In this document: one piece after another, positions 1 through 64,000 of the stretch
How the letters are laid out: every line of letters begins with the position of its first letter
Position numbering within the stretch: position 1 is the first letter of the stretch
Assembly (NCBI GenBank): GCA_002869225.1
Contig: PKTG01000130.1
Coordinates: forward strand, 8,621-72,620
Direction of reading: 5' to 3'
DNA from: Candidatus Muiribacterium halophilum
GTDB lineage: Bacteria; Muiribacteriota; Muiribacteriia; Muiribacteriales; Muiribacteriaceae
Length of the DNA stretch: 64,000 bases
Notes under the pieces: model-generated
Seen by the model: only the letters and a program-made list of their open reading frames with translations
What the model was told of the DNA's origin: nothing
Databases searched by the model: none
Program-made: the position numbers and the translations under genes

Positions 1-376
1 CTTTTTTTCCAGTATATGGATTGGGTGGAATCTCGTTAATATATATACGCTGTGATTTGATCTTATCTCGATCCGGGAAATCAACTATTTCTTTCCCTGT
101 AAGTTCTCTTTCCAAAGTCTGCAATGCAGTGAACCTAAGTGTCGTAGAATCAGTTTCAGTAAATGTAGGTATTATTGGATATTTTCCATGATCTCGATAA
201 TAAGCATCAAGTGCTGTTCTGATCTTTTCAAGTGTATTTATAGTCTTCTCTTCTCTGACATTCTGATATAAGGTCTCACCAAAAGGTATTGATGAATATG
301 CAAGAAGTGTTATAATAGCGGTAACAGCCATTAATTCGATTAATGTAAATCCTTTATTTCTAAAAAGATTAAACAT
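1..376 (-). CDS. Prepilin-type N-terminal cleavage/methylation protein (type II secretion pseudopilin G / pilin-like), runs off window start
   Basis: Not in the ORF track. Manual translation from ATG at 376 gives MFNLFRNKGFTLIELMAVTAIITLLAYSSIPFGE...LEKIRTALDAYYRDHGKYP, with the G|FTLIEL class III signal and a GspG-like 'ALDAYYxDxGxYP'. RBS GAGGTG upstream. Confidence 0.88.
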   Translation of the reverse strand, partial: MFNLFRNKGFTLIELMAVTAIITLLAYSSIPFGETLYQNVREEKTINTLEKIRTALDAYYRDHGKYPIIPTFTETDSTTLRFTALQTLERELTGKEIVDFPDRDKIKSQRIYINEIPPNPYTGKK

Positions 377-419
377 TTAATTCACCTCTTTCCTTTTTAA
401 TAAACACTTGTCTATTATT

Positions 420-449
420 ATTATAACATTAAAATGCGCTGCAAGTCAA
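420..449 (-). promoter_or_regulatory. Putative sigma70 promoter for pseudopilin gene
   Basis: Minus strand TTGACT-N18-TATAAT with extended -10 TG. Confidence 0.6.
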
Positions 450-469
450 TTTAGCACTGTTTAACTAAT

Positions 470-502
470 AAAAAAAAAGCCCTCCGTAGAGGGCTTTTTT
501 TT
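470..502. terminator. Intrinsic terminator after FN3 lipoprotein
   Basis: A-run-GCCCTC-CGTA-GAGGGC-T-run; minus-strand loop cUACGg (UNCG). Confidence 0.85.
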
Positions 503-506
503 AAAA

Positions 507-2585
507 TTAATCTATTCTAGTAATAGTGATTTTATCAATAAATATCTTATGTGTTGTTTGTATTGTGTTTCCGTATCTTGCTGCACTGAATACCAGATAT
601 ACAGGATCAAACTGCTGCACTGTTATACTTGGCCATTCAAAATAGTCAGCATAGTTTGTAGTGCTATAACCGTTAAGTTCAAATCCCTGTCCTAAGACGC
701 CAGCCTGATTTCTAAGAAGCACCCAATAAATACCTGAAGTATTTGTCTGAACATAATCTACCTTTATAGTATATTTACCGGTAGTCTCTGGCATCCACAT
801 AACTCTGAACTGATCCATATATGCTCTATCAGTATTATATGATAAAGCTCCTGTAGCAGTTCCACTTACGATAGACGTTCCATCGGTATTCCACCAGTAA
901 TTATTACTATAAGTGTATCCTTCTGATGCACCATGACTATCAAATTCTAGAACCTGTATTGAGTTTCCGCTAGCACTAAGTGAGTTTGATCTTAGCTGAT
1001 ACTGATTAGAGCTAAGATTTCCCCATGAGTTAGACCAGTTTCCAGTAGCATCAAGTACGTTTCTAATCTGTACAGCAGATATAAGAGATTCTCCTTCCAT
1101 CTGCACAACATTTGTACCACCAGCCGTAGAATCGAATTTTGAAAGTCTTATAAAGTAAGTCTTGTTGGATTCCATAGCGGTAGTACTGTTATATGAAGCT
1201 ATCTTATAATAGTAGTTTTTATCATCAGTAAGCTTTCTAGGCTGATAACTCGTACCTGAATGGTTACCCTGTAATAACTTATATGTATTTCCATTTCTTG
1301 ATTCATAAATATTATAAGTATATGAACCACCTACTGTATCCCATGAAAGCTGGACATAATCAGTATTGTCTATAGTAGCCTGGAAATTTGTCGGAACAGG
1401 AAGAACAGTTCCGTTTAACTTCATAGGCTGAGTCATGTCCCCTGTATTACCACTGTAATCAAAAGCTGCGACCCTATAATAATAATCTATAGCATTTCCA
1501 GAACTATCAAGATTTGAACTATCGGTCCAGTTAGTCTGATTATTAACAATTGCAATTAAAGAATATGGCACCTGTGAAGGATTAAAAGAAGAATTATCTA
1601 CTGTGGATGAAGAATCCACACTTCTATATATCTTATATCCTAATACATCACCTGCTGATTCCTGTCCTGTTGTTCCATTATCGTTATAAGGAGGTGCATT
1701 CCAGGTAAGCTTTCTTGCATTAGCATTTCCTTCGTATGTAATTTCTGTTATTGCACTTGAACTTGGCCACTGTGGTGCAGCTGGAGGATATCCATCGTCA
1801 TTAGCATCATATTGAATAACAATTGATTTTTCTTCAGATTCTAATCCTAAAAGTCCGGATTCCGTTACCGCTCTGACCTTATAATAATATCTTGTACTTT
1901 CTACAACAGTAGGATCGTTGAAGAAGAAAGCATCGGCTGAAACTCTTGCAACTATTTCATAACTTCCAGTTTCCCCGATTTTTTTGTATACAATATAAGA
2001 ATCTATAGCATCGTTATTTGTCTGTATGTCTGATATATTTTCAGGTTCATCCCAAACTAAAGTCACTGAATTATTTGATTCTCTTACGAGTACAACATTC
2101 AGAGGTCTATCAGGCATGTGACCAGCAGCAGTAGTTGGAGCTATTCTGATTCTTTCTGCATCCGATCTTGTTTCTCTAAGAAGGGAATCAAAAGCTGCTA
2201 CATAATATGCATATGTCTTTCCTTCTTTAAGGTCTGTTGAATTATCTTCATAGATAAGTGTATCCTTATCAACAATACCTAAAGGTTTTGTAGTATCATT
2301 TCTATAGATCTTGTAACCAATTACGTTGTCTTTAGAAGCACCTTTTATATTTGTAGATACTTTATTCCATCTTAAGATGGTCTTGTATCTTTTTTCGTTG
2401 TAATCTAAGGTCGGATTAGTAAACAGATACACCGACTGCACCTGCAAACCTTGTGGTATAGCTGGCGCTTCACCATCATCGTACATGGCGATCCCTGCTA
2501 CTCCAGACTCCTTGCCTCCACAACCTATTACAACAAGTAAAATGAAGATTGCTCCTAAAAACACGAGAAAATGTTTCTTACTCAT
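507..2585 (-). CDS. Fibronectin type III repeat lipoprotein
   Basis: Lipobox VVIGC; repeated W...GYKIYR...YYYxVxA FN3 motifs; C-terminal beta-sandwich (CBM-like). Confidence 0.85.
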   Translation of the reverse strand: MSKKHFLVFLGAIFILLVVIGCGGKESGVAGIAMYDDGEAPAIPQGLQVQSVYLFTNPTLDYNEKRYKTILRWNKVSTNIKGASKDNVIGYKIYRNDTTKPLGIVDKDTLIYEDNSTDLKEGKTYAYYVAAFDSLLRETRSDAERIRIAPTTAAGHMPDRPLNVVLVRESNNSVTLVWDEPENISDIQTNNDAIDSYIVYKKIGETGSYEIVARVSADAFFFNDPTVVESTRYYYKVRAVTESGLLGLESEEKSIVIQYDANDDGYPPAAPQWPSSSAITEITYEGNANARKLTWNAPPYNDNGTTGQESAGDVLGYKIYRSVDSSSTVDNSSFNPSQVPYSLIAIVNNQTNWTDSSNLDSSGNAIDYYYRVAAFDYSGNTGDMTQPMKLNGTVLPVPTNFQATIDNTDYVQLSWDTVGGSYTYNIYESRNGNTYKLLQGNHSGTSYQPRKLTDDKNYYYKIASYNSTTAMESNKTYFIRLSKFDSTAGGTNVVQMEGESLISAVQIRNVLDATGNWSNSWGNLSSNQYQLRSNSLSASGNSIQVLEFDSHGASEGYTYSNNYWWNTDGTSIVSGTATGALSYNTDRAYMDQFRVMWMPETTGKYTIKVDYVQTNTSGIYWVLLRNQAGVLGQGFELNGYSTTNYADYFEWPSITVQQFDPVYLVFSAARYGNTIQTTHKIFIDKITITRID

Positions 2586-2631
2586 AAAATGCTCCTTTCA
2601 AAGACAACTTGAAATATATCTGTCTTTTTAT

Positions 2632-2659
2632 TTTTCGGAACATCACTTTAGAATACTTA
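2632..2659 (-). promoter_or_regulatory. Putative sigma28-like promoter
   Basis: Minus strand TAAG-N16-TCCGAAAA upstream of FN3 lipoprotein. Confidence 0.45.
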
Positions 2660-3053
2660 ATTTTTTTACACATTAGTTACTGGTAAAAAATAGTGATTAG
2701 TGAATAGTGAATAGATTTTAAAAAAAGCATATCTAAGAGTTTAATCTTCTATAGAATCGAACCTTCCTAATAACGAGGTTCCTTTTCAATTCATCCATTT
2801 ACTACCAAATACAACAAAGGAAAAATAAAAATAGAAGTTTTAAATCTCTCAGTGGGTGGCGGCGTAGAAAGATTCTATTATTCGTAATAATACCTTTAAA
2901 GAAGATATGTGATAAAGAAATTTATTAGGTAGTTTATCTTTAGTTTTTAACGACAATGACGGAGGCATACCCTTCGGTCTGTCGAGTAAAGTGGAGTTAA
3001 AAAGAAAGTAAAATAACAATAAATAATTTATTAGAATATCTTTTTTAAAGGTA

Positions 3054-3509
3054 TCACAATCCATCTCCGTGAATTGAACAACGAACCGAGTTCTTCTCAT
3101 AGATCTCATACTCCCCACCCAATGGACACACAGGAAGATGAAAATCTTTTTCTCCGATTATATCACTAATAGCTTTCACACTATTCTTATCAAGCTTAGT
3201 TATCGGCTCACCTTTCATCGTCTCATAAAAACTTAAAGCTTCATCTAAAAAGACTACATTAGCTCTGCATTCAACTCTGGATTTAACATCGTACTTTTCC
3301 TGAAATTTTCCATAATAATTAAAGACTATTAAAAGTATTAAAGATAATGCTAAAAATACACCAACAAATGTTGAAATGAGATTAAGACCTGAATTTACAA
3401 AAAGTCTTCTAAAGCTTTTTCTTCTTTCAATAATATAAGAATGACAATGAGGGCATTTTATAGCTCTCTCATCTATAGTCATCTGACAATAAGGACATTT
3501 AACAGCCAT
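3054..3509 (-). CDS. Zinc-ribbon + transmembrane + pilin-like C-terminal domain protein
   Basis: CPYC...CPHC at N-terminus, one TM helix, C-terminal CPLGGEY...CSIHG. Confidence 0.7.
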   Translation of the reverse strand: MAVKCPYCQMTIDERAIKCPHCHSYIIERRKSFRRLFVNSGLNLISTFVGVFLALSLILLIVFNYYGKFQEKYDVKSRVECRANVVFLDEALSFYETMKGEPITKLDKNSVKAISDIIGEKDFHLPVCPLGGEYEIYEKNSVRCSIHGDGL

Positions 3510-3511
3510 TT

Positions 3512-4366
3512 TTACGCCTTTTTCTGTGCCATATTCAGAATGATCTGCGCACTAGCTATCTTTTTATCTATTTCTACTGCTATTTCTTCCATAGCTTTCT
3601 CATCTAGTCCTAAAAACTCAGTCACTTCTTCGTTGAAATCCGGACCTAAAGAATCGCCTGAAAATCCAATCTTTTTAAGTCTGCACAGGTTATTAGCATG
3701 ATTGACTATTCCTGCAAGTTCATCTACCGTTCCTGCAATCACTGGTGAATGATGTAAAGCGACAGTTTTAGTTATTACAGGAGGGAGTTTCCATTTTTCT
3801 GTTACCCAGCTACCGATTTGAGCATGATTAATACCTTCAAGTATTGCTTCTTCAGCCTGACTTATATATACAGGTTTCATCTCAACTACTTTTAATATGA
3901 GCTTAAATCTATCAGAAAAATATTCGGATAATATCAATTTTCCAATATCATGAAGTAAACCACAAATAAATGCTTCTTCCGGTTTTGCATATTTCAATTT
4001 TTCAGCTATTACTTTTGATGCAATACCAACTCCAAGAGAATGTTTCCAAAATTCGCTTACATCTAAAAGACTTGATTTCAATTTATCAAAGACAGTAAGA
4101 GACAATGCTATGTTTCTTATATCTGTAAATCCAAGAATTACTAAGGCTTGATTGATAGTTGTTATAGTTCGAGGAAAACCATAGAAAGGTGAATTTACTA
4201 TCTTCAGAATATTTGCAGTCAATGTAGGGTCTGAGGAAACAACTTTTGAAACATCAGATACTGAACTTTTGGGGTTTGATGTCACTTCCAATAATTTACT
4301 TACTACTACAGGAAGCATATTTAGGTTTTTAATACTTTTTATCTTTTCAAGTACCTGAATCTTCAC
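3512..4366 (-). CDS. HDOD domain protein
   Basis: DPTLTANILKIVNSPFYG, FWKHS, GLLHDIGK motifs. Confidence 0.93.
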   Translation of the reverse strand: MKIQVLEKIKSIKNLNMLPVVVSKLLEVTSNPKSSVSDVSKVVSSDPTLTANILKIVNSPFYGFPRTITTINQALVILGFTDIRNIALSLTVFDKLKSSLLDVSEFWKHSLGVGIASKVIAEKLKYAKPEEAFICGLLHDIGKLILSEYFSDRFKLILKVVEMKPVYISQAEEAILEGINHAQIGSWVTEKWKLPPVITKTVALHHSPVIAGTVDELAGIVNHANNLCRLKKIGFSGDSLGPDFNEEVTEFLGLDEKAMEEIAVEIDKKIASAQIILNMAQKKA

Positions 4367-4378
4367 AATAAAAACTCC

Positions 4379-5380
4379 TTATTTTTTTATCTTTCTAACA
4401 ACATCCAATTTTCCTGCTACTTCGATATACTCTCTTTCATCCTCATTTAAAAGCGCAAGAGAATCTGAGTAAAATTTTAAAGCTATGTTGTTCTTTCCGT
4501 TCTGAACAAATTCATCACCTATCTGTTCATATATAACAGCAAGATTTTTTCTAGTTATATGATATTTTCTTTCATATTCATTAGTATAAGTTGGAATATA
4601 AGGATTCTTTTCAGCTAATCCATATTTAAAGAAATTTTCCATAGATTCTTCAAATTCAGATAACGCTCTATCTAATATCTCTTCTTTTAGATGTCTATCA
4701 CCTGTAAGCTCTTCACTTACTAGATTCTTTTTTATACTTGAGTATAGTTTTTCTATCTCTTTGACATCTTCCTGATCAAAATCATCCACTATTGCTTGAG
4801 CCTGTTCGAGTTCCTTCCAAGCTTCTTCATATTCTTTTTTTTCAATCATATCTTCAGCTCTTTTTAAATAACCTGTTACAAGTTTATGTTCTATTTCTTT
4901 AAGTTTGGATTCTATATCTTTTCTAAGTTCATCTTTTTCATTAAGCTTTTTAAGACCATTGTATGCTTCTCTAAACTCAACATATGCTTCTCTTATGTTT
5001 TCTTTTTCAATAAACTCTTCTCCTCTTTCAAGGTTTGCTTCATATTTCTCTACAATGTTTTCTTTTTTTATAAGAGTCTTTATTTCTTCAAGCTTTTTTC
5101 CAATAGATTTTTTATTTTCCTCTGAAGATAATTTCAAAGCCAGGACAAGTTCATCAAAAGCCTCTTCATATGAATTAGCGGATATAAGGTTTTCTGCAAT
5201 ATCAACATGTTTTTCTGATAGTTTCTGACATACCTCTGATATTTTTACTTTAATATCTTTTTTATTCTGGCCATCAGCAAGTCTTAAGGCTTTTTCGTAC
5301 TCTAGTTTTGCATTTCCAAAATCTTCTTCATTAAAAAAATCTTCAGCTTTTTTTACAAAATCCTCATAATTATAAAACAT
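4379..5380 (-). CDS. Alpha-helical TPR-like protein
   Basis: Repeated helical TPR-like segments; RBS AGGAGG. Confidence 0.7.
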   Translation of the reverse strand: MFYNYEDFVKKAEDFFNEEDFGNAKLEYEKALRLADGQNKKDIKVKISEVCQKLSEKHVDIAENLISANSYEEAFDELVLALKLSSEENKKSIGKKLEEIKTLIKKENIVEKYEANLERGEEFIEKENIREAYVEFREAYNGLKKLNEKDELRKDIESKLKEIEHKLVTGYLKRAEDMIEKKEYEEAWKELEQAQAIVDDFDQEDVKEIEKLYSSIKKNLVSEELTGDRHLKEEILDRALSEFEESMENFFKYGLAEKNPYIPTYTNEYERKYHITRKNLAVIYEQIGDEFVQNGKNNIALKFYSDSLALLNEDEREYIEVAGKLDVVRKIKK

Positions 5381-5411
5381 TGCCCCTCCTGTTATTGAAC
5401 TTATCTAAAGT

Positions 5412-5930
5412 TCATTCAGTAATTAAACGTAATTTATTTTTTAAATGCTTATACAACTCTATTTGATTATTTTTTAGTTTTTCACTTTCAACTTTATTAA
5501 AAACATCTTTTGCCTTTTTAAATTCTCTTACCCTGTAATATGAATAAGATATAATAAGGTCTATGATATTTCTTTCTTCAGGAAACAAATCTATTCCTGA
5601 AAAGGAATGCTTTATTAAAGTATACCAATCCTCTCGATAATAATAAAGTATACCCAGATTCATGAAAGCACTCTTAAAATCTTTCTTTATATCAAGCGCT
5701 TTATTAAAAAATCTTTCGGCTTTATTATATTGGTTTTTCTCTAAAAAAACAACACCAAGATTATTAAGAATATAAACATCTTCAGGTGATTTTTTATAAA
5801 GTTCTTCAAGAATGATCTGAGCTTGTTCAAATTTATTCTCTTTTATTAATTTTACAGAATCTTTAAAACTACTGGATTTTGAGATTATTATTCCAATTAA
5901 TAGTAAAGACAGTATGATCTTTTTTTTCAT
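5412..5930 (-). CDS. Secreted TPR protein
   Basis: Signal peptide; ILNNLGVV / AFMNLGILY TPR motifs. Confidence 0.8.
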   Translation of the reverse strand: MKKKIILSLLLIGIIISKSSSFKDSVKLIKENKFEQAQIILEELYKKSPEDVYILNNLGVVFLEKNQYNKAERFFNKALDIKKDFKSAFMNLGILYYYREDWYTLIKHSFSGIDLFPEERNIIDLIISYSYYRVREFKKAKDVFNKVESEKLKNNQIELYKHLKNKLRLITE

Positions 5931-7384
5931 TTTTTTCCCATTCTGACTCTTTCTATCGCAAGTCTTATCTCTTCTCTTTCTCTTTCAGTATTTTGCTTTT
6001 CGTATGCTTTTTTATAAGCTTCGATACTTTCATCAAATCTGTTTAGTTTATATAGGAGATAAGCATAATAATTTAGGATTATATCGTCTCCATCAGAGTT
6101 TTTAAGATATTCTCTTATATTTTCGAGAGCTTTTTCAGGAGCTTTCATTTGATTATATAAGATACCCATTCTATATAATACATCTGGGTTTTCTTTTTTA
6201 TATTCATGAGCTTTCTCATAATGTTTTAAAGCATCAAAATAATTTTTTTCTCTATCATACTCAGCAGCTTCTTCAAGATTTTTTGAAAATGATAAGGAGT
6301 CTTTATACGGAGAGATCTGTGTATTCTTATTGAAGGCTTCTACTTTTTCTTTAAGTTTTGAAATAGTCTTTAATTTCTGTTTTTCAATATCTATTTTAGG
6401 TTTATCCGACTTAACTCCAGGAATTATATCTGTCTTTGAAATATAGGCCGAATCAATATTAGAAAGAGTCGACTCGGCTTTATAACGCCAATCAGAATCC
6501 GGATAATCTTCTACTATTTTTTCTAAAGCTACTTTTGCTTTTTTCTGATCTCCATTTATTAGCTGACTTTCTGCTATCATATACAAAGATTCAGCTTTTA
6601 GATCAGGATCATCCTCAATAACATTATCATAAGCTCTCTGATAGGCTTTTTCTGCTTTTTTATAATCTTTTCTGAAGAAATAAATATCCCCTGTCTTGAA
6701 AGAGGCTCTACTAAAATACTCGTTATTTTTCTCGATCTCTTCCAAGAAAGTCAAGGCTTCATCATAATATCCCGCATTATATTTCATATCAGCCAGCATA
6801 TACAGACTCGCATTATAATAAGGAGATTCCTTATAGTTTCTAACAATATTAAGATAATAATCAGATGCGATGGTATCCATACCTTTTCTTTGAAATTCAA
6901 GAGCTATATCATACAAGACATTATAAACCTTCTTCCCCTGACTCCTGGTATATCTTTTCAAAGATTGATTTGCTTCATGAATCCAATAATTCTCAGGAAA
7001 CTTTAAAATAAAATCCCTATATATATTTGCCATCTTATCGAAATTTTTCTCTATTTCATAGGACTTTCCGATAAGATAATATGAATCAGCCACGAGAGGA
7101 CTCTGGCTATAATCAGTAATGATCTTCTGAAAATATTCCCTTGCCTGTTTTGGATCATTTCTTTTTAAAGCAATATCTCCTAAAAGATAATATGAAGCAT
7201 CTGCCCAGTTATTCTCTTTGTATTTTTTGGTGATTACCTTTAATTTTTCTGTAGCTTCCTCAAACATGCCCTTATCATACTCACTTACCGCTAAAGAGTA
7301 TAAATTTTCTACTTCGTCAGCAAAGATATTCAAAGATAATATCATTAGAAGTACAACTATGATTCCTTTATATTTAAAAAACAT
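5927..7384 (-). CDS. Periplasmic TPR protein (BamD/CpoB-like repeats)
   Basis: Signal peptide; 'YPDSDW', 'YSQSPLVADSYYLIG' TPR_6-type repeats. Confidence 0.8.
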   Translation of the reverse strand: MFFKYKGIIVVLLMILSLNIFADEVENLYSLAVSEYDKGMFEEATEKLKVITKKYKENNWADASYYLLGDIALKRNDPKQAREYFQKIITDYSQSPLVADSYYLIGKSYEIEKNFDKMANIYRDFILKFPENYWIHEANQSLKRYTRSQGKKVYNVLYDIALEFQRKGMDTIASDYYLNIVRNYKESPYYNASLYMLADMKYNAGYYDEALTFLEEIEKNNEYFSRASFKTGDIYFFRKDYKKAEKAYQRAYDNVIEDDPDLKAESLYMIAESQLINGDQKKAKVALEKIVEDYPDSDWRYKAESTLSNIDSAYISKTDIIPGVKSDKPKIDIEKQKLKTISKLKEKVEAFNKNTQISPYKDSLSFSKNLEEAAEYDREKNYFDALKHYEKAHEYKKENPDVLYRMGILYNQMKAPEKALENIREYLKNSDGDDIILNYYAYLLYKLNRFDESIEAYKKAYEKQNTEREREEIRLAIERVRMGKK

Positions 7385-7394
7385 TATATCCTCC

Positions 7395-7724
7395 GGTAGA
7401 AGAACTATAAGCCGAATTCTGTTTTGATGTCCATTAGTCTAAATCATTATTTTCATAAAGATTTTAGCAACCAACCCGGTGGTTATGGCGGGACCAACCA
7501 CCACCCTATTTGGTCTTGCTGCAGAAGGGGTTTGCCAAGCCGACAAATCACTTTGCCGCTGGTAAGCTCTTACCTTACCATTTCACCCTTACCTTAAAAA
7601 AGGCGGTATATTTTCTGTTGCACTTTCCGTCAGGTCACCCTGCCCGGGAGTTACCCGGCTTCCTGTCCCAGCAGTTCGGACTTTCCTCCCCTGATAATCA
7701 GGAGCGAACATCTGTTCTTCTACC
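7395..7724 (-). ncRNA. rnpB: RNase P RNA
   Basis: Minus strand GAGGAAAGTCCGAACT near 5' end and ACAGAATTCGGCTTAT near 3' end; P1 helix GGTAGAAGAAC/GTTCTTCTACC. Confidence 0.96.
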
Positions 7725-8625
7725 TTTTTCTAAAAATCTTTTTATCAAAAAACACTTCTCTTTCACGATGTGAATATCCACAAACATTACAATGAAGTGA
7801 GTTTTCCTTTATACCTGGTACACTATATTTTGGATATGATATCACTTTTTCCTCTTTTTGTAATCTAGCACCACATTGCGGACAACGACTCTTTAGATGA
7901 AAATATATAAAAGTTCCACCTATTAAACCAAGAAGACTCAATATTAAAGTAAGTACTATTGGATTATCAAAAACAACCTTTTCTATCCTATTATCACTTT
8001 TTACATCATCGTGTTTTTTAAGGTCATATTCAGCTTTAAGCAATATACTTCTAGCATTTGTAAGTTCATTACCCATCTTTTCTATGGCTGAAAATATTCC
8101 ATCACCAATAATTGTCTTATATCTGGTATCTCCGGATTTACCCTCTTTCAAGGATATTTTCATATACTCATCAGCTTTTTCAAGAGTTGTCTTGATATCT
8201 TTAATTATTTCAACCGAAAAATCTTTTGTTAAAATAAAATCAAGGTCTTCTGTAAAAAGAAGATTTACTTCTGGTTCATTTTTATATATAGCTATAACCA
8301 AGGCATTTTGATCTTCTGTTGAATTTTTTTTTATCCATTTCTTTAATATAAGACGACTAAACTCTGTACTTTTTAGACCCTTTGAATCCTGAAGAGTTAT
8401 TACTAGAAAATATACTCCAACTGAATTTTTTATTACATCAATACGATCACGAATAGCTACTCGTTTGTTTACTGGGATGAAGTTTGCAAGATCTATTACT
8501 GTATCATCCAATTCCAAAAAATCGGTCTTACTTTCTAATTTAAAATTTTCCTGCATCTTATCATAGATGATTATTCCACTAAATATCAGAAAAATTAAAA
8601 ATATAGTTATTTTAACGACTTTCAT
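7720..8625 (-). CDS. TPM-domain membrane protein with C-terminal zinc ribbon
   Basis: VIDLANFI TPM-like start, TM helix, CPQCG...CNVCGY. Confidence 0.7.
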   Translation of the reverse strand: MKVVKITIFLIFLIFSGIIIYDKMQENFKLESKTDFLELDDTVIDLANFIPVNKRVAIRDRIDVIKNSVGVYFLVITLQDSKGLKSTEFSRLILKKWIKKNSTEDQNALVIAIYKNEPEVNLLFTEDLDFILTKDFSVEIIKDIKTTLEKADEYMKISLKEGKSGDTRYKTIIGDGIFSAIEKMGNELTNARSILLKAEYDLKKHDDVKSDNRIEKVVFDNPIVLTLILSLLGLIGGTFIYFHLKSRCPQCGARLQKEEKVISYPKYSVPGIKENSLHCNVCGYSHREREVFFDKKIFRKR

Positions 8626-9722
8626 CAGACACTCCAGTATACAGGACCCATTTTATCACTGATTTTCAGATCTATTTTATCAAGTGTTTCTTTTGAGTTT
8701 AAAAAATCATACATCAAATTCATAAATACTTTTTCAGTACCATAATGGCCGATATCTATAAGACATAAACCATCTTTAAGACTCTCCTGAGCATCATGAT
8801 ATTTAAGATCTCCAGAAATAAAAAGATCAGCTTTTATACGGGTTGCCTTTCTAAGCATTGATGCACCACTGCCATTGCAATATACTAATTTTTTTATCTT
8901 CTTATCCTTGTTCCCGGATATTTTTATCATTGGATAATCATTCTTTAGTAGTTTTGCTATTTCAAGAAGACTCATTTCTTCTTTTAGCGATGTTAAAACT
9001 CCAAAACCGGATTTATCACCTTTTCTTTTAAGCTCATATACATCATAAGCAACTTCCTCATAGGGATGTTCTTTTATCATCTGATCGATTACAGAATTTA
9101 AATTTGTTTCCTTGCAGATAGTCTCAACTCTGATCTCTTTAACTTCTTCATCCTTTCCTATTTCCCCAATATGTGGATCAGTTCCTTCCTGAGGTGTAAA
9201 GGTACCAATACCTGAAACATTAAAAGAGCATTTTGAATACTCACCGATATGTCCAGCTCCCTTATCAAACATGGCTTTTCTAACATTCTCTGTGTCTTTT
9301 TCAGGTACAAAAACTACTATTTTATAGAGTTTTTCTGCATCCACTGCATCAAACAGGTCTAATCTTTTTACATAAGACCTCAGAACATCTGGGAAAAAAT
9401 CCTTATAGAACCTTTTATCTGCATTTGTATGTGCACATATAATCGATATATTATTTTTCATTGCTTCAAATAACAACAAGTTAGATTGTCGTGTGAATCG
9501 CGTTATCTTTCCAAAAATAACCGGATGGTGTGTAATAATAAGATCTATATTTTTTTCAATTGCTTCATTTAAGACATCTTGAGTAAATTCAAGACTTATA
9601 AGGACCTTTTGTATTTCCTGTTCCATATCTCCCACAAGAAGACCAGTATTATCCCAACTTTCAGATGTCCTAAAAGGCATTTCAGAATTTATGATGTTGA
9701 ATATATTTTTAACTTTTATCAC
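8625..9722 (-). CDS. Nif3-like dinuclear metal center protein (DUF34) with PII-like insertion
   Basis: WDNTGLLVGD, ITHHP, HTNAD, HPYEEVAYD, DIGHYGTE. Confidence 0.95.
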   Translation of the reverse strand: MIKVKNIFNIINSEMPFRTSESWDNTGLLVGDMEQEIQKVLISLEFTQDVLNEAIEKNIDLIITHHPVIFGKITRFTRQSNLLLFEAMKNNISIICAHTNADKRFYKDFFPDVLRSYVKRLDLFDAVDAEKLYKIVVFVPEKDTENVRKAMFDKGAGHIGEYSKCSFNVSGIGTFTPQEGTDPHIGEIGKDEEVKEIRVETICKETNLNSVIDQMIKEHPYEEVAYDVYELKRKGDKSGFGVLTSLKEEMSLLEIAKLLKNDYPMIKISGNKDKKIKKLVYCNGSGASMLRKATRIKADLFISGDLKYHDAQESLKDGLCLIDIGHYGTEKVFMNLMYDFLNSKETLDKIDLKISDKMGPVYWSV

Positions 9723-9792
9723 TTGATCCCTCTCATCTGTTTTTTCTTAGTCTTATATTACTATTTCATGAGATAATTTACAAAATTTTGTA

Positions 9793-9985
9793 AATAGTGA
9801 ATAGTGAATAGTGAACGGTGAACAGAAAACAATTAACGTGAAACGTAAAGATTTAAGCGTGAAGCGTAATGGGTAAAAGCAGAAAATCCTTAAATCGTGG
9901 GGTTTGGAATTTGGTGTTCGGGGTTTGGGTTGGTTTTGATCTTCCCAAAATTTAGTTTTATCCCTAGTCCCGGTTATTAAGTCGG
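9793..9985 (-). repeat. Dispersed heptamer-built intergenic repeat, copy 1
   Basis: (AATAGTG)n and CGTGAAG heptamers plus ~110-bp core whose reverse complement matches 29858-29976 and 52288-52370. Confidence 0.85.
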
Positions 9986-10208
9986 AGTATCGTCAAGTCG
10001 AGATGTCGGAATGTAGGATTTTTTTTCATTAATACCTTTAAAGGAGTGTATTTTGAATAATAGATTATGAAGGATTCGGTTAATAGAAAAGCGAAAAAAG
10101 AAGAAGGACTACCAACGCTAATTCGATGATTTTTGAGCTTTTATATTGGTTGAAGACAATTAATATATGTTCGAAATATGCAACTTGAAAGGTATCAAAT
10201 AAAAAAAA

Positions 10209-10284
10209 TGGTAGTCCCTACGGGAGTCGAACCCGTGCCGCAGCCTTGAAAGGGCTGTGTCCTAGGCCACTAGACGAAGGGACC
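10209..10284 (-). tRNA. tRNA-Glu(TTC)
   Basis: GGTCCCTTCGTCTAGTGGCCTAGGACACAGCCC-TTTCAA-GGCTG...GGTTCGACTCCC...ACCA, 76 nt. Confidence 0.97.
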
Positions 10285-10306
10285 ACCTAATTTTTTGTCA
10301 AATGAG

Positions 10307-10382
10307 TGGTGGACCCAACTGGAATCGAACCAGTGACCGCCCGGTTATGAGCCGGGAGCTCTACAAACTGAGCTATGGGTCC
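10307..10382 (-). tRNA. tRNA-Ile2(CAT), lysidine type (less likely Met)
   Basis: GGACCCATAGCTCAG...CCCGG-CTCATAA-CCGGG...GGTCCACCA; acceptor stem resembles known Ile2 rather than fMet or elongator Met. Confidence 0.88.
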
Positions 10383-10672
10383 TCTCATTTGGATTTTTAT
10401 TTTACTATGCAAGGCGTTATATATCAATGTTATAGATTCGTTTTTTTTTTAATATATTTCTTTTTTACTCCTTTTTACTATGTTTTACTTTGTATTCGAT
10501 ACCATTCTATATATTTAGATAAATTGTTATTCTTTTTAAAGAATTGAAAGTAAAACACAACTATCTGAATACGCACTAGGAGAATTTTATCTTTAGTGAG
10601 AATTATTTTTACAGTAGAAAATACCTCAGCAGATGATACCGCAGAAAGATTCTCAAAACTCTGATTATAAAT

Positions 10673-10708
10673 AAAAAAAAGTCTGATTATTAAAAATCAG
10701 ACTTTTTT
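10673..10708 (-). terminator. Intrinsic terminator after PorV-like gene
   Basis: AAAAAAGTCTGATT...AATCAGACTTTTTT inverted repeat. Confidence 0.8.
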
Positions 10709-10724
10709 ATTTAAAAGATATAAC

Positions 10725-12203
10725 TTATTTTAAACGTAAGGTCCTTATTTTTTCGGCTGCTAATCTTGCTGTCTCAGAACCAGGCGCTATTATAATCACT
10801 TTATTATAATGCTTTAATGCTTCATTAACATTATCCATAGCCAGATATAGATTACCAAGTGAAATATATGCGTTCACATTGTAAGGATCGATTTGCATAA
10901 CAAGCTGATATTCATATATAGCTTTTTCTTTTATTCCCATCTTTTCATAAAGTGCTCCAAGATTATAATGAGCTACAGCATATTCCGGGAATATCTCTAT
11001 TGCTTTTTTATATTCTGATATTGCACTTGTGAAGACTTCGTTTAATACAAATGTATTTCCTAATCGATAATGCATCTTAGCTTCTTCAGGGATTTCCAAA
11101 GATTTTTTAACCATTTGAATCTCTTTTTCTTTCTCTTCAGCCTGTTTAGTGTTATTACCATCTGAATATTTATCAAGAACCGCTTTTATAGGATCACTTG
11201 CCGGTATAGTATCGGATTTTCCACCATTTCTATCCTGCGGAACTACTCTTGCTTTTCTTACTATTTTTCCATCTCTATATCTTTCTATTTCTCTATCAGC
11301 AGCTGTGAAGAATTTTTTGAGATTCATTGTAGCTGATATTACATTATTATCCTCTACTTCTCCAGCCATATAGGCATAATCAAATTCCCAATTATCATAT
11401 GCAAGTACCAGTCCCATTGTAACCTCACCATCTTTAAAACCTGCTCTTAAATTACAAAGTGCTGATACTTTATATTCACCACCAAATGCATAATATGAGT
11501 CTGCATCCTGTTGACTTACAAGATCAATACCTACTTTAAAGTTCTTCCTTGTGGATGTATAACCTATACCAGCTTTTATAGTCAAAGGGATGTCCTCATC
11601 TCTTCCTGAATCCCATTCAAATGATGATAGGATATCCTGAAGATTAAGACCCACATCAAATTTTCTGTTTAATTTATATTTTCCACCTAGATCAAAAGAA
11701 TAACCAGATCCTTTAAAACCAGATAGATCATTACTAAGTAATTTAAATGTTCCCCCTAAACGTGCTCTTTCAGTCAATCTTCTTGCATAACCAAAAGAAA
11801 ACATAGTTTTAGATGTATCAGTGTATCCTATGATATTTTTACTGGCATCAGTAATAGGTATTCCATCAACACCTTCTTTTAAAAATGACATAGTTAAGTT
11901 AGATTTTTTCCAAGGCATAGAAAATGACATAAAATTCTCATCAATTCCAAGTCCAAATCTATTATCGTGAACAAAAAGGAGGGATTTATGTTCTACATCA
12001 GCAAGCCCCGCTGGGTTATACATAATACCAGATGCATCATCTGAAAAAGCCGTAAAAGCATCACCCATTCCGTTAGCTCTCACACTCATCTCATATTTTG
12101 TTATTGCATCAAGCATTACTCCACTATTTGCACTTAAAGTTAATATCAATAAGAACAATATGGAATTTACCCATCGTTTTCTAATAAAAACTTTTATCAT
12201 CAA
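10725..12203 (-). CDS. PorV/PorQ-family (FadL-like) outer-membrane barrel fused to C-terminal TPRs
   Basis: SVRANGMGDAFTAFSDDASGIMYNPAGL motif, amphipathic beta strands, C-terminal AHYNLG / AYISLG TPRs. Confidence 0.85.
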   Translation of the reverse strand: MMIKVFIRKRWVNSILFLLILTLSANSGVMLDAITKYEMSVRANGMGDAFTAFSDDASGIMYNPAGLADVEHKSLLFVHDNRFGLGIDENFMSFSMPWKKSNLTMSFLKEGVDGIPITDASKNIIGYTDTSKTMFSFGYARRLTERARLGGTFKLLSNDLSGFKGSGYSFDLGGKYKLNRKFDVGLNLQDILSSFEWDSGRDEDIPLTIKAGIGYTSTRKNFKVGIDLVSQQDADSYYAFGGEYKVSALCNLRAGFKDGEVTMGLVLAYDNWEFDYAYMAGEVEDNNVISATMNLKKFFTAADREIERYRDGKIVRKARVVPQDRNGGKSDTIPASDPIKAVLDKYSDGNNTKQAEEKEKEIQMVKKSLEIPEEAKMHYRLGNTFVLNEVFTSAISEYKKAIEIFPEYAVAHYNLGALYEKMGIKEKAIYEYQLVMQIDPYNVNAYISLGNLYLAMDNVNEALKHYNKVIIIAPGSETARLAAEKIRTLRLK

Positions 12204-12211
12204 TCTCCCCC

Positions 12212-14038
12212 TTAACGTGCGATGATTATCTTTCCTTCTTTTTCAGTTGTCTCATTTCCAAAATCCGCAATTATTTTATAAATATAAATTCCGTTAGAAA
12301 TACTGTTTCCATGCTTATCAAATAGATCCCATATAGCCTCTGAGGATGTTCCTGTTATATCTATTGGTCTTATAGTCGTAACCAATTTTCCCCTCATATC
12401 ATAGACCTTTATCTTTACGCTCTGAGCAGGTCTTGTAAAAGAATAATTGAACTTAAACACGCCACCTCTGAAAGGATTAGGATAACTAATCGCTTTTGTA
12501 ATACTTCCTGTTGAAGAACTATCCTGTGCTCCTGTTGAAAAATCCCATGTTGTTGGGACAACCTGATTTCCATTTGAATCTAGACATCCTGATACACTTA
12601 CTCTATATTCTGTATTTGAATTAAAATTACTACTTGGATTTAATATGACAACATTTGATGTAGTAGCAGTGATAGTAGCAGGTACAGATGCACCAGTGTT
12701 TTTAACATTAAGCTGTATATTAGTTGAGGTAAAAGTTGATGTATTCATACTAGTACTAAATTCTACTCTTACTCCAGCTCCGAGATCTACGTTAGTTGAA
12801 TCTGGAGAAGGATATTTTGATACAACTGTTGGTAATCCGCTAGTACTTCCACCCGAAGTTGATAATGATGAGAATGAGAAATATGCATGTCTTTCTGAAT
12901 TATTCTCACCTGCATATACATAATATGCTCTATCAGTTCCGTCTGCAAAATCAAAATATTTAGCTCCATAAGGAGAAAATTCAGTAGAAAGATTATAAAC
13001 ATTTGCATCCCACGTAGTTAATGAATATTTTTTATATTTTGGATAAAGCGTACCAGATACATCTTCTACCCAAAAGGCATAAAGTTCACTACCAACTTCT
13101 ATAAGCTGAGGATAATTAATATTTCCGTTTATAGGACCCTGAACAATAGAATAATTCCAAGTTGTTCCAGCATCTGAGGATTTAACATATGCAATTTTGT
13201 TCACACCAGAAGTTATATCCTGGAACAACACATTGATATCACTACCCGACGCTTTCATAAATGGTAATGAATTAAAGATTTTTCCAGTAATATCCTGCTG
13301 AGTATTTGTAATAGCTGCTGCATCAGATCCGGACATGGATTCGTTCCAGTAATAACAGTTTAATATCTGATTGTATTCTCTTTCAAAACAAACATTATAA
13401 TCACCATTAGTTGTAATATCTAATGAAAGTGAGGATATAAGACTGTCATATGCAGATGTAAATGAGTTTGTAATATTCTCAATACTTCCTGATGAAGACA
13501 AAAGATCTGTTAATGAAGTTATACCTGCATAGGTCCCGCTTGCAAAATAAACGTTTGAAAATATTGGATTCCCTGTTGTAGATGCAATAAAAACAACACC
13601 AATACCTGATGAGTCGGCTTTTATTTTTACTTCACTACAATCATATGTGCTTTTTTCAGCATCACCTGGAAAAAATACAACTGGAGCACTAAAAGACATA
13701 CCATTATTAGATGATACAGAGTAGTATATTCTTTTATTTGGATCATTGGCATCTTTCTTTCCAGTAAAGAAAACATATATATTATTTCCGTTTTTAACAA
13801 TATCAGGTTCTCCAACAGAACTGAATAATGCTATTCTATAAGGGGTACTCCAGGTTAGAAAGTCACTTGTTCCTTTAACAAAATAGACAGAAGACCCATC
13901 TTTATAAACAACATAGGCATCTCCTGACTCAACTAATAGATTCATATCAGCTGCCTGTTGTGCATTTGTCTCCATTCTAATATCTGAAAAAACAATGATA
14001 TTTAGTAATATCAAGAAAACAAGAAAAATTCTTTTCAT
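12212..14038 (-). CDS. Secreted BNR/Asp-box + Ig-like (Big_5) protein with T9SS-CTD/FlgD-Ig-like C-terminus
   Basis: Start MKRIF at 14038 with RBS GGGGAG; SxDxGxxW Asp-boxes; PTVVSKYP...VEFSTSM Big_5; C-terminal YPNPF...IKVYDMRGKLV...WD...GIYIYKI. Confidence 0.85.
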   Translation of the reverse strand: MKRIFLVFLILLNIIVFSDIRMETNAQQAADMNLLVESGDAYVVYKDGSSVYFVKGTSDFLTWSTPYRIALFSSVGEPDIVKNGNNIYVFFTGKKDANDPNKRIYYSVSSNNGMSFSAPVVFFPGDAEKSTYDCSEVKIKADSSGIGVVFIASTTGNPIFSNVYFASGTYAGITSLTDLLSSSGSIENITNSFTSAYDSLISSLSLDITTNGDYNVCFEREYNQILNCYYWNESMSGSDAAAITNTQQDITGKIFNSLPFMKASGSDINVLFQDITSGVNKIAYVKSSDAGTTWNYSIVQGPINGNINYPQLIEVGSELYAFWVEDVSGTLYPKYKKYSLTTWDANVYNLSTEFSPYGAKYFDFADGTDRAYYVYAGENNSERHAYFSFSSLSTSGGSTSGLPTVVSKYPSPDSTNVDLGAGVRVEFSTSMNTSTFTSTNIQLNVKNTGASVPATITATTSNVVILNPSSNFNSNTEYRVSVSGCLDSNGNQVVPTTWDFSTGAQDSSSTGSITKAISYPNPFRGGVFKFNYSFTRPAQSVKIKVYDMRGKLVTTIRPIDITGTSSEAIWDLFDKHGNSISNGIYIYKIIADFGNETTEKEGKIIIAR

Positions 14039-14067
14039 AACACTCTCCCCTATTTCTGTTAGTTTTT

Positions 14068-14095
14068 TTATCGGTAAAGGGAGTAAATACATTAA
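14068..14095 (-). promoter_or_regulatory. Putative sigma28-like promoter
   Basis: Minus strand TTAA-N16-ACCGATAA, ~30 bp upstream of ATG at 14038. Confidence 0.55.
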
Positions 14096-14140
14096 GGGTT
14101 TTTTCGCGTTTTCAGTGACCGGTAAATAAAACAGTGAATG

Positions 14141-14345
14141 GTGAGAAGTGAAAGGTGAATAGTTATCGTAAAGCGTAATGCGTGAAGCGAAACAGGTAAG
14201 AACAGGAAATAAAAAGGCAGTGAGAAGTGAAAGGTGAATAGTTATCGTAAAGCGTAATGCGTGAAGCGAAACAGGTAAGAACAGGAAATAAAAAGGCAGC
14301 GAGAAGTGAAAGGTGAATACTTATCGTAAAGCGTAATGCGTGAAG
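14141..14345. repeat. 79-bp tandem repeat, ~2.6 copies
   Basis: Units at 14141-14219, 14220-14298 and partial 14299-14345, near-identical; contain CGTAAAG/CGTAATG/CGTGAAG heptamers. Confidence 0.95.
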
Positions 14346-14440
14346 GGCAGAATTGAGTCGATACCGGTTATTTGGCTAAATCCAAAATCCAGCTTTATCC
14401 CAAGTCCCAATTATTAAGTCGAAAATTCGGCTTTGTTTTA

Positions 14441-15604
14441 TTACTTTAAAGATAATATCTCTGGTATATCTGAAAGTAATTCCATAGCAGCTTTTACATT
14501 CTTTTCACATATTCCATCAACAAGTTCATCACTAGGAATGAAAGATCTGCCTAGTTCAAATGTAAACGCAAACGTTCTATGTTGAGAATATAACCAATCA
14601 TCTGAATCACCAGCAGCTGGATATAGATCACCACTTTGCATAACGCTATAATTAACATACTTGTTCATCTTATCAGCTATCATCTTGAGCTGATCATGAT
14701 CTTTACATTTTTCTTTATCAGTGTATGACCATGGGAATAGTATATCTCCACCATAAGAATGATAAGATATACTTACAGCAAATTTCTTTTTAGCTGCTAT
14801 ATCTCTAACAGCCTGAGTTTCTTTTTCTGAGAATGCCTCTTCTCCTTTATATGTATCTGACCATGCTGAGCTGGAAGCTCCTGACTCTCCCCAATGGTAA
14901 CCATAGTTTCTGTTCGGATCTATACCATAGGTATTTCCAGTTATATGTCTTCTGTTTTTTCTCCAATAAGAATATTCTTTCATAGAATATTCTACTCCAT
15001 CCGGATTAACCATTGGTACAACCCATATTTCATTATTATCAACTATTTTCTTAACTTCAAGATCTTTGTCATAGTTTTCAATCAAATATTGTGCGATCGC
15101 GATTGGAACTTCTATCGATATCCATTCTCTGGAATGATGTGCACCCCAGAAAGCAGCTGTCGGTTCATCTTCATCAACACCTGGATTGTCAGAAATAACT
15201 AGAGCCCATATATCTCTATCTTCCCAACTCTTTCCAATAGAACGCATACAAACTATATCACTATGATCTTTTGATATCTCTTTCATAAATACAACCATTT
15301 CATCATAAGTATGATAAACACTGTCTTCAGAAATAGCTTTACCAATATATCTTGAGTATATTGAGTCCATATCTTTTAATAGAACAGTTGTTTGATAGGC
15401 ATTTTTGAGAATATTATAAAAATCTTTTCTAACTATTATATCAACTGAATTTCCATTTCTTACATCAACTATCTCAGAGCCACTCGAGGCTAGAATATTA
15501 ATATCAGATTTCGTAAGATCATCAATTCTAATAAACATAAGATCAGATGCAAATACAGAAAGTGAGATTATTGTAACCAATGTCAATATAAAGATCTTCT
15601 TCAT
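14441..15604 (-). CDS. Secreted zinc carboxypeptidase, M14 family (carboxypeptidase T-like)
   Basis: HHSREW, NPDG, WRKNRR, GIDPNRNY, SYHSY, FTFELG. Confidence 0.95.
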   Translation of the reverse strand: MKKIFILTLVTIISLSVFASDLMFIRIDDLTKSDINILASSGSEIVDVRNGNSVDIIVRKDFYNILKNAYQTTVLLKDMDSIYSRYIGKAISEDSVYHTYDEMVVFMKEISKDHSDIVCMRSIGKSWEDRDIWALVISDNPGVDEDEPTAAFWGAHHSREWISIEVPIAIAQYLIENYDKDLEVKKIVDNNEIWVVPMVNPDGVEYSMKEYSYWRKNRRHITGNTYGIDPNRNYGYHWGESGASSSAWSDTYKGEEAFSEKETQAVRDIAAKKKFAVSISYHSYGGDILFPWSYTDKEKCKDHDQLKMIADKMNKYVNYSVMQSGDLYPAAGDSDDWLYSQHRTFAFTFELGRSFIPSDELVDGICEKNVKAAMELLSDIPEILSLK

Positions 15605-15646
15605 ACCTTATACTCCCTTTTACCTACTTATTATTAACTTTTTTTA

Positions 15647-15675
15647 AGTATAATACTGTTTTTAAAATATTTCAA
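15647..15675 (-). promoter_or_regulatory. Putative sigma70 promoter for carboxypeptidase
   Basis: TTGAAA-N17-TATACT. Confidence 0.55.
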
Positions 15676-15802
15676 TAGATATTTTAAAACCACTTATTGA
15701 TTATGAAATAAACAATCAAGTTATTGTTCATAAAAAACAATAACTATTTTCATGTATGTTATAATAATATGTACATTCCATTAATAAGATCAGGAGGTAA
15801 AA

Positions 15803-16315
15803 ATGAAAAACATAGTTATCGTTTTTTCTAATAGATTATTTAGAGATGAAGAACTTAAAAAACCATATGAATACTTGAGCTCTAAAGGATACAATATCAA
15901 GTTAGCCTCCGATGCGATGCAGGAAGCATTAGGCAAATTGGGTATGACAATCAAACCTGATATGCTAGCACATAATATTGAAGAAAAAGATTTTGATGCG
16001 ATTCTATTTGTAGGTGGTCCTGGCACAAAAGTATTTTTTGAAGATAGAGTAATACATAAGATCATTAGAAATTTTAATGAAAAAGGTAAATTAATCGGTG
16101 CTATATGTATATCTCCAGTAATCCTCGCTTTTTCAGGAATTTTAAGTCAAAAAAAAGCCACTGTATGGATTGATGGTAAAGATACTCTTGAAAAGTTCGG
16201 AGCGACTTATACAGGGAACGTGGTTGAAATACACAATAATATAATAACCGCAAACGGACCTAAAGCTGCGCTTGATTATGCCAAAGAAGTTGACACCTAT
16301 CTTTCAGGTACTTAA
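15803..16315 (+). CDS. DJ-1/PfpI family protein
   Basis: FRDEE, FVGGPG, GAICISP, IITANGP. Confidence 0.93.
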   Translation: MKNIVIVFSNRLFRDEELKKPYEYLSSKGYNIKLASDAMQEALGKLGMTIKPDMLAHNIEEKDFDAILFVGGPGTKVFFEDRVIHKIIRNFNEKGKLIGAICISPVILAFSGILSQKKATVWIDGKDTLEKFGATYTGNVVEIHNNIITANGPKAALDYAKEVDTYLSGT

Positions 16316-17434
16316 ACCTCTGCCATCAACTTTTAATTTTTCTAAAATATTCGACTCATTGTCGACTAGATACATATTATCAAATAGATTTGCCACATAG
16401 CATGCATGATTTGGTATTATCTCTATAACATCTCCAACCTTCAATCTCTTATCGGATAGATTTTCTATTATCCCATGTTCTTCAGATAATCTCTTTATTT
16501 TCATGTCTTTTATTATTTTATTAGAACCAGGTCTATCAAGTATCAATCCATAGGAATCCATAGTATTCATACTATGAGCTCCAAGATCAAGTCCCAGACT
16601 TTTTGATCCTGCATCTATGATGATCCTACTACCATGTTTTGATATCACACGACTTATGATTCTAAGAGCACATTCTTGCGAACTACTATATCCTATGTTT
16701 ATTCCTATAGCATCGTTATACACGTAATTTCCAGGTCTTATATTTGTTATTCCTTCAGGAATAAATCCACTTTTCAAAGTAGGTGTCGATCCTAATGATA
16801 TCTCTAGATCTAATCCAGTTTCTTTTTTTACAATTTCTTTTATAGTCAACATAGTCTTGTGTTCCTGCATGGCGATTTCATATACTTCTTCAACATTTTT
16901 ACATGAATAAGAATGTCCTGCATGAGATAATATTCCTATTAAATTCATTACTTTTGTAGCACTTAACAGTTTTTTTATTATCTTTAGTGCAACTTCAGGT
17001 AAGACCCCTAATCTATTTAAACCAGTATCTATCTCCAGATAATAATCCACTTTGTCTATTGTACGGGATTTAAGATATTCATCTAAATTTTTTACTGATA
17101 CTACTGAATCGAAAACTGGTATCACCTTAGTATATTCCAAAAGGTTTATAAAACGTTGATAGTTTATTTTACCGACGACCGGATAAGCTAATATGATATT
17201 CTTAATTCCTTGTCTAGTTAACAACTCCGCTTCTGACAATGTCGCACATGTTATAGCCTTAGAACCATTCGCAATCTGGGCGTTAACCAGGTGTGAACTC
17301 TTGTGAGTCTTAAAATGTGGAGTATTTTGAGCTTGAATTTTTTTTGCAAAACGTTGCATATTCCATATATTATGTTGTATAATTTTGTCATAAGCTAATA
17401 AAAATGGAGTGTTGATATCATATATATTAATCAC
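16304..17434 (-). CDS. PLP-dependent alanine-racemase-fold enzyme (D-threonine aldolase/DSD1-like)
   Basis: PHFKTHK, EIDTGLNRLG, SHAGH, DAGSK, LSEEHG, IPNHAC. Confidence 0.92.
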   Translation of the reverse strand: MINIYDINTPFLLAYDKIIQHNIWNMQRFAKKIQAQNTPHFKTHKSSHLVNAQIANGSKAITCATLSEAELLTRQGIKNIILAYPVVGKINYQRFINLLEYTKVIPVFDSVVSVKNLDEYLKSRTIDKVDYYLEIDTGLNRLGVLPEVALKIIKKLLSATKVMNLIGILSHAGHSYSCKNVEEVYEIAMQEHKTMLTIKEIVKKETGLDLEISLGSTPTLKSGFIPEGITNIRPGNYVYNDAIGINIGYSSSQECALRIISRVISKHGSRIIIDAGSKSLGLDLGAHSMNTMDSYGLILDRPGSNKIIKDMKIKRLSEEHGIIENLSDKRLKVGDVIEIIPNHACYVANLFDNMYLVDNESNILEKLKVDGRGLST

Positions 17435-17486
17435 TACTATTATATAATATTAAAAGCAATAGGTAAATCGGAAAGGTTAATTTAAT

Positions 17487-17831
17487 ATGATAAAGATCAC
17501 AGAAGAAATTAAGAACGACATCATCATCGTAAAGATTCAAGGCGAGATAGAAAAAGAAGATGAACAGGAAATTGTTTCTTTCTTTGACAAAAAGACGGAT
17601 GAAGGTAATAGAAAGTTTATTATTGACTCCAGTAAGATAGACTATCTTGGCAGTTCTACACTTGGTGTATTCTCTAAGATCTATCAAAAAACCTGTAACT
17701 CTGGTGGAAAGATCATATTTGCTGACCTATCCATGTTTGTAAAAAAAATATTTAAGATAACAACTTTTGATAAATTTTTTAATATTAAATATAGCGTAGA
17801 AGATGCTATTTCTGAATTAAAGAACTTTTAA
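17487..17831 (+). CDS. STAS-domain anti-sigma factor antagonist
   Basis: IDYLGSSTLG phosphorylation-site motif; VEDAI C-terminus. Confidence 0.88.
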   Translation: MIKITEEIKNDIIIVKIQGEIEKEDEQEIVSFFDKKTDEGNRKFIIDSSKIDYLGSSTLGVFSKIYQKTCNSGGKIIFADLSMFVKKIFKITTFDKFFNIKYSVEDAISELKNF

Positions 17832-18541
17832 ATATCTCTATATTTTTCTGTTGATATCCTAAAAAAGGTAACAATAGATACTATGAAATTTATTAATGCA
17901 TCTTTAAAAGAAGTATTAGTTCTGTAATGTCTAAATCTTGATCTCTTAGAATTATCTATTTTATATCCTTTAAGCGAGCAAAGTACAGCAAGTTCCTGAG
18001 CACATGAATACCTTATTCCTTTGAAAATCGGTTCAATATTTTTCATCATTTCAGGTGACATTATCCTATATCCAGTCTCTACATCAAAAAAAGACTTCCC
18101 TGTAATTATACTAGTCCAAAGACTAAAGATCCTATTTCCAATCTTTTTATATAGAGGATAAACTCCCATTATTCTTCCTATTAAAAGAAAATCAACTTCC
18201 ATAGTCTGATAATAAGTTATATATTTTTCAAGCTTTGTAAGATCATGCTGGTAATCTCCATCGATTGTGATTAGAGGACCTTTATAGTCTATTTTATTTA
18301 TATATCTAAATCCAATTTTTAAAGCTCCTCCCAAACAGGTATTCTTTTTTAAAGAAAGTATTTTAAAATTTTTCTTTTTCAGCTTTCTCAAAAAATCAAG
18401 ACTACCATCGACCGAAGCATCATCAACAAATACAGCAAGATCTGAATCGTCCATATAAACATATAAATCTTTTGTTAATTCAGGCAAATGCTCTATTTCA
18501 TTATAAACCGGAATCAGAAAAATTCTTCTATAATCATTCAT
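17828..18541 (-). CDS. Glycosyltransferase family 2 (polyprenol-phosphate glycosyltransferase-like)
   Basis: IPVYNE, VDDASVDGS, IDGDYQH, DVETGYR. Confidence 0.9.
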   Translation of the reverse strand: MNDYRRIFLIPVYNEIEHLPELTKDLYVYMDDSDLAVFVDDASVDGSLDFLRKLKKKNFKILSLKKNTCLGGALKIGFRYINKIDYKGPLITIDGDYQHDLTKLEKYITYYQTMEVDFLLIGRIMGVYPLYKKIGNRIFSLWTSIITGKSFFDVETGYRIMSPEMMKNIEPIFKGIRYSCAQELAVLCSLKGYKIDNSKRSRFRHYRTNTSFKDALINFIVSIVTFFRISTEKYRDI

Positions 18542-18545
18542 ATAT

Positions 18546-19931
18546 TTACCTTTTTATATAATAAAGAGAATATTTTCTTCCCTCAAATACTCTTTTTATA
18601 TTATATTTAAAAAAATTTTCAAACCCGTTTTTATTTATATAGTATTTAAAATTATTATTTGTAAATAAATAAGCTTTATTTTCGTCAATAGTATCATCAA
18701 GTATATAAAACTTTCTTTTATAAGCAATCTTTAAAAGATTTGCCTCATCATATTTACCTTTATACTCAGGACTATAAGAATAGAGTTTTGCAGGATTTTT
18801 TGAAATAATATCATTTATCTTTGAGATCTCATCAGGAAATTGAGAATATATTATAAAAAAACCGTGTATATATAAAAATATCAAAATCGTTAAAACACAA
18901 TATTTAAACTTGTTTTCTTTTATAATTAGTATTAACAAATATACTAAAGGGAATATTAGATTAGTTAACCTATTTGCCTCAAAAAAAATAATATTATTTG
19001 ATTTAAGATAATATAAAGACAAGATATAGAAAGAAAATATGAAACCCAACATAGTGATCGCAACTGCATTTCTTTTCAAACCATAGTAAATAAATACAAA
19101 AAGTACAAATATTCCTGAAAAAATATCAATATTTATTTGACTGGTATCCGTTCCGTATATCTGAGGCCTTGAAAGTATTTTCCCAATTGTGGCAAAAAAA
19201 TATTTTATAGAATATGCGTTTGTTATTTTTGAAAAACTTGAAGATATATATTCACTTTCTCCTCTTACAAAAACATTTTTTTGAAATATATTGTTAAGAT
19301 TCAGGAAAATTGAAAAAGAGATAATAAGCAAAAATATAATAATAATTTTTTTATGTTTTCTGTCTCTTCTAATCAAAAAATAAAATGTAATAAAAAACAA
19401 AGAAAAGTAATGTGTGAAAACAGCCATTATCAAACTTAATACCTGTTTTATTTTTTTCTTTTTTTTATTTATAAGGTTGTCATACAGAGCATATATAAGA
19501 AAAAAACTCATAAAAATATATTTAGAAGAGATAGCTACCTCATACAATAAAAAAGGATTTAAAAGCAAAAGAATATCAAAAAATAAGAAAAGGATCTTAT
19601 TATTAAATTTTTCCAGAATAATCTGTCTTAATAAGATAAACGTGCATAAAAACAAAAAAACCGATAATAGTCTGAAAAATATTAGCCCACCTGTTATTTT
19701 AAAAGCTATAGCTCTTAAAAGAAAATAAACCGGTGAATGATCACCATGTTTCATTACAAGAATAAGCGGAGTAATATCACCGTGAAATACTTTTTCCATA
19801 TCAAACCTATAATAAGATGATATCTCATCGGAAATAAAATCCCCCTTAAAAACTAAGACCATCAGGATTATAATTGATAAAGATAAAACAATCTTATTGA
19901 TTAGCTCTAATCTTTTTATAAAGTTATACAT
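18546..19931 (-). CDS. Polytopic membrane protein, GT-C (ArnT/PMT-like) glycosyltransferase
   Basis: SDE...DHSPVYF, FTHY motifs, many TM helices, adjacent to GT2. Confidence 0.7.
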   Translation of the reverse strand: MYNFIKRLELINKIVLSLSIIILMVLVFKGDFISDEISSYYRFDMEKVFHGDITPLILVMKHGDHSPVYFLLRAIAFKITGGLIFFRLLSVFLFLCTFILLRQIILEKFNNKILFLFFDILLLLNPFLLYEVAISSKYIFMSFFLIYALYDNLINKKKKKIKQVLSLIMAVFTHYFSLFFITFYFLIRRDRKHKKIIIIFLLIISFSIFLNLNNIFQKNVFVRGESEYISSSFSKITNAYSIKYFFATIGKILSRPQIYGTDTSQINIDIFSGIFVLFVFIYYGLKRNAVAITMLGFIFSFYILSLYYLKSNNIIFFEANRLTNLIFPLVYLLILIIKENKFKYCVLTILIFLYIHGFFIIYSQFPDEISKINDIISKNPAKLYSYSPEYKGKYDEANLLKIAYKRKFYILDDTIDENKAYLFTNNNFKYYINKNGFENFFKYNIKRVFEGRKYSLYYIKR

Positions 19932-20036
19932 ATTGTCATTATCTCAATAACTATAAATCATAGTCAAATAATTTTACGTTTAGACGTTGGGACGTAACGT
20001 ACTTCTTCAACGTCCTAACGTTATTACCGGATGCCT

Positions 20037-20064
20037 TAAAGTCCCGAAAGACTATTACCGATAT
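20037..20064 (+). promoter_or_regulatory. Putative sigma28 (SigD/FliA-like) promoter
   Basis: TAAA-N16-ACCGATAT upstream of amidase; close to SigD consensus TAAA-N16-GCCGATAT. Confidence 0.65.
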
Positions 20065-20072
20065 GTCTTTGT

Positions 20073-21353
20073 ATGAAAAAATTATATATTTTGGCTATTA
20101 TTACTATATTTTTCACATCTTTATTTGCTCTTAATCAGGTAGATAATTTTAAAGTATGGGATACTGGCCAGGAAGGTGTTTATAGAATCACTCTGGACTG
20201 CAAGGAATCTCCTGATATTAAAGAGTTAAACTCAGGTTCTAAAAAGTATCTTATTCTTAATATTAAAGATTCTATTTTTAAAAAGAGCTCAGAGAGTTTC
20301 AGAATGAAACACCACGGTATAGAGTATTTTAAATTAGTTCAGTTTGATAAAAAAACCGTAAGATTAGTTGCAAAGATCACAAAAGAATATCAGACAAAGT
20401 TTTTAATCATGCAAAAAAACAGTTCTTTTCCATATAGGATAATAATAGATTATAAACAAAAAGATATAGCTTGCGATATAGCTACAGGTCTTCCGACAAT
20501 TGTGATAGACCCAGGCCATGGTGGAAAAGACTCCGGCGCAATAGGTACAAAAGGAACTTACGAGAAAGATATAGTTCTTGATATTGCTAAACAACTTGAA
20601 AAGAAGTTATGGCAATCCGGAAGAGTCAATCCTGTTCTTACTCGAGAAGATGATACCTTTGTTGGCCTTAGAAATCGTGTAAGCCTAACCGAGAATAAAA
20701 ACGCTGTTTTATTTTTATCTATACATAATAATGCTGAGCCGACCGGAAGAGCAAGAGGATACAGAGTATATGTTCTTGATGAAAATGGAAAGTCTGGAAA
20801 GACTCATGATATTGTTGCAAGTGCAGAAAACAAATCTTTTGAGATGTTTGAAGATATAAATGATGTAAAAAAAATGGATAAAAACGTCTTAGGTATTCTT
20901 GCTGATATTAAACTTAATCAGACTATTGCGAAGAGTATGCGTCTTGGTAATTTAGTGATCGATAGTTTTAAAAACGAGTTTTCAAATGTAGATATAGAAA
21001 TAAGAAGAGCCCCTTTTCATGTGCTTAAACTTGCTGGTATTCCAGGAGTTTTATTTGAAGCAGGTTTCATTACTAACAAATATGATGAAAGACTATTGAA
21101 AAATGTCTTTTATCGTGAAAAAGTTGCTGAAGTTTTAAAAAGATCAATAATGTCCTATTTGACAGATAATAAATTGATAGCATGTGAACTGGAATCAAAT
21201 AATCTACCGGAATATTATAAAGTAAAACCTGGTGATACTTTAATACATATAGCAAAAAGATTCTCTATAGACCTGAAAAAACTTCAAAAAGTAAATAATA
21301 TTGAAAACCCATCACGAATAATGGTTGGTATGAAACTAAGAATAGTAGAATAA
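20073..21353 (+). CDS. N-acetylmuramoyl-L-alanine amidase (AMIN-like + Amidase_3 + LysM)
   Basis: IDPGHGGKD, EKD, LTR, SIHNNA, LFEAGF; C-terminal YKVKPGDTL LysM. Confidence 0.95.
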   Translation: MKKLYILAIITIFFTSLFALNQVDNFKVWDTGQEGVYRITLDCKESPDIKELNSGSKKYLILNIKDSIFKKSSESFRMKHHGIEYFKLVQFDKKTVRLVAKITKEYQTKFLIMQKNSSFPYRIIIDYKQKDIACDIATGLPTIVIDPGHGGKDSGAIGTKGTYEKDIVLDIAKQLEKKLWQSGRVNPVLTREDDTFVGLRNRVSLTENKNAVLFLSIHNNAEPTGRARGYRVYVLDENGKSGKTHDIVASAENKSFEMFEDINDVKKMDKNVLGILADIKLNQTIAKSMRLGNLVIDSFKNEFSNVDIEIRRAPFHVLKLAGIPGVLFEAGFITNKYDERLLKNVFYREKVAEVLKRSIMSYLTDNKLIACELESNNLPEYYKVKPGDTLIHIAKRFSIDLKKLQKVNNIENPSRIMVGMKLRIVE

Positions 21354-21369
21354 TTTTTGGAATGAATAT

Positions 21370-21403
21370 AAAAAAAGAGCCTCATGATAAGGCTCTTTTT
21401 TTT
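21370..21403. terminator. Bidirectional terminator
   Basis: AAAAAAAGAGCCT-CATGATA-AGGCTCTTTTTTTT between convergent genes. Confidence 0.85.
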
Positions 21404-21416
21404 ATTTTTTAAAATT

Positions 21417-21617
21417 TCACTTAGTTTTTTCTATAGCTTCATTAGCATCTTTTAAAAAAGCTTCTACACTTATTCCATGTGCATTTAACCCTTGTTCTAC
21501 CGTTTCAAACTGTGCAGCCATACACCCAAGACAACCTAATCCATATTTCTGGAAAACAGGTATAATCTCCGGATGGTTTTGAGCAGCTTCAATGATAGGT
21601 GTATCTTTCTTAATCAT
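21417..21617 (-). CDS. DUF1858 family small protein
   Basis: HPE...FQKYGLGCLGCMAAQFETVEQG..HG. Confidence 0.9.
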   Translation of the reverse strand: MIKKDTPIIEAAQNHPEIIPVFQKYGLGCLGCMAAQFETVEQGLNAHGISVEAFLKDANEAIEKTK

Positions 21618-21628
21618 ACTATGTCCTC

Positions 21629-21787
21629 CTATGCTTCTAATTCGTTTACTTTCACTTGTTTTTTTGTTTTCTGTCCAGTATTAACAAATTCAATTACACC
21701 AGCTTTGGAAAGAGCGTTGATAAGGACTTTGACAGTTTTATCAAGTTTCTCAACTTTATTTTTAAGATATTTTACGTCCTTTTCCAT
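21629..21787 (-). CDS. Small hypothetical protein, 52 aa
   Basis: Below the ORF-track cutoff; MEKDVKYLKNKVEKLDKTVKVLINALSKAGVIEF..., RBS AGGGG, stop adjacent to next RBS. Confidence 0.65.
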   Translation of the reverse strand: MEKDVKYLKNKVEKLDKTVKVLINALSKAGVIEFVNTGQKTKKQVKVNELEA

Positions 21788-21818
21788 TTAGCATCCCCCT
21801 TAATTTCAGTTAGAATTT

Positions 21819-21847
21819 ATTATATCACTTTTTATATTAAATTTCAA
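21819..21847 (-). promoter_or_regulatory. Putative sigma70 promoter
   Basis: TTGAAA-N17-TATAAT with extended TG. Confidence 0.65.
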
Positions 21848-21973
21848 TAGGTATTATTATATTATGAACAGAAAGTAGGAAAATGGCAATAGAAAGCAGA
21901 AAACCTTTTTTAATGAAGAGTTTGGAGTTGTAAATTGGGAGTGTTGGTTTTATTTACAATAAATAACTTTAAT

Positions 21974-22004
21974 AAAAAAAAGGCTGCCCCAATGGGCAGC
22001 CTTT
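21974..22004 (-). terminator. Intrinsic terminator after ppdK
   Basis: Minus strand AAAGGCTGCCC-ATTG-GGGCAGCC-T8. Confidence 0.88.
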
Positions 22005-22019
22005 AGTTTTTATTAAAAC

Positions 22020-24707
22020 TTAAGCTTCTTTAGTCTTACTGTTTAAATCAGCTTTTTTTTTATTCTTTAGAGTTGCCTGTGCAGCAGCAAGTCTAGCAAT
22101 CGGTACTCTGAAAGGAGAACAACTTACATAATTAAGTCCGATCTCGTTACAGAATTCTATTGATTCCGGTTCTCCACCATGCTCACCACATATTCCAAGA
22201 ACTAGATCTTTTCTTCTTCTCTTTCCAGATTCAACAGCAAATTTCATAAGTTGACCAACACCTTCCTGGTCAATTGTCTGGAATGGGTTTCTTGGAAGAA
22301 CTTTGTTATCTACATAATAAGTAAGGAATTTACCTTCAGCATCATCTCTTGAATAACCAAATGTCATCTGAGTAAGGTCATTTGTTCCAAATGAGAAGAA
22401 CTCAGCATATTCAGCTATTTCATAAGCTGTAAGAGCTGCTCTTGGTATTTCGATCATTGTTCCTACCATATAATGAAGATCTACACCATGTTTTTTGATG
22501 ATTCCATCAACTGTTTCTCTTGTCATGTCATGAAGTATCTTAAGTTCATTCACATGTCCAACAAGAGGTATCATGATTTCAGGTTTTGGATCTTTTCCTG
22601 CTTTTTTAAGTTCACAAGCAGCTTCTATTATAGCTCTTACCTGCATATTGTATATAACCGGGAAGGTAACTCCAAGTCTACAACCTCTATGTCCAAGCAT
22701 AGGGTTGAACTCAGCAAGTGCTACGACTTTCTTAAGAAGTTCTCTTTTTTCTTCAAGAGAAGCTCCAGTTTCGTTTCTTTCTTCCATTCTTGCGATCTCA
22801 ACCATAAGTTCTTTCTGATCAGGAAGGAATTCATGTAGTGGAGGATCAAGAAGTCTTACTGTTACAGGAAGACCATCCATAGCTTCAAATATTCCATAGA
22901 AATCATCTTTCTGGAATGGGAAAAGTCTTTCAACAGCATCTTTTCTTGCTTCATCACTTTCTGAAAGAATCATTTCTCTAACGATCGGTATTCTCTTTTC
23001 ATCAAAGAACATATGTTCAGTTCTACAAAGTCCAATACCTTCAGCACCAAACTTTCTAGCATTTTTAGCATCTTCTGGAGTATCTGCGTTAGTCCATACA
23101 CCAAGTCTTTTATTTTCATTAGCCCATGCAAGTAGAGTCTCAAACTCTCCTGAAAGTTCAGGATCAATAGTCTTAACTTTACCATCAATTACTTCACCTG
23201 TTGTACCATTGATTGTTAACCAATCCATTTTCTTAAGCTGTTTACCGCTTTTTGTTACAGCAGTTTCTGTCTTAAGATCGATCTTAAGGTCTTCACAACC
23301 AGCAACACAAGCTCTACCCATACCTCTTGCAACAACTGCTGCGTGAGATGTCATTCCACCTCTTGAAGTAAGAATACCTTTAGCTGCATGCATACCTTCA
23401 ATATCTTCAGGAGTTGTCTCAGGTCTAACTAGAAGTACAGCTTCACCAGCTTCAGCAAGTTTAGCAGCTTCTGCTGAATCAAATATGATCTGTCCTGTAG
23501 CAGCACCAGGAGATGCCGGAAGACCTTTAGCAACAACATCGATCTTTTCGTTAGGATCGATCATTGGATGAAGTAGCTGATTAAGAGCTTCTGGTTCTAC
23601 TCTTTCAAGAGCTGTCTCTTTTGTTATCATACCTTCGTTAACCATATCAACTGCTATCTTAACAGCTGCCATTCCAGTTCTTTTACCAGTTCTGGTCTGA
23701 AGAAGATATAATTTTCTATCTTCAATTGTAAACTCGAAATCCTGCATATCTTTGAAATGCTGTTCAAGTTTTTCATAAACTTCTAAAAGTTCTTCATAAA
23801 CTTTAGGCATCAAAGGTTTAAGATCATCTATTTTCTTTGGAGTTCTTATACCAGCAACAACATCTTCACCCTGTGCATTAATAAGGAATTCTCCGTAATG
23901 TTCTTTATTTCCGTTTGAAGGATTTCTTGTAAAGGAAACTCCAGTACCTGAATCTTCACCTTTATTTCCGTATACCATTGTTTGTACGTTAACTGCAGTA
24001 CCAAGTTCATCAGGTATTTTATTAAGTCTTCTATAAGTTTTAGCTCTAGGATTATCCCATGAAGAAAATACAGCATTTATAGCTCCATAAAGCTGATCTT
24101 TAGCATCCTGCGGGAATTCTTTTCCTTTTTCTTTGTTATAAAGTGCTTTATAACCGGATATAACTTCTTTAAGAGCTTCCGCACTAAGATCCTGGTCAAA
24201 CTCAGCACCATGTTTTTCTTTAACTGAATCAAGAACTTCTTCAAATTTTGAATGTTCTATTTCGTCTATAACATCTCCATACATCTGTATGAATCTTCTA
24301 TAACAGTCATATGCAAAAATCGGATTTCCTGTATTAGAAGCAAATGCTTCAACGTTTTTATCATTAAGACCCAAGTTAAGAACTGTATCCATCATACCAG
24401 GCATTGATATCTTAGCACCTGATCTTACTGATACAAGAAGTGGGTCGGTAGCATCACCAAGTTTTTTTCCCATAGCTTTTTCAAGTTTAGCTAGGTTTTC
24501 TTCGATCTCTTCTTTCATTCCGTCTGGATACTGTTTGTTTTTTGAAAAATATCTACAGTTTTCAGTGGTGATAGTGAATCCTGGAGGTACTGGTAATCCA
24601 GCCTTAGCCATTTCCGCAAGGTTAGCACCTTTACCACCTAAAAGATCTTTCATAGTACCGTCGCCGTCTGACATGTTAGCGCCGAAAAAATATACTTTTT
24701 TGCTCAT
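22020..24707 (-). CDS. ppdK: Pyruvate, phosphate dikinase
   Basis: LLGGKGANL, SVRSGA, GGMTSHAAVVARG, GIGLCRTEHM, FSFGTNDLTQ. Confidence 0.98.
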   Translation of the reverse strand: MSKKVYFFGANMSDGDGTMKDLLGGKGANLAEMAKAGLPVPPGFTITTENCRYFSKNKQYPDGMKEEIEENLAKLEKAMGKKLGDATDPLLVSVRSGAKISMPGMMDTVLNLGLNDKNVEAFASNTGNPIFAYDCYRRFIQMYGDVIDEIEHSKFEEVLDSVKEKHGAEFDQDLSAEALKEVISGYKALYNKEKGKEFPQDAKDQLYGAINAVFSSWDNPRAKTYRRLNKIPDELGTAVNVQTMVYGNKGEDSGTGVSFTRNPSNGNKEHYGEFLINAQGEDVVAGIRTPKKIDDLKPLMPKVYEELLEVYEKLEQHFKDMQDFEFTIEDRKLYLLQTRTGKRTGMAAVKIAVDMVNEGMITKETALERVEPEALNQLLHPMIDPNEKIDVVAKGLPASPGAATGQIIFDSAEAAKLAEAGEAVLLVRPETTPEDIEGMHAAKGILTSRGGMTSHAAVVARGMGRACVAGCEDLKIDLKTETAVTKSGKQLKKMDWLTINGTTGEVIDGKVKTIDPELSGEFETLLAWANENKRLGVWTNADTPEDAKNARKFGAEGIGLCRTEHMFFDEKRIPIVREMILSESDEARKDAVERLFPFQKDDFYGIFEAMDGLPVTVRLLDPPLHEFLPDQKELMVEIARMEERNETGASLEEKRELLKKVVALAEFNPMLGHRGCRLGVTFPVIYNMQVRAIIEAACELKKAGKDPKPEIMIPLVGHVNELKILHDMTRETVDGIIKKHGVDLHYMVGTMIEIPRAALTAYEIAEYAEFFSFGTNDLTQMTFGYSRDDAEGKFLTYYVDNKVLPRNPFQTIDQEGVGQLMKFAVESGKRRRKDLVLGICGEHGGEPESIEFCNEIGLNYVSCSPFRVPIARLAAAQATLKNKKKADLNSKTKEA

Positions 24708-24723
24708 TCCACCCTCCTGAGGT

Positions 24724-25074
24724 TTATAGTGATTTTACTCTTTCTACGATCTGTCCAAATGCTTTTTCATCGTTTACTGCAAGTTCAGCAAGCATTTTTC
24801 TATTAATATCGATATTAGCTTTTTTTAGTCCGTTCATAAATCTTGAATAAGAGATTCCATATTTTCTAGCAGCAATATTGATTCTAGTGATCCATAGTTT
24901 TCTGAATTCTCTCTTTTTAGTCTTTCTGTCTCTATATGAATATGATAGAGATTTCATTACCGCTTCGTTAGCTACCTTAAGAAGATTCTTTCTGGCAAGC
25001 CTGAAGCCTTTTGCTCTTTTAAATAATTTCTTCTTTCTTTTTCTTGATATTAATGCTCTTTTTACTCTTGGCAT
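24724..25074 (-). CDS. rplT: 50S ribosomal protein L20
   Basis: MPRVKR...AKGF...[17 protein letters not shown]. Confidence 0.98.
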
Positions 25075-25089
25075 GTTCTCCTCCTATAA

Positions 25090-25287
25090 TTAAGCTTCAA
25101 GCAACATTCGCTTCATTGTTCTTTCAAGTGATTTACCGACAATTATTGATTTTCTGAGTCTTCTTTTTCTTTTTCTAGATTTTTTTGTAAGGATATGACT
25201 CTTTCCTTCTTTCATTCTTTTGATCTTTCCACTACCTGTAATTTTGAGCCTTTTCATAGCTCCTCTTCTTGATTTCATTTTAGGCAT
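25090..25287 (-). CDS. rpmI: 50S ribosomal protein L35
   Basis: MPKMKS...[11 protein letters not shown]...HILTKK. Confidence 0.97.
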
Positions 25288-25313
25288 GATCTATTTCCTC
25301 CTAATGGTTTTTT

Positions 25314-25826
25314 TTACGCTTCTGGTGTTACCTCAAGTAGGTATAACCTTTTACCTTTATTTATATTTTTTTCCACTTTACCAAAATCCTCAAGTTCCTG
25401 ACCTATTCTGTCAAGAAGCTCTTCACCCTGCTCTTTATACGCATTCTGTCTTCCACGAAAACGCATATTGAATCTAACTTTATCACCTTTTTTTAAAAAT
25501 TTTATAGCTCTGTTGATTTTAATATTGAGATCATGATCTTCAATATTAGGTCTTAGCCGTATTTCTTTTACATTAACTATTTTCTGTTTTTTTCTAGCTT
25601 CTTTTTATTTCTTTTCCTGTTCATACTTGAACTTAGAATAGTTAATGATCTTACATACAGGCGGTTTAGCCTTTGGAGCTATCTCAACAAGATCCAAACC
25701 ATTTTCTTCAGCATCTTCGATCGCCTTGTTAATTGGCACTACTCCAACTTGTTCTCCTTCAGCCCCAATAAGTCTGACTTCTGTAGCAGTAATTTCTTCG
25801 TTAATACGGTAACTAACCTTTTTAAT
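25314..25826 (-). CDS. infC: Translation initiation factor IF-3 (ATT start), 170 aa
   Basis: Missed by the ORF track. GGAGGTG-N4-ATT AAA AAG...RINEEI.A.EVRLIG...[15 protein letters not shown]...RFRGR; upstream of rpmI-rplT. Confidence 0.96.
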
Positions 25827-25851
25827 AACCCACCTCCAAAATTTTTAAAAT

Positions 25852-25972
25852 AAAAAAACGGGCAGTAAAAACTACCCGTTTCATTAAATATATAATATAC
25901 TAATATTCAATCTATTTACCATTAACGCACCTCATGGGCACTAGTGGTGAGAAACAGGCTGTTTCTTCTTGT
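25852..25972 (-). promoter_or_regulatory. Ribosomal protein L20 leader with terminator hairpin
   Basis: AAGAAGAAAC...GTTTCTCACC...GGTAAATAGA followed by AAACGGGTAG/CTGCCCGTTT-T run, directly upstream of infC. Confidence 0.75.
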
Positions 25973-26003
25973 GTCTGCATATTAATGTTTTTCCCGACTT
26001 TTG

Positions 26004-26723
26004 TCAAGTATACCAATTACCTTGAAAGATACCTTTAAAAAGTATCTGTGCCTCTCCTATGAGTATTATACCATCTGAAGATGTTTCCAGAAAAAGCGGT
26101 CCTCCATCAAATCTAAGCTTTATATTGCTTATATCCGAGAACTCTCTTAGCACTGAAAATATAGCAGTAGCTCCAGTTCCACATCCCATAGTAAAACCAA
26201 CACCCCTTTCGTATACCTTTACTCTATAACAATCATCCTGTTTCATAATAAACTCTACATTATAATCGGGATTGTTTTTGGCGACCTCTACTATCTCAGA
26301 TTCAATATAATTATCTTTTATATATATTCGATGAAGATTGCCAACATCAACTTCAAAATAATCCTTTTCTGTCTTAATAAGTTGTGGATTACCCATGTTT
26401 ACAGCAACAGTATTATCCTGCTTTATATTAAAATGAAATGCTCCAGCTCCTGTTATTATATTGCCTTCACTCGTACCTTTCTCTTCATGCATAAGCCTTG
26501 CTGCGCAACGAAGACCGTTTCCACAATTTTTAGCATGACTTCCGTCACTATTAAAAAAATCTACCTCGATCTCATTATCAGAATTATATTTATAGAAGAT
26601 CACACCATCAGCACCTATTCCAAATTTTCTTCTACAGACCCTTACAATATCTATGTCATGCTTTTCTGGTATAAAAACAAAATCGTTTCCTAAAGCGGTT
26701 ATCTTATAAAACTCGAGCATCAT
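26004..26723 (-). CDS. dapF: Diaminopimelate epimerase
   Basis: GNDFV, GIGADG, NSDGS...CGNG.RC, ERGVG.T.GCGTG. Confidence 0.93.
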   Translation of the reverse strand: MMLEFYKITALGNDFVFIPEKHDIDIVRVCRRKFGIGADGVIFYKYNSDNEIEVDFFNSDGSHAKNCGNGLRCAARLMHEEKGTSEGNIITGAGAFHFNIKQDNTVAVNMGNPQLIKTEKDYFEVDVGNLHRIYIKDNYIESEIVEVAKNNPDYNVEFIMKQDDCYRVKVYERGVGFTMGCGTGATAIFSVLREFSDISNIKLRFDGGPLFLETSSDGIILIGEAQILFKGIFQGNWYT

Positions 26724-28951
26724 TCCTCCACTTTGTAATATGCAACTGTTAGATCATCATCAAAACTCTCGCTTTTTTTAAATTCTCGAACTTTTTTTAG
26801 AATAAAATCGAAAATGTTTTTATGATTCTTCTTAAACATCTCCTGAAGACGATCAGATCCAAATATCTTGCCTTTTTCATTCATCGCTTCTACTAATCCG
26901 TCGGTGTAAAGAAACATCATGTCACCTTTTTGAAGTTTGACCATATCCTCATGATAGGAATAATTATCGAAGAAACCCACAACTACATCATTTGTGTGGA
27001 GTTCCTCAACAATCTTATTATTTCTGACTATTATTGGATAATTATGACCTGCATTACAATACCTGACAATATGGTTTTCAACATCCACCACTGCATAAAA
27101 GACTGTCACAAATACTCTTGTGTCAATATCTCCCATTATAAGAGTGTTTACTTTATCCATAACAGAAGATGGCGATAATTCTCTATAGGCAATAGAGCGA
27201 ATAAGTGTCCTAAGCATTACCATAAGAAGTGAAGCCGGAACACCTTTTCCTGAAACGTCTGCTATTATCAGCCCTTTATGCTTTTCATCTATATCTATAT
27301 AATCAACATAATCTCCACCTACTTCTTTTGCAGGTATACATCTAAAATCAACAGAAAAACCTTTTCCTTCAAGTTTTTTGTGAGGAAGAAGCTTCATCTG
27401 AATATCCCTAGCTATATTAAGTTCATGTGATACTTTTTCTTTTTCAATAAGTTGCGAACTTAATCTAAAGTTTTCAATCGTAATAGCGGTCTGGTTCGCG
27501 AGTATTTCAAGTACTTTTTTATCATCCTCGTTAAAATCTTTTCCATCTTTTCTATCAGAGACATTAATTATTGCTACTACATTATTTTTTATCTTGACCG
27601 GAACTGCAACAAAAGAACCAGTAGAATAGTTTCCTGAATATTTGCTTTTAAAAGATTTCTCATCATCTGAACAGACAAGATATGATCTCTTATGTTTTAT
27701 AATATCCTTACTTATCCTACCTCTTTTCTTAAGTTTTAGATTCTCGACTCTCTTACGATTTTTGCCGATTATTCCAGATACAAGAAGATCTCCTTCACCA
27801 TCATCGGATATAAGTAAAACTGATGCTCTGTTGACTTTCATCGAATATATAATAGTGTCTACTATCATCTTTAATAGTTCTTCAGCTACTACGGTGTTTC
27901 TAACGAAGGTATTTATACTATATAGAATATTAAGCTCATTACTTTTATTTCTTAGTTCTTCCTGAGTCTTTTCAAGCAGTGTAGCTGTCTTTGTAAGGTC
28001 TTTTACGAGTTTTGACTTATCGTATCTAAAAGTCTCTCGCTGAATGGCGATCTTTAAAAGTTCCTCAAAATTATTTACTTTCTGAGTAAAGAACCTTTCA
28101 AGCGAACCTGCTATTATCTCCACATTGTTTAGATCCTCTTTTTTAAAATTACCTCTTTCCTTGTCTGTAAGATATATTACAGCTACAACATTTTTTTGAA
28201 ATCTAACCGGTACAGCAATAAAACTTTTTGTCTCATAGATGTTTAAATTATTCATATACTGAGAATACTTTGTCTTTTCAATATCTTTAATGAATAGAGA
28301 CTTTGGTTTTTCAAGAAGTTCTTCAGTTACTTTTCCTCTTTGTACAAGATACAATTTTTTAAAAACTTTTTGATCCTTTATATCTATATTATACAAAAGA
28401 TCGTTCTTTTCTTTCTTATCTATAAGTATTACAGAAACCCTTTTAGCTCCAATCGATTCACTTAAATAGTCAATTATTATATTGATTATCTCATCAAGAA
28501 AGAATTGTGTATCTACAATAAAACTCTTTCCTATACTATCTGATAGATCTTTTATTCTTTCTCTAAAATCATTGTTTATCTTCTCGAGTTGTTTACTTGT
28601 TATATAAACAGCTGATAAAATATCCGAACTACTGGAAAGGGTCTGATTTATATGATTATAGAATATTTTTTCTTCAAAATTCATAAATGGTTTTGAAAAA
28701 AATGCAGAGTTTTTAAGATCTTTTGCTAATCTTTTGTTTTTCTGCAATGAGAAGAATGCTACAATCCTATCTTTATCAAGAAGATCAAAACGTCTTGAGT
28801 TTTCATAATCAATTAAACAATAATCATAGTCTTTTGAATATCTTTTGGATAATATAATATTTTGATCTGAAAGAAGACCTTTTACTCTTTCAAACAACTT
28901 ATCATCATTTGTATCAAAGAAGATCTTTTTTATATTATTCGTTCTGTTCAT
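26720..28951 (-). CDS. GAF-GAF-SpoIIE (PP2C, RsbU-like) phosphatase
   Basis: Two GAF domains; VGGDY, IADVSGKG, NAGH, YTDGL, DDLT. Confidence 0.93.
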   Translation of the reverse strand: MNRTNNIKKIFFDTNDDKLFERVKGLLSDQNIILSKRYSKDYDYCLIDYENSRRFDLLDKDRIVAFFSLQKNKRLAKDLKNSAFFSKPFMNFEEKIFYNHINQTLSSSSDILSAVYITSKQLEKINNDFRERIKDLSDSIGKSFIVDTQFFLDEIINIIIDYLSESIGAKRVSVILIDKKEKNDLLYNIDIKDQKVFKKLYLVQRGKVTEELLEKPKSLFIKDIEKTKYSQYMNNLNIYETKSFIAVPVRFQKNVVAVIYLTDKERGNFKKEDLNNVEIIAGSLERFFTQKVNNFEELLKIAIQRETFRYDKSKLVKDLTKTATLLEKTQEELRNKSNELNILYSINTFVRNTVVAEELLKMIVDTIIYSMKVNRASVLLISDDGEGDLLVSGIIGKNRKRVENLKLKKRGRISKDIIKHKRSYLVCSDDEKSFKSKYSGNYSTGSFVAVPVKIKNNVVAIINVSDRKDGKDFNEDDKKVLEILANQTAITIENFRLSSQLIEKEKVSHELNIARDIQMKLLPHKKLEGKGFSVDFRCIPAKEVGGDYVDYIDIDEKHKGLIIADVSGKGVPASLLMVMLRTLIRSIAYRELSPSSVMDKVNTLIMGDIDTRVFVTVFYAVVDVENHIVRYCNAGHNYPIIVRNNKIVEELHTNDVVVGFFDNYSYHEDMVKLQKGDMMFLYTDGLVEAMNEKGKIFGSDRLQEMFKKNHKNIFDFILKKVREFKKSESFDDDLTVAYYKVEE

Positions 28952-29396
28952 AATTTAAGATTATATCAATGACATCCTTTGGATTTTTTGAATTGATAAG
29001 TTTATCTCTGAATTCCGGATATCTTACCATTCTTGATAATTTTGCAAGTACCTGAAGGTATCCTGAAGATTTTTCAGGAGAAGCACCGATCAAAAAAATA
29101 CAATGTACTTTTTTATCATCTAGTGCATCAAAATCTACTCCTGTTTTGGAAAGTCCCAGTGAAAGAACCACTTCATCTAGACCTTGCACTTTGCCATGAG
29201 GAATAGCTATTCCTTTTCCAATACCAGTACTGCCTAACTTTTCTCTGGCTATAACACTTTTTTTAAAGGAATCACCACAGGAGATAATATTTTTTTCTTT
29301 TAAAGAATCAATTAGTTCTTCTATTATGCTGTCTTTATCCTTTGACTTAATATCCATTATTATTGCATCTTCTCTAAGAACATTTGATAGTTCCAT
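28935..29396 (-). CDS. PTS EIIA (Fru/Ntr-type) domain protein
   Basis: RE..GSTGIGKGIAIPH. Confidence 0.93.
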   Translation of the reverse strand: MELSNVLREDAIIMDIKSKDKDSIIEELIDSLKEKNIISCGDSFKKSVIAREKLGSTGIGKGIAIPHGKVQGLDEVVLSLGLSKTGVDFDALDDKKVHCIFLIGASPEKSSGYLQVLAKLSRMVRYPEFRDKLINSKNPKDVIDIILNYEQNE

Positions 29397-29453
29397 TTAC
29401 ACCTCCGATGAATCTTAAAAATATTATATACGTTTTCTCTGGAAAAAACTATC

Positions 29454-29795
29454 TTATTTACCTGAAATATATCTTACTGCTTCAATTATATCGTGTTTAA
29501 TAATAAACACTTCCATCAAACCACTGATCTCGAATATATTTTGTATATACGGTCTGACACCAATAAAAACGACTTTTCCGCCAGATGAAGAAATATCTTT
29601 TATAACCGAAATAAATTGTCCGATTACAGCACTGTTGATATAAGGCATTCTTGCAAGATCAAAAATAATATTCTTTTCTCTTTGCCTTAAAAGATCATTA
29701 ACAATATCTACAAAATCCTGAATATCATCATATTTTATGTTTCCATCGATTCTTACAACCGTGGAGTTTTTTAATTTATCTGTTGTAAATTTCAT
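29454..29795 (-). CDS. STAS-domain anti-sigma factor antagonist
   Basis: FDLARMPYINSAVIG; IFEISGL. Confidence 0.88.
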   Translation of the reverse strand: MKFTTDKLKNSTVVRIDGNIKYDDIQDFVDIVNDLLRQREKNIIFDLARMPYINSAVIGQFISVIKDISSSGGKVVFIGVRPYIQNIFEISGLMEVFIIKHDIIEAVRYISGK

Positions 29796-29857
29796 ATTTT
29801 TTCCTCATTTAAATGATACTACTAGTAAATCTATAAAACAAGTTCTTGTCCAATATT

Positions 29858-29976
29858 GGGAATTGGGATAAAGCTGGATTTTGGATTTTGGGAAGATCAA
29901 AACCAACCCAAACACCAAATTCCAAACCCCACGATTTAAGGATTTTCTGGTTTTACTAATTTCGCTTCACGCTTAA
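29858..29976 (+). repeat. Dispersed intergenic repeat, copy
   Basis: GGGATAAAGCTGGATTTTGGATTTTGGGAAGATCAAAACCAACCCAAACACCAAATTCCAAACCCCACGATTTAAGG matches 9855-9970 (reverse) and 52288-52370. Confidence 0.9.
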
Positions 29977-30001
29977 CCCTTTTCGCAATTTTTTTACGAA
30001 T

Positions 30002-30029
30002 TAAAAAAAATACTGTTAGTCTCCGATAA
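30002..30029 (+). promoter_or_regulatory. Putative sigma28-like promoter
   Basis: TAAA-N16-TCCGATAA. Confidence 0.6.
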
Positions 30030-30036
30030 AGGAAAT

Positions 30037-30300
30037 ATGAAAGAAAGTCTGTATTTAAGAAAGAAGATAACTGAACTTACCGAAAGAATATCTTTTTTAA
30101 AAAGGAAGATAGTTATTCTAGAACAGGAAAACCTTTCGTTAAGAAAAAGAATCTCTTCTAATAGAACATGGTTCCAAAAAATAAAAGATATTTTAACTGG
30201 AAAAGTAGTATTTGAGATCGAGATGCCATGGTCTAAAAAACAGGCTAGTAAAATAAGTGAAGAATATGAACAACCTGAAAAGATAAGAAAGATAGGTTGA
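30037..30300 (+). CDS. Small coiled-coil hypothetical protein
   Basis: Heptad-rich N-terminus; preceded by a promoter-like motif; occupies an intergenic gap. Confidence 0.65.
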   Translation: MKESLYLRKKITELTERISFLKRKIVILEQENLSLRKRISSNRTWFQKIKDILTGKVVFEIEMPWSKKQASKISEEYEQPEKIRKIG

Positions 30301-31710
30301 TCAAAATAGTATTCTAAACGTTTCCGGTTTGTTTCTCCTTAATATTTTCTCAGAAACAAGTGAGTTTTTAATTAATAATTCCCAAAGCCAAAATAATCTT
30401 GAATCTTTTTTTTCATTTATAAATCTCATTAGGTATTCATAATTTTTATAAAAATAATAAAAGTTTTTAACAAGATACTTTTCTTTCATTAGAGATCTCT
30501 CAAAGTAGGTGTGATAATGCTTGTTATACAACATATCTTTTACCTGATCGTATAATAAGGTGTTTTTGTAAGGATAATATATCGACACCTGAATAAGATC
30601 AGGTTTCAGGATCGCATTGAGGTATATACCTTTAAATATATCCTCTGTAGTCTCTTTTAAAAATCCCATCATATTAAAACTTCCTGTCTTTATTCCATTT
30701 CTTTTTAAAAGTTCGAAAGCCTTAAATATGATTTTTGTCTTAGGTGTCTTTCCAATACTCTTTCTGGTGCTTTCTGACCCCGATTCAATTCCCATAAGCA
30801 CCTGCTCACATCCAGATTCTTTTAAAAGTTTTACCACATCCTTATCAACTTGTTCAACTCGCATAAGACAATGGTATGGAAGAGCTATCCTTTTATATTC
30901 CTTTACAAAATCATCAAGCCACTCCTTATTATCAAAGAAAAGATCAGACTGAAACTGTATTGACCTGATTTCAGGATATTTTTGAATACAATAAGCTATC
31001 TCATCACAAACATCTTTTGGACTTCTAAATCTCAGGTAGGTATCTTTAAAATAATATTTTCGTAAAACGCTATTTGAACAGAAACTACATGAGAATCGGC
31101 ATCCTCTTGAAGTCATCATAGGAAGTCTTTTAAATAATTTATAATCATCAGTATTTTCAAAATCAAAGATATCCCTATCTCCAAATGGAAGTTCATCAAA
31201 CTCCTTATGACATCTAACATTTATTCGTTCTTTTTTTTGTCCGCGTTTTATTACATTTGAAATATCAGATATTTTTTTATCGGATGATCTTTTAAGGTTT
31301 TCTATTATTTCTATCAACGCTATTTCTCCATCACCTATTACTGCATAATCAAAGCCTTTCAATCTATCAATAAGTTCAGGTTCTATACTTATGGCAATAC
31401 CACCGATTATCGTCGTCTTATCAGAAAACTCTTTTTCAAGAAGATCATTTATGAGTATTATCTCAGAAAGCATATGTGTCGTGCTTGAAAGGCATATTAT
31501 ATCCGGGTCGTATTTCCTTATATCAGACTCTACCTTTTCAATATCTATTTCGTTTACAATATGAATAAGTCCTGTATCATGTCCATTTTGTTTTAGAAAT
31601 GCACTAAGCTGACCTATACCATGATAGTATCTACCATTTATAAGCGTCAGATTGTTATATTTATTATATCCACTTTCAGGATATATGAACTGTATTCTCA
31701 TTTTTTTCAA
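30301..31710 (-). CDS. B12-binding radical SAM enzyme (class B methyltransferase-like)
   Basis: N-terminal B12-binding domain (GG..., GDGE); SRGCRFSCSFC; GIESGS. Confidence 0.92.
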   Translation of the reverse strand: MKKMRIQFIYPESGYNKYNNLTLINGRYYHGIGQLSAFLKQNGHDTGLIHIVNEIDIEKVESDIRKYDPDIICLSSTTHMLSEIILINDLLEKEFSDKTTIIGGIAISIEPELIDRLKGFDYAVIGDGEIALIEIIENLKRSSDKKISDISNVIKRGQKKERINVRCHKEFDELPFGDRDIFDFENTDDYKLFKRLPMMTSRGCRFSCSFCSNSVLRKYYFKDTYLRFRSPKDVCDEIAYCIQKYPEIRSIQFQSDLFFDNKEWLDDFVKEYKRIALPYHCLMRVEQVDKDVVKLLKESGCEQVLMGIESGSESTRKSIGKTPKTKIIFKAFELLKRNGIKTGSFNMMGFLKETTEDIFKGIYLNAILKPDLIQVSIYYPYKNTLLYDQVKDMLYNKHYHTYFERSLMKEKYLVKNFYYFYKNYEYLMRFINEKKDSRLFWLWELLIKNSLVSEKILRRNKPETFRILF

Positions 31711-33175
31711 AACCCTTCATATACATCTCTAAAATAAGATGTATCAGTAATATGTTATATACATTCTTTCCAGAATATAACTCCTTTAATGTATTTTTTA
31801 TATATTTTTCATCTATTATCTTTTTTAAGACTTGTCTTTTACATAGTGATTCTATACTATCTTCAAGAAATACTTTAAGCTCATTTTTAAAAAACCTGTT
31901 AAGTGGTGCTGAGAAACCCTGACTTGGTCTGAAGGCAAAATCCTTTCCAAAAATAGTCTCAATCCATTTCCTATATACATATCTTTGTACATAACCTCTT
32001 ATTTTAAGTTCATTATCTATTGATGTTGCCATTTCAATAAAATTTTTATCTGTGTATAAAGCTATGTGTCTTTTCCCCGTCTTTTCACATATATTATTTA
32101 TTACATAATTTTCATACTCTGTCTGCCAATACCTCATGTTAAACCAGGTAAGCTGATCTAAAAGTTCTTTTTGTTCTATGATCTGTGGTCTTATTTCGTC
32201 ATCATTAAAAGATACAAAACCAAGAAATTCCTCAAAAGGTTCTATATCATTTTTTAATCCGTTCGTCTCCATATTCTCTTTAAACTTTCTCAGCTTTTCA
32301 CAGTGAAAATATTTTATATCTCCACCAAAAAGCTCATCTCCACCCATTCCTGAAAATATATGTTCAACTTCAGTATTTCTGGCTACTTTGTAATAAGCTG
32401 CACCTGTATGTGTTGATACAGGTTGAGGAAATATATCTGGAATACTTTGCCAGAAATCTATAAAATCCTGAGGATATAATTTGAATATTTCTCTTTCAAC
32501 ACCTGTTTTTTCACTCACATAATCAGAAAAATCATCTTCATCATATTTCTCGCCTGGAAATAATACACTGAAAGCTTTTAGAGGTATATCAGGACAGTTT
32601 TTTCTTAAAAGATAAAGTACTGCAGATGAATCCATACCACCTGATAGAAAGATACCTGAATCTCTTTTTTTTATATTTTTTAAGGAGTCTTTTACAACTT
32701 CTTCGATCTCTTTTTTAAAATCATTAAAAGTGATATCTCTTTTCATAAATCTTATTTTGTACTTTGAAAGGACCTCTTCGTCCTTATTTTTCTTTATTTT
32801 TAATACAACACCAGGCTCAAGTGTCCTATAGTATTTATAAAAACAATATGGAGATGGTATATAACGATATTTAAGATAATACCTTATTGCCTTTTCACTA
32901 AGTTATACAGGGGTCTTTTCGGGTATATTTATATCAAAAGAAGCAAACGTATGATCTTTTTTATAATATATCTTATTTGTGGAAGTTATATCGCTAACTA
33001 GTATATATTCATCCTTCTCGATATCTTTTATTATTATAGAATAAAAGCCTCCAATATCATGAAACCTTTCAGGGCTTTCAATACATTCTAATATAGTATT
33101 TTCTGATATATCGTTTGAAGCCTTTATTTTTATTGAATATCTATTTTTAATATTTAACTCTTTAATCAAGTTCAT
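31676..33175 (-). pseudogene. Asparagine-synthetase-like ATP-dependent amide/lactam ligase interrupted by an in-frame TAA (32903-32905)
   Basis: ORFs 32903-33196 and 31676-32746 are in the same frame; the gap reads LSEKAIRYYLKYRYIPSPY...LEPG (AsnB-like); LSGGMDSS and SGMGGDELFGG motifs. Confidence 0.8.
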
Positions 33176-33962
33176 CTTCAAGCCACCTGATATCATCTTT
33201 AATCCACGCTTCTTTATGTTCCTTATAAAGTTTTTTATAGAGCTTTAGTGATTCTCTATACTCTCCTGTCATCTTTAAAGCATAAGCTCTAAACTGTTTT
33301 TCATTCTTTGAATCCTGTTTTCTATTTGTAAGTCTTTTAATAAGTTTAAATTTTTTCAATTTAACTAGTACAACAAGAAGTTCATCTAGGATCTCCTGGC
33401 TTCTGTTCTTTTTTAATGCTGACTTTATATAGAAAAGAGCTTTCTTATGATTTCCTAATTCGTTTTCAATAACAGCAATATTTTTAAAATATAGAGGAAT
33501 ACTATCAGTATCCATGAAATTCAAAAACTGTTGGATTTTCAAAAGAGAAATATCAAATATTTTTCTTTCTTCTGATTCATTAGAAGCATTAAAAAGAAGT
33601 CTATTATCATAGGATAAGTTTAAAACATCGTTCAAATTTATATATTTACCTTTTATAAAGTCTTCTTTTTTATCTTCTGAAATAACAAATACAGTATATT
33701 TAGAGAAATACTTGTTTATAAATGTCATTATCCATTCATAGTTATACATGGATATACCTACTTCGTTATCATCGGGATCAGCCAGACCATATATCCAGTC
33801 AAGAAGTTCGTATTTTCGATTATAAATGAACACATCAAGTATATCTCTTTCTCCGGTTTCAGGATTATCCGCAGAATTTATTATAATAAAAACAGCTCTA
33901 TTTTCCTTTATATAAGATGCAGTCTTAAGTCCAATCTTATGGTTTTCTCCTAGCTGCATCAC
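33162..33962 (-). CDS. Hypothetical protein with C-terminal TPR-like helices
   Basis: Operonic overlaps on both sides; YFKNIAVIENELGNHKKAL TPR-like segment. Confidence 0.6.
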   Translation of the reverse strand: MMQLGENHKIGLKTASYIKENRAVFIIINSADNPETGERDILDVFIYNRKYELLDWIYGLADPDDNEVGISMYNYEWIMTFINKYFSKYTVFVISEDKKEDFIKGKYINLNDVLNLSYDNRLLFNASNESEERKIFDISLLKIQQFLNFMDTDSIPLYFKNIAVIENELGNHKKALFYIKSALKKNRSQEILDELLVVLVKLKKFKLIKRLTNRKQDSKNEKQFRAYALKMTGEYRESLKLYKKLYKEHKEAWIKDDIRWLEDELD

Positions 33963-35653
33963 AGAAACTCCTTATTCAATATTGCTTCAGGATCAATATT
34001 AAATCTTCTACAAAAATATAATACCTCTTCAAGAATAGCTTCATGAGAATTGATTGACTTTCTTACAGAGCATTCCTTACATAGACTTATTCTATCACAT
34101 ATATGATCTTCAATAAATGCTTTTAATTTTTTCTCAAATTCAAAAATAGTATGATCAAAGATATTAAAATCCAGATTCTCAAGCAAAGTATCATGACAAC
34201 AAAAAGTTATTTTTCCAGTGGAAGCTATCACTAGATATTCAAATGGAGAAAAACATATTTTTTTAATTGTAGTCTTTTTATCTATTTCTTTATGATCGAC
34301 AAATCCTTCATGACCTATATGTAATAAGTTTTCTCTTGTCTCTAAAAATAATCTATCACTTTCCAGAATATCTGTTTTTTTTATAGGATCCCATTTTCTG
34401 AAATAGATAATATGCTTTTTATTAAAATCAAAAAAGGATGTTATCTGATGATCAAGATCATTTTCTTTGAAAAATCTTATCCAATATTCTTTGAAATCCG
34501 ATAGTTCAAATTGATTCTGTTTATGCACAATAAACTGAAGGACATGTATTATATTGACCTTCTCTTTCGTCTCAAGAATAATATTCTGTATATTTTCTTT
34601 AACTTTTTCTAAAAACGGATTTCCCTTTAAAGACATGTAAACATCTTTTGTATTAGCATCAACAGAATAATGTATTTTCAAAGGAAAGTTTATTTTTAAA
34701 ATATTCTTAACAATATTTGTATCCATCTCTTGAGCATTTGTATGCAGCTCTACTTTTGAGAAAAGTTCTTTATTAGCTTCAAGTAGCTCCAGGATTTTTG
34801 GGAATTCTTCATGAAGAAGAGGTTCTCCAAGCCAGAATAAATGAATGTTTTCGAAAAAATATTCATTATTGTCAAAATCCTTAATAAGCTTTTTCAATTT
34901 ATCAACATCTATGAAAAGGTTATCTTTTCCTCTAGAATCTTTTATTGAGTCGTTTTTTTGATTACAATAGATACATGCGTTCTGACAAACACTACTTGTC
35001 TCGATCATAAGATGTTTTATGATCTTTTTTTTCCTGATTCTTGCTTTGTAATATCTTTCTAATCCAAAAAGAGCCTGATGCTCTTTTGTATATTCATTTA
35101 AAAGTCCTAAGGACAAGTCTATAGATTTTTCACCCAGACATCTCTGACATAAAAACATATTCTCATAATTTCCCGATATATGAGAATATCTGTATTTTTT
35201 AATTTTTTCGGAGTCAAACCAAAGATCATATATATCATTTTTATTAAGATCACCCAGGGACATATCAAAAAATGAATCATTACAACAAATTGTAAGATCG
35301 CCTGATGAAGATACGACAGGAGATAACCAGGGACATAAACAACCCGGATTCTCCATTAGGGAACTTATATCAAGTTGAAATATATCATCTATCTTTATCG
35401 TCAACTCTTTTTCTTCTTTATCAAGAAAATCTTTAAGAAACAAATGAATATGTCTGGCATCTTTTGTGTAACAATCAAAGGTTAGTTTTGTCTTTCCATT
35501 TGGAATAATATCATCACTTATTTCTAAAACACTTTCTCTTTTAAGGAATTCTGAATTAACTTTTTCATTCCAATCAGCTTCAGAGTATATTGAGACACAG
35601 AAAGTATATATTTTAAATCTTTCCAGTAGACTTTTTGATAAAGCTATTTTCAC
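33959..35653 (-). CDS. Radical SAM protein flanked by two SPASM/Twitch domains
   Basis: N-terminal CPW...GDLTICCND...CQRC; central CQNACIYC and GEPLLH; C-terminal CFSPF...GKITFCCHD...CKEC. Confidence 0.85.
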   Translation of the reverse strand: MKIALSKSLLERFKIYTFCVSIYSEADWNEKVNSEFLKRESVLEISDDIIPNGKTKLTFDCYTKDARHIHLFLKDFLDKEEKELTIKIDDIFQLDISSLMENPGCLCPWLSPVVSSSGDLTICCNDSFFDMSLGDLNKNDIYDLWFDSEKIKKYRYSHISGNYENMFLCQRCLGEKSIDLSLGLLNEYTKEHQALFGLERYYKARIRKKKIIKHLMIETSSVCQNACIYCNQKNDSIKDSRGKDNLFIDVDKLKKLIKDFDNNEYFFENIHLFWLGEPLLHEEFPKILELLEANKELFSKVELHTNAQEMDTNIVKNILKINFPLKIHYSVDANTKDVYMSLKGNPFLEKVKENIQNIILETKEKVNIIHVLQFIVHKQNQFELSDFKEYWIRFFKENDLDHQITSFFDFNKKHIIYFRKWDPIKKTDILESDRLFLETRENLLHIGHEGFVDHKEIDKKTTIKKICFSPFEYLVIASTGKITFCCHDTLLENLDFNIFDHTIFEFEKKLKAFIEDHICDRISLCKECSVRKSINSHEAILEEVLYFCRRFNIDPEAILNKEFL

Positions 35654-35663
35654 AAACTATCCT

Positions 35664-37346
35664 TTAAACAGGTTCAGACATTGTAACTCTATTCTTACCC
35701 ATGTTTTTTGATTGCTTCAACGCATCATCAGTAGCTTTAACAAGACCAGCCAATTCACCGTCTAAAATATATTCAGCTACGCCACCTGAAACTGTAAGAT
35801 GCATCGTTCCACCATCTTCTAAAGGAAAAGTGAATTCCTCTATCTTAGCTCTAAGTCTTTCAGCAAAAAGCATAGCCATCTTAAGATCGGTCTCTGGAAG
35901 TATTAGTGCAATACTATCGCCACCATATCTAGCAGGAATATCGATATTCATTCTCAGATTACTTTTTATAAACCTTCCCAGATTCATAAGTACAAGATCT
36001 GCTTGAAGATTCCCATACTCTTCATTTATTTTAGAGAAATCATCTACATCCATTATTATAAGAGATAATTTCAAACCATATCTTCTAGCTCTAAAAGCTT
36101 CTTCCTCAAGTCTTGAATAAAAATGACTCTTAATATAAAGACCTGTAAGACCATCTGTTATCGATTCATTATACATAGTTGATTTTGATATAGCTGTTGA
36201 TATATGACCAACTAATGCATGAAGAAGTTTTACGTCAAATTCATCAAACCCATTATCTGAGTTTTTATTAACAACATTAATAACTCCTACAATCTTATCC
36301 TCAACCTTTATTGGAACACATATTATGTTTTTTATCTTTTCATCACGCCATTTAGAATTTCCAAATTTTTTAAACTCCGGATCGTTAAAACCACTATTGA
36401 CTATCATAGGAATTCCACTTTCAAATACTTTTCCAGCTATTCCTTCACCAGGTGAAATGTTTACAACATCAAGTATCTCACCTTCCAGTCCTCTAACTGT
36501 TTGAAGTTTTAAAAAACCTTCCTCTTCATCATAAAATAGTATTGAACTTCTCTCAGCATTCAAAGCCATAATAATATTATCCATGATTACTTCAATAAGC
36601 TCTTCTGAAGGTGTTGAGAAATTGATCTTTTTAATGACATTAAACATTATCTTCATATTAAAGATCATCTTATTATATATTTTTGCAAGAACTCCAAACT
36701 CATCACCAGAATGTATATCAACATGATTTTTAAAATCTCCACTTGCTAGAGATTTACTTGCCTGAATAAGAATCATCACCTTTTGTGAGAGTGATCCTGC
36801 TAGAAGATAGGAGAATAATCCGCCAAGTATAATACTCACGAGCAGAAATACCAACATCTTTTTTATAAATGCTCTTTCGAGGTCGGTGATAATACTTGAT
36901 TTTAAACGTACTTCCATGACACCATACAGGATGTTCTTCTCAAGAATAGGTTCGACAACAATAAGTTCTTTTTTAAAGGAATGTAAGCCTTTTTTTGTAT
37001 CGAAGACTTTATTAATATGAGAAAGCACCGATGCTTTTCTACTATTATTGATGTTATGCGGATTAGTCGAGCCAACATTTTTACGGGTATCATCATAAAT
37101 ATTGATCTCATTTATCGGGTTTTGAATCCTCAAAGATTTTATGTAATTTTGAATCACCGGATAATCATTCGATATAAGTGCATCTTTTATTGGTATTGAA
37201 AATCCTTGTAAAAAGAAACTTATATCTTTTATCTTTTGCTGTATAAGATTATCTTTTTGAAAATTAAGTGTATAATAACCAAATCCTGCATTTATAAGGA
37301 TTATTAATCCAAATGTATATATAAAGACCTTTAATTTAATCGACAT
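35664..37346 (-). CDS. Membrane sensor HAMP-GAF-GGDEF protein with degenerate motif (GGDSI)
   Basis: 2 TM helices, HAMP (DEFGVLA), GAF, TDGLTGLY, DVDDF..IN..YG, RYGGDSI. Confidence 0.9.
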   Translation of the reverse strand: MSIKLKVFIYTFGLIILINAGFGYYTLNFQKDNLIQQKIKDISFFLQGFSIPIKDALISNDYPVIQNYIKSLRIQNPINEINIYDDTRKNVGSTNPHNINNSRKASVLSHINKVFDTKKGLHSFKKELIVVEPILEKNILYGVMEVRLKSSIITDLERAFIKKMLVFLLVSIILGGLFSYLLAGSLSQKVMILIQASKSLASGDFKNHVDIHSGDEFGVLAKIYNKMIFNMKIMFNVIKKINFSTPSEELIEVIMDNIIMALNAERSSILFYDEEEGFLKLQTVRGLEGEILDVVNISPGEGIAGKVFESGIPMIVNSGFNDPEFKKFGNSKWRDEKIKNIICVPIKVEDKIVGVINVVNKNSDNGFDEFDVKLLHALVGHISTAISKSTMYNESITDGLTGLYIKSHFYSRLEEEAFRARRYGLKLSLIIMDVDDFSKINEEYGNLQADLVLMNLGRFIKSNLRMNIDIPARYGGDSIALILPETDLKMAMLFAERLRAKIEEFTFPLEDGGTMHLTVSGGVAEYILDGELAGLVKATDDALKQSKNMGKNRVTMSEPV

Positions 37347-37361
37347 CTATTTCTCCTTAAA

Positions 37362-38249
37362 TCATTTATAACCTAATACTTTTCTAAGGTTTCTGTATTC
37401 TTTTTCATTTGCATCAACGAATCCTTCAACACTAAGATCTTCTTTTATCTGCTCTGGTATATTTTTTATAAAATCTTTATTAAATATCTTTTTAAATTTT
37501 TCAGAAATATCTTTTTTTACAATTATTGGCTCGTTAAGAATATATTCAGTCCTATCCAGTATACGAACTCCGTTTTTTCTTTCTTTTAAAATAGTCTCAG
37601 GCGCATCTTCAAATACAGCACCTGCATCTACTTTTCCATAATAAACATTTTCAATCACAGAATCATGTGAACCAAGATATTTTATATCACTAAAAAAACT
37701 ATATATATCAATACTATATTTATTCTCAAGAAGGGCTTTGGGAAGTATATATCCCGATGTAGAATTAATATCTGTAAAAGCAAAAACCTTTCCTTTCAGG
37801 TCTTTCATCTCATTTATATTACTTTTATTTGAAGTGATGATTATTCCTCTATACTTATCATTTCCATGTCTTACAGGTCTGAATATTGGTGTATAATCAC
37901 CAAATTCATCAATATTTTCAACATAATGATTGGTTGCCGTCCAAATTACATCTGCATCACCTTTTTTAGCAATATCTACCACTTCTTCATAGGACTTTGC
38001 CACGTTTAATTTTATCTTATAACCCGTTTTTTCTGATAAATACATAATAAAATTATAATTCTCATCCATAACTTTAAGAGAATTTGCATAAGGCATTCTG
38101 AGGAATCTTATTAGCTCTCTATCCTTTTCTACAGTCGTCTGTTTATACTGTTTCCCCTGTACAACAGTATTGTTTTTATTATATAATAATATTAGACACA
38201 CCAAAATTAACGGCAAAATAAACATCAATAATTTTAATATTTTTTTCAT
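37362..38249 (-). CDS. Phosphate/phosphite/phosphonate-type substrate-binding protein (PhnD-like)
   Basis: YRGIII, DLKGK.FAF.D..STSGY.LP, GSHD, VDAGA. Confidence 0.9.
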   Translation of the reverse strand: MKKILKLLMFILPLILVCLILLYNKNNTVVQGKQYKQTTVEKDRELIRFLRMPYANSLKVMDENYNFIMYLSEKTGYKIKLNVAKSYEEVVDIAKKGDADVIWTATNHYVENIDEFGDYTPIFRPVRHGNDKYRGIIITSNKSNINEMKDLKGKVFAFTDINSTSGYILPKALLENKYSIDIYSFFSDIKYLGSHDSVIENVYYGKVDAGAVFEDAPETILKERKNGVRILDRTEYILNEPIIVKKDISEKFKKIFNKDFIKNIPEQIKEDLSVEGFVDANEKEYRNLRKVLGYK

Positions 38250-38282
38250 ACCAATTTAGTAAAACAGAAAACAATTTTATTT

Positions 38283-38310
38283 TCAAGCAAAACAGGATAA
38301 TCTCCGATAA
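38283..38310 (+). promoter_or_regulatory. Putative sigma28-like promoter
   Basis: TCAA-N16-TCCGATAA, followed by GGAGG RBS and ATG at 38343. Confidence 0.6.
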
Positions 38311-38342
38311 TAATGATGTGTAATAGGTGGAGGTTGTTAATT

Positions 38343-41300
38343 ATGAAAAAAAACACATATTATTTTTTCTCAATTTTATCGCTTTTGATATTTTTAGTTA
38401 TCATCTCGATAGGTTGTGGTGGAGGTTCTGAATTAACTATTCCTGCAAAAGAAGTAGTTATCAGACCTAGTTCTCCTGTTTCCGGAGAGATCATCAATCT
38501 ATATACAGAGACAGCGGAAATATCATGGTATGCTTCAAAAGAAGTAGAATTTTTCAACGTTTATGTAAACGGTGTATTGAAAAAAACAATTTCAGAAAAT
38601 GAATACTCAACAAGTGAAGTAACTACTAATAATCAAAAGATTTCCTATAAATTAAATGATCTTAAAAAAGATAGTTCTTATATAATATCAGTTAAATCCT
38701 TAAGCAGTAAAGGTGTAGAATCTGATAAATCAATGATATTTCAGATAAACACTATCGAAAGTGCATCTATACCTGTACCACCAAAATCATTAACCTTTGT
38801 ATCAAGTACACTTAGTTCAGCTAAAATTAATTTTAACGAAGGGCAATATGCTGCAAAATATCAAATTTATATTGACGGTTTACCATATACTCTCGATAGC
38901 AAACCCGTTTACATCTTTAAAGCAGGCACCTATGAGATATTAAATCTTAACGCATCAACTGATTATGATATTACGATCAAATCCATCAACGGTTATGGTT
39001 ATTCAGACACCTCAGAAGTCCTCGAGATCTCCACCGGATCATCTCCTTCTAAACCTACCATTCCTGTTGTTGGTACTTTGCTTGATAAATCAGTAAATAT
39101 ACAATGGAGCAGTGTTTTAAACGCAACCAAATATTTTGTTTATATAGCAAACATCTCAGCAGACCCTAACGCACAACTCTCCTTATATTCAACGGTTACA
39201 AACACAACCGCTATAATATCTAATCTTAGTCGTGGAACTACATATGATATTGCTATAAAAGCGTGGAATAAATACGGTGACTCTCCATATTCAGATACTA
39301 TTGAGATCACAACAAAAAATATTCCTTCTACACCAACCGGATTAGCATTTACTGAATTGACCTTGACTAGTTTTAAAATAAGCTGGCCATCAGTATCAAC
39401 TGCTGATTCATACAAAATATATAAAAACGGTCTTTTTTATGCATCTGTAAATGCATCAGCAAGTACTCCATCCTACACGTTGGGAAGTCTTTCTTCAGAC
39501 TCGACATATGAAATACAGGTTTCTTCAGTAAATGAGTTTGGTGAATCGGATAAATCCACAAAAGAATACGTACACACCCTTTCAGAAGATGGTGACCCAC
39601 CTGCTATACCTGCTGGTTTTACGATAACACCATCTAATATTAAACCTACATCGATGATAATAACATGGACGACTGTCCCTGAGACATCAAATTATCGAGT
39701 ATATTATAATGATGTTTACGGTAATACCAATAATACATCATATCAGATTGATAATCTTACCCCGGATACATCTTATACTATTGGGATTGAAGCCTATAAT
39801 GATTTTGGTTACACTACTAAACAGACTACAACTGTTTCTACATTATCCGAACCATTACCAGTTGAATCTATTGAAGTTGAATCAAAAAGTAAAAACTTTA
39901 TAAAAATAAATTGGTCAGAAGCAGACGGAGCGAACAAGTATTTTGTTTATTGTAGAAGAACAGCACCTACAACTGCTGTAATTACTGAGGATACTGTAGA
40001 AGTTACAACCTACTCCTTCTCTGGTCTGACTTCAGGAGCTACTTTTGAGATAACTATTTATTCATCATATAATTCAAATAGACAGACAAGTATAAATAGC
40101 GGTAGTAATGAAAATCAGATATATGTCTTCACCCCAAGCACTCCGGATACACCAATAATATCAGGAGCAACAAATATATCACAAAATTCTGCAGATGTTA
40201 CATGGGGATCCGTTTCAAATGCAGATTATTATAATGTATATAGAAAACGAATTCTTACCGAATCGACTTATTCACTTGCATCAGGTTCAGGTACATCTCT
40301 TACAACAACTACACTTAGTATAGATTCTCTTACTGTAGATTCAACATATGAGATATTGGTTACTGCAGTATCAATAACACCAACAGGCGAACATCTTGAA
40401 TCAGCAGTTCAGACAAATGCTTTATCCTTTAAGACATTACCAAATATTCCAAACCCACCAAATAATCTAAGGTATGATGGACTTACAAAGGATACAGATG
40501 AAATCTTTGTATATTGGGAAAGACCAAGTTCTACCGATTATTATTACGTTTATGCACCAGGACATAACCCTGAAAGACAAAAAGTATTAACTGAATTTGT
40601 AAGATTAGATGACTGGTCTCCAAGTCCAGGTAGTATCATTCCAACTTCAACTACAATTGAAGTAAGTGCATACAATTATTTTGATTTAAATTCAGGTACT
40701 TCAGAGATTTTGATACCTCTTGATGAACTTACTACACCAGTTATCGGAATTCCTTATCCAGATGCAGTTAATACTGACACACAGATGTACGTTGAATGGG
40801 ATACAACTGAGATATCAACTGCTTATTCATATATTATTAAACTTTACGATGATGATGCAGCTTCATATGTAGTTTTAGATAACGGACAGGAAGAAAAAGC
40901 ATTAAATAACAAATATTATACTTTTACTAATCTAACTTCAGATAACAACTATACAGTTGAAGTTAAAAAGATTAAGAACGGTAAAGGAGAATCATTTACC
41001 GCAAGTAAATCATTTGCAACTAATTCAGCTCCTGATACCGTAGTATTTGAAGCTATCACTCTAGCAGATTATAGTACAAAAGAGATAATAATAAATTGGG
41101 ATAGTGCAACACCACATGCACTACTTGCAGATTATAATACAGATACATTTGAGATCTATGCGAAACAAAGCACATCAACAACATGGAAATTAATAGCAGA
41201 AGTAGAAGATGATGACATTGATACAGGTGGAAACAATCCTGCATTCACTTATACTATGAACAAACTCGGTGATACAGGAGCTGCTCCACCACTTTCGGCC

Positions 41301-42914
41301 GATACAACTTATGATATAAGAGTTGTTGCTAAGAATTCAATAGCTTCAAGGACTACTACTTTAGAAGATACTTACAAAACAGATTATGCTGTTGATACTC
41401 CTTATAACCTTACCGTTCTTGACAAAGGTCTGGATTTTATATATCTAAGTTGGGAAATCGATTCCTTTATGTCTAATAATGATCGTCCTGATACTTTCGT
41501 TGTAGAATGGGATACAGGTAGCAGAGTCGTATCTGGAGATACATACGAGATCTATATTGGCAGCCTTTTTAGCAGTACTACATATAATATAAATGTAACT
41601 TCTGTTAATCCAACTGATACAGATCATGCAGTAAGTACCCCTACAAAAGCAGTCAAGACAGGTTCTATTCCAGATGTACCAATAATTACTGCAATAGATG
41701 AGATCACTTCTTCTTCAATGAAAATAGATTGGTCAGAAGGAAGTTTTACAGACTATTATATAGTTAGATTAACTGACGGAACAAACGAGATCACCTCTAA
41801 CGAGTTATCAGCTGTAACCGAATATACTATGACCGGTCTTGACTATAGAACAACTTACACTGTGGAAGTACAGGCTTATAACACTTACGGATACAATAGT
41901 GGAGAGGCATCGAAAAAAATCACAACAAAAGCTAAATTCGATGTTTTTGAAGATAAGATAACAGGTGGTGCGATAAATACCTCATCTCCATATAACCCTT
42001 ATATTAGTGTTGCACCAAATGGTGATGTTGTATTTTCAAAACCTGGAAATATTGGAGATGGAACTGAACTTGTTTATAAGATCTCTTCCGGTTCGACATC
42101 AATCACTGATATTACTTTAATACCTAACCCGGATGGAGGAGCTGATCCAACAGGTATTTGTATAAATGGATCAAATATTTATTCAAATATACAAAGCACA
42201 GCATTAAATTTCCCTCATGCATTTACAGTAGCTGGTGGTAATGATGGTTCTACTGATGCTTATAATCTGATTTTGGATACTATTGCTACCTCATGGGGAA
42301 ATTCATATGATTTGATCTGGGATGAAACAAACACCTCGTTATATGCTATAAGTGAATATGGTGGAGATGCTGACCCTGATCTTATTAAACTCAATGATAT
42401 AGACGGTGCTGGAGATGGTTCACTTGAGATAGAGGTAGTTGCAACTGATACAGGTGCACAAAACCTTGCTTTAGACGAAGATGGTTATCTGTTAGTGGCT
42501 AATCCAACTACAAAGATCATATCAATTTATGATACTAATAATATATCATCTACCCCAATTGGAACAATAAACCTCTCATCATTCACTATAGATGGAGTAT
42601 ATGGTATGGCAACAAACTTTGATGGAACAACAAAATATCTTGTTGTCGCATGTGGCAATAAAATACTATTTTATTCTGGAACCGGTTCGAGTTATACAAA
42701 CGACCCAGACCTTACTTTAGATTCATCAAATCCATATACAACTACGGACCCAGATGATGGTCTATCAAGCGGATTCTCTATTAGTGGAACAACTGTAGGA
42801 ACAGGCGGACCAAGTAATGCTCGTGGTATAGCTACTCTTGAAAGTGGAGCAACGCCAGTATATATAGTAATTGATAGTGGAAATAACCAGATCATTAAAA
42901 TCAAAGAATTTTAA
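38343..42914 (+). CDS. Large FN3-repeat surface lipoprotein with C-terminal beta-propeller-like domain
   Basis: Lipobox ISIGC; about a dozen FN3 repeats (W...Y.VY...L...T.Y.I.V.A.N); C-terminal NHL-like segments (ARGIA..., VIDSGNNQI). Confidence 0.87.
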   Translation: MKKNTYYFFSILSLLIFLVIISIGCGGGSELTIPAKEVVIRPSSPVSGEIINLYTETAEISWYASKEVEFFNVYVNGVLKKTISENEYSTSEVTTNNQKISYKLNDLKKDSSYIISVKSLSSKGVESDKSMIFQINTIESASIPVPPKSLTFVSSTLSSAKINFNEGQYAAKYQIYIDGLPYTLDSKPVYIFKAGTYEILNLNASTDYDITIKSINGYGYSDTSEVLEISTGSSPSKPTIPVVGTLLDKSVNIQWSSVLNATKYFVYIANISADPNAQLSLYSTVTNTTAIISNLSRGTTYDIAIKAWNKYGDSPYSDTIEITTKNIPSTPTGLAFTELTLTSFKISWPSVSTADSYKIYKNGLFYASVNASASTPSYTLGSLSSDSTYEIQVSSVNEFGESDKSTKEYVHTLSEDGDPPAIPAGFTITPSNIKPTSMIITWTTVPETSNYRVYYNDVYGNTNNTSYQIDNLTPDTSYTIGIEAYNDFGYTTKQTTTVSTLSEPLPVESIEVESKSKNFIKINWSEADGANKYFVYCRRTAPTTAVITEDTVEVTTYSFSGLTSGATFEITIYSSYNSNRQTSINSGSNENQIYVFTPSTPDTPIISGATNISQNSADVTWGSVSNADYYNVYRKRILTESTYSLASGSGTSLTTTTLSIDSLTVDSTYEILVTAVSITPTGEHLESAVQTNALSFKTLPNIPNPPNNLRYDGLTKDTDEIFVYWERPSSTDYYYVYAPGHNPERQKVLTEFVRLDDWSPSPGSIIPTSTTIEVSAYNYFDLNSGTSEILIPLDELTTPVIGIPYPDAVNTDTQMYVEWDTTEISTAYSYIIKLYDDDAASYVVLDNGQEEKALNNKYYTFTNLTSDNNYTVEVKKIKNGKGESFTASKSFATNSAPDTVVFEAITLADYSTKEIIINWDSATPHALLADYNTDTFEIYAKQSTSTTWKLIAEVEDDDIDTGGNNPAFTYTMNKLGDTGAAPPLSADTTYDIRVVAKNSIASRTTTLEDTYKTDYAVDTPYNLTVLDKGLDFIYLSWEIDSFMSNNDRPDTFVVEWDTGSRVVSGDTYEIYIGSLFSSTTYNINVTSVNPTDTDHAVSTPTKAVKTGSIPDVPIITAIDEITSSSMKIDWSEGSFTDYYIVRLTDGTNEITSNELSAVTEYTMTGLDYRTTYTVEVQAYNTYGYNSGEASKKITTKAKFDVFEDKITGGAINTSSPYNPYISVAPNGDVVFSKPGNIGDGTELVYKISSGSTSITDITLIPNPDGGADPTGICINGSNIYSNIQSTALNFPHAFTVAGGNDGSTDAYNLILDTIATSWGNSYDLIWDETNTSLYAISEYGGDADPDLIKLNDIDGAGDGSLEIEVVATDTGAQNLALDEDGYLLVANPTTKIISIYDTNNISSTPIGTINLSSFTIDGVYGMATNFDGTTKYLVVACGNKILFYSGTGSSYTNDPDLTLDSSNPYTTTDPDDGLSSGFSISGTTVGTGGPSNARGIATLESGATPVYIVIDSGNNQIIKIKEF

Positions 42915-42934
42915 TTAGAGATTGATTTAAAAAT

Positions 42935-42965
42935 AAAAAAGGGACTGATCATCAGTCCCTTTTTT
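42935..42965. terminator. Bidirectional terminator
   Basis: AAAAAAGGGACTGA-TCA-TCAGTCCCTTTTTT. Confidence 0.88.
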
Positions 42966-42973
42966 CTATAATT

Positions 42974-43963
42974 TTATGATATGAATTCGGATGAATCTCC
43001 AACATTGACTTTATTATATCTATTTTTGAAAATCGCATTCTCTCCTATTAGCGATTCTGAAAGTAAAGCATTTTCAAGTATTGCATCCTTATTTATAATA
43101 CTTTCCCTTACTACAGAGTTTTTTATCTTCACTCCTGAAGCAATAGAAACATTTGGTCCTACAACTGAATTTTCGATTACTACACCATCTGCTATTGCAA
43201 CTGGTTTTTTTATAACAGCATTCTTAAAATTATAATCTTTTTCCTTAAAATATATATTTAAAAGCTGCCTGTTTGTATCGAGTAAAGTTTCTGGTTTCCC
43301 ACAATCAAGCCAAAGAGGACAAAGAGCATCTTTAAAGTTGGCTCCTTTTTTTAACATTCGTGCTAAAGCATCGGTAAGTTGATACTCTCCTCTTGTCTTT
43401 ATATTGTTATCATAAATGTATTTCAGACTTTCATGTAGGAGTCTAGTATTACTTATATAATAGATTCCTATAATCGCTCTGTTAGAAACAAATTTTTCAG
43501 GCTTTTCAACAAGTTCTTTTATCCTATTATTTTCACTTACAACAACTCCAAACCTTTCGGGATTATTGACTTCTGAGGTAACTATCACACCATCTATATC
43601 AGGTAGCATTATCTTTTCAATATCCATCTCAAATAAAGTGTCTCCGAGCATTATAAGTACAGGTTCATCCAGATTATCCATCTTATTCATCGCTACATAA
43701 ATAGCATGACCCAAGCCTTTTCTTTCTTTCTGATAGACAAACTTTGATTGAAAACTATAATTATTCTGAATAAAATCTACGATCTTATCACCGAGATAAC
43801 CTACCACAAATACTACTTCTGTAAGATCCTTCAAATCCTTTATCTTATCTAATATATGACCAAGCATTGGTTTCCCGGCTACCTGAACTAAAGCTTTGGG
43901 TACAGTATATGTATGTGGTGCAAGTCTTGATCCTATACCAGCAACTGGAACTATTATTTTCAT
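42974..43963 (-). CDS. Sugar-1-phosphate nucleotidyltransferase (long-form thymidylyltransferase-like)
   Basis: AGIGSRL.P.T..VPK, GLGHA, LGD, EKP, GEYQLTDA; C-terminal hexapeptide repeats. Confidence 0.9.
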   Translation of the reverse strand: MKIIVPVAGIGSRLAPHTYTVPKALVQVAGKPMLGHILDKIKDLKDLTEVVFVVGYLGDKIVDFIQNNYSFQSKFVYQKERKGLGHAIYVAMNKMDNLDEPVLIMLGDTLFEMDIEKIMLPDIDGVIVTSEVNNPERFGVVVSENNRIKELVEKPEKFVSNRAIIGIYYISNTRLLHESLKYIYDNNIKTRGEYQLTDALARMLKKGANFKDALCPLWLDCGKPETLLDTNRQLLNIYFKEKDYNFKNAVIKKPVAIADGVVIENSVVGPNVSIASGVKIKNSVVRESIINKDAILENALLSESLIGENAIFKNRYNKVNVGDSSEFIS

Positions 43964-45189
43964 TTAAAACTCCCCTTCAAACCATCTTTGTATACTTCTT
44001 CTATTTTTACTTTTTGTATACTTCCTTCGATTGGTCTCTGATTGCTATTTTTTATATATACTTTTATGTAGTTTTCACTATATCCAGTATAAAACTCATA
44101 TTCATATTTTTCAACTAGAACAGAAAGTGTACTATTTATATATTTTTGAAGATATTTTTTAAGTACATGTGCTTGAACATCTCTTAACTGAGATGCTCTT
44201 TCCTTTTTTTCTTTATTTGTAAGATATTCCTTCATATCATATGCTTTAGTCCTTTTCCTTTTTGAAAATGGAAAAGCATGAACAAGTATAGGTTTATTTT
44301 CTTTTATAAATTTGACACTTTGATTAAATTCTTCTTTAGTCTCTCCAGGAAATCCAGCAATAATATAAACAGAAAACTCAAATCTTTCGATTTTATCTTT
44401 TAAAGTTGAGATGAGTTCTTTAATTTTTTCAACCTTATAATTTCGTTTCATAAGTCCAAGTATACGATTATCTGCTGATTGAAGTGATAGATGTAAATGT
44501 GGTGCAAATTTTTTACTATTTGAGATAGCATTGATAAACTCATCGTTTATATCATCAGGCTCTATAGATGATATTCTAAACCTTTGAATATCAGGGTTTT
44601 TTTCTATAATCTTGATAATATCGGATAGTCCTTTACCTTTGTAGGAATACTTATTGATATGAGTACCTGTCAATACTATTTCTTTATAACCATTTCCTGC
44701 AATAAATTCGATCTCTTTTTTAAATAGGTTAATAGGTTTTGAATACATCTTATTTCTCATAAGTGGAACAATACAATAAGAACAAAAGTTCTTACATCCT
44801 TCCTGTATCATAACAAATGCTCGTGAATGGTCATGAAATTCTGATAGATATTCTATGTTTTTATGATCTTTTTTAAAGATCTCATAGATTTTTTCTCTTT
44901 CCCTTGTGTGAATCTTTCTATAACAATCTATATCTATATCCTCTTCAAAGCAACCTGATAAAATTATTTCCGAATTCGGTTCTTCTCGTTTAATACGATT
45001 TATGAGTAGTCTGGATTTTCTTACCGCATTATTTGTTAATGAACACATATTGACAATAATATAATCAGGTTTTTCATCAGAATATTTCAGTCCTATCTCC
45101 TCAAGATTCTCTCTAAGTAAAGATGAGGTGTACTGATTCACCTTACAACCGAAGGTATATATTTTGAAAGTGATTTTTTTGTTTATCAT
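43960..45189 (-). CDS. mtaB: tRNA t6A37 methylthiotransferase
   Basis: TFGCKVNQY, QEGCKNFCSYC, LHLSLQS, TRAM domain; likely start MINKK at 45189. Confidence 0.9.
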   Translation of the reverse strand: MINKKITFKIYTFGCKVNQYTSSLLRENLEEIGLKYSDEKPDYIIVNMCSLTNNAVRKSRLLINRIKREEPNSEIILSGCFEEDIDIDCYRKIHTREREKIYEIFKKDHKNIEYLSEFHDHSRAFVMIQEGCKNFCSYCIVPLMRNKMYSKPINLFKKEIEFIAGNGYKEIVLTGTHINKYSYKGKGLSDIIKIIEKNPDIQRFRISSIEPDDINDEFINAISNSKKFAPHLHLSLQSADNRILGLMKRNYKVEKIKELISTLKDKIERFEFSVYIIAGFPGETKEEFNQSVKFIKENKPILVHAFPFSKRKRTKAYDMKEYLTNKEKKERASQLRDVQAHVLKKYLQKYINSTLSVLVEKYEYEFYTGYSENYIKVYIKNSNQRPIEGSIQKVKIEEVYKDGLKGSFK

Positions 45190-45318
45190 AGTTTTATAAA
45201 GGTGTCCTTTCGGTGTGGTCAGGTCGAGTATGCATAGCATTTTCTTGGGATCGACTCTGACCCCTACTATTACAACAGAAGGTATATATTTTGAAAGTGA
45301 TTTTTTTATTTATCATAG
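45143..45318. repeat. 49-bp direct repeat duplicating the mtaB 5' end, enclosing an imperfect inverted repeat
   Basis: 45143-45191 vs 45270-45318, 2 mismatches; GGTCAGGTCGA...TCGACTCTGACC between them. Confidence 0.9.
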
Positions 45319-45330
45319 ATAGTATAATAA

Positions 45331-45450
45331 AGTTATTGTTTGCTGAAAGCAAACAAGTTATTGCTTAAATTTTATTTAACCAAGTTATTGATAGTATCTA
45401 TCAAGTTATTGTTTGCCTTGAAAACAAGTCTCGGATTTTATTTAAATAAC
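45331..45450. repeat. Array of four TTG...CAA hairpins separated by GTTA
   Basis: Hairpins at 45336-56, 45361-83, 45388-404, 45409-27, each preceded by GTTA. Confidence 0.8.
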
Positions 45451-45589
45451 AAAGGTTTTAGGGGTTAGGGTCGGATTCTTTGTTAATAAAACCTTCCCTC
45501 ATACCTCACACCTCATCCCTTATCCCTGGTTTCTATTACCCGTTTCGCTTCACGCTTTACACTTTACAAAAATCTTTCTTTTCCATGTT

Positions 45590-46285
45590 TTACTGCATTT
45601 CATATCTAAGTATCGATAGAAATACTAATGCTGCGGTCTCTGTTCTTAATACATTTGCTGGTAATTTTACAGGTATAAAACCTTTTTCTTTTAATTCTTG
45701 TATTTCTTCTATTGCAAGTCCTCCTTCACTACCAACAATAAAATTTACAGAATTTATATTTCTATTTTCTTTTATTACCTGTCTTAAATTGTTATCTGCT
45801 TCATGCCATAATATTAGATTTAGTCCTTCTGCTGGTTTTATATCTGATATATCAATAATATCTTTTATCTCTGGCATATTAGGGTTATGACTTTGAATAC
45901 ATGCTTCTTTTGCAATCTTTTTAAAACGTTCTTTTTTCTTCGATTCATATTTAGAAACTGAATTTTTGGATTGGAAAGGAGTGATTGAGTCAATCCCTAT
46001 CTCAACTACCTTTTCTATAATATATTCAAATTTCTTCTTCTTTGGATACCCCTGATAAAGATTAACTTTTATTTTAGTTTCGAATATATCTTCCTTATCA
46101 AGTATTTTAAATTCAGCTCTTTTTTTCGATAATTCTGATACCTCACAAAGATATATAGCATCATCAAAGACAATTCTTAGTCTTTCATCACTATTAAGTC
46201 TAAGTACTTTTAAATGGGTTAGATCATCTTTATTATCGATTATCAGTTTATCGTTTTCTTTTCTATCAGCAAAAAAGAAAAACAT
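45590..46285 (-). CDS. rsmE: 16S rRNA m3U1498 methyltransferase
   Basis: HLKVLR, EKVVEIG, EACIQS, VGSEGG, VLRTETA. Confidence 0.93.
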   Translation of the reverse strand: MFFFFADRKENDKLIIDNKDDLTHLKVLRLNSDERLRIVFDDAIYLCEVSELSKKRAEFKILDKEDIFETKIKVNLYQGYPKKKKFEYIIEKVVEIGIDSITPFQSKNSVSKYESKKKERFKKIAKEACIQSHNPNMPEIKDIIDISDIKPAEGLNLILWHEADNNLRQVIKENRNINSVNFIVGSEGGLAIEEIQELKEKGFIPVKLPANVLRTETAALVFLSILRYEMQ

Positions 46286-46307
46286 CTCGTTCTCCTATTA
46301 AAAAAAA

Positions 46308-46506
46308 TTTGGGATTTGCGATAAAACTGGATTTTGGATTTTGGGAAAATTATAACCGCAACTCCCCACTCCCAATTCCAAATTCCCCACTAAATAAGCA
46401 GCAAATTCCAACCCCAACGAATTTTATATTTCTCTGCATTAGTCCACATTACCATTTTACCTAAATACCTTATTACCTTAGTACACGTTTCGCTTAACGC
46501 TTTACG
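46308..46506. repeat. Degenerate copy of dispersed heptamer repeat
   Basis: GGGATTTGCGATAAAACTGGATTTTGGATTTTGGGAA...CCCAATTCCAAATTCCCC and CGTTTCGCTTAACGCTTTACG. Confidence 0.7.
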
Positions 46507-46507
46507 T

Positions 46508-47578
46508 CTAGGTAAACTTGATCTTAACATTTTTAAATAATACCTTTACCACAATAAGAAAAGGTATTGAAAGAAACATACCTATTATTCCACCATACAT
46601 ACCACCGGCAATTAAAAATAGAATCACAAATACTGGTGATAGATCTAAAGTTGAGGATAGTATCTTTGGTGAAAGCAAAAAACCATCAACAGCCTGAACT
46701 ATCATAACAAGAATGATTATTTTAATTATTGCTATAAGAAGCTCCATAGTAAAACCAAGTTTTAAAATAGAAAATAGTATTGCAATAACAGTACTTACAA
46801 TAACTCCTAAATATGGTACAAGATTAGAGATCCCAGCTAAAACACCTAAAAGCAATGGGAAATCAACTCCGATTATAAAAAATCCTATACCCATTAAAAA
46901 TCCTAATATTATACAAATAACCAATTGTCCTCTAAAAAATTTAGATATCTCTTTTTCTATTTGAATTACTATTTTCATTGCCTTGCCTTTACCTGGTAAT
47001 TCCCAATCCATAAGAACGGATACTATCTTTTTAAAATCTAACATAAAATAAAATGTTATAACAGGTAAAGTAAAGACCCACATAAAACTAGAAATAAATT
47101 TAGAAATATTGTTTGATATCATACTTCCAGAATATTGAATAAAATCTTTAAACTTATCCATTATAAAGTTCACTATATCACCTTGCGAGACATTGATCTT
47201 CTGAAGAAAATCATAAACTATTACTGTCTGCTTACTGTTAGATATCTTATCTATTGTATCTTTAAAGTTTTGGCTGTAAGTCCCTATCTTTTCCTGGAGA
47301 GTACCAACTTCCTGTAAAAGCGAAAGAATCAACGGAAGAACTATTAGAACAAGAACAAGCACCATCAAAGCCCATATAATAACAACCGATATTGTTCTGG
47401 ATACTTTTTTCTTTTCTAATTTTCTAATAAGTGGTTCAAACATATAAGCAAAGAAATATGAGATAAGAAACACTAATAATAAAGACTTATAAAAAACAAA
47501 TAATAGAGCTGACACAATAATCAGCCCTATAATAAAAAGTATTTTTGATAATCGATTTTCAATATTTATCGTCAGCAT
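46508..47578 (-). CDS. AI-2E family transporter
   Basis: FAYMFEP, FFRGQ, NLVPYLG, Q.VDG.LLSPKI, GGIIGMFLSIP. Confidence 0.92.
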   Translation of the reverse strand: MLTINIENRLSKILFIIGLIIVSALLFVFYKSLLLVFLISYFFAYMFEPLIRKLEKKKVSRTISVVIIWALMVLVLVLIVLPLILSLLQEVGTLQEKIGTYSQNFKDTIDKISNSKQTVIVYDFLQKINVSQGDIVNFIMDKFKDFIQYSGSMISNNISKFISSFMWVFTLPVITFYFMLDFKKIVSVLMDWELPGKGKAMKIVIQIEKEISKFFRGQLVICIILGFLMGIGFFIIGVDFPLLLGVLAGISNLVPYLGVIVSTVIAILFSILKLGFTMELLIAIIKIIILVMIVQAVDGFLLSPKILSSTLDLSPVFVILFLIAGGMYGGIIGMFLSIPFLIVVKVLFKNVKIKFT

Positions 47579-47843
47579 CTTTTAGACTTTCGTAGTAAAG
47601 GATCTTTTCATCGACCGCTTCAGCCACTTCCTCCAACTCTATAATTGATTTTTTTAGTTGTTTGATCCTTTCTTTCGATAGTTCATCAAACTTTTCTTTT
47701 ATCTTAAGTATTTCAAGAATACAATTCTTATATTTCTTTATCTCCATATCAAGTATTATTTTTCTTAAATTAAAGAATACTGCAATAAGAAGAAAACTTA
47801 TGATTAAATTAACAATTGTAAGGATTAGTACATAGTCAGTCAT
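47559..47843 (-). CDS. Small membrane-anchored coiled-coil protein
   Basis: N-terminal TM helix; operonic between recA and AI-2E gene. Confidence 0.65.
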   Translation of the reverse strand: MTDYVLILTIVNLIISFLLIAVFFNLRKIILDMEIKKYKNCILEILKIKEKFDELSKERIKQLKKSIIELEEVAEAVDEKILYYESLKDADDKY

Positions 47844-47860
47844 ATGTTATATCTTCCATT

Positions 47861-48886
47861 TTATGATTCTTTTAATTTAACTACGACTTCCTGTCTTATC
47901 TCGTTGTACAACTCATCATTTTCTTTTAAATAACCAGATACATTGTCTTTTCCCTGACCTAGTTTATTATCTTTATAGGAATACCATGATCCAGCTTTGT
48001 TTATTATATTATGCTCTACTGCAAGATCTATTGTCTCGGAATAAGGACAAATACCAATACCGAAAAGAATGTCAAATATAGCAGCTTTAAACGGCGGAGC
48101 AACTTTATTTTTAACAACTTTTGCTTTAACTGTATTTCCTATTGAAGAATCACCAACTTTTATAGTTGTCTTTCTTCTTATATCTATCCTTACGGATGAA
48201 TAAAACTTTAATGCTCTTCCACCAGGAGTAGTTTCAGGATTACCAAACATAACTCCTATTTTTTCTCTTATCTGATTTATAAATAATGCAGTTGAATTAG
48301 ATTTTGAGATTATTCCTGTCAATCTTCTTAAAGCCTGTGACATAAGTCTTGCCTGAAGTCCGACAAAAGAATCACCTATCTCACCTTTGATCTCAGCAGC
48401 TGGTACAAGAGCTGCTACTGAGTCTATAACAACAATGTCGACTGCTCCACTTCTGATAAGCATTTCAGCTATCTGAAGAGCTTCCTCTCCACTTGTTGGC
48501 TGTGATATAAGAAGATCTTCAACATTCAAACCAATCTTTTCTGCATAAGTTGGGTCAAAAGCATGTTCAGCATCTATAAATGCAGCAGTTCCACCAGTTT
48601 TTTGACATTCAGCTACAGCATGCATAGCTAGAGTAGTCTTACCTGAAGATTCAGGACCAAAGATCTCAACTATTCTACCTTTTGGAAATCCACCCACACC
48701 AAGAGCTCTATCTAAAGCAAGCGAACCAGTTGAAATAATATCCATTTCTGTCTTTGTAGGTTTATCACCAAGTTTCATTATAGCACCACTACCAAAGTTC
48801 TTTTGTATTTGTGATATTGCAAGTTCCAGAGCTTTGTTTTTACCTGATTGTTTAGATGTTTCATTTTCTTTCTGAGTTTTAGCCAT
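47861..48886 (-). CDS. recA: Recombinase A
   Basis: [41 protein letters not shown]. Confidence 0.99.
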
Positions 48887-48915
48887 TGTTTCCCCCTTCT
48901 CTTGTTAAAAGCAGG

Positions 48916-49142
48916 GATTTAAAGCTGGTGTTTGGGATTTGGTGTTTGGGAAATTCAAGTCCTTTCCTAATTCCTAAATCCTGTTTCATCCCTAAATCCT
49001 GTCTTTACTGCTTTTATATATTTTTTATTTAATTAATTTTATTAAAGCTGTGATTTAAAGCTGGGTTTGGGGATTTGGTATTTGGGAATTTCAAGTCCTT
49101 CCCTAAAACCAAATTCCAGTTTCTTCCCAAAATCCTGCCTTT
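48916..49142. repeat. ~90-bp imperfect direct repeat of TTTGGGA-type heptamer element upstream of recA
   Basis: 48916-49006 vs 49052-49142 (GATTTAAAGCTGG...TTCAAGTCCTT...AAATCCTG). Confidence 0.8.
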
Positions 49143-49364
49143 GATATTTTAGCATAATCGCACTTTTAATAAAAACGAATATTTACTAAAAATTCAGAAT
49201 TGAAGCTATAAAAGAGTTTCCCGATAATTTACCGAAATTATTTTACCTGAAGACATTTAAAACCAGAATGTAGAAAATCTTTTTTTAGTTGCTTTCACCG
49301 TTTCCTGTTCTAATGTTCCCAGTTTCTACCCGTTTCGCTTTACGCATTACGCTTCACGAAAATT

Positions 49365-49838
49365 TCAACTGCTTTTATTGAGTTCCTCCAATAAAAAACT
49401 TATTGCTTTTTTCGTAGTCTGCTCCCTAATCGACTCTCTATCACCCATAAATCGATACTCACAAACTTTCGTTTCATCTGAGTAATAAATCCCTATAAAA
49501 ACTGTTCCAACTTCTTTTCCTTCCAATGAATCAGGTCCTGCAACACCTGTTGTGGAAATCGATATATTTGTATTTAGTGATTTTGCACAGTTTTTAGCAA
49601 GATATTCAGCTGTCTCATAGGATACCGCGCCTTTTTCTAAGATTATATTTTCAGGAACATGAATTAAATTTATCTTTAACTCAGACGAGTACGCCACAAT
49701 AGAACCTTTAAAGAATTTAGAAGCTCCTTCTAATGAACAGATTGTTGATGATAACATACCACCTGTTAAACTCTCACAGGTTGATAAAGATAAGTTTTTT
49801 TCAATAAGAAAATGCTTTAGGCATTGTAGATTTTCCAT
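49365..49838 (-). CDS. cinA: CinA C-terminal domain / NMN deamidase (PncC-like)
   Basis: CESLTGG, GAS, GAVS.ETA, STTGVAGP, VGTV. Confidence 0.9.
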   Translation of the reverse strand: MENLQCLKHFLIEKNLSLSTCESLTGGMLSSTICSLEGASKFFKGSIVAYSSELKINLIHVPENIILEKGAVSYETAEYLAKNCAKSLNTNISISTTGVAGPDSLEGKEVGTVFIGIYYSDETKVCEYRFMGDRESIREQTTKKAISFLLEELNKSS

Positions 49839-50302
49839 ATATATCCAGCAAATTTAAGTATACAATTAGCAAATATTCCAGCTACAAAATCATCTGCCAT
49901 TATACCTATACCACCTCGAACATTTTCCAGACCCGATATAGGATATGGTTTTGCTATATCAAATATTCTAAAAAGAACAAAGCCACCTATAAGGTAATAA
50001 AAGAAGTATGGACCAGCTAAATTTAATCCCCAGAAAGTAACAAGGATTCCTGTAAATTCATCGATAACTATAAATCCAGGATCTCGTTTTCTCTCGTTTT
50101 TCTCTATAAAACTACCTGAAAGCCACCCAATCACAAAAAGAACTATTATCAAAAGATTATAATAACCATCACTGGTATTCAGATTGAAATAATAAAGATA
50201 ATATACAAATAAAGTTGCAACTGCTGAACCAGCTGTACCCGGAGCGAAGGGAAAATATCCTACCCCAAATACTGAACTTAAAATATATGAAAGTATTCTC
50301 AC
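49817..50302 (-). CDS. pgpA: Phosphatidylglycerophosphatase A
   Basis: APGTAGS, DPG.IVIDE, FRIFDI.KP.PI, GIMADD. Confidence 0.95.
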   Translation of the reverse strand: MRILSYILSSVFGVGYFPFAPGTAGSAVATLFVYYLYYFNLNTSDGYYNLLIIVLFVIGWLSGSFIEKNERKRDPGFIVIDEFTGILVTFWGLNLAGPYFFYYLIGGFVLFRIFDIAKPYPISGLENVRGGIGIMADDFVAGIFANCILKFAGYIWKIYNA

Positions 50303-50901
50303 TTTTCTATCTTCCTGTTTTTAATATAGTAATCTAAACCTGAATATACAGTGAAAAATATGCTTAAACCTTCAAGTAATCTGATTATATAAAAATAATT
50401 AGCATTAAACAAATTTGTATAATGATTATTTGTTAAAAATCTTAAAAAACAAATCTCGAATGATACAAACACGAGTAAGGTTATAATATGTATTAGCTGA
50501 AATGTAGTCTTCCATTTTCCTAGTCTCGATGCTGCAATTACCTTTCCCTGTTCAATGGATACAAGTCTAAGACCTGACACAAAAAACTCTCTGCTTATTA
50601 TTATTATAGCTGTATAGGGCAATATCATCTTATAATAAAGAAGACATATCAAAGTTGAAGAAACTAATATCTTATCTGCTATTGGATCCCATAACTTTCC
50701 AAAGTTACTTGTCATACCATATTTTCTGGCATAATAACCATCCATACCATCGCTTATCGCACCAAGTATGAAAAGTACAGCAGCAGCGATTTTCAAGAAA
50801 TCTTCCTGAATTCCTTGGATTCCAGTATCAACAACAAAGAATACTACTATAAACGGAACAACAATAACTCTAAAAAATGTAAGTTTATTAGCTATGTTCA
50901 T
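50299..50901 (-). CDS. pgsA: CDP-diacylglycerol--glycerol-3-phosphate 3-phosphatidyltransferase
   Basis: N.LT..R, D..DG..AR...FGK.WDP.ADK, GKWKT. Confidence 0.95.
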   Translation of the reverse strand: MNIANKLTFFRVIVVPFIVVFFVVDTGIQGIQEDFLKIAAAVLFILGAISDGMDGYYARKYGMTSNFGKLWDPIADKILVSSTLICLLYYKMILPYTAIIIISREFFVSGLRLVSIEQGKVIAASRLGKWKTTFQLIHIITLLVFVSFEICFLRFLTNNHYTNLFNANYFYIIRLLEGLSIFFTVYSGLDYYIKNRKIEK

Positions 50902-52220
50902 ATTATCACACCGAAAAGATCATACTCTGATGCTTCTTTAATCATCACTTCAACAAAATCTCCTGGTTTTAATTCCTTTTTACTTTCAACAAAGACAAAT
51001 CCATCGATCTCCGGAGCGGACATATATGTCCTTCCAACATAGACACCATCATCGTTCCCATCTATCAAAACTTTAAATCTCTTTCCAACAAGACTCTGAT
51101 TAAATTCAAGAGATACATCCGATTGTGCTAACATTAACTCGTTTTGTCTTTTCTGCATCGTATCCTTATCAACCTTTGGCTCCATTTCATAAGCCCTGGT
51201 TCCTTCTTCATCAGAATACATAAAAACCCCAAGTCTTTCAAGTCTTGCTTCCTTAATAAATTCCAGATTTTCTTCAAATTGTTTTTGAGTCTCACCTGGA
51301 AATCCTGTTATTAAAGTACTTCTTATAATTAGTCCAGGGATATTTTCTCTAAGCCATCTTATCTTCTCTATTATTTCTTCTTTATTACCTCTTCTGTTCA
51401 TTGCCTTTATGATATCAGAAGATATATTCTGTATAGGAATATCAAAATATTTACATATTTTTTCATTTTCATTTATTACTTTTATTAGTTCTTCATTTAT
51501 ATCCCAAATATTTAAATACATTATTCTGATCCATTCAATGCCAACTATCTCAGATAACCTTTCAAGTAATTCGGATAATCTATATTGCGAGTATAGATCA
51601 ACTCCATATTTTGTTGTTTCCTGCGCAATAACGATAAGTTCTTTCACACCTCTTTCCGCAAGAGTCTCAGCTTCGGAAATAATACTTTCAAATCTTTTCG
51701 ATCTATAGTCTCCTCTTATTATAGGAATAACACAATAAGAACAATAATTATTACATCCATCTGCTATCTTTATTTCTGAGACATGTTGCTGCCTTGAAGA
51801 CCTGGAAATAGTAGAATCGAATATAACTGGTTGGTCCTTGTTTACTTTCAGTATCCTTTTCTTTTCTTTAAAAAGTTTTTCCATTGTCTCATATAGCTCT
51901 TTAAAAGCATAAACACCAAGGACAGCATCAACTTCTGGAATATCATTGAATATATCTTCCGGATATCTTTGAGATAGACATCCTGTCACAATAAGAAAGA
52001 TATCTTTTTTTTCTTTTTTTAACTCTGCATAGAAAAGTATTGTATCTATAGCTTCTTTTTTTGCACTTTCTATAAAACCACATGTATTGACTATTATAAA
52101 GTTTGCCTTTTTATAATCATCAGTATATTTAAAGCCTTTAGACTCAAGAACCGAGCCCATCAGTTCAGCATCATTTGAGTTCTTAGCACAACCAAGCTTT
52201 TCTATATAATATTTTAACAT
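50898..52220 (-). CDS. rimO: Ribosomal protein S12 methylthiotransferase
   Basis: LGCAKN, NTCGFIESAK.E, GCNNYCSYC.IP.IRG, APEIDG; upstream of pgsA. Confidence 0.95.
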   Translation of the reverse strand: MLKYYIEKLGCAKNSNDAELMGSVLESKGFKYTDDYKKANFIIVNTCGFIESAKKEAIDTILFYAELKKEKKDIFLIVTGCLSQRYPEDIFNDIPEVDAVLGVYAFKELYETMEKLFKEKKRILKVNKDQPVIFDSTISRSSRQQHVSEIKIADGCNNYCSYCVIPIIRGDYRSKRFESIISEAETLAERGVKELIVIAQETTKYGVDLYSQYRLSELLERLSEIVGIEWIRIMYLNIWDINEELIKVINENEKICKYFDIPIQNISSDIIKAMNRRGNKEEIIEKIRWLRENIPGLIIRSTLITGFPGETQKQFEENLEFIKEARLERLGVFMYSDEEGTRAYEMEPKVDKDTMQKRQNELMLAQSDVSLEFNQSLVGKRFKVLIDGNDDGVYVGRTYMSAPEIDGFVFVESKKELKPGDFVEVMIKEASEYDLFGVII

Positions 52221-52237
52221 TAATTTACCCTGTGTGT

Positions 52238-52370
52238 AGTTATTGTTTGACTTGCAAACAAGTTTCGGACTTATTTAAATAACAGCAGGGACTTGGGATA
52301 AAACCGGATTTTGGATTTTGGGAAGATCAAAACCAACCCAAACCCCAAACACCAAATTCCAAACCCCACG
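52238..52370 (+). repeat. GTTA-hairpin motif followed by dispersed repeat copy
   Basis: 52238-52284 matches 45404-45450 (4 differences); 52288-52370 matches 29858-29933. Confidence 0.85.
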
Positions 52371-52516
52371 CTTTTTCTATCTTCTGCTTCTATCTGTTCA
52401 CTGTTCTACTGTTTTTAAAATTATTCAATCTTCATTATTAATTGTTAATTACAGTGCTTATGGGTCAGGCTGAGCTTTGTAAGCTTAATTTTGGGAACAG
52501 CCAGACCCGGCACTGT

Positions 52517-55500
52517 TCACTGCTTCTTCGCTAGATTCTTCTCAATATATATAAGTGATCTTCTAGCATCTTTAGCATAAGATGAGTTAGGTTTCAATTC
52601 TATTACCCTGTTATACTCTTTCATCGATTCCTTAAGCATATTCTTTGTCTTGTATAATGAAGCAAGTTTAAAATGCGCCTCAACCAACTGATTATCAAGA
52701 GTTATTGCATTTCTATACTCTTCCATTGCCTCACCTTTCATATTGACCTTAAGGTTCTCATTATAGGCTTCAGCAAGTTCAAAATGTGCATATGCATTAT
52801 TGGTATCCCTTTCAACTGCTTTTTTTGCAATATCGATAGCAGCACTATAATCAGGTTCTTCTGATTCCAGTCCTTCCTTATCAAATAATCTTCTCATTGC
52901 AAAATAAGGCCATAGGAAATCAGGATCTATAGATATTCCCATCTTATATGCAGATACTGCTGCAACTTTATCATCAGTAGATAATGTTATTGTTGGAATA
53001 AGTTTAGTATTTGCATAACCGTAAACAAAGTAAGTCATTGCATCCCTATTTTGATTCTCGGCTTCTTCTTTAAATTTCTTCTTATAATCAAAGAACTTTT
53101 TCTCTTTCTCATCAGAATTATTAAATCTATCATAGAGAGCATCAACATAACATACAGCTGCATGTCCATCATATGGATCAAGTTCGATTATCTCATGATA
53201 TATCTCAGATGCTTTTGCATAATTTTTCATAACAACAAGAATCTCTGCATATTTATGCATGACATCAAGATTGTCCTCATCCTGAGATTTTATTATCTCG
53301 TATAAAGATGATGCTTTATCAAAATCTCCCATTTTAGAATAAGTGTCAGCAAGAAGCTCTCTATAGAAAAGATTATCTTTATCCATATCACATGCTTTTT
53401 CAAGCTCTGATAAAGCTTTTTCTTTAAGATTTGCTTCTGTAAAAGCACTTTCCGGTATCACTGAATATAAATACCCTAGTTCAAAGTGTACCATAGGATC
53501 TTTTGCATTTGATTCAACTTCTTTCTTATATTTTTCAATAAGCTCTGCAATATGATTTCCATCATATTCTTCGTTGAATATCTTTTCCCTATAGGAATCT
53601 ATTAATGTCTTTTTCAGATTCATATTAGTCTTATAAAATTCTGATGCTTTTTCAAGATATTTGATAGCTTTATCAAACTGTCCCAATCTAAAAGCAAGCA
53701 TACCGGCTTTGAGATTTACTTCTTTAAAGTTTTCAGAATCATCAATATCAAGGACTCTTTCATATTCAAAGAAAGCTTTACTAAATATTTCCTGAAGTTC
53801 ATATATTTTTCCAAGTCTATATCTTGCTTCAAGATAATTCGGATTTATCTCAATGACAGATTGATATTTCATCATCGCATTCTCTAGATCGCCATTTGCC
53901 TCAAATTCTCTTGCTGCAGCTAGATGTTTATTTATTTCCTTATCAGTCTCAGCTTGATGCATCTTATCAAAGAACCTTTTTGCCTGAGAATTGTCAGGTT
54001 GAAGATTTAAGAGTTTATCATAGATAGTCTTAGCTTCATTGAAATCCTGTTTTGCTTCAAGGATCTCTCCTAGTTTACTAAACGCATCTATAAATCCTTC
54101 ATCCATACTCACAGCAGTTCTCAACTCTTCAAGAGCTTTTTCTACATCACCCTTAAGCCAATATATTGAACCAGCCTGATAATGACCATGTACATCAGTA
54201 TAATCCTTTTTAATAAGTGAAGTGAATTCTTCTAATGCACTATCAAGATCATTCTTTGAAAGATAGATCATACCAAGATTATAAAAGGCTTTTGTAAAAT
54301 CTTCATTTTTCTGTTTTACAAGCTTATAATAAGCCATAGCCTGAGCCTTATCATTTCTTGCATTATATATCTCAGCAAGTTCAAAATAAGGTCTATAATC
54401 ATCAGGGTTCGTTTCGATGATATTTTCATATTCTTTTATTGCGTTTTCTTCCATTCCTCTTTCTCTATATACTTCAGCTGCTTTTAATCTTTCCTCGACT
54501 TCTTTCTTCTGTTCACTTGACGTGAATTCATTATAAAGTTCTTTGATATTTATATTATCCGGTTCAATATCTATAGCCAACTTTATTTCATTTACAGCTT
54601 CATCAAGCATGTTTTTGTCTTTATATACTTTAGCAAGTTCATAATAAGCTTCCCCACGGTTTTTGGAGAGTTTTTTAGCCTGTGAGAACTCATTCATAGC
54701 ATTGTTTATCATAATCTCATCCTTATAGGATTTTCCAATACTATAATAAAGTCTACCTAGTTCAAGATGAGCTTCATAACTATCAGGTTCGACTTCAATG
54801 ACCTGCTTAAACTCAAGAACAGCTTTATCTATCATTCCTGTCTTCTTGTATAGTTTACCCATCTCTATCCTTGCTTTGAGATTTGCTGGATCCGATGCAA
54901 CGACTTCCTTAAGCTTTTCAATAGCTTCATCGTTTTGAGCCTGAGAAGCTAATGTAAGTGCTATCTCGATCTTCGCTTCATATCTCATTGGAGCGATCTC
55001 AAGAACCTTCTTAAATAACTTCATAGCCTGTTCATACTGTTTGTCATCTCTATAGACTTTTCCAAGCATTATATAAGTATCAAGATTATCATTTTCATGA
55101 GCCAAAGCATTCTTTAGAGTCTTGACTGCTTTTTCCTTTGCACCTGTCTTCCAATACATTATAGCAAGTGAGTGATAATCCTCTATCTGACAATCAGGAT
55201 TTTTCACTAATTGTTCAAAGACTTCTATTCCCTTGTTATACATATTCTTTTCCAGATATATCTTGCCCAGCATTCCTGATAATTCAGGATATAATGGTTG
55301 AAGTTGTCTTGCTTTTTCGAAATACATAAGAGCTTCATCATAGTTTCCTTCCTTATAGAAAAGCTCTCCCATTCCAAAATAGACATCTGCTGTAGCTAGA
55401 CCGAGCTTAAGAGCTTTCATGAAGTGCTCTTTTGATTTTTTGAAGTTGTCTATCTCTCTATTTATAAATGCTATCTTATAATGGATATTTGGATTGTCTT

Positions 55501-58500
55501 CATCATTTTTAAGTATTCTATGATATATATCAAGTGCTTCATCAAGCATATCCTGCTTTTCAAAGATCTCAGCAATTTTATACCTGATCTCTCTAGCTCT
55601 TTTCTGATCAGCTCCACCAAGAAGCTTTTTATAAAAATCATATGCTTTATCAAGTATATTATTCTGATTATAATAATCCGCAAGTTTTTCAGTTATCTCA
55701 TCACTATCCTCATACTTCAGGATCTTTTCATAAGCTACTATAGCTCCATCTATATTTCCGCTTTCCTCAAGGAGTTCAGCGTATCTTTTGAGAATATCCG
55801 AATCCATATCTTTTTCAAGTAGACTTTCGAATAAAATTGAAGCTTCCTGCTCGTTTTCAGTCTTGATATAATAAATGAATAGACCTTTTAGTGCTTTAGT
55901 GTTATCCGGATCAAGCTCTAGTATTCTCTTATAAATATCTCCAAGTTCACTGTACATTCCCTCATTTTCGTATATCTGCGCGAGTTTTGAACAAACAAGT
56001 ACATCTCTTGGTTTAAACTCAAGATATTTTTCATAAAAGTTCATAGCTCTAGTCTCTTCACCCTGAGCCTGATAGATATTACCAAGTGATCTATAAACTT
56101 CTACGTTTGTTGGTTCCATCTCAAGTACTTTTTCATACTTTTCAATGGCTCTAAGATTCTGTTTTCTTTTTTCAAATATATTTGCAAATCTAAGTTGTAT
56201 CCTTACATCTTCAGGAGATTTTTCTTCTGCTTTATGGAGTTCATTTAGTGCTTCCATATATTTTTCTTTCTTAAGATATAGTTCGGCCATCTCAAGATGT
56301 ATTTCAGGATTATCAGGGAATTTATCCCCAACTTTTTTGTATTCTTCAAACGCTTCATCAAATTTTTCTTCAGAGAAGAACACTCTTCCTCTTTCAAGGT
56401 ACAGTTCAATATATTCAGGATGAATATCCTGAACTTCGTTTATAAAGTTTAGAGCTTCGATATTCATGTCTTTTTCTCTGTATAATTCAAGTACTTTTAA
56501 TACAATATCCTTATCATAGTTCTCAAGTTCAACTGCTTTTTTAAGGTAGTTAATACCTTCATCAAACTTCTTATTATTAAGACTTGCAAGACCCAGATTA
56601 AAATAAAGCTCAGAGTTTTCAAATTCAGTATCTCTAAGGGTCTGTAGATTTTCCATAGCTTCTTCAAAGTTCTTATCAGCTATTAGAACAAGTCCAAGAT
56701 ACCATACCGCTTCTCTGAACATATCATTAAGTTCAATTGCTCTTTTAAGACTGGTCTCTGCTTTCAGAAAGTTTTCAAGATGATAGTTTGCCTTACCCAA
56801 TAGGAACCATGAGTATTCATCACCTTTTTTATCTTCAAGATATCTTTCAATGTTTTCATTGACCTTATTATAACTTTCAAGTTTGTCATATATCTCAGAG
56901 ATCCTCTTGTATACTTCAACATAAGAAGGATCAAATTCAAGAGCTTTTTCAAAGTTTTCAAGAGCTTTTTCAAGCTCACCGTTCTTTTCATTTTCACTAG
57001 CTAATCTGAAATATATATCAGCATTTTCAGGGTCTAGTTTATTCGCTTCTTCAAAGTGATTTTTAGCTTCGTTTGCAAATCCAAGCTTGTCATATATAGT
57101 ACCAAGTCTGTAGTGAGCATTGGAATTATCAGGAGAAAGCGAGACAGCTGTCTTATAGTTTTCAAGTGCTTCTTCTAAAAGACCATTGGCAATGAAGATC
57201 TCCCCAAGCTCGACATAAGCCTCCATATAGGATTGATCAAGGTTTATTACTTTGTTAAACTCTTCTATCGCTTCGTTAATAAGATATTTCTTCATGTATA
57301 GTTTACCAAGTTCATAATGAGCTTTTACATTGTTAGGGAATATCTTAATAGCCTTCTGATAAGTCTCTATTGCATCTGGAAGGTTTTCCATTTCTGAATA
57401 AAGATCAGCTAGAGCATATATAACATCTACAAATTCAGGATTAAGACTTAATGCTTTCTTAAGATACTGAAGCGACATCTCTTTTTTATCAAGATTCTTA
57501 TATGCAATACCGAGTTCATATGCAAACAGTGAGTTATGTGGATTTCTAATAACTGCTTTTTCCAGTATATCTATAATATCCTGATATTTTCCTGCTTTTT
57601 TATACTGTCCTACGAGTTTATAAATAACATTTATATAATCAGGTTTTAATTCATGAGCTTTCTCAAATGAAGTAATAGCTTCACTTACCTTACCGTTCTT
57701 TTCATAGATCTGCCCAAGTTCGAAAAATACTTCTTCGTTTGTATTATCTATATCACGAGCTTTAATAAGATTTTGTTCTGCTTTTTCAAGTTCTCCCTGA
57801 TTCAGATATAAAGTACCTAATCTCTGATACGCCTCGACATAATCTTTTTCTATCGATATAGCAAGATTGTACTGTTCAATTGCTTCTTCATCTCTCTGAA
57901 GATTAAAATAGACTTCTCCAAGCTCAAAATGAATAAATGCATTCTGAAATTCTGTCTCAAGTGATTTTTTAAACTCATCAATAGCACTTTCATACTCATA
58001 CTTCTCATAATATAATTTACCAAGTTCAAAGTGGATCTTACTGTTATCAGGTTCGTATTCAACTACATTCTCAAAAGCTTTAACAGCTTTATCAGTCTCA
58101 CCTGCTGAAAGATAAAGACCACCAAGTTCGGTACTTGCACTTATTGTATATTCTTCGGATTCAAGAAGTTTTTCAAATTGTTTGATAGATTCTTCAAGCA
58201 TTCCCTGATTCTTATATGCTCTCCCAAGTTCAAAAATAGCTCCTTCAAATTCTTCATCCTGTATTAGGACTTTTCTGAAACATCCAATAGCTTTATCAAC
58301 TCTTCCCTTGACAATATTTAATTTACCAAGGTCATACCAGGCGTGTTTGTTTTTAGGAGATACTTCTATACATTTCTGCAAAAACTCAAGAGCTCTATCA
58401 AATTCCCCTTGCTTTTTATATATTATACCTGCATTATAAAGTGCATCAAAGTTTCTTGGTTCTATCTCAAGTATAAGCATATACTGTCTTGCAGCTTCAT

Positions 58501-59947
58501 TTAGTTTATCAAGAAGATCATAATTTTCAGCAAGAGCAAGATGATATCTTACCTCTTTTGGCTGAAGTATTGTTGCTTTCTTAAGATCTTTTACAGCTTT
58601 CTCATAATTTTCATTTCTCGAGTTTATGACTCCAGTATAATAGAAGGAATCAGAAAAGTTCTCATCAAGGTTCTGTACTTTTTCAAAGTATTCAAGTGAC
58701 TTAACATCGTTATTGAGATTAAAATAGGAGACGGCGATCTTAAAGAATACATCTATATCAGATGGTTCTATCTCAATAACTTTTTCAAAGTTTCTTATTG
58801 CCTGATGATAATCTTCTCTTTTTATTAGAATATCTCCAAGTCTCTTATAAGCTACTACGTAAGTGTTATCAAGTTTCAATACTTCCTCAAAATTTCTGGA
58901 AGCTTCATCATATTTACTCTGTGAGAAGTATAATTCTCCTAATTTGTAATATGCCTCTACATTATATTTATCAACATCAAGTATTGAACCATATTCTTTT
59001 ATTGCTTCACTATAGGACTTCTGATACTGATATATCTCAGCTAACTTTATATGAGCCTGAACATTTCTGTTATCTATCTCAAGAGCCTTCCTATATTCTA
59101 CTATTGCTGCTCCAACAAGATTATTTCGCATATAGACCTGAGCTAGAGCCATGTGAGCTTCTATATTCTTTCTATCCATATCTATTATCTTCTTAAACTC
59201 TTCCTGTGCACTCTCAATAAGTTCCATATTAAGGTATACAAAACCAAGTTTAAGTCTAGCTTTTATATTATCATTCTCAAGTTCGAGTATATCTCTGTAG
59301 GTCTTGACAGCATCTTCATATTTTTTCAGGTTATTGAAGACCTCTCCAAGTTCAAAATACACCCATACATTTTCAGTATTAAGTTCTATTGCTTTTTCAT
59401 ACATCGCAGATGCTTTGACTAGCTGTGTGGAATCATTATAAAGTCTTGCAAGTTCAACATAACATTCAGGAAAATCTTTATTTACTTCTACTGCTTTTTT
59501 CAGGAATATCTCTGCTTTCTCAGTTTCTTTATCTCTCTTATATAGTTTTCCAAGGTTAAAATTAGCTAAAGAATTCTCACTGTTTATATCTATTGTCTTT
59601 TCAAAATACACTTTAGCCATCTCAAACATCGAATTTTCTTCATAAAGAGATGCGAGCAGGAAGTTAGACTTTTCACTTAGAGGATTTATCTCAACAGCTT
59701 TTTTCAGATTATCCATTGCATCTTCAGTATTTTCTTTTCTATAATTTAAAGAACCTAGATAATAATAAGCTTCAAACTCATTTGGATATAATCTTGTAAG
59801 TCTGCTTGAAATATTTTTAAGCTTACGATCATTTCCTTCCTCATCATATATATGCATAAGTTCTACATATGCAGGTTTAAATGATGCATCTATCTTTATT
59901 GCTTTTTCAAGCATCTTTATTGCATTTTCTGTATTTTCCATTCTCAT
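52517..59947 (-). CDS. Giant TPR protein (2476 aa)
   Basis: Near-continuous 34-aa TPR units (A...LG..Y......A...Y.KA....P) over the whole length. Confidence 0.93.
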   Translation of the reverse strand: MRMENTENAIKMLEKAIKIDASFKPAYVELMHIYDEEGNDRKLKNISSRLTRLYPNEFEAYYYLGSLNYRKENTEDAMDNLKKAVEINPLSEKSNFLLASLYEENSMFEMAKVYFEKTIDINSENSLANFNLGKLYKRDKETEKAEIFLKKAVEVNKDFPECYVELARLYNDSTQLVKASAMYEKAIELNTENVWVYFELGEVFNNLKKYEDAVKTYRDILELENDNIKARLKLGFVYLNMELIESAQEEFKKIIDMDRKNIEAHMALAQVYMRNNLVGAAIVEYRKALEIDNRNVQAHIKLAEIYQYQKSYSEAIKEYGSILDVDKYNVEAYYKLGELYFSQSKYDEASRNFEEVLKLDNTYVVAYKRLGDILIKREDYHQAIRNFEKVIEIEPSDIDVFFKIAVSYFNLNNDVKSLEYFEKVQNLDENFSDSFYYTGVINSRNENYEKAVKDLKKATILQPKEVRYHLALAENYDLLDKLNEAARQYMLILEIEPRNFDALYNAGIIYKKQGEFDRALEFLQKCIEVSPKNKHAWYDLGKLNIVKGRVDKAIGCFRKVLIQDEEFEGAIFELGRAYKNQGMLEESIKQFEKLLESEEYTISASTELGGLYLSAGETDKAVKAFENVVEYEPDNSKIHFELGKLYYEKYEYESAIDEFKKSLETEFQNAFIHFELGEVYFNLQRDEEAIEQYNLAISIEKDYVEAYQRLGTLYLNQGELEKAEQNLIKARDIDNTNEEVFFELGQIYEKNGKVSEAITSFEKAHELKPDYINVIYKLVGQYKKAGKYQDIIDILEKAVIRNPHNSLFAYELGIAYKNLDKKEMSLQYLKKALSLNPEFVDVIYALADLYSEMENLPDAIETYQKAIKIFPNNVKAHYELGKLYMKKYLINEAIEEFNKVINLDQSYMEAYVELGEIFIANGLLEEALENYKTAVSLSPDNSNAHYRLGTIYDKLGFANEAKNHFEEANKLDPENADIYFRLASENEKNGELEKALENFEKALEFDPSYVEVYKRISEIYDKLESYNKVNENIERYLEDKKGDEYSWFLLGKANYHLENFLKAETSLKRAIELNDMFREAVWYLGLVLIADKNFEEAMENLQTLRDTEFENSELYFNLGLASLNNKKFDEGINYLKKAVELENYDKDIVLKVLELYREKDMNIEALNFINEVQDIHPEYIELYLERGRVFFSEEKFDEAFEEYKKVGDKFPDNPEIHLEMAELYLKKEKYMEALNELHKAEEKSPEDVRIQLRFANIFEKRKQNLRAIEKYEKVLEMEPTNVEVYRSLGNIYQAQGEETRAMNFYEKYLEFKPRDVLVCSKLAQIYENEGMYSELGDIYKRILELDPDNTKALKGLFIYYIKTENEQEASILFESLLEKDMDSDILKRYAELLEESGNIDGAIVAYEKILKYEDSDEITEKLADYYNQNNILDKAYDFYKKLLGGADQKRAREIRYKIAEIFEKQDMLDEALDIYHRILKNDEDNPNIHYKIAFINREIDNFKKSKEHFMKALKLGLATADVYFGMGELFYKEGNYDEALMYFEKARQLQPLYPELSGMLGKIYLEKNMYNKGIEVFEQLVKNPDCQIEDYHSLAIMYWKTGAKEKAVKTLKNALAHENDNLDTYIMLGKVYRDDKQYEQAMKLFKKVLEIAPMRYEAKIEIALTLASQAQNDEAIEKLKEVVASDPANLKARIEMGKLYKKTGMIDKAVLEFKQVIEVEPDSYEAHLELGRLYYSIGKSYKDEIMINNAMNEFSQAKKLSKNRGEAYYELAKVYKDKNMLDEAVNEIKLAIDIEPDNINIKELYNEFTSSEQKKEVEERLKAAEVYRERGMEENAIKEYENIIETNPDDYRPYFELAEIYNARNDKAQAMAYYKLVKQKNEDFTKAFYNLGMIYLSKNDLDSALEEFTSLIKKDYTDVHGHYQAGSIYWLKGDVEKALEELRTAVSMDEGFIDAFSKLGEILEAKQDFNEAKTIYDKLLNLQPDNSQAKRFFDKMHQAETDKEINKHLAAAREFEANGDLENAMMKYQSVIEINPNYLEARYRLGKIYELQEIFSKAFFEYERVLDIDDSENFKEVNLKAGMLAFRLGQFDKAIKYLEKASEFYKTNMNLKKTLIDSYREKIFNEEYDGNHIAELIEKYKKEVESNAKDPMVHFELGYLYSVIPESAFTEANLKEKALSELEKACDMDKDNLFYRELLADTYSKMGDFDKASSLYEIIKSQDEDNLDVMHKYAEILVVMKNYAKASEIYHEIIELDPYDGHAAVCYVDALYDRFNNSDEKEKKFFDYKKKFKEEAENQNRDAMTYFVYGYANTKLIPTITLSTDDKVAAVSAYKMGISIDPDFLWPYFAMRRLFDKEGLESEEPDYSAAIDIAKKAVERDTNNAYAHFELAEAYNENLKVNMKGEAMEEYRNAITLDNQLVEAHFKLASLYKTKNMLKESMKEYNRVIELKPNSSYAKDARRSLIYIEKNLAKKQ

Positions 59948-59956
59948 CTCTATTTT

Positions 59957-61528
59957 TTATATATGGAAATAAAGCTGTGTATCATTCTTCTCATCCAACT
60001 CTAAAAGCTGGTCTATAAGTTCTTTTACTTTTTTATTATCTTCTCCCTTATCAAGGTACATATAAGCTAGTTCCCAATAAGCACCCATGAAGGAAGGCTC
60101 AATTCTTATGATCTTTTTCAGGTTATCCACTATCAAAGAATAAGTTGGCTCTTCAACAGGATTTTCCGCAAGATATTTTAATGCATAAACATAATGAACT
60201 AATTTAAGATGATTATAAGTCTCAAGTTCTGTCTCTTTTTTAAGCTCAGCTATAACACTTTTTTTCTCGTTAGTATCAATTAATTTGTTTTTTAAAGTAT
60301 AATACTGCTTATAATAAAATGAGTTATTAGGGTTTACTTCAATCAATTTAAGATAATTTTCACAAGCATCTTCGAATTTAAGTTTGTACTGATAAATATC
60401 AGCTAGACTCGAAAGATACTTTTCAGAATAAGGGAAGCAACTTATTAGATTCTCATAAATAGCAAGAGACTTCTCATATAGATTACTTATTTTGTAGACT
60501 CTAGCAAGAGACTCCAGAACCTGAATAGAGTCCGGAGATATCTCAAGAGCTTTTTTATAATATTCAATAGCTTTTGGAAAATATAGATATTTCTGTAATA
60601 TCTTTCCATATTCGTATAAGACTTTTGTATCATCATGAGCGAGTTCTACAGCTTTTTTGATATTAATCATTATCTTATCTGTATCTCTTTCATCTCCATA
60701 AAGACTTAGAGCTTTTGAATAGTATAGATATGAATAAGGGTTTTCTTCGTCCAGCTTAATAGCTTTCTTCATATAATCGATGATCTCATCACCAGTGAAA
60801 AATTCCTGTTTCTGATTAAGATCAAAAATCAGGAAGTAAGAATCTATTATCTTATCTTTACCTTTTATAGTCTTATTAAGATTAGAAAAAGCCAGTTCTA
60901 ATCGTGCTTTTTCTGAAATATCTGAAAATTCAAAATAATAATAACAACAAGCAAGAGCAAAATATGTTAGTTTTGATTTACCATCATCAGCTTCCGCCAT
61001 AAACTTTTCAACTATGTTCTTATAGAATTTTTCCCTATCCGGAAAATCCTTATACAGCTCAACATATTGACTGATCATATCTCTATAGAGCTGAGCCTCA
61101 TGTTGAATCTTTATACTATCTCTATATGCTATTATTGCTTCGTCATGTTTTCCCTGTTCTAAAAAGATCCTTCCGAGGAGTCTTCTTGCATCAAAACCAT
61201 CATTTTTATATATAAGTGCCCTTTTGATCTCAAGTTCAGCATCAATATAAAGATGGTTTCTAAATAGTTTATATGCTTTTGTCAGATAAATTGAATACTT
61301 TTCTTCTTTTTCGTTAATATCCATTCCTTTAACAAGTATCTTTTCATTTTCGAGTTCTTTTTCCTGCGAAAGTGTCTTAGAACTCATAAGGTATTTGAGA
61401 GAAGCCTCCCCTATAGTCGCTATAAAGCAGACTTTGTTTATCCGATCAAAGAACTGACATTTCTCCTTGATACAGAATTCTTTTTGGCTTGAATTATCCG
61501 AGCCTAGAAATGGACATGACAAAAGCAT
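59957..61528 (-). CDS. TPR protein with N-terminal 4-Cys motif
   Basis: CPFL...FCIKEKCQFFD...C followed by TPRs; RBS GGAGG. Confidence 0.85.
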   Translation of the reverse strand: MLLSCPFLGSDNSSQKEFCIKEKCQFFDRINKVCFIATIGEASLKYLMSSKTLSQEKELENEKILVKGMDINEKEEKYSIYLTKAYKLFRNHLYIDAELEIKRALIYKNDGFDARRLLGRIFLEQGKHDEAIIAYRDSIKIQHEAQLYRDMISQYVELYKDFPDREKFYKNIVEKFMAEADDGKSKLTYFALACCYYYFEFSDISEKARLELAFSNLNKTIKGKDKIIDSYFLIFDLNQKQEFFTGDEIIDYMKKAIKLDEENPYSYLYYSKALSLYGDERDTDKIMINIKKAVELAHDDTKVLYEYGKILQKYLYFPKAIEYYKKALEISPDSIQVLESLARVYKISNLYEKSLAIYENLISCFPYSEKYLSSLADIYQYKLKFEDACENYLKLIEVNPNNSFYYKQYYTLKNKLIDTNEKKSVIAELKKETELETYNHLKLVHYVYALKYLAENPVEEPTYSLIVDNLKKIIRIEPSFMGAYWELAYMYLDKGEDNKKVKELIDQLLELDEKNDTQLYFHI

Positions 61529-61593
61529 TATTACCCTCCTCGTTATAGAGAAAATTATTATTATAAATTCTTTATAAAACCTATTTACTATAT

Positions 61594-61621
61594 ATATCGT
61601 CTATATGAGCTGTCTGATTAA
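61594..61621 (-). promoter_or_regulatory. Possible sigma28-like promoter for TPR operon
   Basis: Minus strand TTAA-N16-GACGATAT. Confidence 0.4.
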
Positions 61622-61713
61622 TAGTTGTAGCTCATAAGGAATGATACCACAACCTGAGTTTTTATTGAAAAAAATACTACCGGTTCTCAACAACTTTTTT
61701 ACCTCTAACCAAC

Positions 61714-61742
61714 AAAAAAAGACACCTAAGTGTCTTTTTTTT
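61714..61742. terminator. Bidirectional terminator-like hairpin
   Basis: A7-GACAC-CTAA-GTGTC-T8. Confidence 0.75.
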
Positions 61743-61901
61743 GATGTTTGTCTAACGACAAAGTGTTTTTTCTTTGAAAAAAGATGACGAACTTACATTC
61801 GTGTGCTTTCTTTCAGAAAGAGTTTATTACACAACTGAAAAGTTGTCATCAGCATTTTTATGCTCATCGTAAGCAAAGCGAACCATCCGCAACAGAGTTG
61901 C
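61743..61901 (+). ncRNA. Candidate novel multi-branched structured RNA/ssDNA element (eight hairpins, nested linkers)
   Basis: Eight short hairpins at ~19-nt period with GATG/GTG linkers on the left and TAC/CATC linkers on the right; strand assigned only from G-U pairs. Confidence 0.5.
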
Positions 61902-61906
61902 TAAAC

Positions 61907-61940
61907 AAAAAAAAAGCCCTCCGAAGAGGGCTTTTTTTTT
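61907..61940. terminator. Intrinsic terminator after pdaD (bidirectional)
   Basis: A9-GCCCTC-CGAA-GAGGGC-T9; minus-strand cUUCGg loop. Confidence 0.88.
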
Positions 61941-62499
61941 AATGATATTCACAAAAAACTGCAGCTGCAATAACGGTCGTCCATCGACCTTTGGAATCTC
62001 CTTTAGCTGACTGTGTTATACTTTTTGAACGGACAATCTCATCTCTCATCTTCCATATACCTTTTCTTTCATTCCAATCCTGATCAACATCAAATTTTAT
62101 TCCAAGAGTTGATGCAAGCATTGAAGCAGCAAGGTCTTCAGCGTAATCACCAGCATGTTTTGCTTCCTGTCCGAAAGAATGATGTTCACTTAAATAACCG
62201 AAGTTATTTTTATCTTTTGGCAGTGCTATTCCTACAGATGCAGAGATTATCCTTCCAGGTTCATCTGTCGAGTTTTCACTCATGACACAGAAAGTTATCT
62301 CACCAGGTTTAAGATTTGCAACTCCTTTATCTCGTCCCATTATCTTACAATGTGGAGGAAATATACTAGATACTTTAACCAGATTATAACAAGCTATCTT
62401 AGCATCTCTTAACGCTTCTTCAAAAGAACCAAGTTTTTCTCTATGTACTCCAACTCCTTTTGTAAGAAATAATGCTTTAGGAACCCTGTTTGCACTCAT
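61939..62499 (-). CDS. pdaD: Pyruvoyl-dependent arginine decarboxylase
   Basis: FLTKGVG.H...L.SFE.ALRDA...[25 protein letters not shown]. Confidence 0.92.
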
Positions 62500-62503
62500 T
62501 AAA

Positions 62504-63703
62504 TTATTCTCCTTGCTCTTTTAATAATGATGGTATCATAGCATATATCTGAGTAGCAGTTATAAGTTCATCGATCTCAACATATTCTTCTATTGAATGT
62601 GCTAGTTCTTCTCTTCCTGGAGCAAAACCTATTGTAGGAATATTATATCTACCCATTGTAGCTACTCCATTAGTAGAAAATACCCATCTTGATATCTTAG
62701 TCTCTTTTTTATTAAACATATCAGCCGCTTTTTTTGCAGCCTGTACAAGTTCATGCTTTTCCGGAAGTACCCATGTTGGGAAATAAGCTTCCTGTCTAGC
62801 TCTGAAACCTGTCCATGCTTTCTGATCATACTCAAGAACTTCTACTTTTGCACCTATCTTCTCATAAGAAGGTAGATCTTTTATTTCCTGAACAGCACTT
62901 TCTTTAGTCTCACCAACTGTTAATCTTCTATCAAGATAGATAGTACAGGAATCTGAGACAGAACACTGTGAAGGTGCAGTTGATTCTATTTTAGATATAG
63001 TTATTGAACCTTTACCAAGAAAATCATCGACTTTAAGTCTTTTGTGAAGCTCTTCTATTTCCTTTACAAGTGAAGCCATCTTATAAATAGCGTTGTCTCC
63101 TCTATCACAATGTGCACCATGAGCTGCTTTTCCTTTGACCTTGACTATCATCTCCATTCTACCTCTATGACCTCGGTAGACATCCATGTTAGTTGGCTCA
63201 GCAAGAACCGCATAATCAGCTTCGATCTTTTCATGATCATGAATATGTATATGACAATAACCATCACAATCCTCTTCCATCACTGAACCTATAACATATA
63301 GAGTATAACCATCAAGAAGACCAAGTTCCTTCATTATCTTACCAGCGTATATCATACAAGCCACGCCTGATTTTTCATCAACAGTTCCTCTTCCATAAAT
63401 CTTATTATCATGAATCTCTGCGTCAAATGGAGGATACTGCCAGTTTGCAGGGTCTACTACTTCAACTGTATCTATATGTCCATCATAAAATATGACTTTA
63501 TCACCATTTCCGATCTTTCCAATTGCATTACCAAGTGCATCGGTAAACGCTTCATCATAACCAAGGTTCTGCATTGTCTTAACAAGAAGTTTGACCTGGT
63601 CTTCCTCTTGTTTACTATATGATTTTGTCTGAATCATCTTCTGAACCAGACCGATGATCTCATCTCTGTAATGTTCTACTCTTTCAAGTACTTTTTCTTT
63701 CAT
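62504..63703 (-). CDS. YgeY-family M20 metallo-hydrolase
   Basis: [25 protein letters not shown]...GHRGR, FSTNG, AH..EE; start MKEKV at 63703. Confidence 0.88.
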
Positions 63704-63843
63704 ATTATCCCCTTTCAAATTTTTAATATTTTATTAACTTCCATTAAATACCTAATGAACTAATTTATCAAGAAAAAAGAAGTTATTTTTGATGTTAAAA
63801 ACAAATAATAAAATAGATAGTTATTGATTATAAAATCGAAATA

Positions 63844-63881
63844 GGGTTTGGGATTTGGGGTTGGGGGTTTGGGGTTGGGGG
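63844..63881 (+). repeat. G-tract heptamer tandem repeat (GGGTTTG-like)
   Basis: GGGTTTGGGATTTGGGGTTGGGGGTTTGGGGTTGGGGG. Confidence 0.8.
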
Positions 63882-63987
63882 TTTTTTAAATATTTTTAAT
63901 CCAAATACGAGTTTCCAAAAAAGTTACTTAAATTTTAAATTTCATTAAAGTAATAAAAACTATAGAAATAGAAATTATCTCAGCGGG

Positions 63988-64000
63988 TGGTGCCGGAGAA
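63988..64000 (-). tRNA. Probable 3' end of a tRNA truncated by the window edge
   Basis: Reverse complement TTCTCCGGCACCA looks like an acceptor stem + CCA; only 13 nt visible. Confidence 0.45.

What the first reader, a model, noticed from the sequence alone, without database searches (positions are those of the whole stretch)
61714..61940. Eight-hairpin array that folds into three stacked four-way junctions, bracketed by two terminators: candidate new structured ncRNA or ssDNA element
Seen (plus strand): GATG-[tttgtc taac gacaaa]-GTG-[ttttttc ttt gaaaaaa]-GATG-[acgaa cttaca ttcgt]-GTG-[ctttct ttc agaaag]-agtttat-TAC-[acaact gaaa agttgt]-CATC-[agcat tttt atgct]-CATC-[gtaagc aaa gcgaac, imperfect]-CATC-c-[gcaac aga gttgc]. 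The hairpins share no sequence but have similar length (13-17 nt) and a 18-21 nt period. Left linkers are complementary in nested order to right linkers (GATG/CATC, GTG/CAT, GATG/CATC, GTG/TAC), giving three consecutive four-helix junctions with no unpaired bases. Two linker pairs need G-U wobbles that work only on the plus strand. Both ends carry bidirectional terminator-like hairpins and there is no ORF. Inference: structure rather than sequence is selected. Options are a branched ncRNA or protein sponge, a leader for the downstream TPR operon, or an inverted cluster of REP-like 'tetranucleotide foot + hairpin' units. I do not recognise it as a known family.
Basis: partly seen in the sequence, partly recalled or inferred. 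Interest (0 to 1): 0.85.

Follow-up and report, generated by a model that had tools for sequence, protein, structure and literature searches.

The report
Dispersed hairpin-string repeat, not a lone RNA gene
The eight-hairpin array is one copy of a repeat scattered about thirty times through this bacterium's genome, resembling the known REP/BIME palindromic repeats but built in an unusual way, so it is probably not a stand-alone RNA gene.

Summary
The array is not unique. The same genome holds 28 copies of its left half (H1-H4) and at least 30 right-half arrays on many contigs.

Each half is a fixed string of four different 13-17-nt palindromes joined by 3-4-nt tags: RTG on the left, CAY on the right. 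The right half is a diverged inverted copy of the left. That alone accounts for the nested linker complementarity.

Stems co-vary strongly between copies: 22 of 25 pairs changed on both sides, 95% of cells paired. Pairing is almost purely Watson-Crick, with no plus-strand G-U excess.

Copies lie in intergenic spacers. Left halves usually start just after a stop codon and right halves usually sit upstream of a start codon. A locus-specific hairpin often abuts the array.

I found no Rfam family, no match in 60 relatives, and none in plasmids or phages.

Verdict: a lineage-specific REP/REPIN/BIME-like family, that is, a new variant of a known kind. The mobilising enzyme and any function are unknown.

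The parts
61714..61741 (+). H0: locus-specific flanking hairpin (12-bp stem, 4-nt loop, A-run/T-run arms, terminator-like on both strands). It ends 1 nt before the array.
   Evidence: A perfect hairpin of 5 bp or more ending within 1 nt of the array is seen in 14 of 28 copies, against 4% of 5000 random sites.
61743..61827 (+). Left arm: GATG-H1-GTG-H2-GATG-H3-GTG-H4 plus a short tail. This is the most conserved module of the family.
   Evidence: nhmmer finds 28 copies plus 1 fragment. CM R1 scores this copy 91.1 bits.
61828..61906 (+). Right arm: TAC-H5-CATC-H6-CATC-H7 (tandem purine mismatches)-CATC-c-H8-TAAAC. It has the same layout as the left arm, read on the other strand.
   Evidence: Right arms of other copies match the left-arm model on the opposite strand at 42 and 38.5 bits.
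61907..61940 (.). Flanking bidirectional terminator hairpin (15-bp stem including the A9/T9 runs). On the minus strand it directly follows the stop codon of the arginine decarboxylase gene.
   Evidence: Near-copies of this terminator lie at other loci, including window about 467-505.
61939..62499 (-). Neighbouring gene: pyruvoyl-dependent arginine decarboxylase (PF01862, E 1.3e-61).
59957..61528 (-). Neighbouring gene: TPR-repeat protein. Its start is 215 nt from the array, on the opposite strand.

Best explanation
**What it is.** The array is one full-length copy of a lineage-specific dispersed intergenic repeat of the REP/REPIN/BIME kind.
- The unit is an 'arm' of about 85 nt.
- An arm holds four different short perfect palindromes in a fixed order, each preceded by a 3-4-nt tag (GATG/ATG/GTG).
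- A full element is two diverged arms in inverted orientation. The right arm therefore reads hairpin-CAY.
- The left and right tags are then automatically complementary in nested order.

**How it most likely works (inferred).** It is non-autonomous DNA that was spread as a discrete unit of about 85-190 nt, without target duplications. The hairpins form when one strand is single-stranded, during replication or in a transcript. They are kept perfect by selection for hairpin recognition, by template-switch correction of palindromes, or by both.

**Where copies survive.** They survive where they do little harm: directly after stop codons and upstream of start codons. There they are co-transcribed and would act as stacked hairpin barriers in mRNA 3' or intercistronic regions, as proposed for REPs.

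**This copy.** It sits antisense between a terminator and the next gene's promoter region. It is probably not expressed as an RNA of its own.
For: **Shown**
- Copy number. There are 28 left arms plus 1 fragment by nhmmer, and 28 strong hits by CM. There are 30 right-arm hits of the B/C types. By eye, about 8 further right arms are of the window's type.
- Inverted homology. Right arms match the left-arm model on the opposite strand.
- Discrete unit. Among B-type copies, similarity stops at about -45 and about +195 to +213. The flanks are unrelated. The best pair is 96.4% identical over -6..187.
- Structure kept. 95.1% of 740 cells are paired. 22 of 25 pairs changed on both sides. 0 of 500 shuffles reach this, and slid partners give 44-56%. 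The eight hairpins are also recovered by RNAalifold on 11 other full copies.
- Watson-Crick only. In H1, H3 and H4 (504 cells) there are 2 G.T and 6 A.C cells.
- Placement of left arms. 27 of 28 are free of ORFs of 100 aa or more. 17 of the 25 with a 5' ORF follow a same-strand ORF that ends -10 to 64 nt before the arm.
- Placement of right arms. 20 of 25 have a same-strand ORF downstream, and in 14 it lies within 130 nt.
- Empty sites in relatives. The glyA, serC and dnaA orthologues in three same-family genomes lack the element.
- Seen elsewhere. A 173-nt contig of another study's run matches 61697-61868 with 6 differences and 1 gap.
- Known kind. Tagged REPs lying downstream of ORFs, in inverted dimers and sometimes providing stop codons are described in PMC3733652 (abstract and passages read).

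**Inferred:** mobility, the single-stranded-DNA stage, and the barrier role in mRNA.
Against: - No cognate transposase was found. The one complete RAYT-like Y1 gene scores 64.5 bits against a cut-off of 80. It is flanked by unrelated inverted repeats. The second Y1 gene is truncated at the contig end and has a similar inverted-repeat motif upstream.
- No TnpB was found.
- No insertion polymorphism and no target duplication were seen, so mobility is inferred from dispersal alone.
- The tags are GATG/RTG, not GTAG or CGTC. Stems are 5-7 bp and AT-rich, unlike classical REPs.
- The overall orientation bias is modest. 18 of 28 left arms lie on the locally coding-rich strand.
- The outer tag pair shows some genuine co-change: GATG/CATC, GTTG/CAAC and, one column out of register, GTTTA/TAAAC. 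This hints at real long-range pairing beyond mere ancestry.
- Right-arm loops are 87% purine on the plus strand. That strand asymmetry would also suit an RNA role.
- There are no expression data at all.
Confidence: 0.8

Rival explanations
1. The family is a selected RNA-level cis element. As part of mRNAs, the left arm protects the upstream message from 3' exonucleases. In full copies, tag-tag pairing folds the insert into a compact branched structure that brings the upstream stop and the downstream start together. This overlaps with the best explanation rather than excluding it.
For: - Placement is aware of transcription. Left arms follow stop codons, and right arms sit 17-130 nt upstream of same-strand starts.
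- Among the 28 left arms, 11 have a same-strand ORF on both sides and 2 have an opposite-strand ORF on both sides.
- Right-arm loops are purine-rich on the sense strand, with many GNRA-type tetraloops in one hairpin.
- The outer tag helix is predicted by RNAalifold and shows co-change.
- REPs are reported as 3'UTR regulators. I saw this only in a search listing (bioRxiv 10.64898/2026.03.23.713779).
Against: - There is almost no G-U in the stems: 2 of 504 cells. A.C cells outnumber it (6), and do so again in the tags, 12 against 4. That is not the usual signature of RNA selection.
- Many loops are 3 nt long.
- 8 of the 25 left arms with a 5' ORF, this window's copy among them, lie beside an opposite-strand gene.
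- Arms occur singly, so tag-tag pairing cannot be obligatory.
- The inner tag helices are not predicted.
Confidence: 0.2
2. This is the reader's headline: a single new structured ncRNA, or a protein sponge, that folds into three stacked four-way junctions and is expressed from this locus.
For: - Tag complementarity in this copy is perfect, or wobble-compatible, on the plus strand.
- Three of the four tag helices have predicted probabilities of 0.56-0.90.
- No Rfam family reaches its threshold, so it would be new.
Against: - It is a multi-copy dispersed family.
- Terminator hairpins abut both ends with 0-1 nt of room. No plus-strand sigma-70-type promoter-like site was found between 61400 and 62100.
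- The proposed fold is 8.5 kcal/mol above the MFE, and one helix has a probability of about 0.002.
- The RNA folding z-score is only about -2.
Confidence: 0.04
3. The array is a double-stranded DNA array of protein-binding inverted repeats, for example for nucleoid or topology proteins as proposed for BIMEs. It would act on DNA, not through hairpins.
For: - Each bead is a perfect inverted repeat, and pairing is strictly Watson-Crick and symmetric between the strands.
- BIMEs and REPs are described as binding sites for several proteins. I saw this only as the start of an abstract in a search listing (PMC2817692).
Against: - The four palindromes of an arm differ in sequence, so one dimeric protein cannot read them all.
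- Stems change sequence freely between copies while keeping complementarity. This argues for pairing rather than sequence readout.
- The loops show strand asymmetry.
Confidence: 0.08

Closest known systems
Tagged REP sequences and their inverted doublets (REPINs), as surveyed by Di Nocera et al. 2013 (PMC3733652; abstract and passages read). REPIN papers were seen only as search listings (PMC3116915, PMC3337134).
   Same: - A short palindrome with an unpaired 3-4-nt tag at one end.
- Units paired in opposite orientation so that larger folds are possible.
- Extragenic, mostly downstream of ORFs, and sometimes supplying the stop codon. In one copy here the upstream frame stops in the H1 loop, and in another it ends at the start of the arm.
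- Lineage-specific families.
   Different: - The tags are GATG/ATG/GTG, not GTAG or CGTC.
- Stems are 5-7 bp and AT-rich.
- The repeated unit is a fixed string of four different palindromes, all in one orientation, rather than one palindrome.
- Each module occurs about 30 times rather than hundreds.
- The RAYT-like gene of the genome is flanked by other repeats.
BIMEs of enterobacteria (mosaics of REPs with conserved linkers). Known to me from recall and from the start of the abstract of PMC2817692 in a listing.
   Same: - A mosaic, modular build.
- Modules are gained, lost and swapped between copies. The window's right arm shares some beads with type A copies and others with type C copies.
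   Different: In BIMEs, neighbouring REPs alternate in orientation and are variants of one sequence. Here the four beads within an arm are co-oriented and unrelated in sequence.
BOX elements of Streptococcus pneumoniae (boxA-boxB-boxC modules). Recalled only, not tested.
   Same: A modular intergenic repeat with predicted stable secondary structure and variable module content.
   Different: The sequences are unrelated, and the modules there are 45-59 nt rather than 18-21-nt tag-plus-hairpin beads. No comparison was run.
Non-autonomous derivatives of IS200/IS605-type elements moved by HUH Y1 transposases. From recall, plus the start of the abstract of PMC6006769 in a listing.
   Same: - No terminal inverted repeats of any length and no target duplication.
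- Subterminal hairpins next to short tags, which is what such enzymes read on single-stranded DNA.
   Different: - No matching transposase gene carries these ends.
- There are eight hairpins rather than one per end.
- Cleavage and binding are untested.

Membership tests
REP / tagged REP super-families (PMC3733652) | Small palindromic stem-loop unit, 20-40 bp | tested here: inconclusive
   Beads are 13-17 nt, or about 18-21 nt with the tag. That is at or below the lower size limit.
REP / tagged REP super-families (PMC3733652) | Unpaired terminal tag fitting GTAG or CGTC | tested here: not met
   The tags are GATG, ATG, GTG, ATA and GTTA on the left, and CATC, CAY, TAY and CAAC on the right.
REP / tagged REP super-families (PMC3733652) | Extragenic, predominantly downstream of coding regions | tested here: met
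   27 of 28 left arms lie outside ORFs of 100 aa or more. 17 of the 25 with a 5' ORF start -10 to 64 nt after a same-strand ORF end.
REP / tagged REP super-families (PMC3733652) | Many units paired in opposite orientation | tested here: met
   By eye, about 22 of 28 left arms are followed by a right arm. Right arms match the left-arm model on the other strand.
REPIN/RAYT system | A RAYT gene flanked by the same repeats | tested here: not met
   There are two Y1_Tnp hits. The complete one scores NF047646 at 64.5 bits, under the cut-off of 80. It is flanked by an unrelated 11-nt inverted repeat that also forms 3 other pairs 212-265 nt apart. The truncated one has a similar motif upstream.
MITE | Terminal inverted repeats plus a target-site duplication | tested here: not met
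   Only the 3-5-nt outer tags are inverted. I saw no duplication at the ends of the 96.4%-identical pair or of the other B-type copies.
Any Rfam family | Score at or above the family's gathering threshold | tested here: not met
   61 sub-threshold matches, the best 33.3 bits against a threshold of 100. They centre on the two terminator hairpins.
Integron attC array | Sites clustered in one co-oriented cassette array next to an integrase | tested here: not met
   Copies lie on 23 or more contigs beside housekeeping genes such as dnaA, glyA and serC. I did not search for an integrase.

The most novel reading that the evidence does not exclude
The arrays either grow, or home, by hairpins. One possibility is that the element inserts exactly at the 3' foot of a hairpin. 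The other is that it makes one, by copying the neighbouring sequence in inverted form through a template switch or snap-back synthesis. Each bead would then be the fossil of an earlier boundary hairpin. The TAAA loops of H1 and H3 could be former stop codons.

That would be a way of building and spreading structured DNA that has not been described for bacterial repeats.

The clues:
- A perfect locus-specific hairpin of 7 bp or more ends within 1 nt of the array in 7 of 28 copies, against 0.5% of random sites.
- Its left arm is often the last codons plus the stop codon of the upstream gene.
- At dnaA and glyA the left-arm sequence is shared with a relative that lacks the right arm.
- A 3' flanking hairpin is also enriched: 4 of 24 copies against 1.2% of random sites.
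Probability: 0.12. Interest if true: 0.8.

Novelty: new variant of a known kind. Interest (0 to 1): 0.42.

Why it matters
**A caution for scans like this one.** The case shows how a striking 'designed-looking' RNA fold can be the by-product of an inverted pair of palindromic repeat arms.

**What the family offers.** It is a compact natural data set on how short hairpins are kept perfect. There are about 230 hairpins in one genome, with many double changes and almost no wobble or mismatch intermediates. This bears on whether compensatory change in palindromes comes from selection or from template-switch mutation. That idea was put forward for RNA hairpins in PMC8794818, of which I saw only the listing and the start of the abstract.

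**The open question.** The locus-specific hairpins that overlap stop codons and abut the arrays are unexplained. They could point to a hairpin-directed insertion or growth mechanism.

**For annotation.** The family should be masked as a repeat rather than called as an sRNA.

Tried and rejected
**Searches that found nothing useful**
- Rfam at E up to 10. Only sub-threshold, terminator-driven matches.
- BLAST of the array against 40 relatives, and the CM against 60 relatives (3 of the same family in other genera, the rest of the same phylum). 0 matches outside the window's own genome. This means 'not found in those searched', not absent.
- An exact 19-nt degenerate pattern in genome contigs gave 13 single, unrelated hits. 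In metagenome contigs it gave 106 stretches. All of those I inspected belong to two unrelated sequences or are chance hits, and CM R1 found 0 matches in the first 80 loci.
- Plasmid and phage collections, distant mode: no match.
- Expression: no RNA holder listed. Only contigs could be laid.
- TnpB (PF07282): none in an 89%-complete genome.

**Analyses that led nowhere**
- Naming the organism. Two atlas look-ups were uninformative. Only a type IX secretion sorting domain in the window hints at the Bacteroidota-like group.
- GC skew as a proxy for replication strand. It simply follows the coding strand here, so it cannot separate replication from transcription.

**Ideas considered and dropped**
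- Mini-ORFs formed by ATG tags with TAA in the loops. The loop lengths vary, so the frames are not kept.
- An integron attC array. The copies are dispersed.
- The RAYT-like gene as the mobiliser. It has its own, different ends.

**Tool problems**
- One script was killed by the sandbox and was rerun in a simpler form.
- Supplementary files of PMC3733652 were not seen. They list REP families and might include a GATG-tagged one.

Full report
**1. The observation**

There are eight short hairpins between 61747 and 61901. On the left they are separated by GATG, GTG, GATG, GTG. On the right by TAC, CATC, CATC, CATC.

H7 is imperfect, with two central purine mismatches. A 12-bp A/T-armed hairpin ends at 61741, 1 nt before the array. 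A 15-bp A9/T9-armed terminator starts at 61907, right after TAAAC.

Both neighbouring genes are on the minus strand:
- a TPR protein, 59957-61528
- a pyruvoyl-dependent arginine decarboxylase, 61939-62499, whose stop codon touches the right terminator

Folding this copy gives a modest signal as RNA: z -2.0 on the plus strand and -2.3 on the minus strand. The signal is clearer as DNA: z -3.56.

The hairpins alone give -28.0 and the MFE is -38.1. One of its four tag helices has essentially no predicted probability. No Rfam family comes near its threshold.

**2. It is a repeat family**

BLAST of the array against the window's own 2.93-Mb, 148-contig genome found about 30-40 partial matches of 65-85% identity. 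The genome has 32.8% G+C and is 89% complete.

- A profile of H1-H4 finds 28 copies plus one fragment.
- A covariance model of the same arm finds the same 28, at 64-103 bits.
- An iterated profile of the commonest right-arm types finds 30 arrays. By script, 14 follow a left arm and 16 stand alone. Three of those 16 (on C77, C116 and C47) in fact adjoin left-arm sequence.
- By eye, about 8 more right arms are of the window's own type or 'type A'.

Genome-wide, runs of at least four abutting perfect hairpins number 37, against 2 in a shuffled genome.

The consensus is: gene stop, then a locus-specific hairpin, then GATG, [TTTGGC taaa GCCAAA], ATG, [TTTTTTC nnn GAAAAAA], (G)ATG, [ATGAGC taaa GCTCAT], GTG, [CTTTCn nnn nGAAAG], GGTT(T)AAAC. 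A right arm of other beads joined by CAY/TAC/CATC follows, ending in TAAAC.

**3. Why the tags are complementary**

The left-arm model also hits right arms on the opposite strand, at 42 and 38.5 bits. Read that way, a right arm is GATG-bead-GATG-bead-GTA-bead-RTG-bead. That is the same layout as a left arm.

A full element is therefore an inverted pair of diverged arms, and nested tag complementarity follows automatically.

On 11 other full copies:
- The three tag helices are paired in 73%, 85% and 88% of cells. Local hairpins are paired in 83-100%.
- Of the 110 tag cells, 85 are Watson-Crick, 4 G.T, 12 A.C and 9 other. There is no plus-strand wobble signature.

RNAalifold keeps only the outermost tag helix (3 bp) plus the eight hairpins. 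That outer pair does show co-change: GATG/CATC, GTTG/CAAC and, one column out of register, GTTTA/TAAAC. A closing helix in a single-stranded form therefore remains possible.

Arms also occur alone, and beads are swapped as whole modules between copy types. The junction fold cannot be the defining feature.

**4. Hairpins are kept, and kept perfect**

On the model-fitted alignment of 30 arms:
- 95.1% of 740 cells are paired.
- 22 of 25 pairs changed on both sides, giving 108 such cells against 27 in shuffles. 0 of 500 shuffles are as high.
- Slid partners give 44-56% paired.

Two caveats apply. The rows are paralogues, so they are not independent. And the alignment was fitted to the structure.

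Intermediates are almost absent. In H1, H3 and H4 (504 cells) there are 2 G.T and 6 A.C cells. In two copies H2 is replaced by a different hairpin of the same size between the same tags.

This is the pattern expected of DNA-level palindromes. Alternatively, both arms may be changed in one step by template switching. That was proposed for RNA hairpins in PMC8794818, which I saw only as a listing. It is not the usual pattern of an RNA evolving through wobble pairs.

Against a purely symmetric DNA reading, right-arm loops are 87% purine on the plus strand, as RRA triloops and GNRA-like tetraloops.

**5. Where copies sit**

- 27 of 28 left arms are outside ORFs of 100 aa or more.
- Of the 25 with a 5' ORF on the contig, 17 follow a same-strand ORF that ends -10 to 64 nt before the arm. 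The other 8 face an opposite-strand gene.
- The upstream genes include dnaA, glyA and serC.
- Of 25 right arms with a 3' ORF, 20 have it on the same strand, and in 14 it lies within 130 nt, often with a ribosome-binding site just after TAAAC.
- Only 18 of 28 left arms lie on the locally coding-rich strand. Because a full element is pseudo-symmetric, orientation statistics are weak evidence.

The window's copy belongs to the minority with opposite-strand genes on both sides. It is boxed in by terminator hairpins that abut it. This argues against a transcript of its own on either strand.

**6. The abutting hairpins**

A perfect hairpin ending within 1 nt of the first tag is present at 5 bp or more in 14 of 28 copies, and at 7 bp or more in 7 of 28. 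Random sites give 4.0% and 0.5%.

Its left arm often contains the last codons and the stop codon of the upstream gene. Only 5.1% of 2353 ORFs of 150 aa or more have a stop-overlapping hairpin of 7 bp or more.

At the 3' side, 4 of 24 copies have a hairpin of 7 bp or more starting within 6 nt, against 1.2% of random sites.

Orthologues of glyA, serC and dnaA in three same-family genomes carry neither the element nor such long hairpins. At dnaA and glyA, one relative shares the left-arm sequence but not the right arm.

Whether the element targets hairpins or creates them is open.

**7. Spread and range**

Similarity among B-type copies ends sharply at the element, with unrelated flanks. The best pair is 96.4% identical. 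I saw no target duplication. The median pairwise identity of left arms is 0.69, and 2 of 378 pairs reach 95% or more.

The family was not found:
- in 60 relatives
- by pattern in two public contig collections
- in plasmids or phages

Two runs of one bioreactor study hold the locus. One of them may be the source of this DNA. A sediment run of another study has a 173-nt contig matching 61697-61868 with 6 differences and 1 gap. Two of those differences fall in the loops of H3 and H4, and the run also holds a second family copy.

No RNA run is listed, so there is no evidence on expression either way.

**8. Who moves it?**

The genome has two Y1-transposase hits. The complete one (325 aa) resembles REP-associated tyrosine transposases but scores below the curated cut-off. 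It is flanked by its own 11-nt inverted repeat, which also forms three other pairs 212-265 nt apart. The truncated one has a similar motif upstream.

That is a separate small family, of the 'TIR-associated' kind described in PMC3733652. There is no TnpB. The mobiliser of the hairpin strings is unknown.

**9. Comparison and verdict**

In kind, this is a REP/REPIN/BIME-like element:
- tagged palindromes
- inverted doublets
- extragenic position after ORFs
- lineage-specific (PMC3733652)

It fails two membership features of the described tagged REP super-families: the tag consensus, and a cognate flanked RAYT. It also differs in architecture:
- four unrelated, co-oriented beads propagated as one arm
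- very short AT-rich stems
- abutting locus-specific hairpins

I did not find such an element in print. The searches were made, and PMC3733652 contains no 'GATG'. Its supplements were not seen.

I therefore file it as a new variant of a known kind. The stand-alone ncRNA reading is very unlikely. Interest is moderate.

Noticed in passing
Own genome, contig C17:5960-6955 (locus L033 901-1878, minus strand). Also C14:101537/101802, C16:17767/17979, C31:2433/2654 and C82:6-206.: A 325-aa RAYT-like Y1 transposase gene is flanked by an 11-nt inverted repeat. The same repeat forms three gene-less pairs 212-265 nt apart, which looks like a small TIR-type element family with miniature derivatives. A second copy of the gene is cut off by a contig end.
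   Followed up: partly
Own genome: C17:44445-44499, C87:12384-12462 and C88:2629-2685. Also C17:17354-17411 and C88:2474-2535.: There are two further, different hairpin-string repeats: three or four GC-richer 5-8-bp hairpins joined by TTTTAT/TTTTAC, or by CA/GTAAAA. The genome therefore holds several such families.
   Followed up: no
Locus L063 (own genome C73:3718-6807) 1183-1214, 1614-1672. Also the flanks of other B-type copies.: B-type copies are embedded among short heptamer tandem repeats (units such as CCCAAAC, TCACGCT, CTATTCA). Some of them also share a conserved 5' extension of about 45 nt.
   Followed up: partly
Window about 467-505 (own genome C86:9087-9125). Also C44:27276-27311 and C45:9967-10007.: The right-hand terminator of the finding (A-run, GCCCTC stem, T-run) recurs at 85-92% identity at several other gene ends. 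Only the loop differs much.
   Followed up: partly
Window 61869-61883, and the matching module in other copies (e.g. own genome C77, C99, C117, C123).: Bead H7 is a conserved module with two Watson-Crick pairs, two tandem purine-purine mismatches, two more pairs and an AAA loop. The outer pairs co-vary between copies, so the mismatch looks like a kept feature rather than decay.
   Followed up: partly
Window 12212-14092 (minus strand) and 52517-59947 (minus strand).: A 626-aa protein carries a type IX secretion C-terminal sorting domain. A 2476-aa ORF lies directly downstream of the TPR gene. The first is the only hint I found to the organism's wider group.
   Followed up: no
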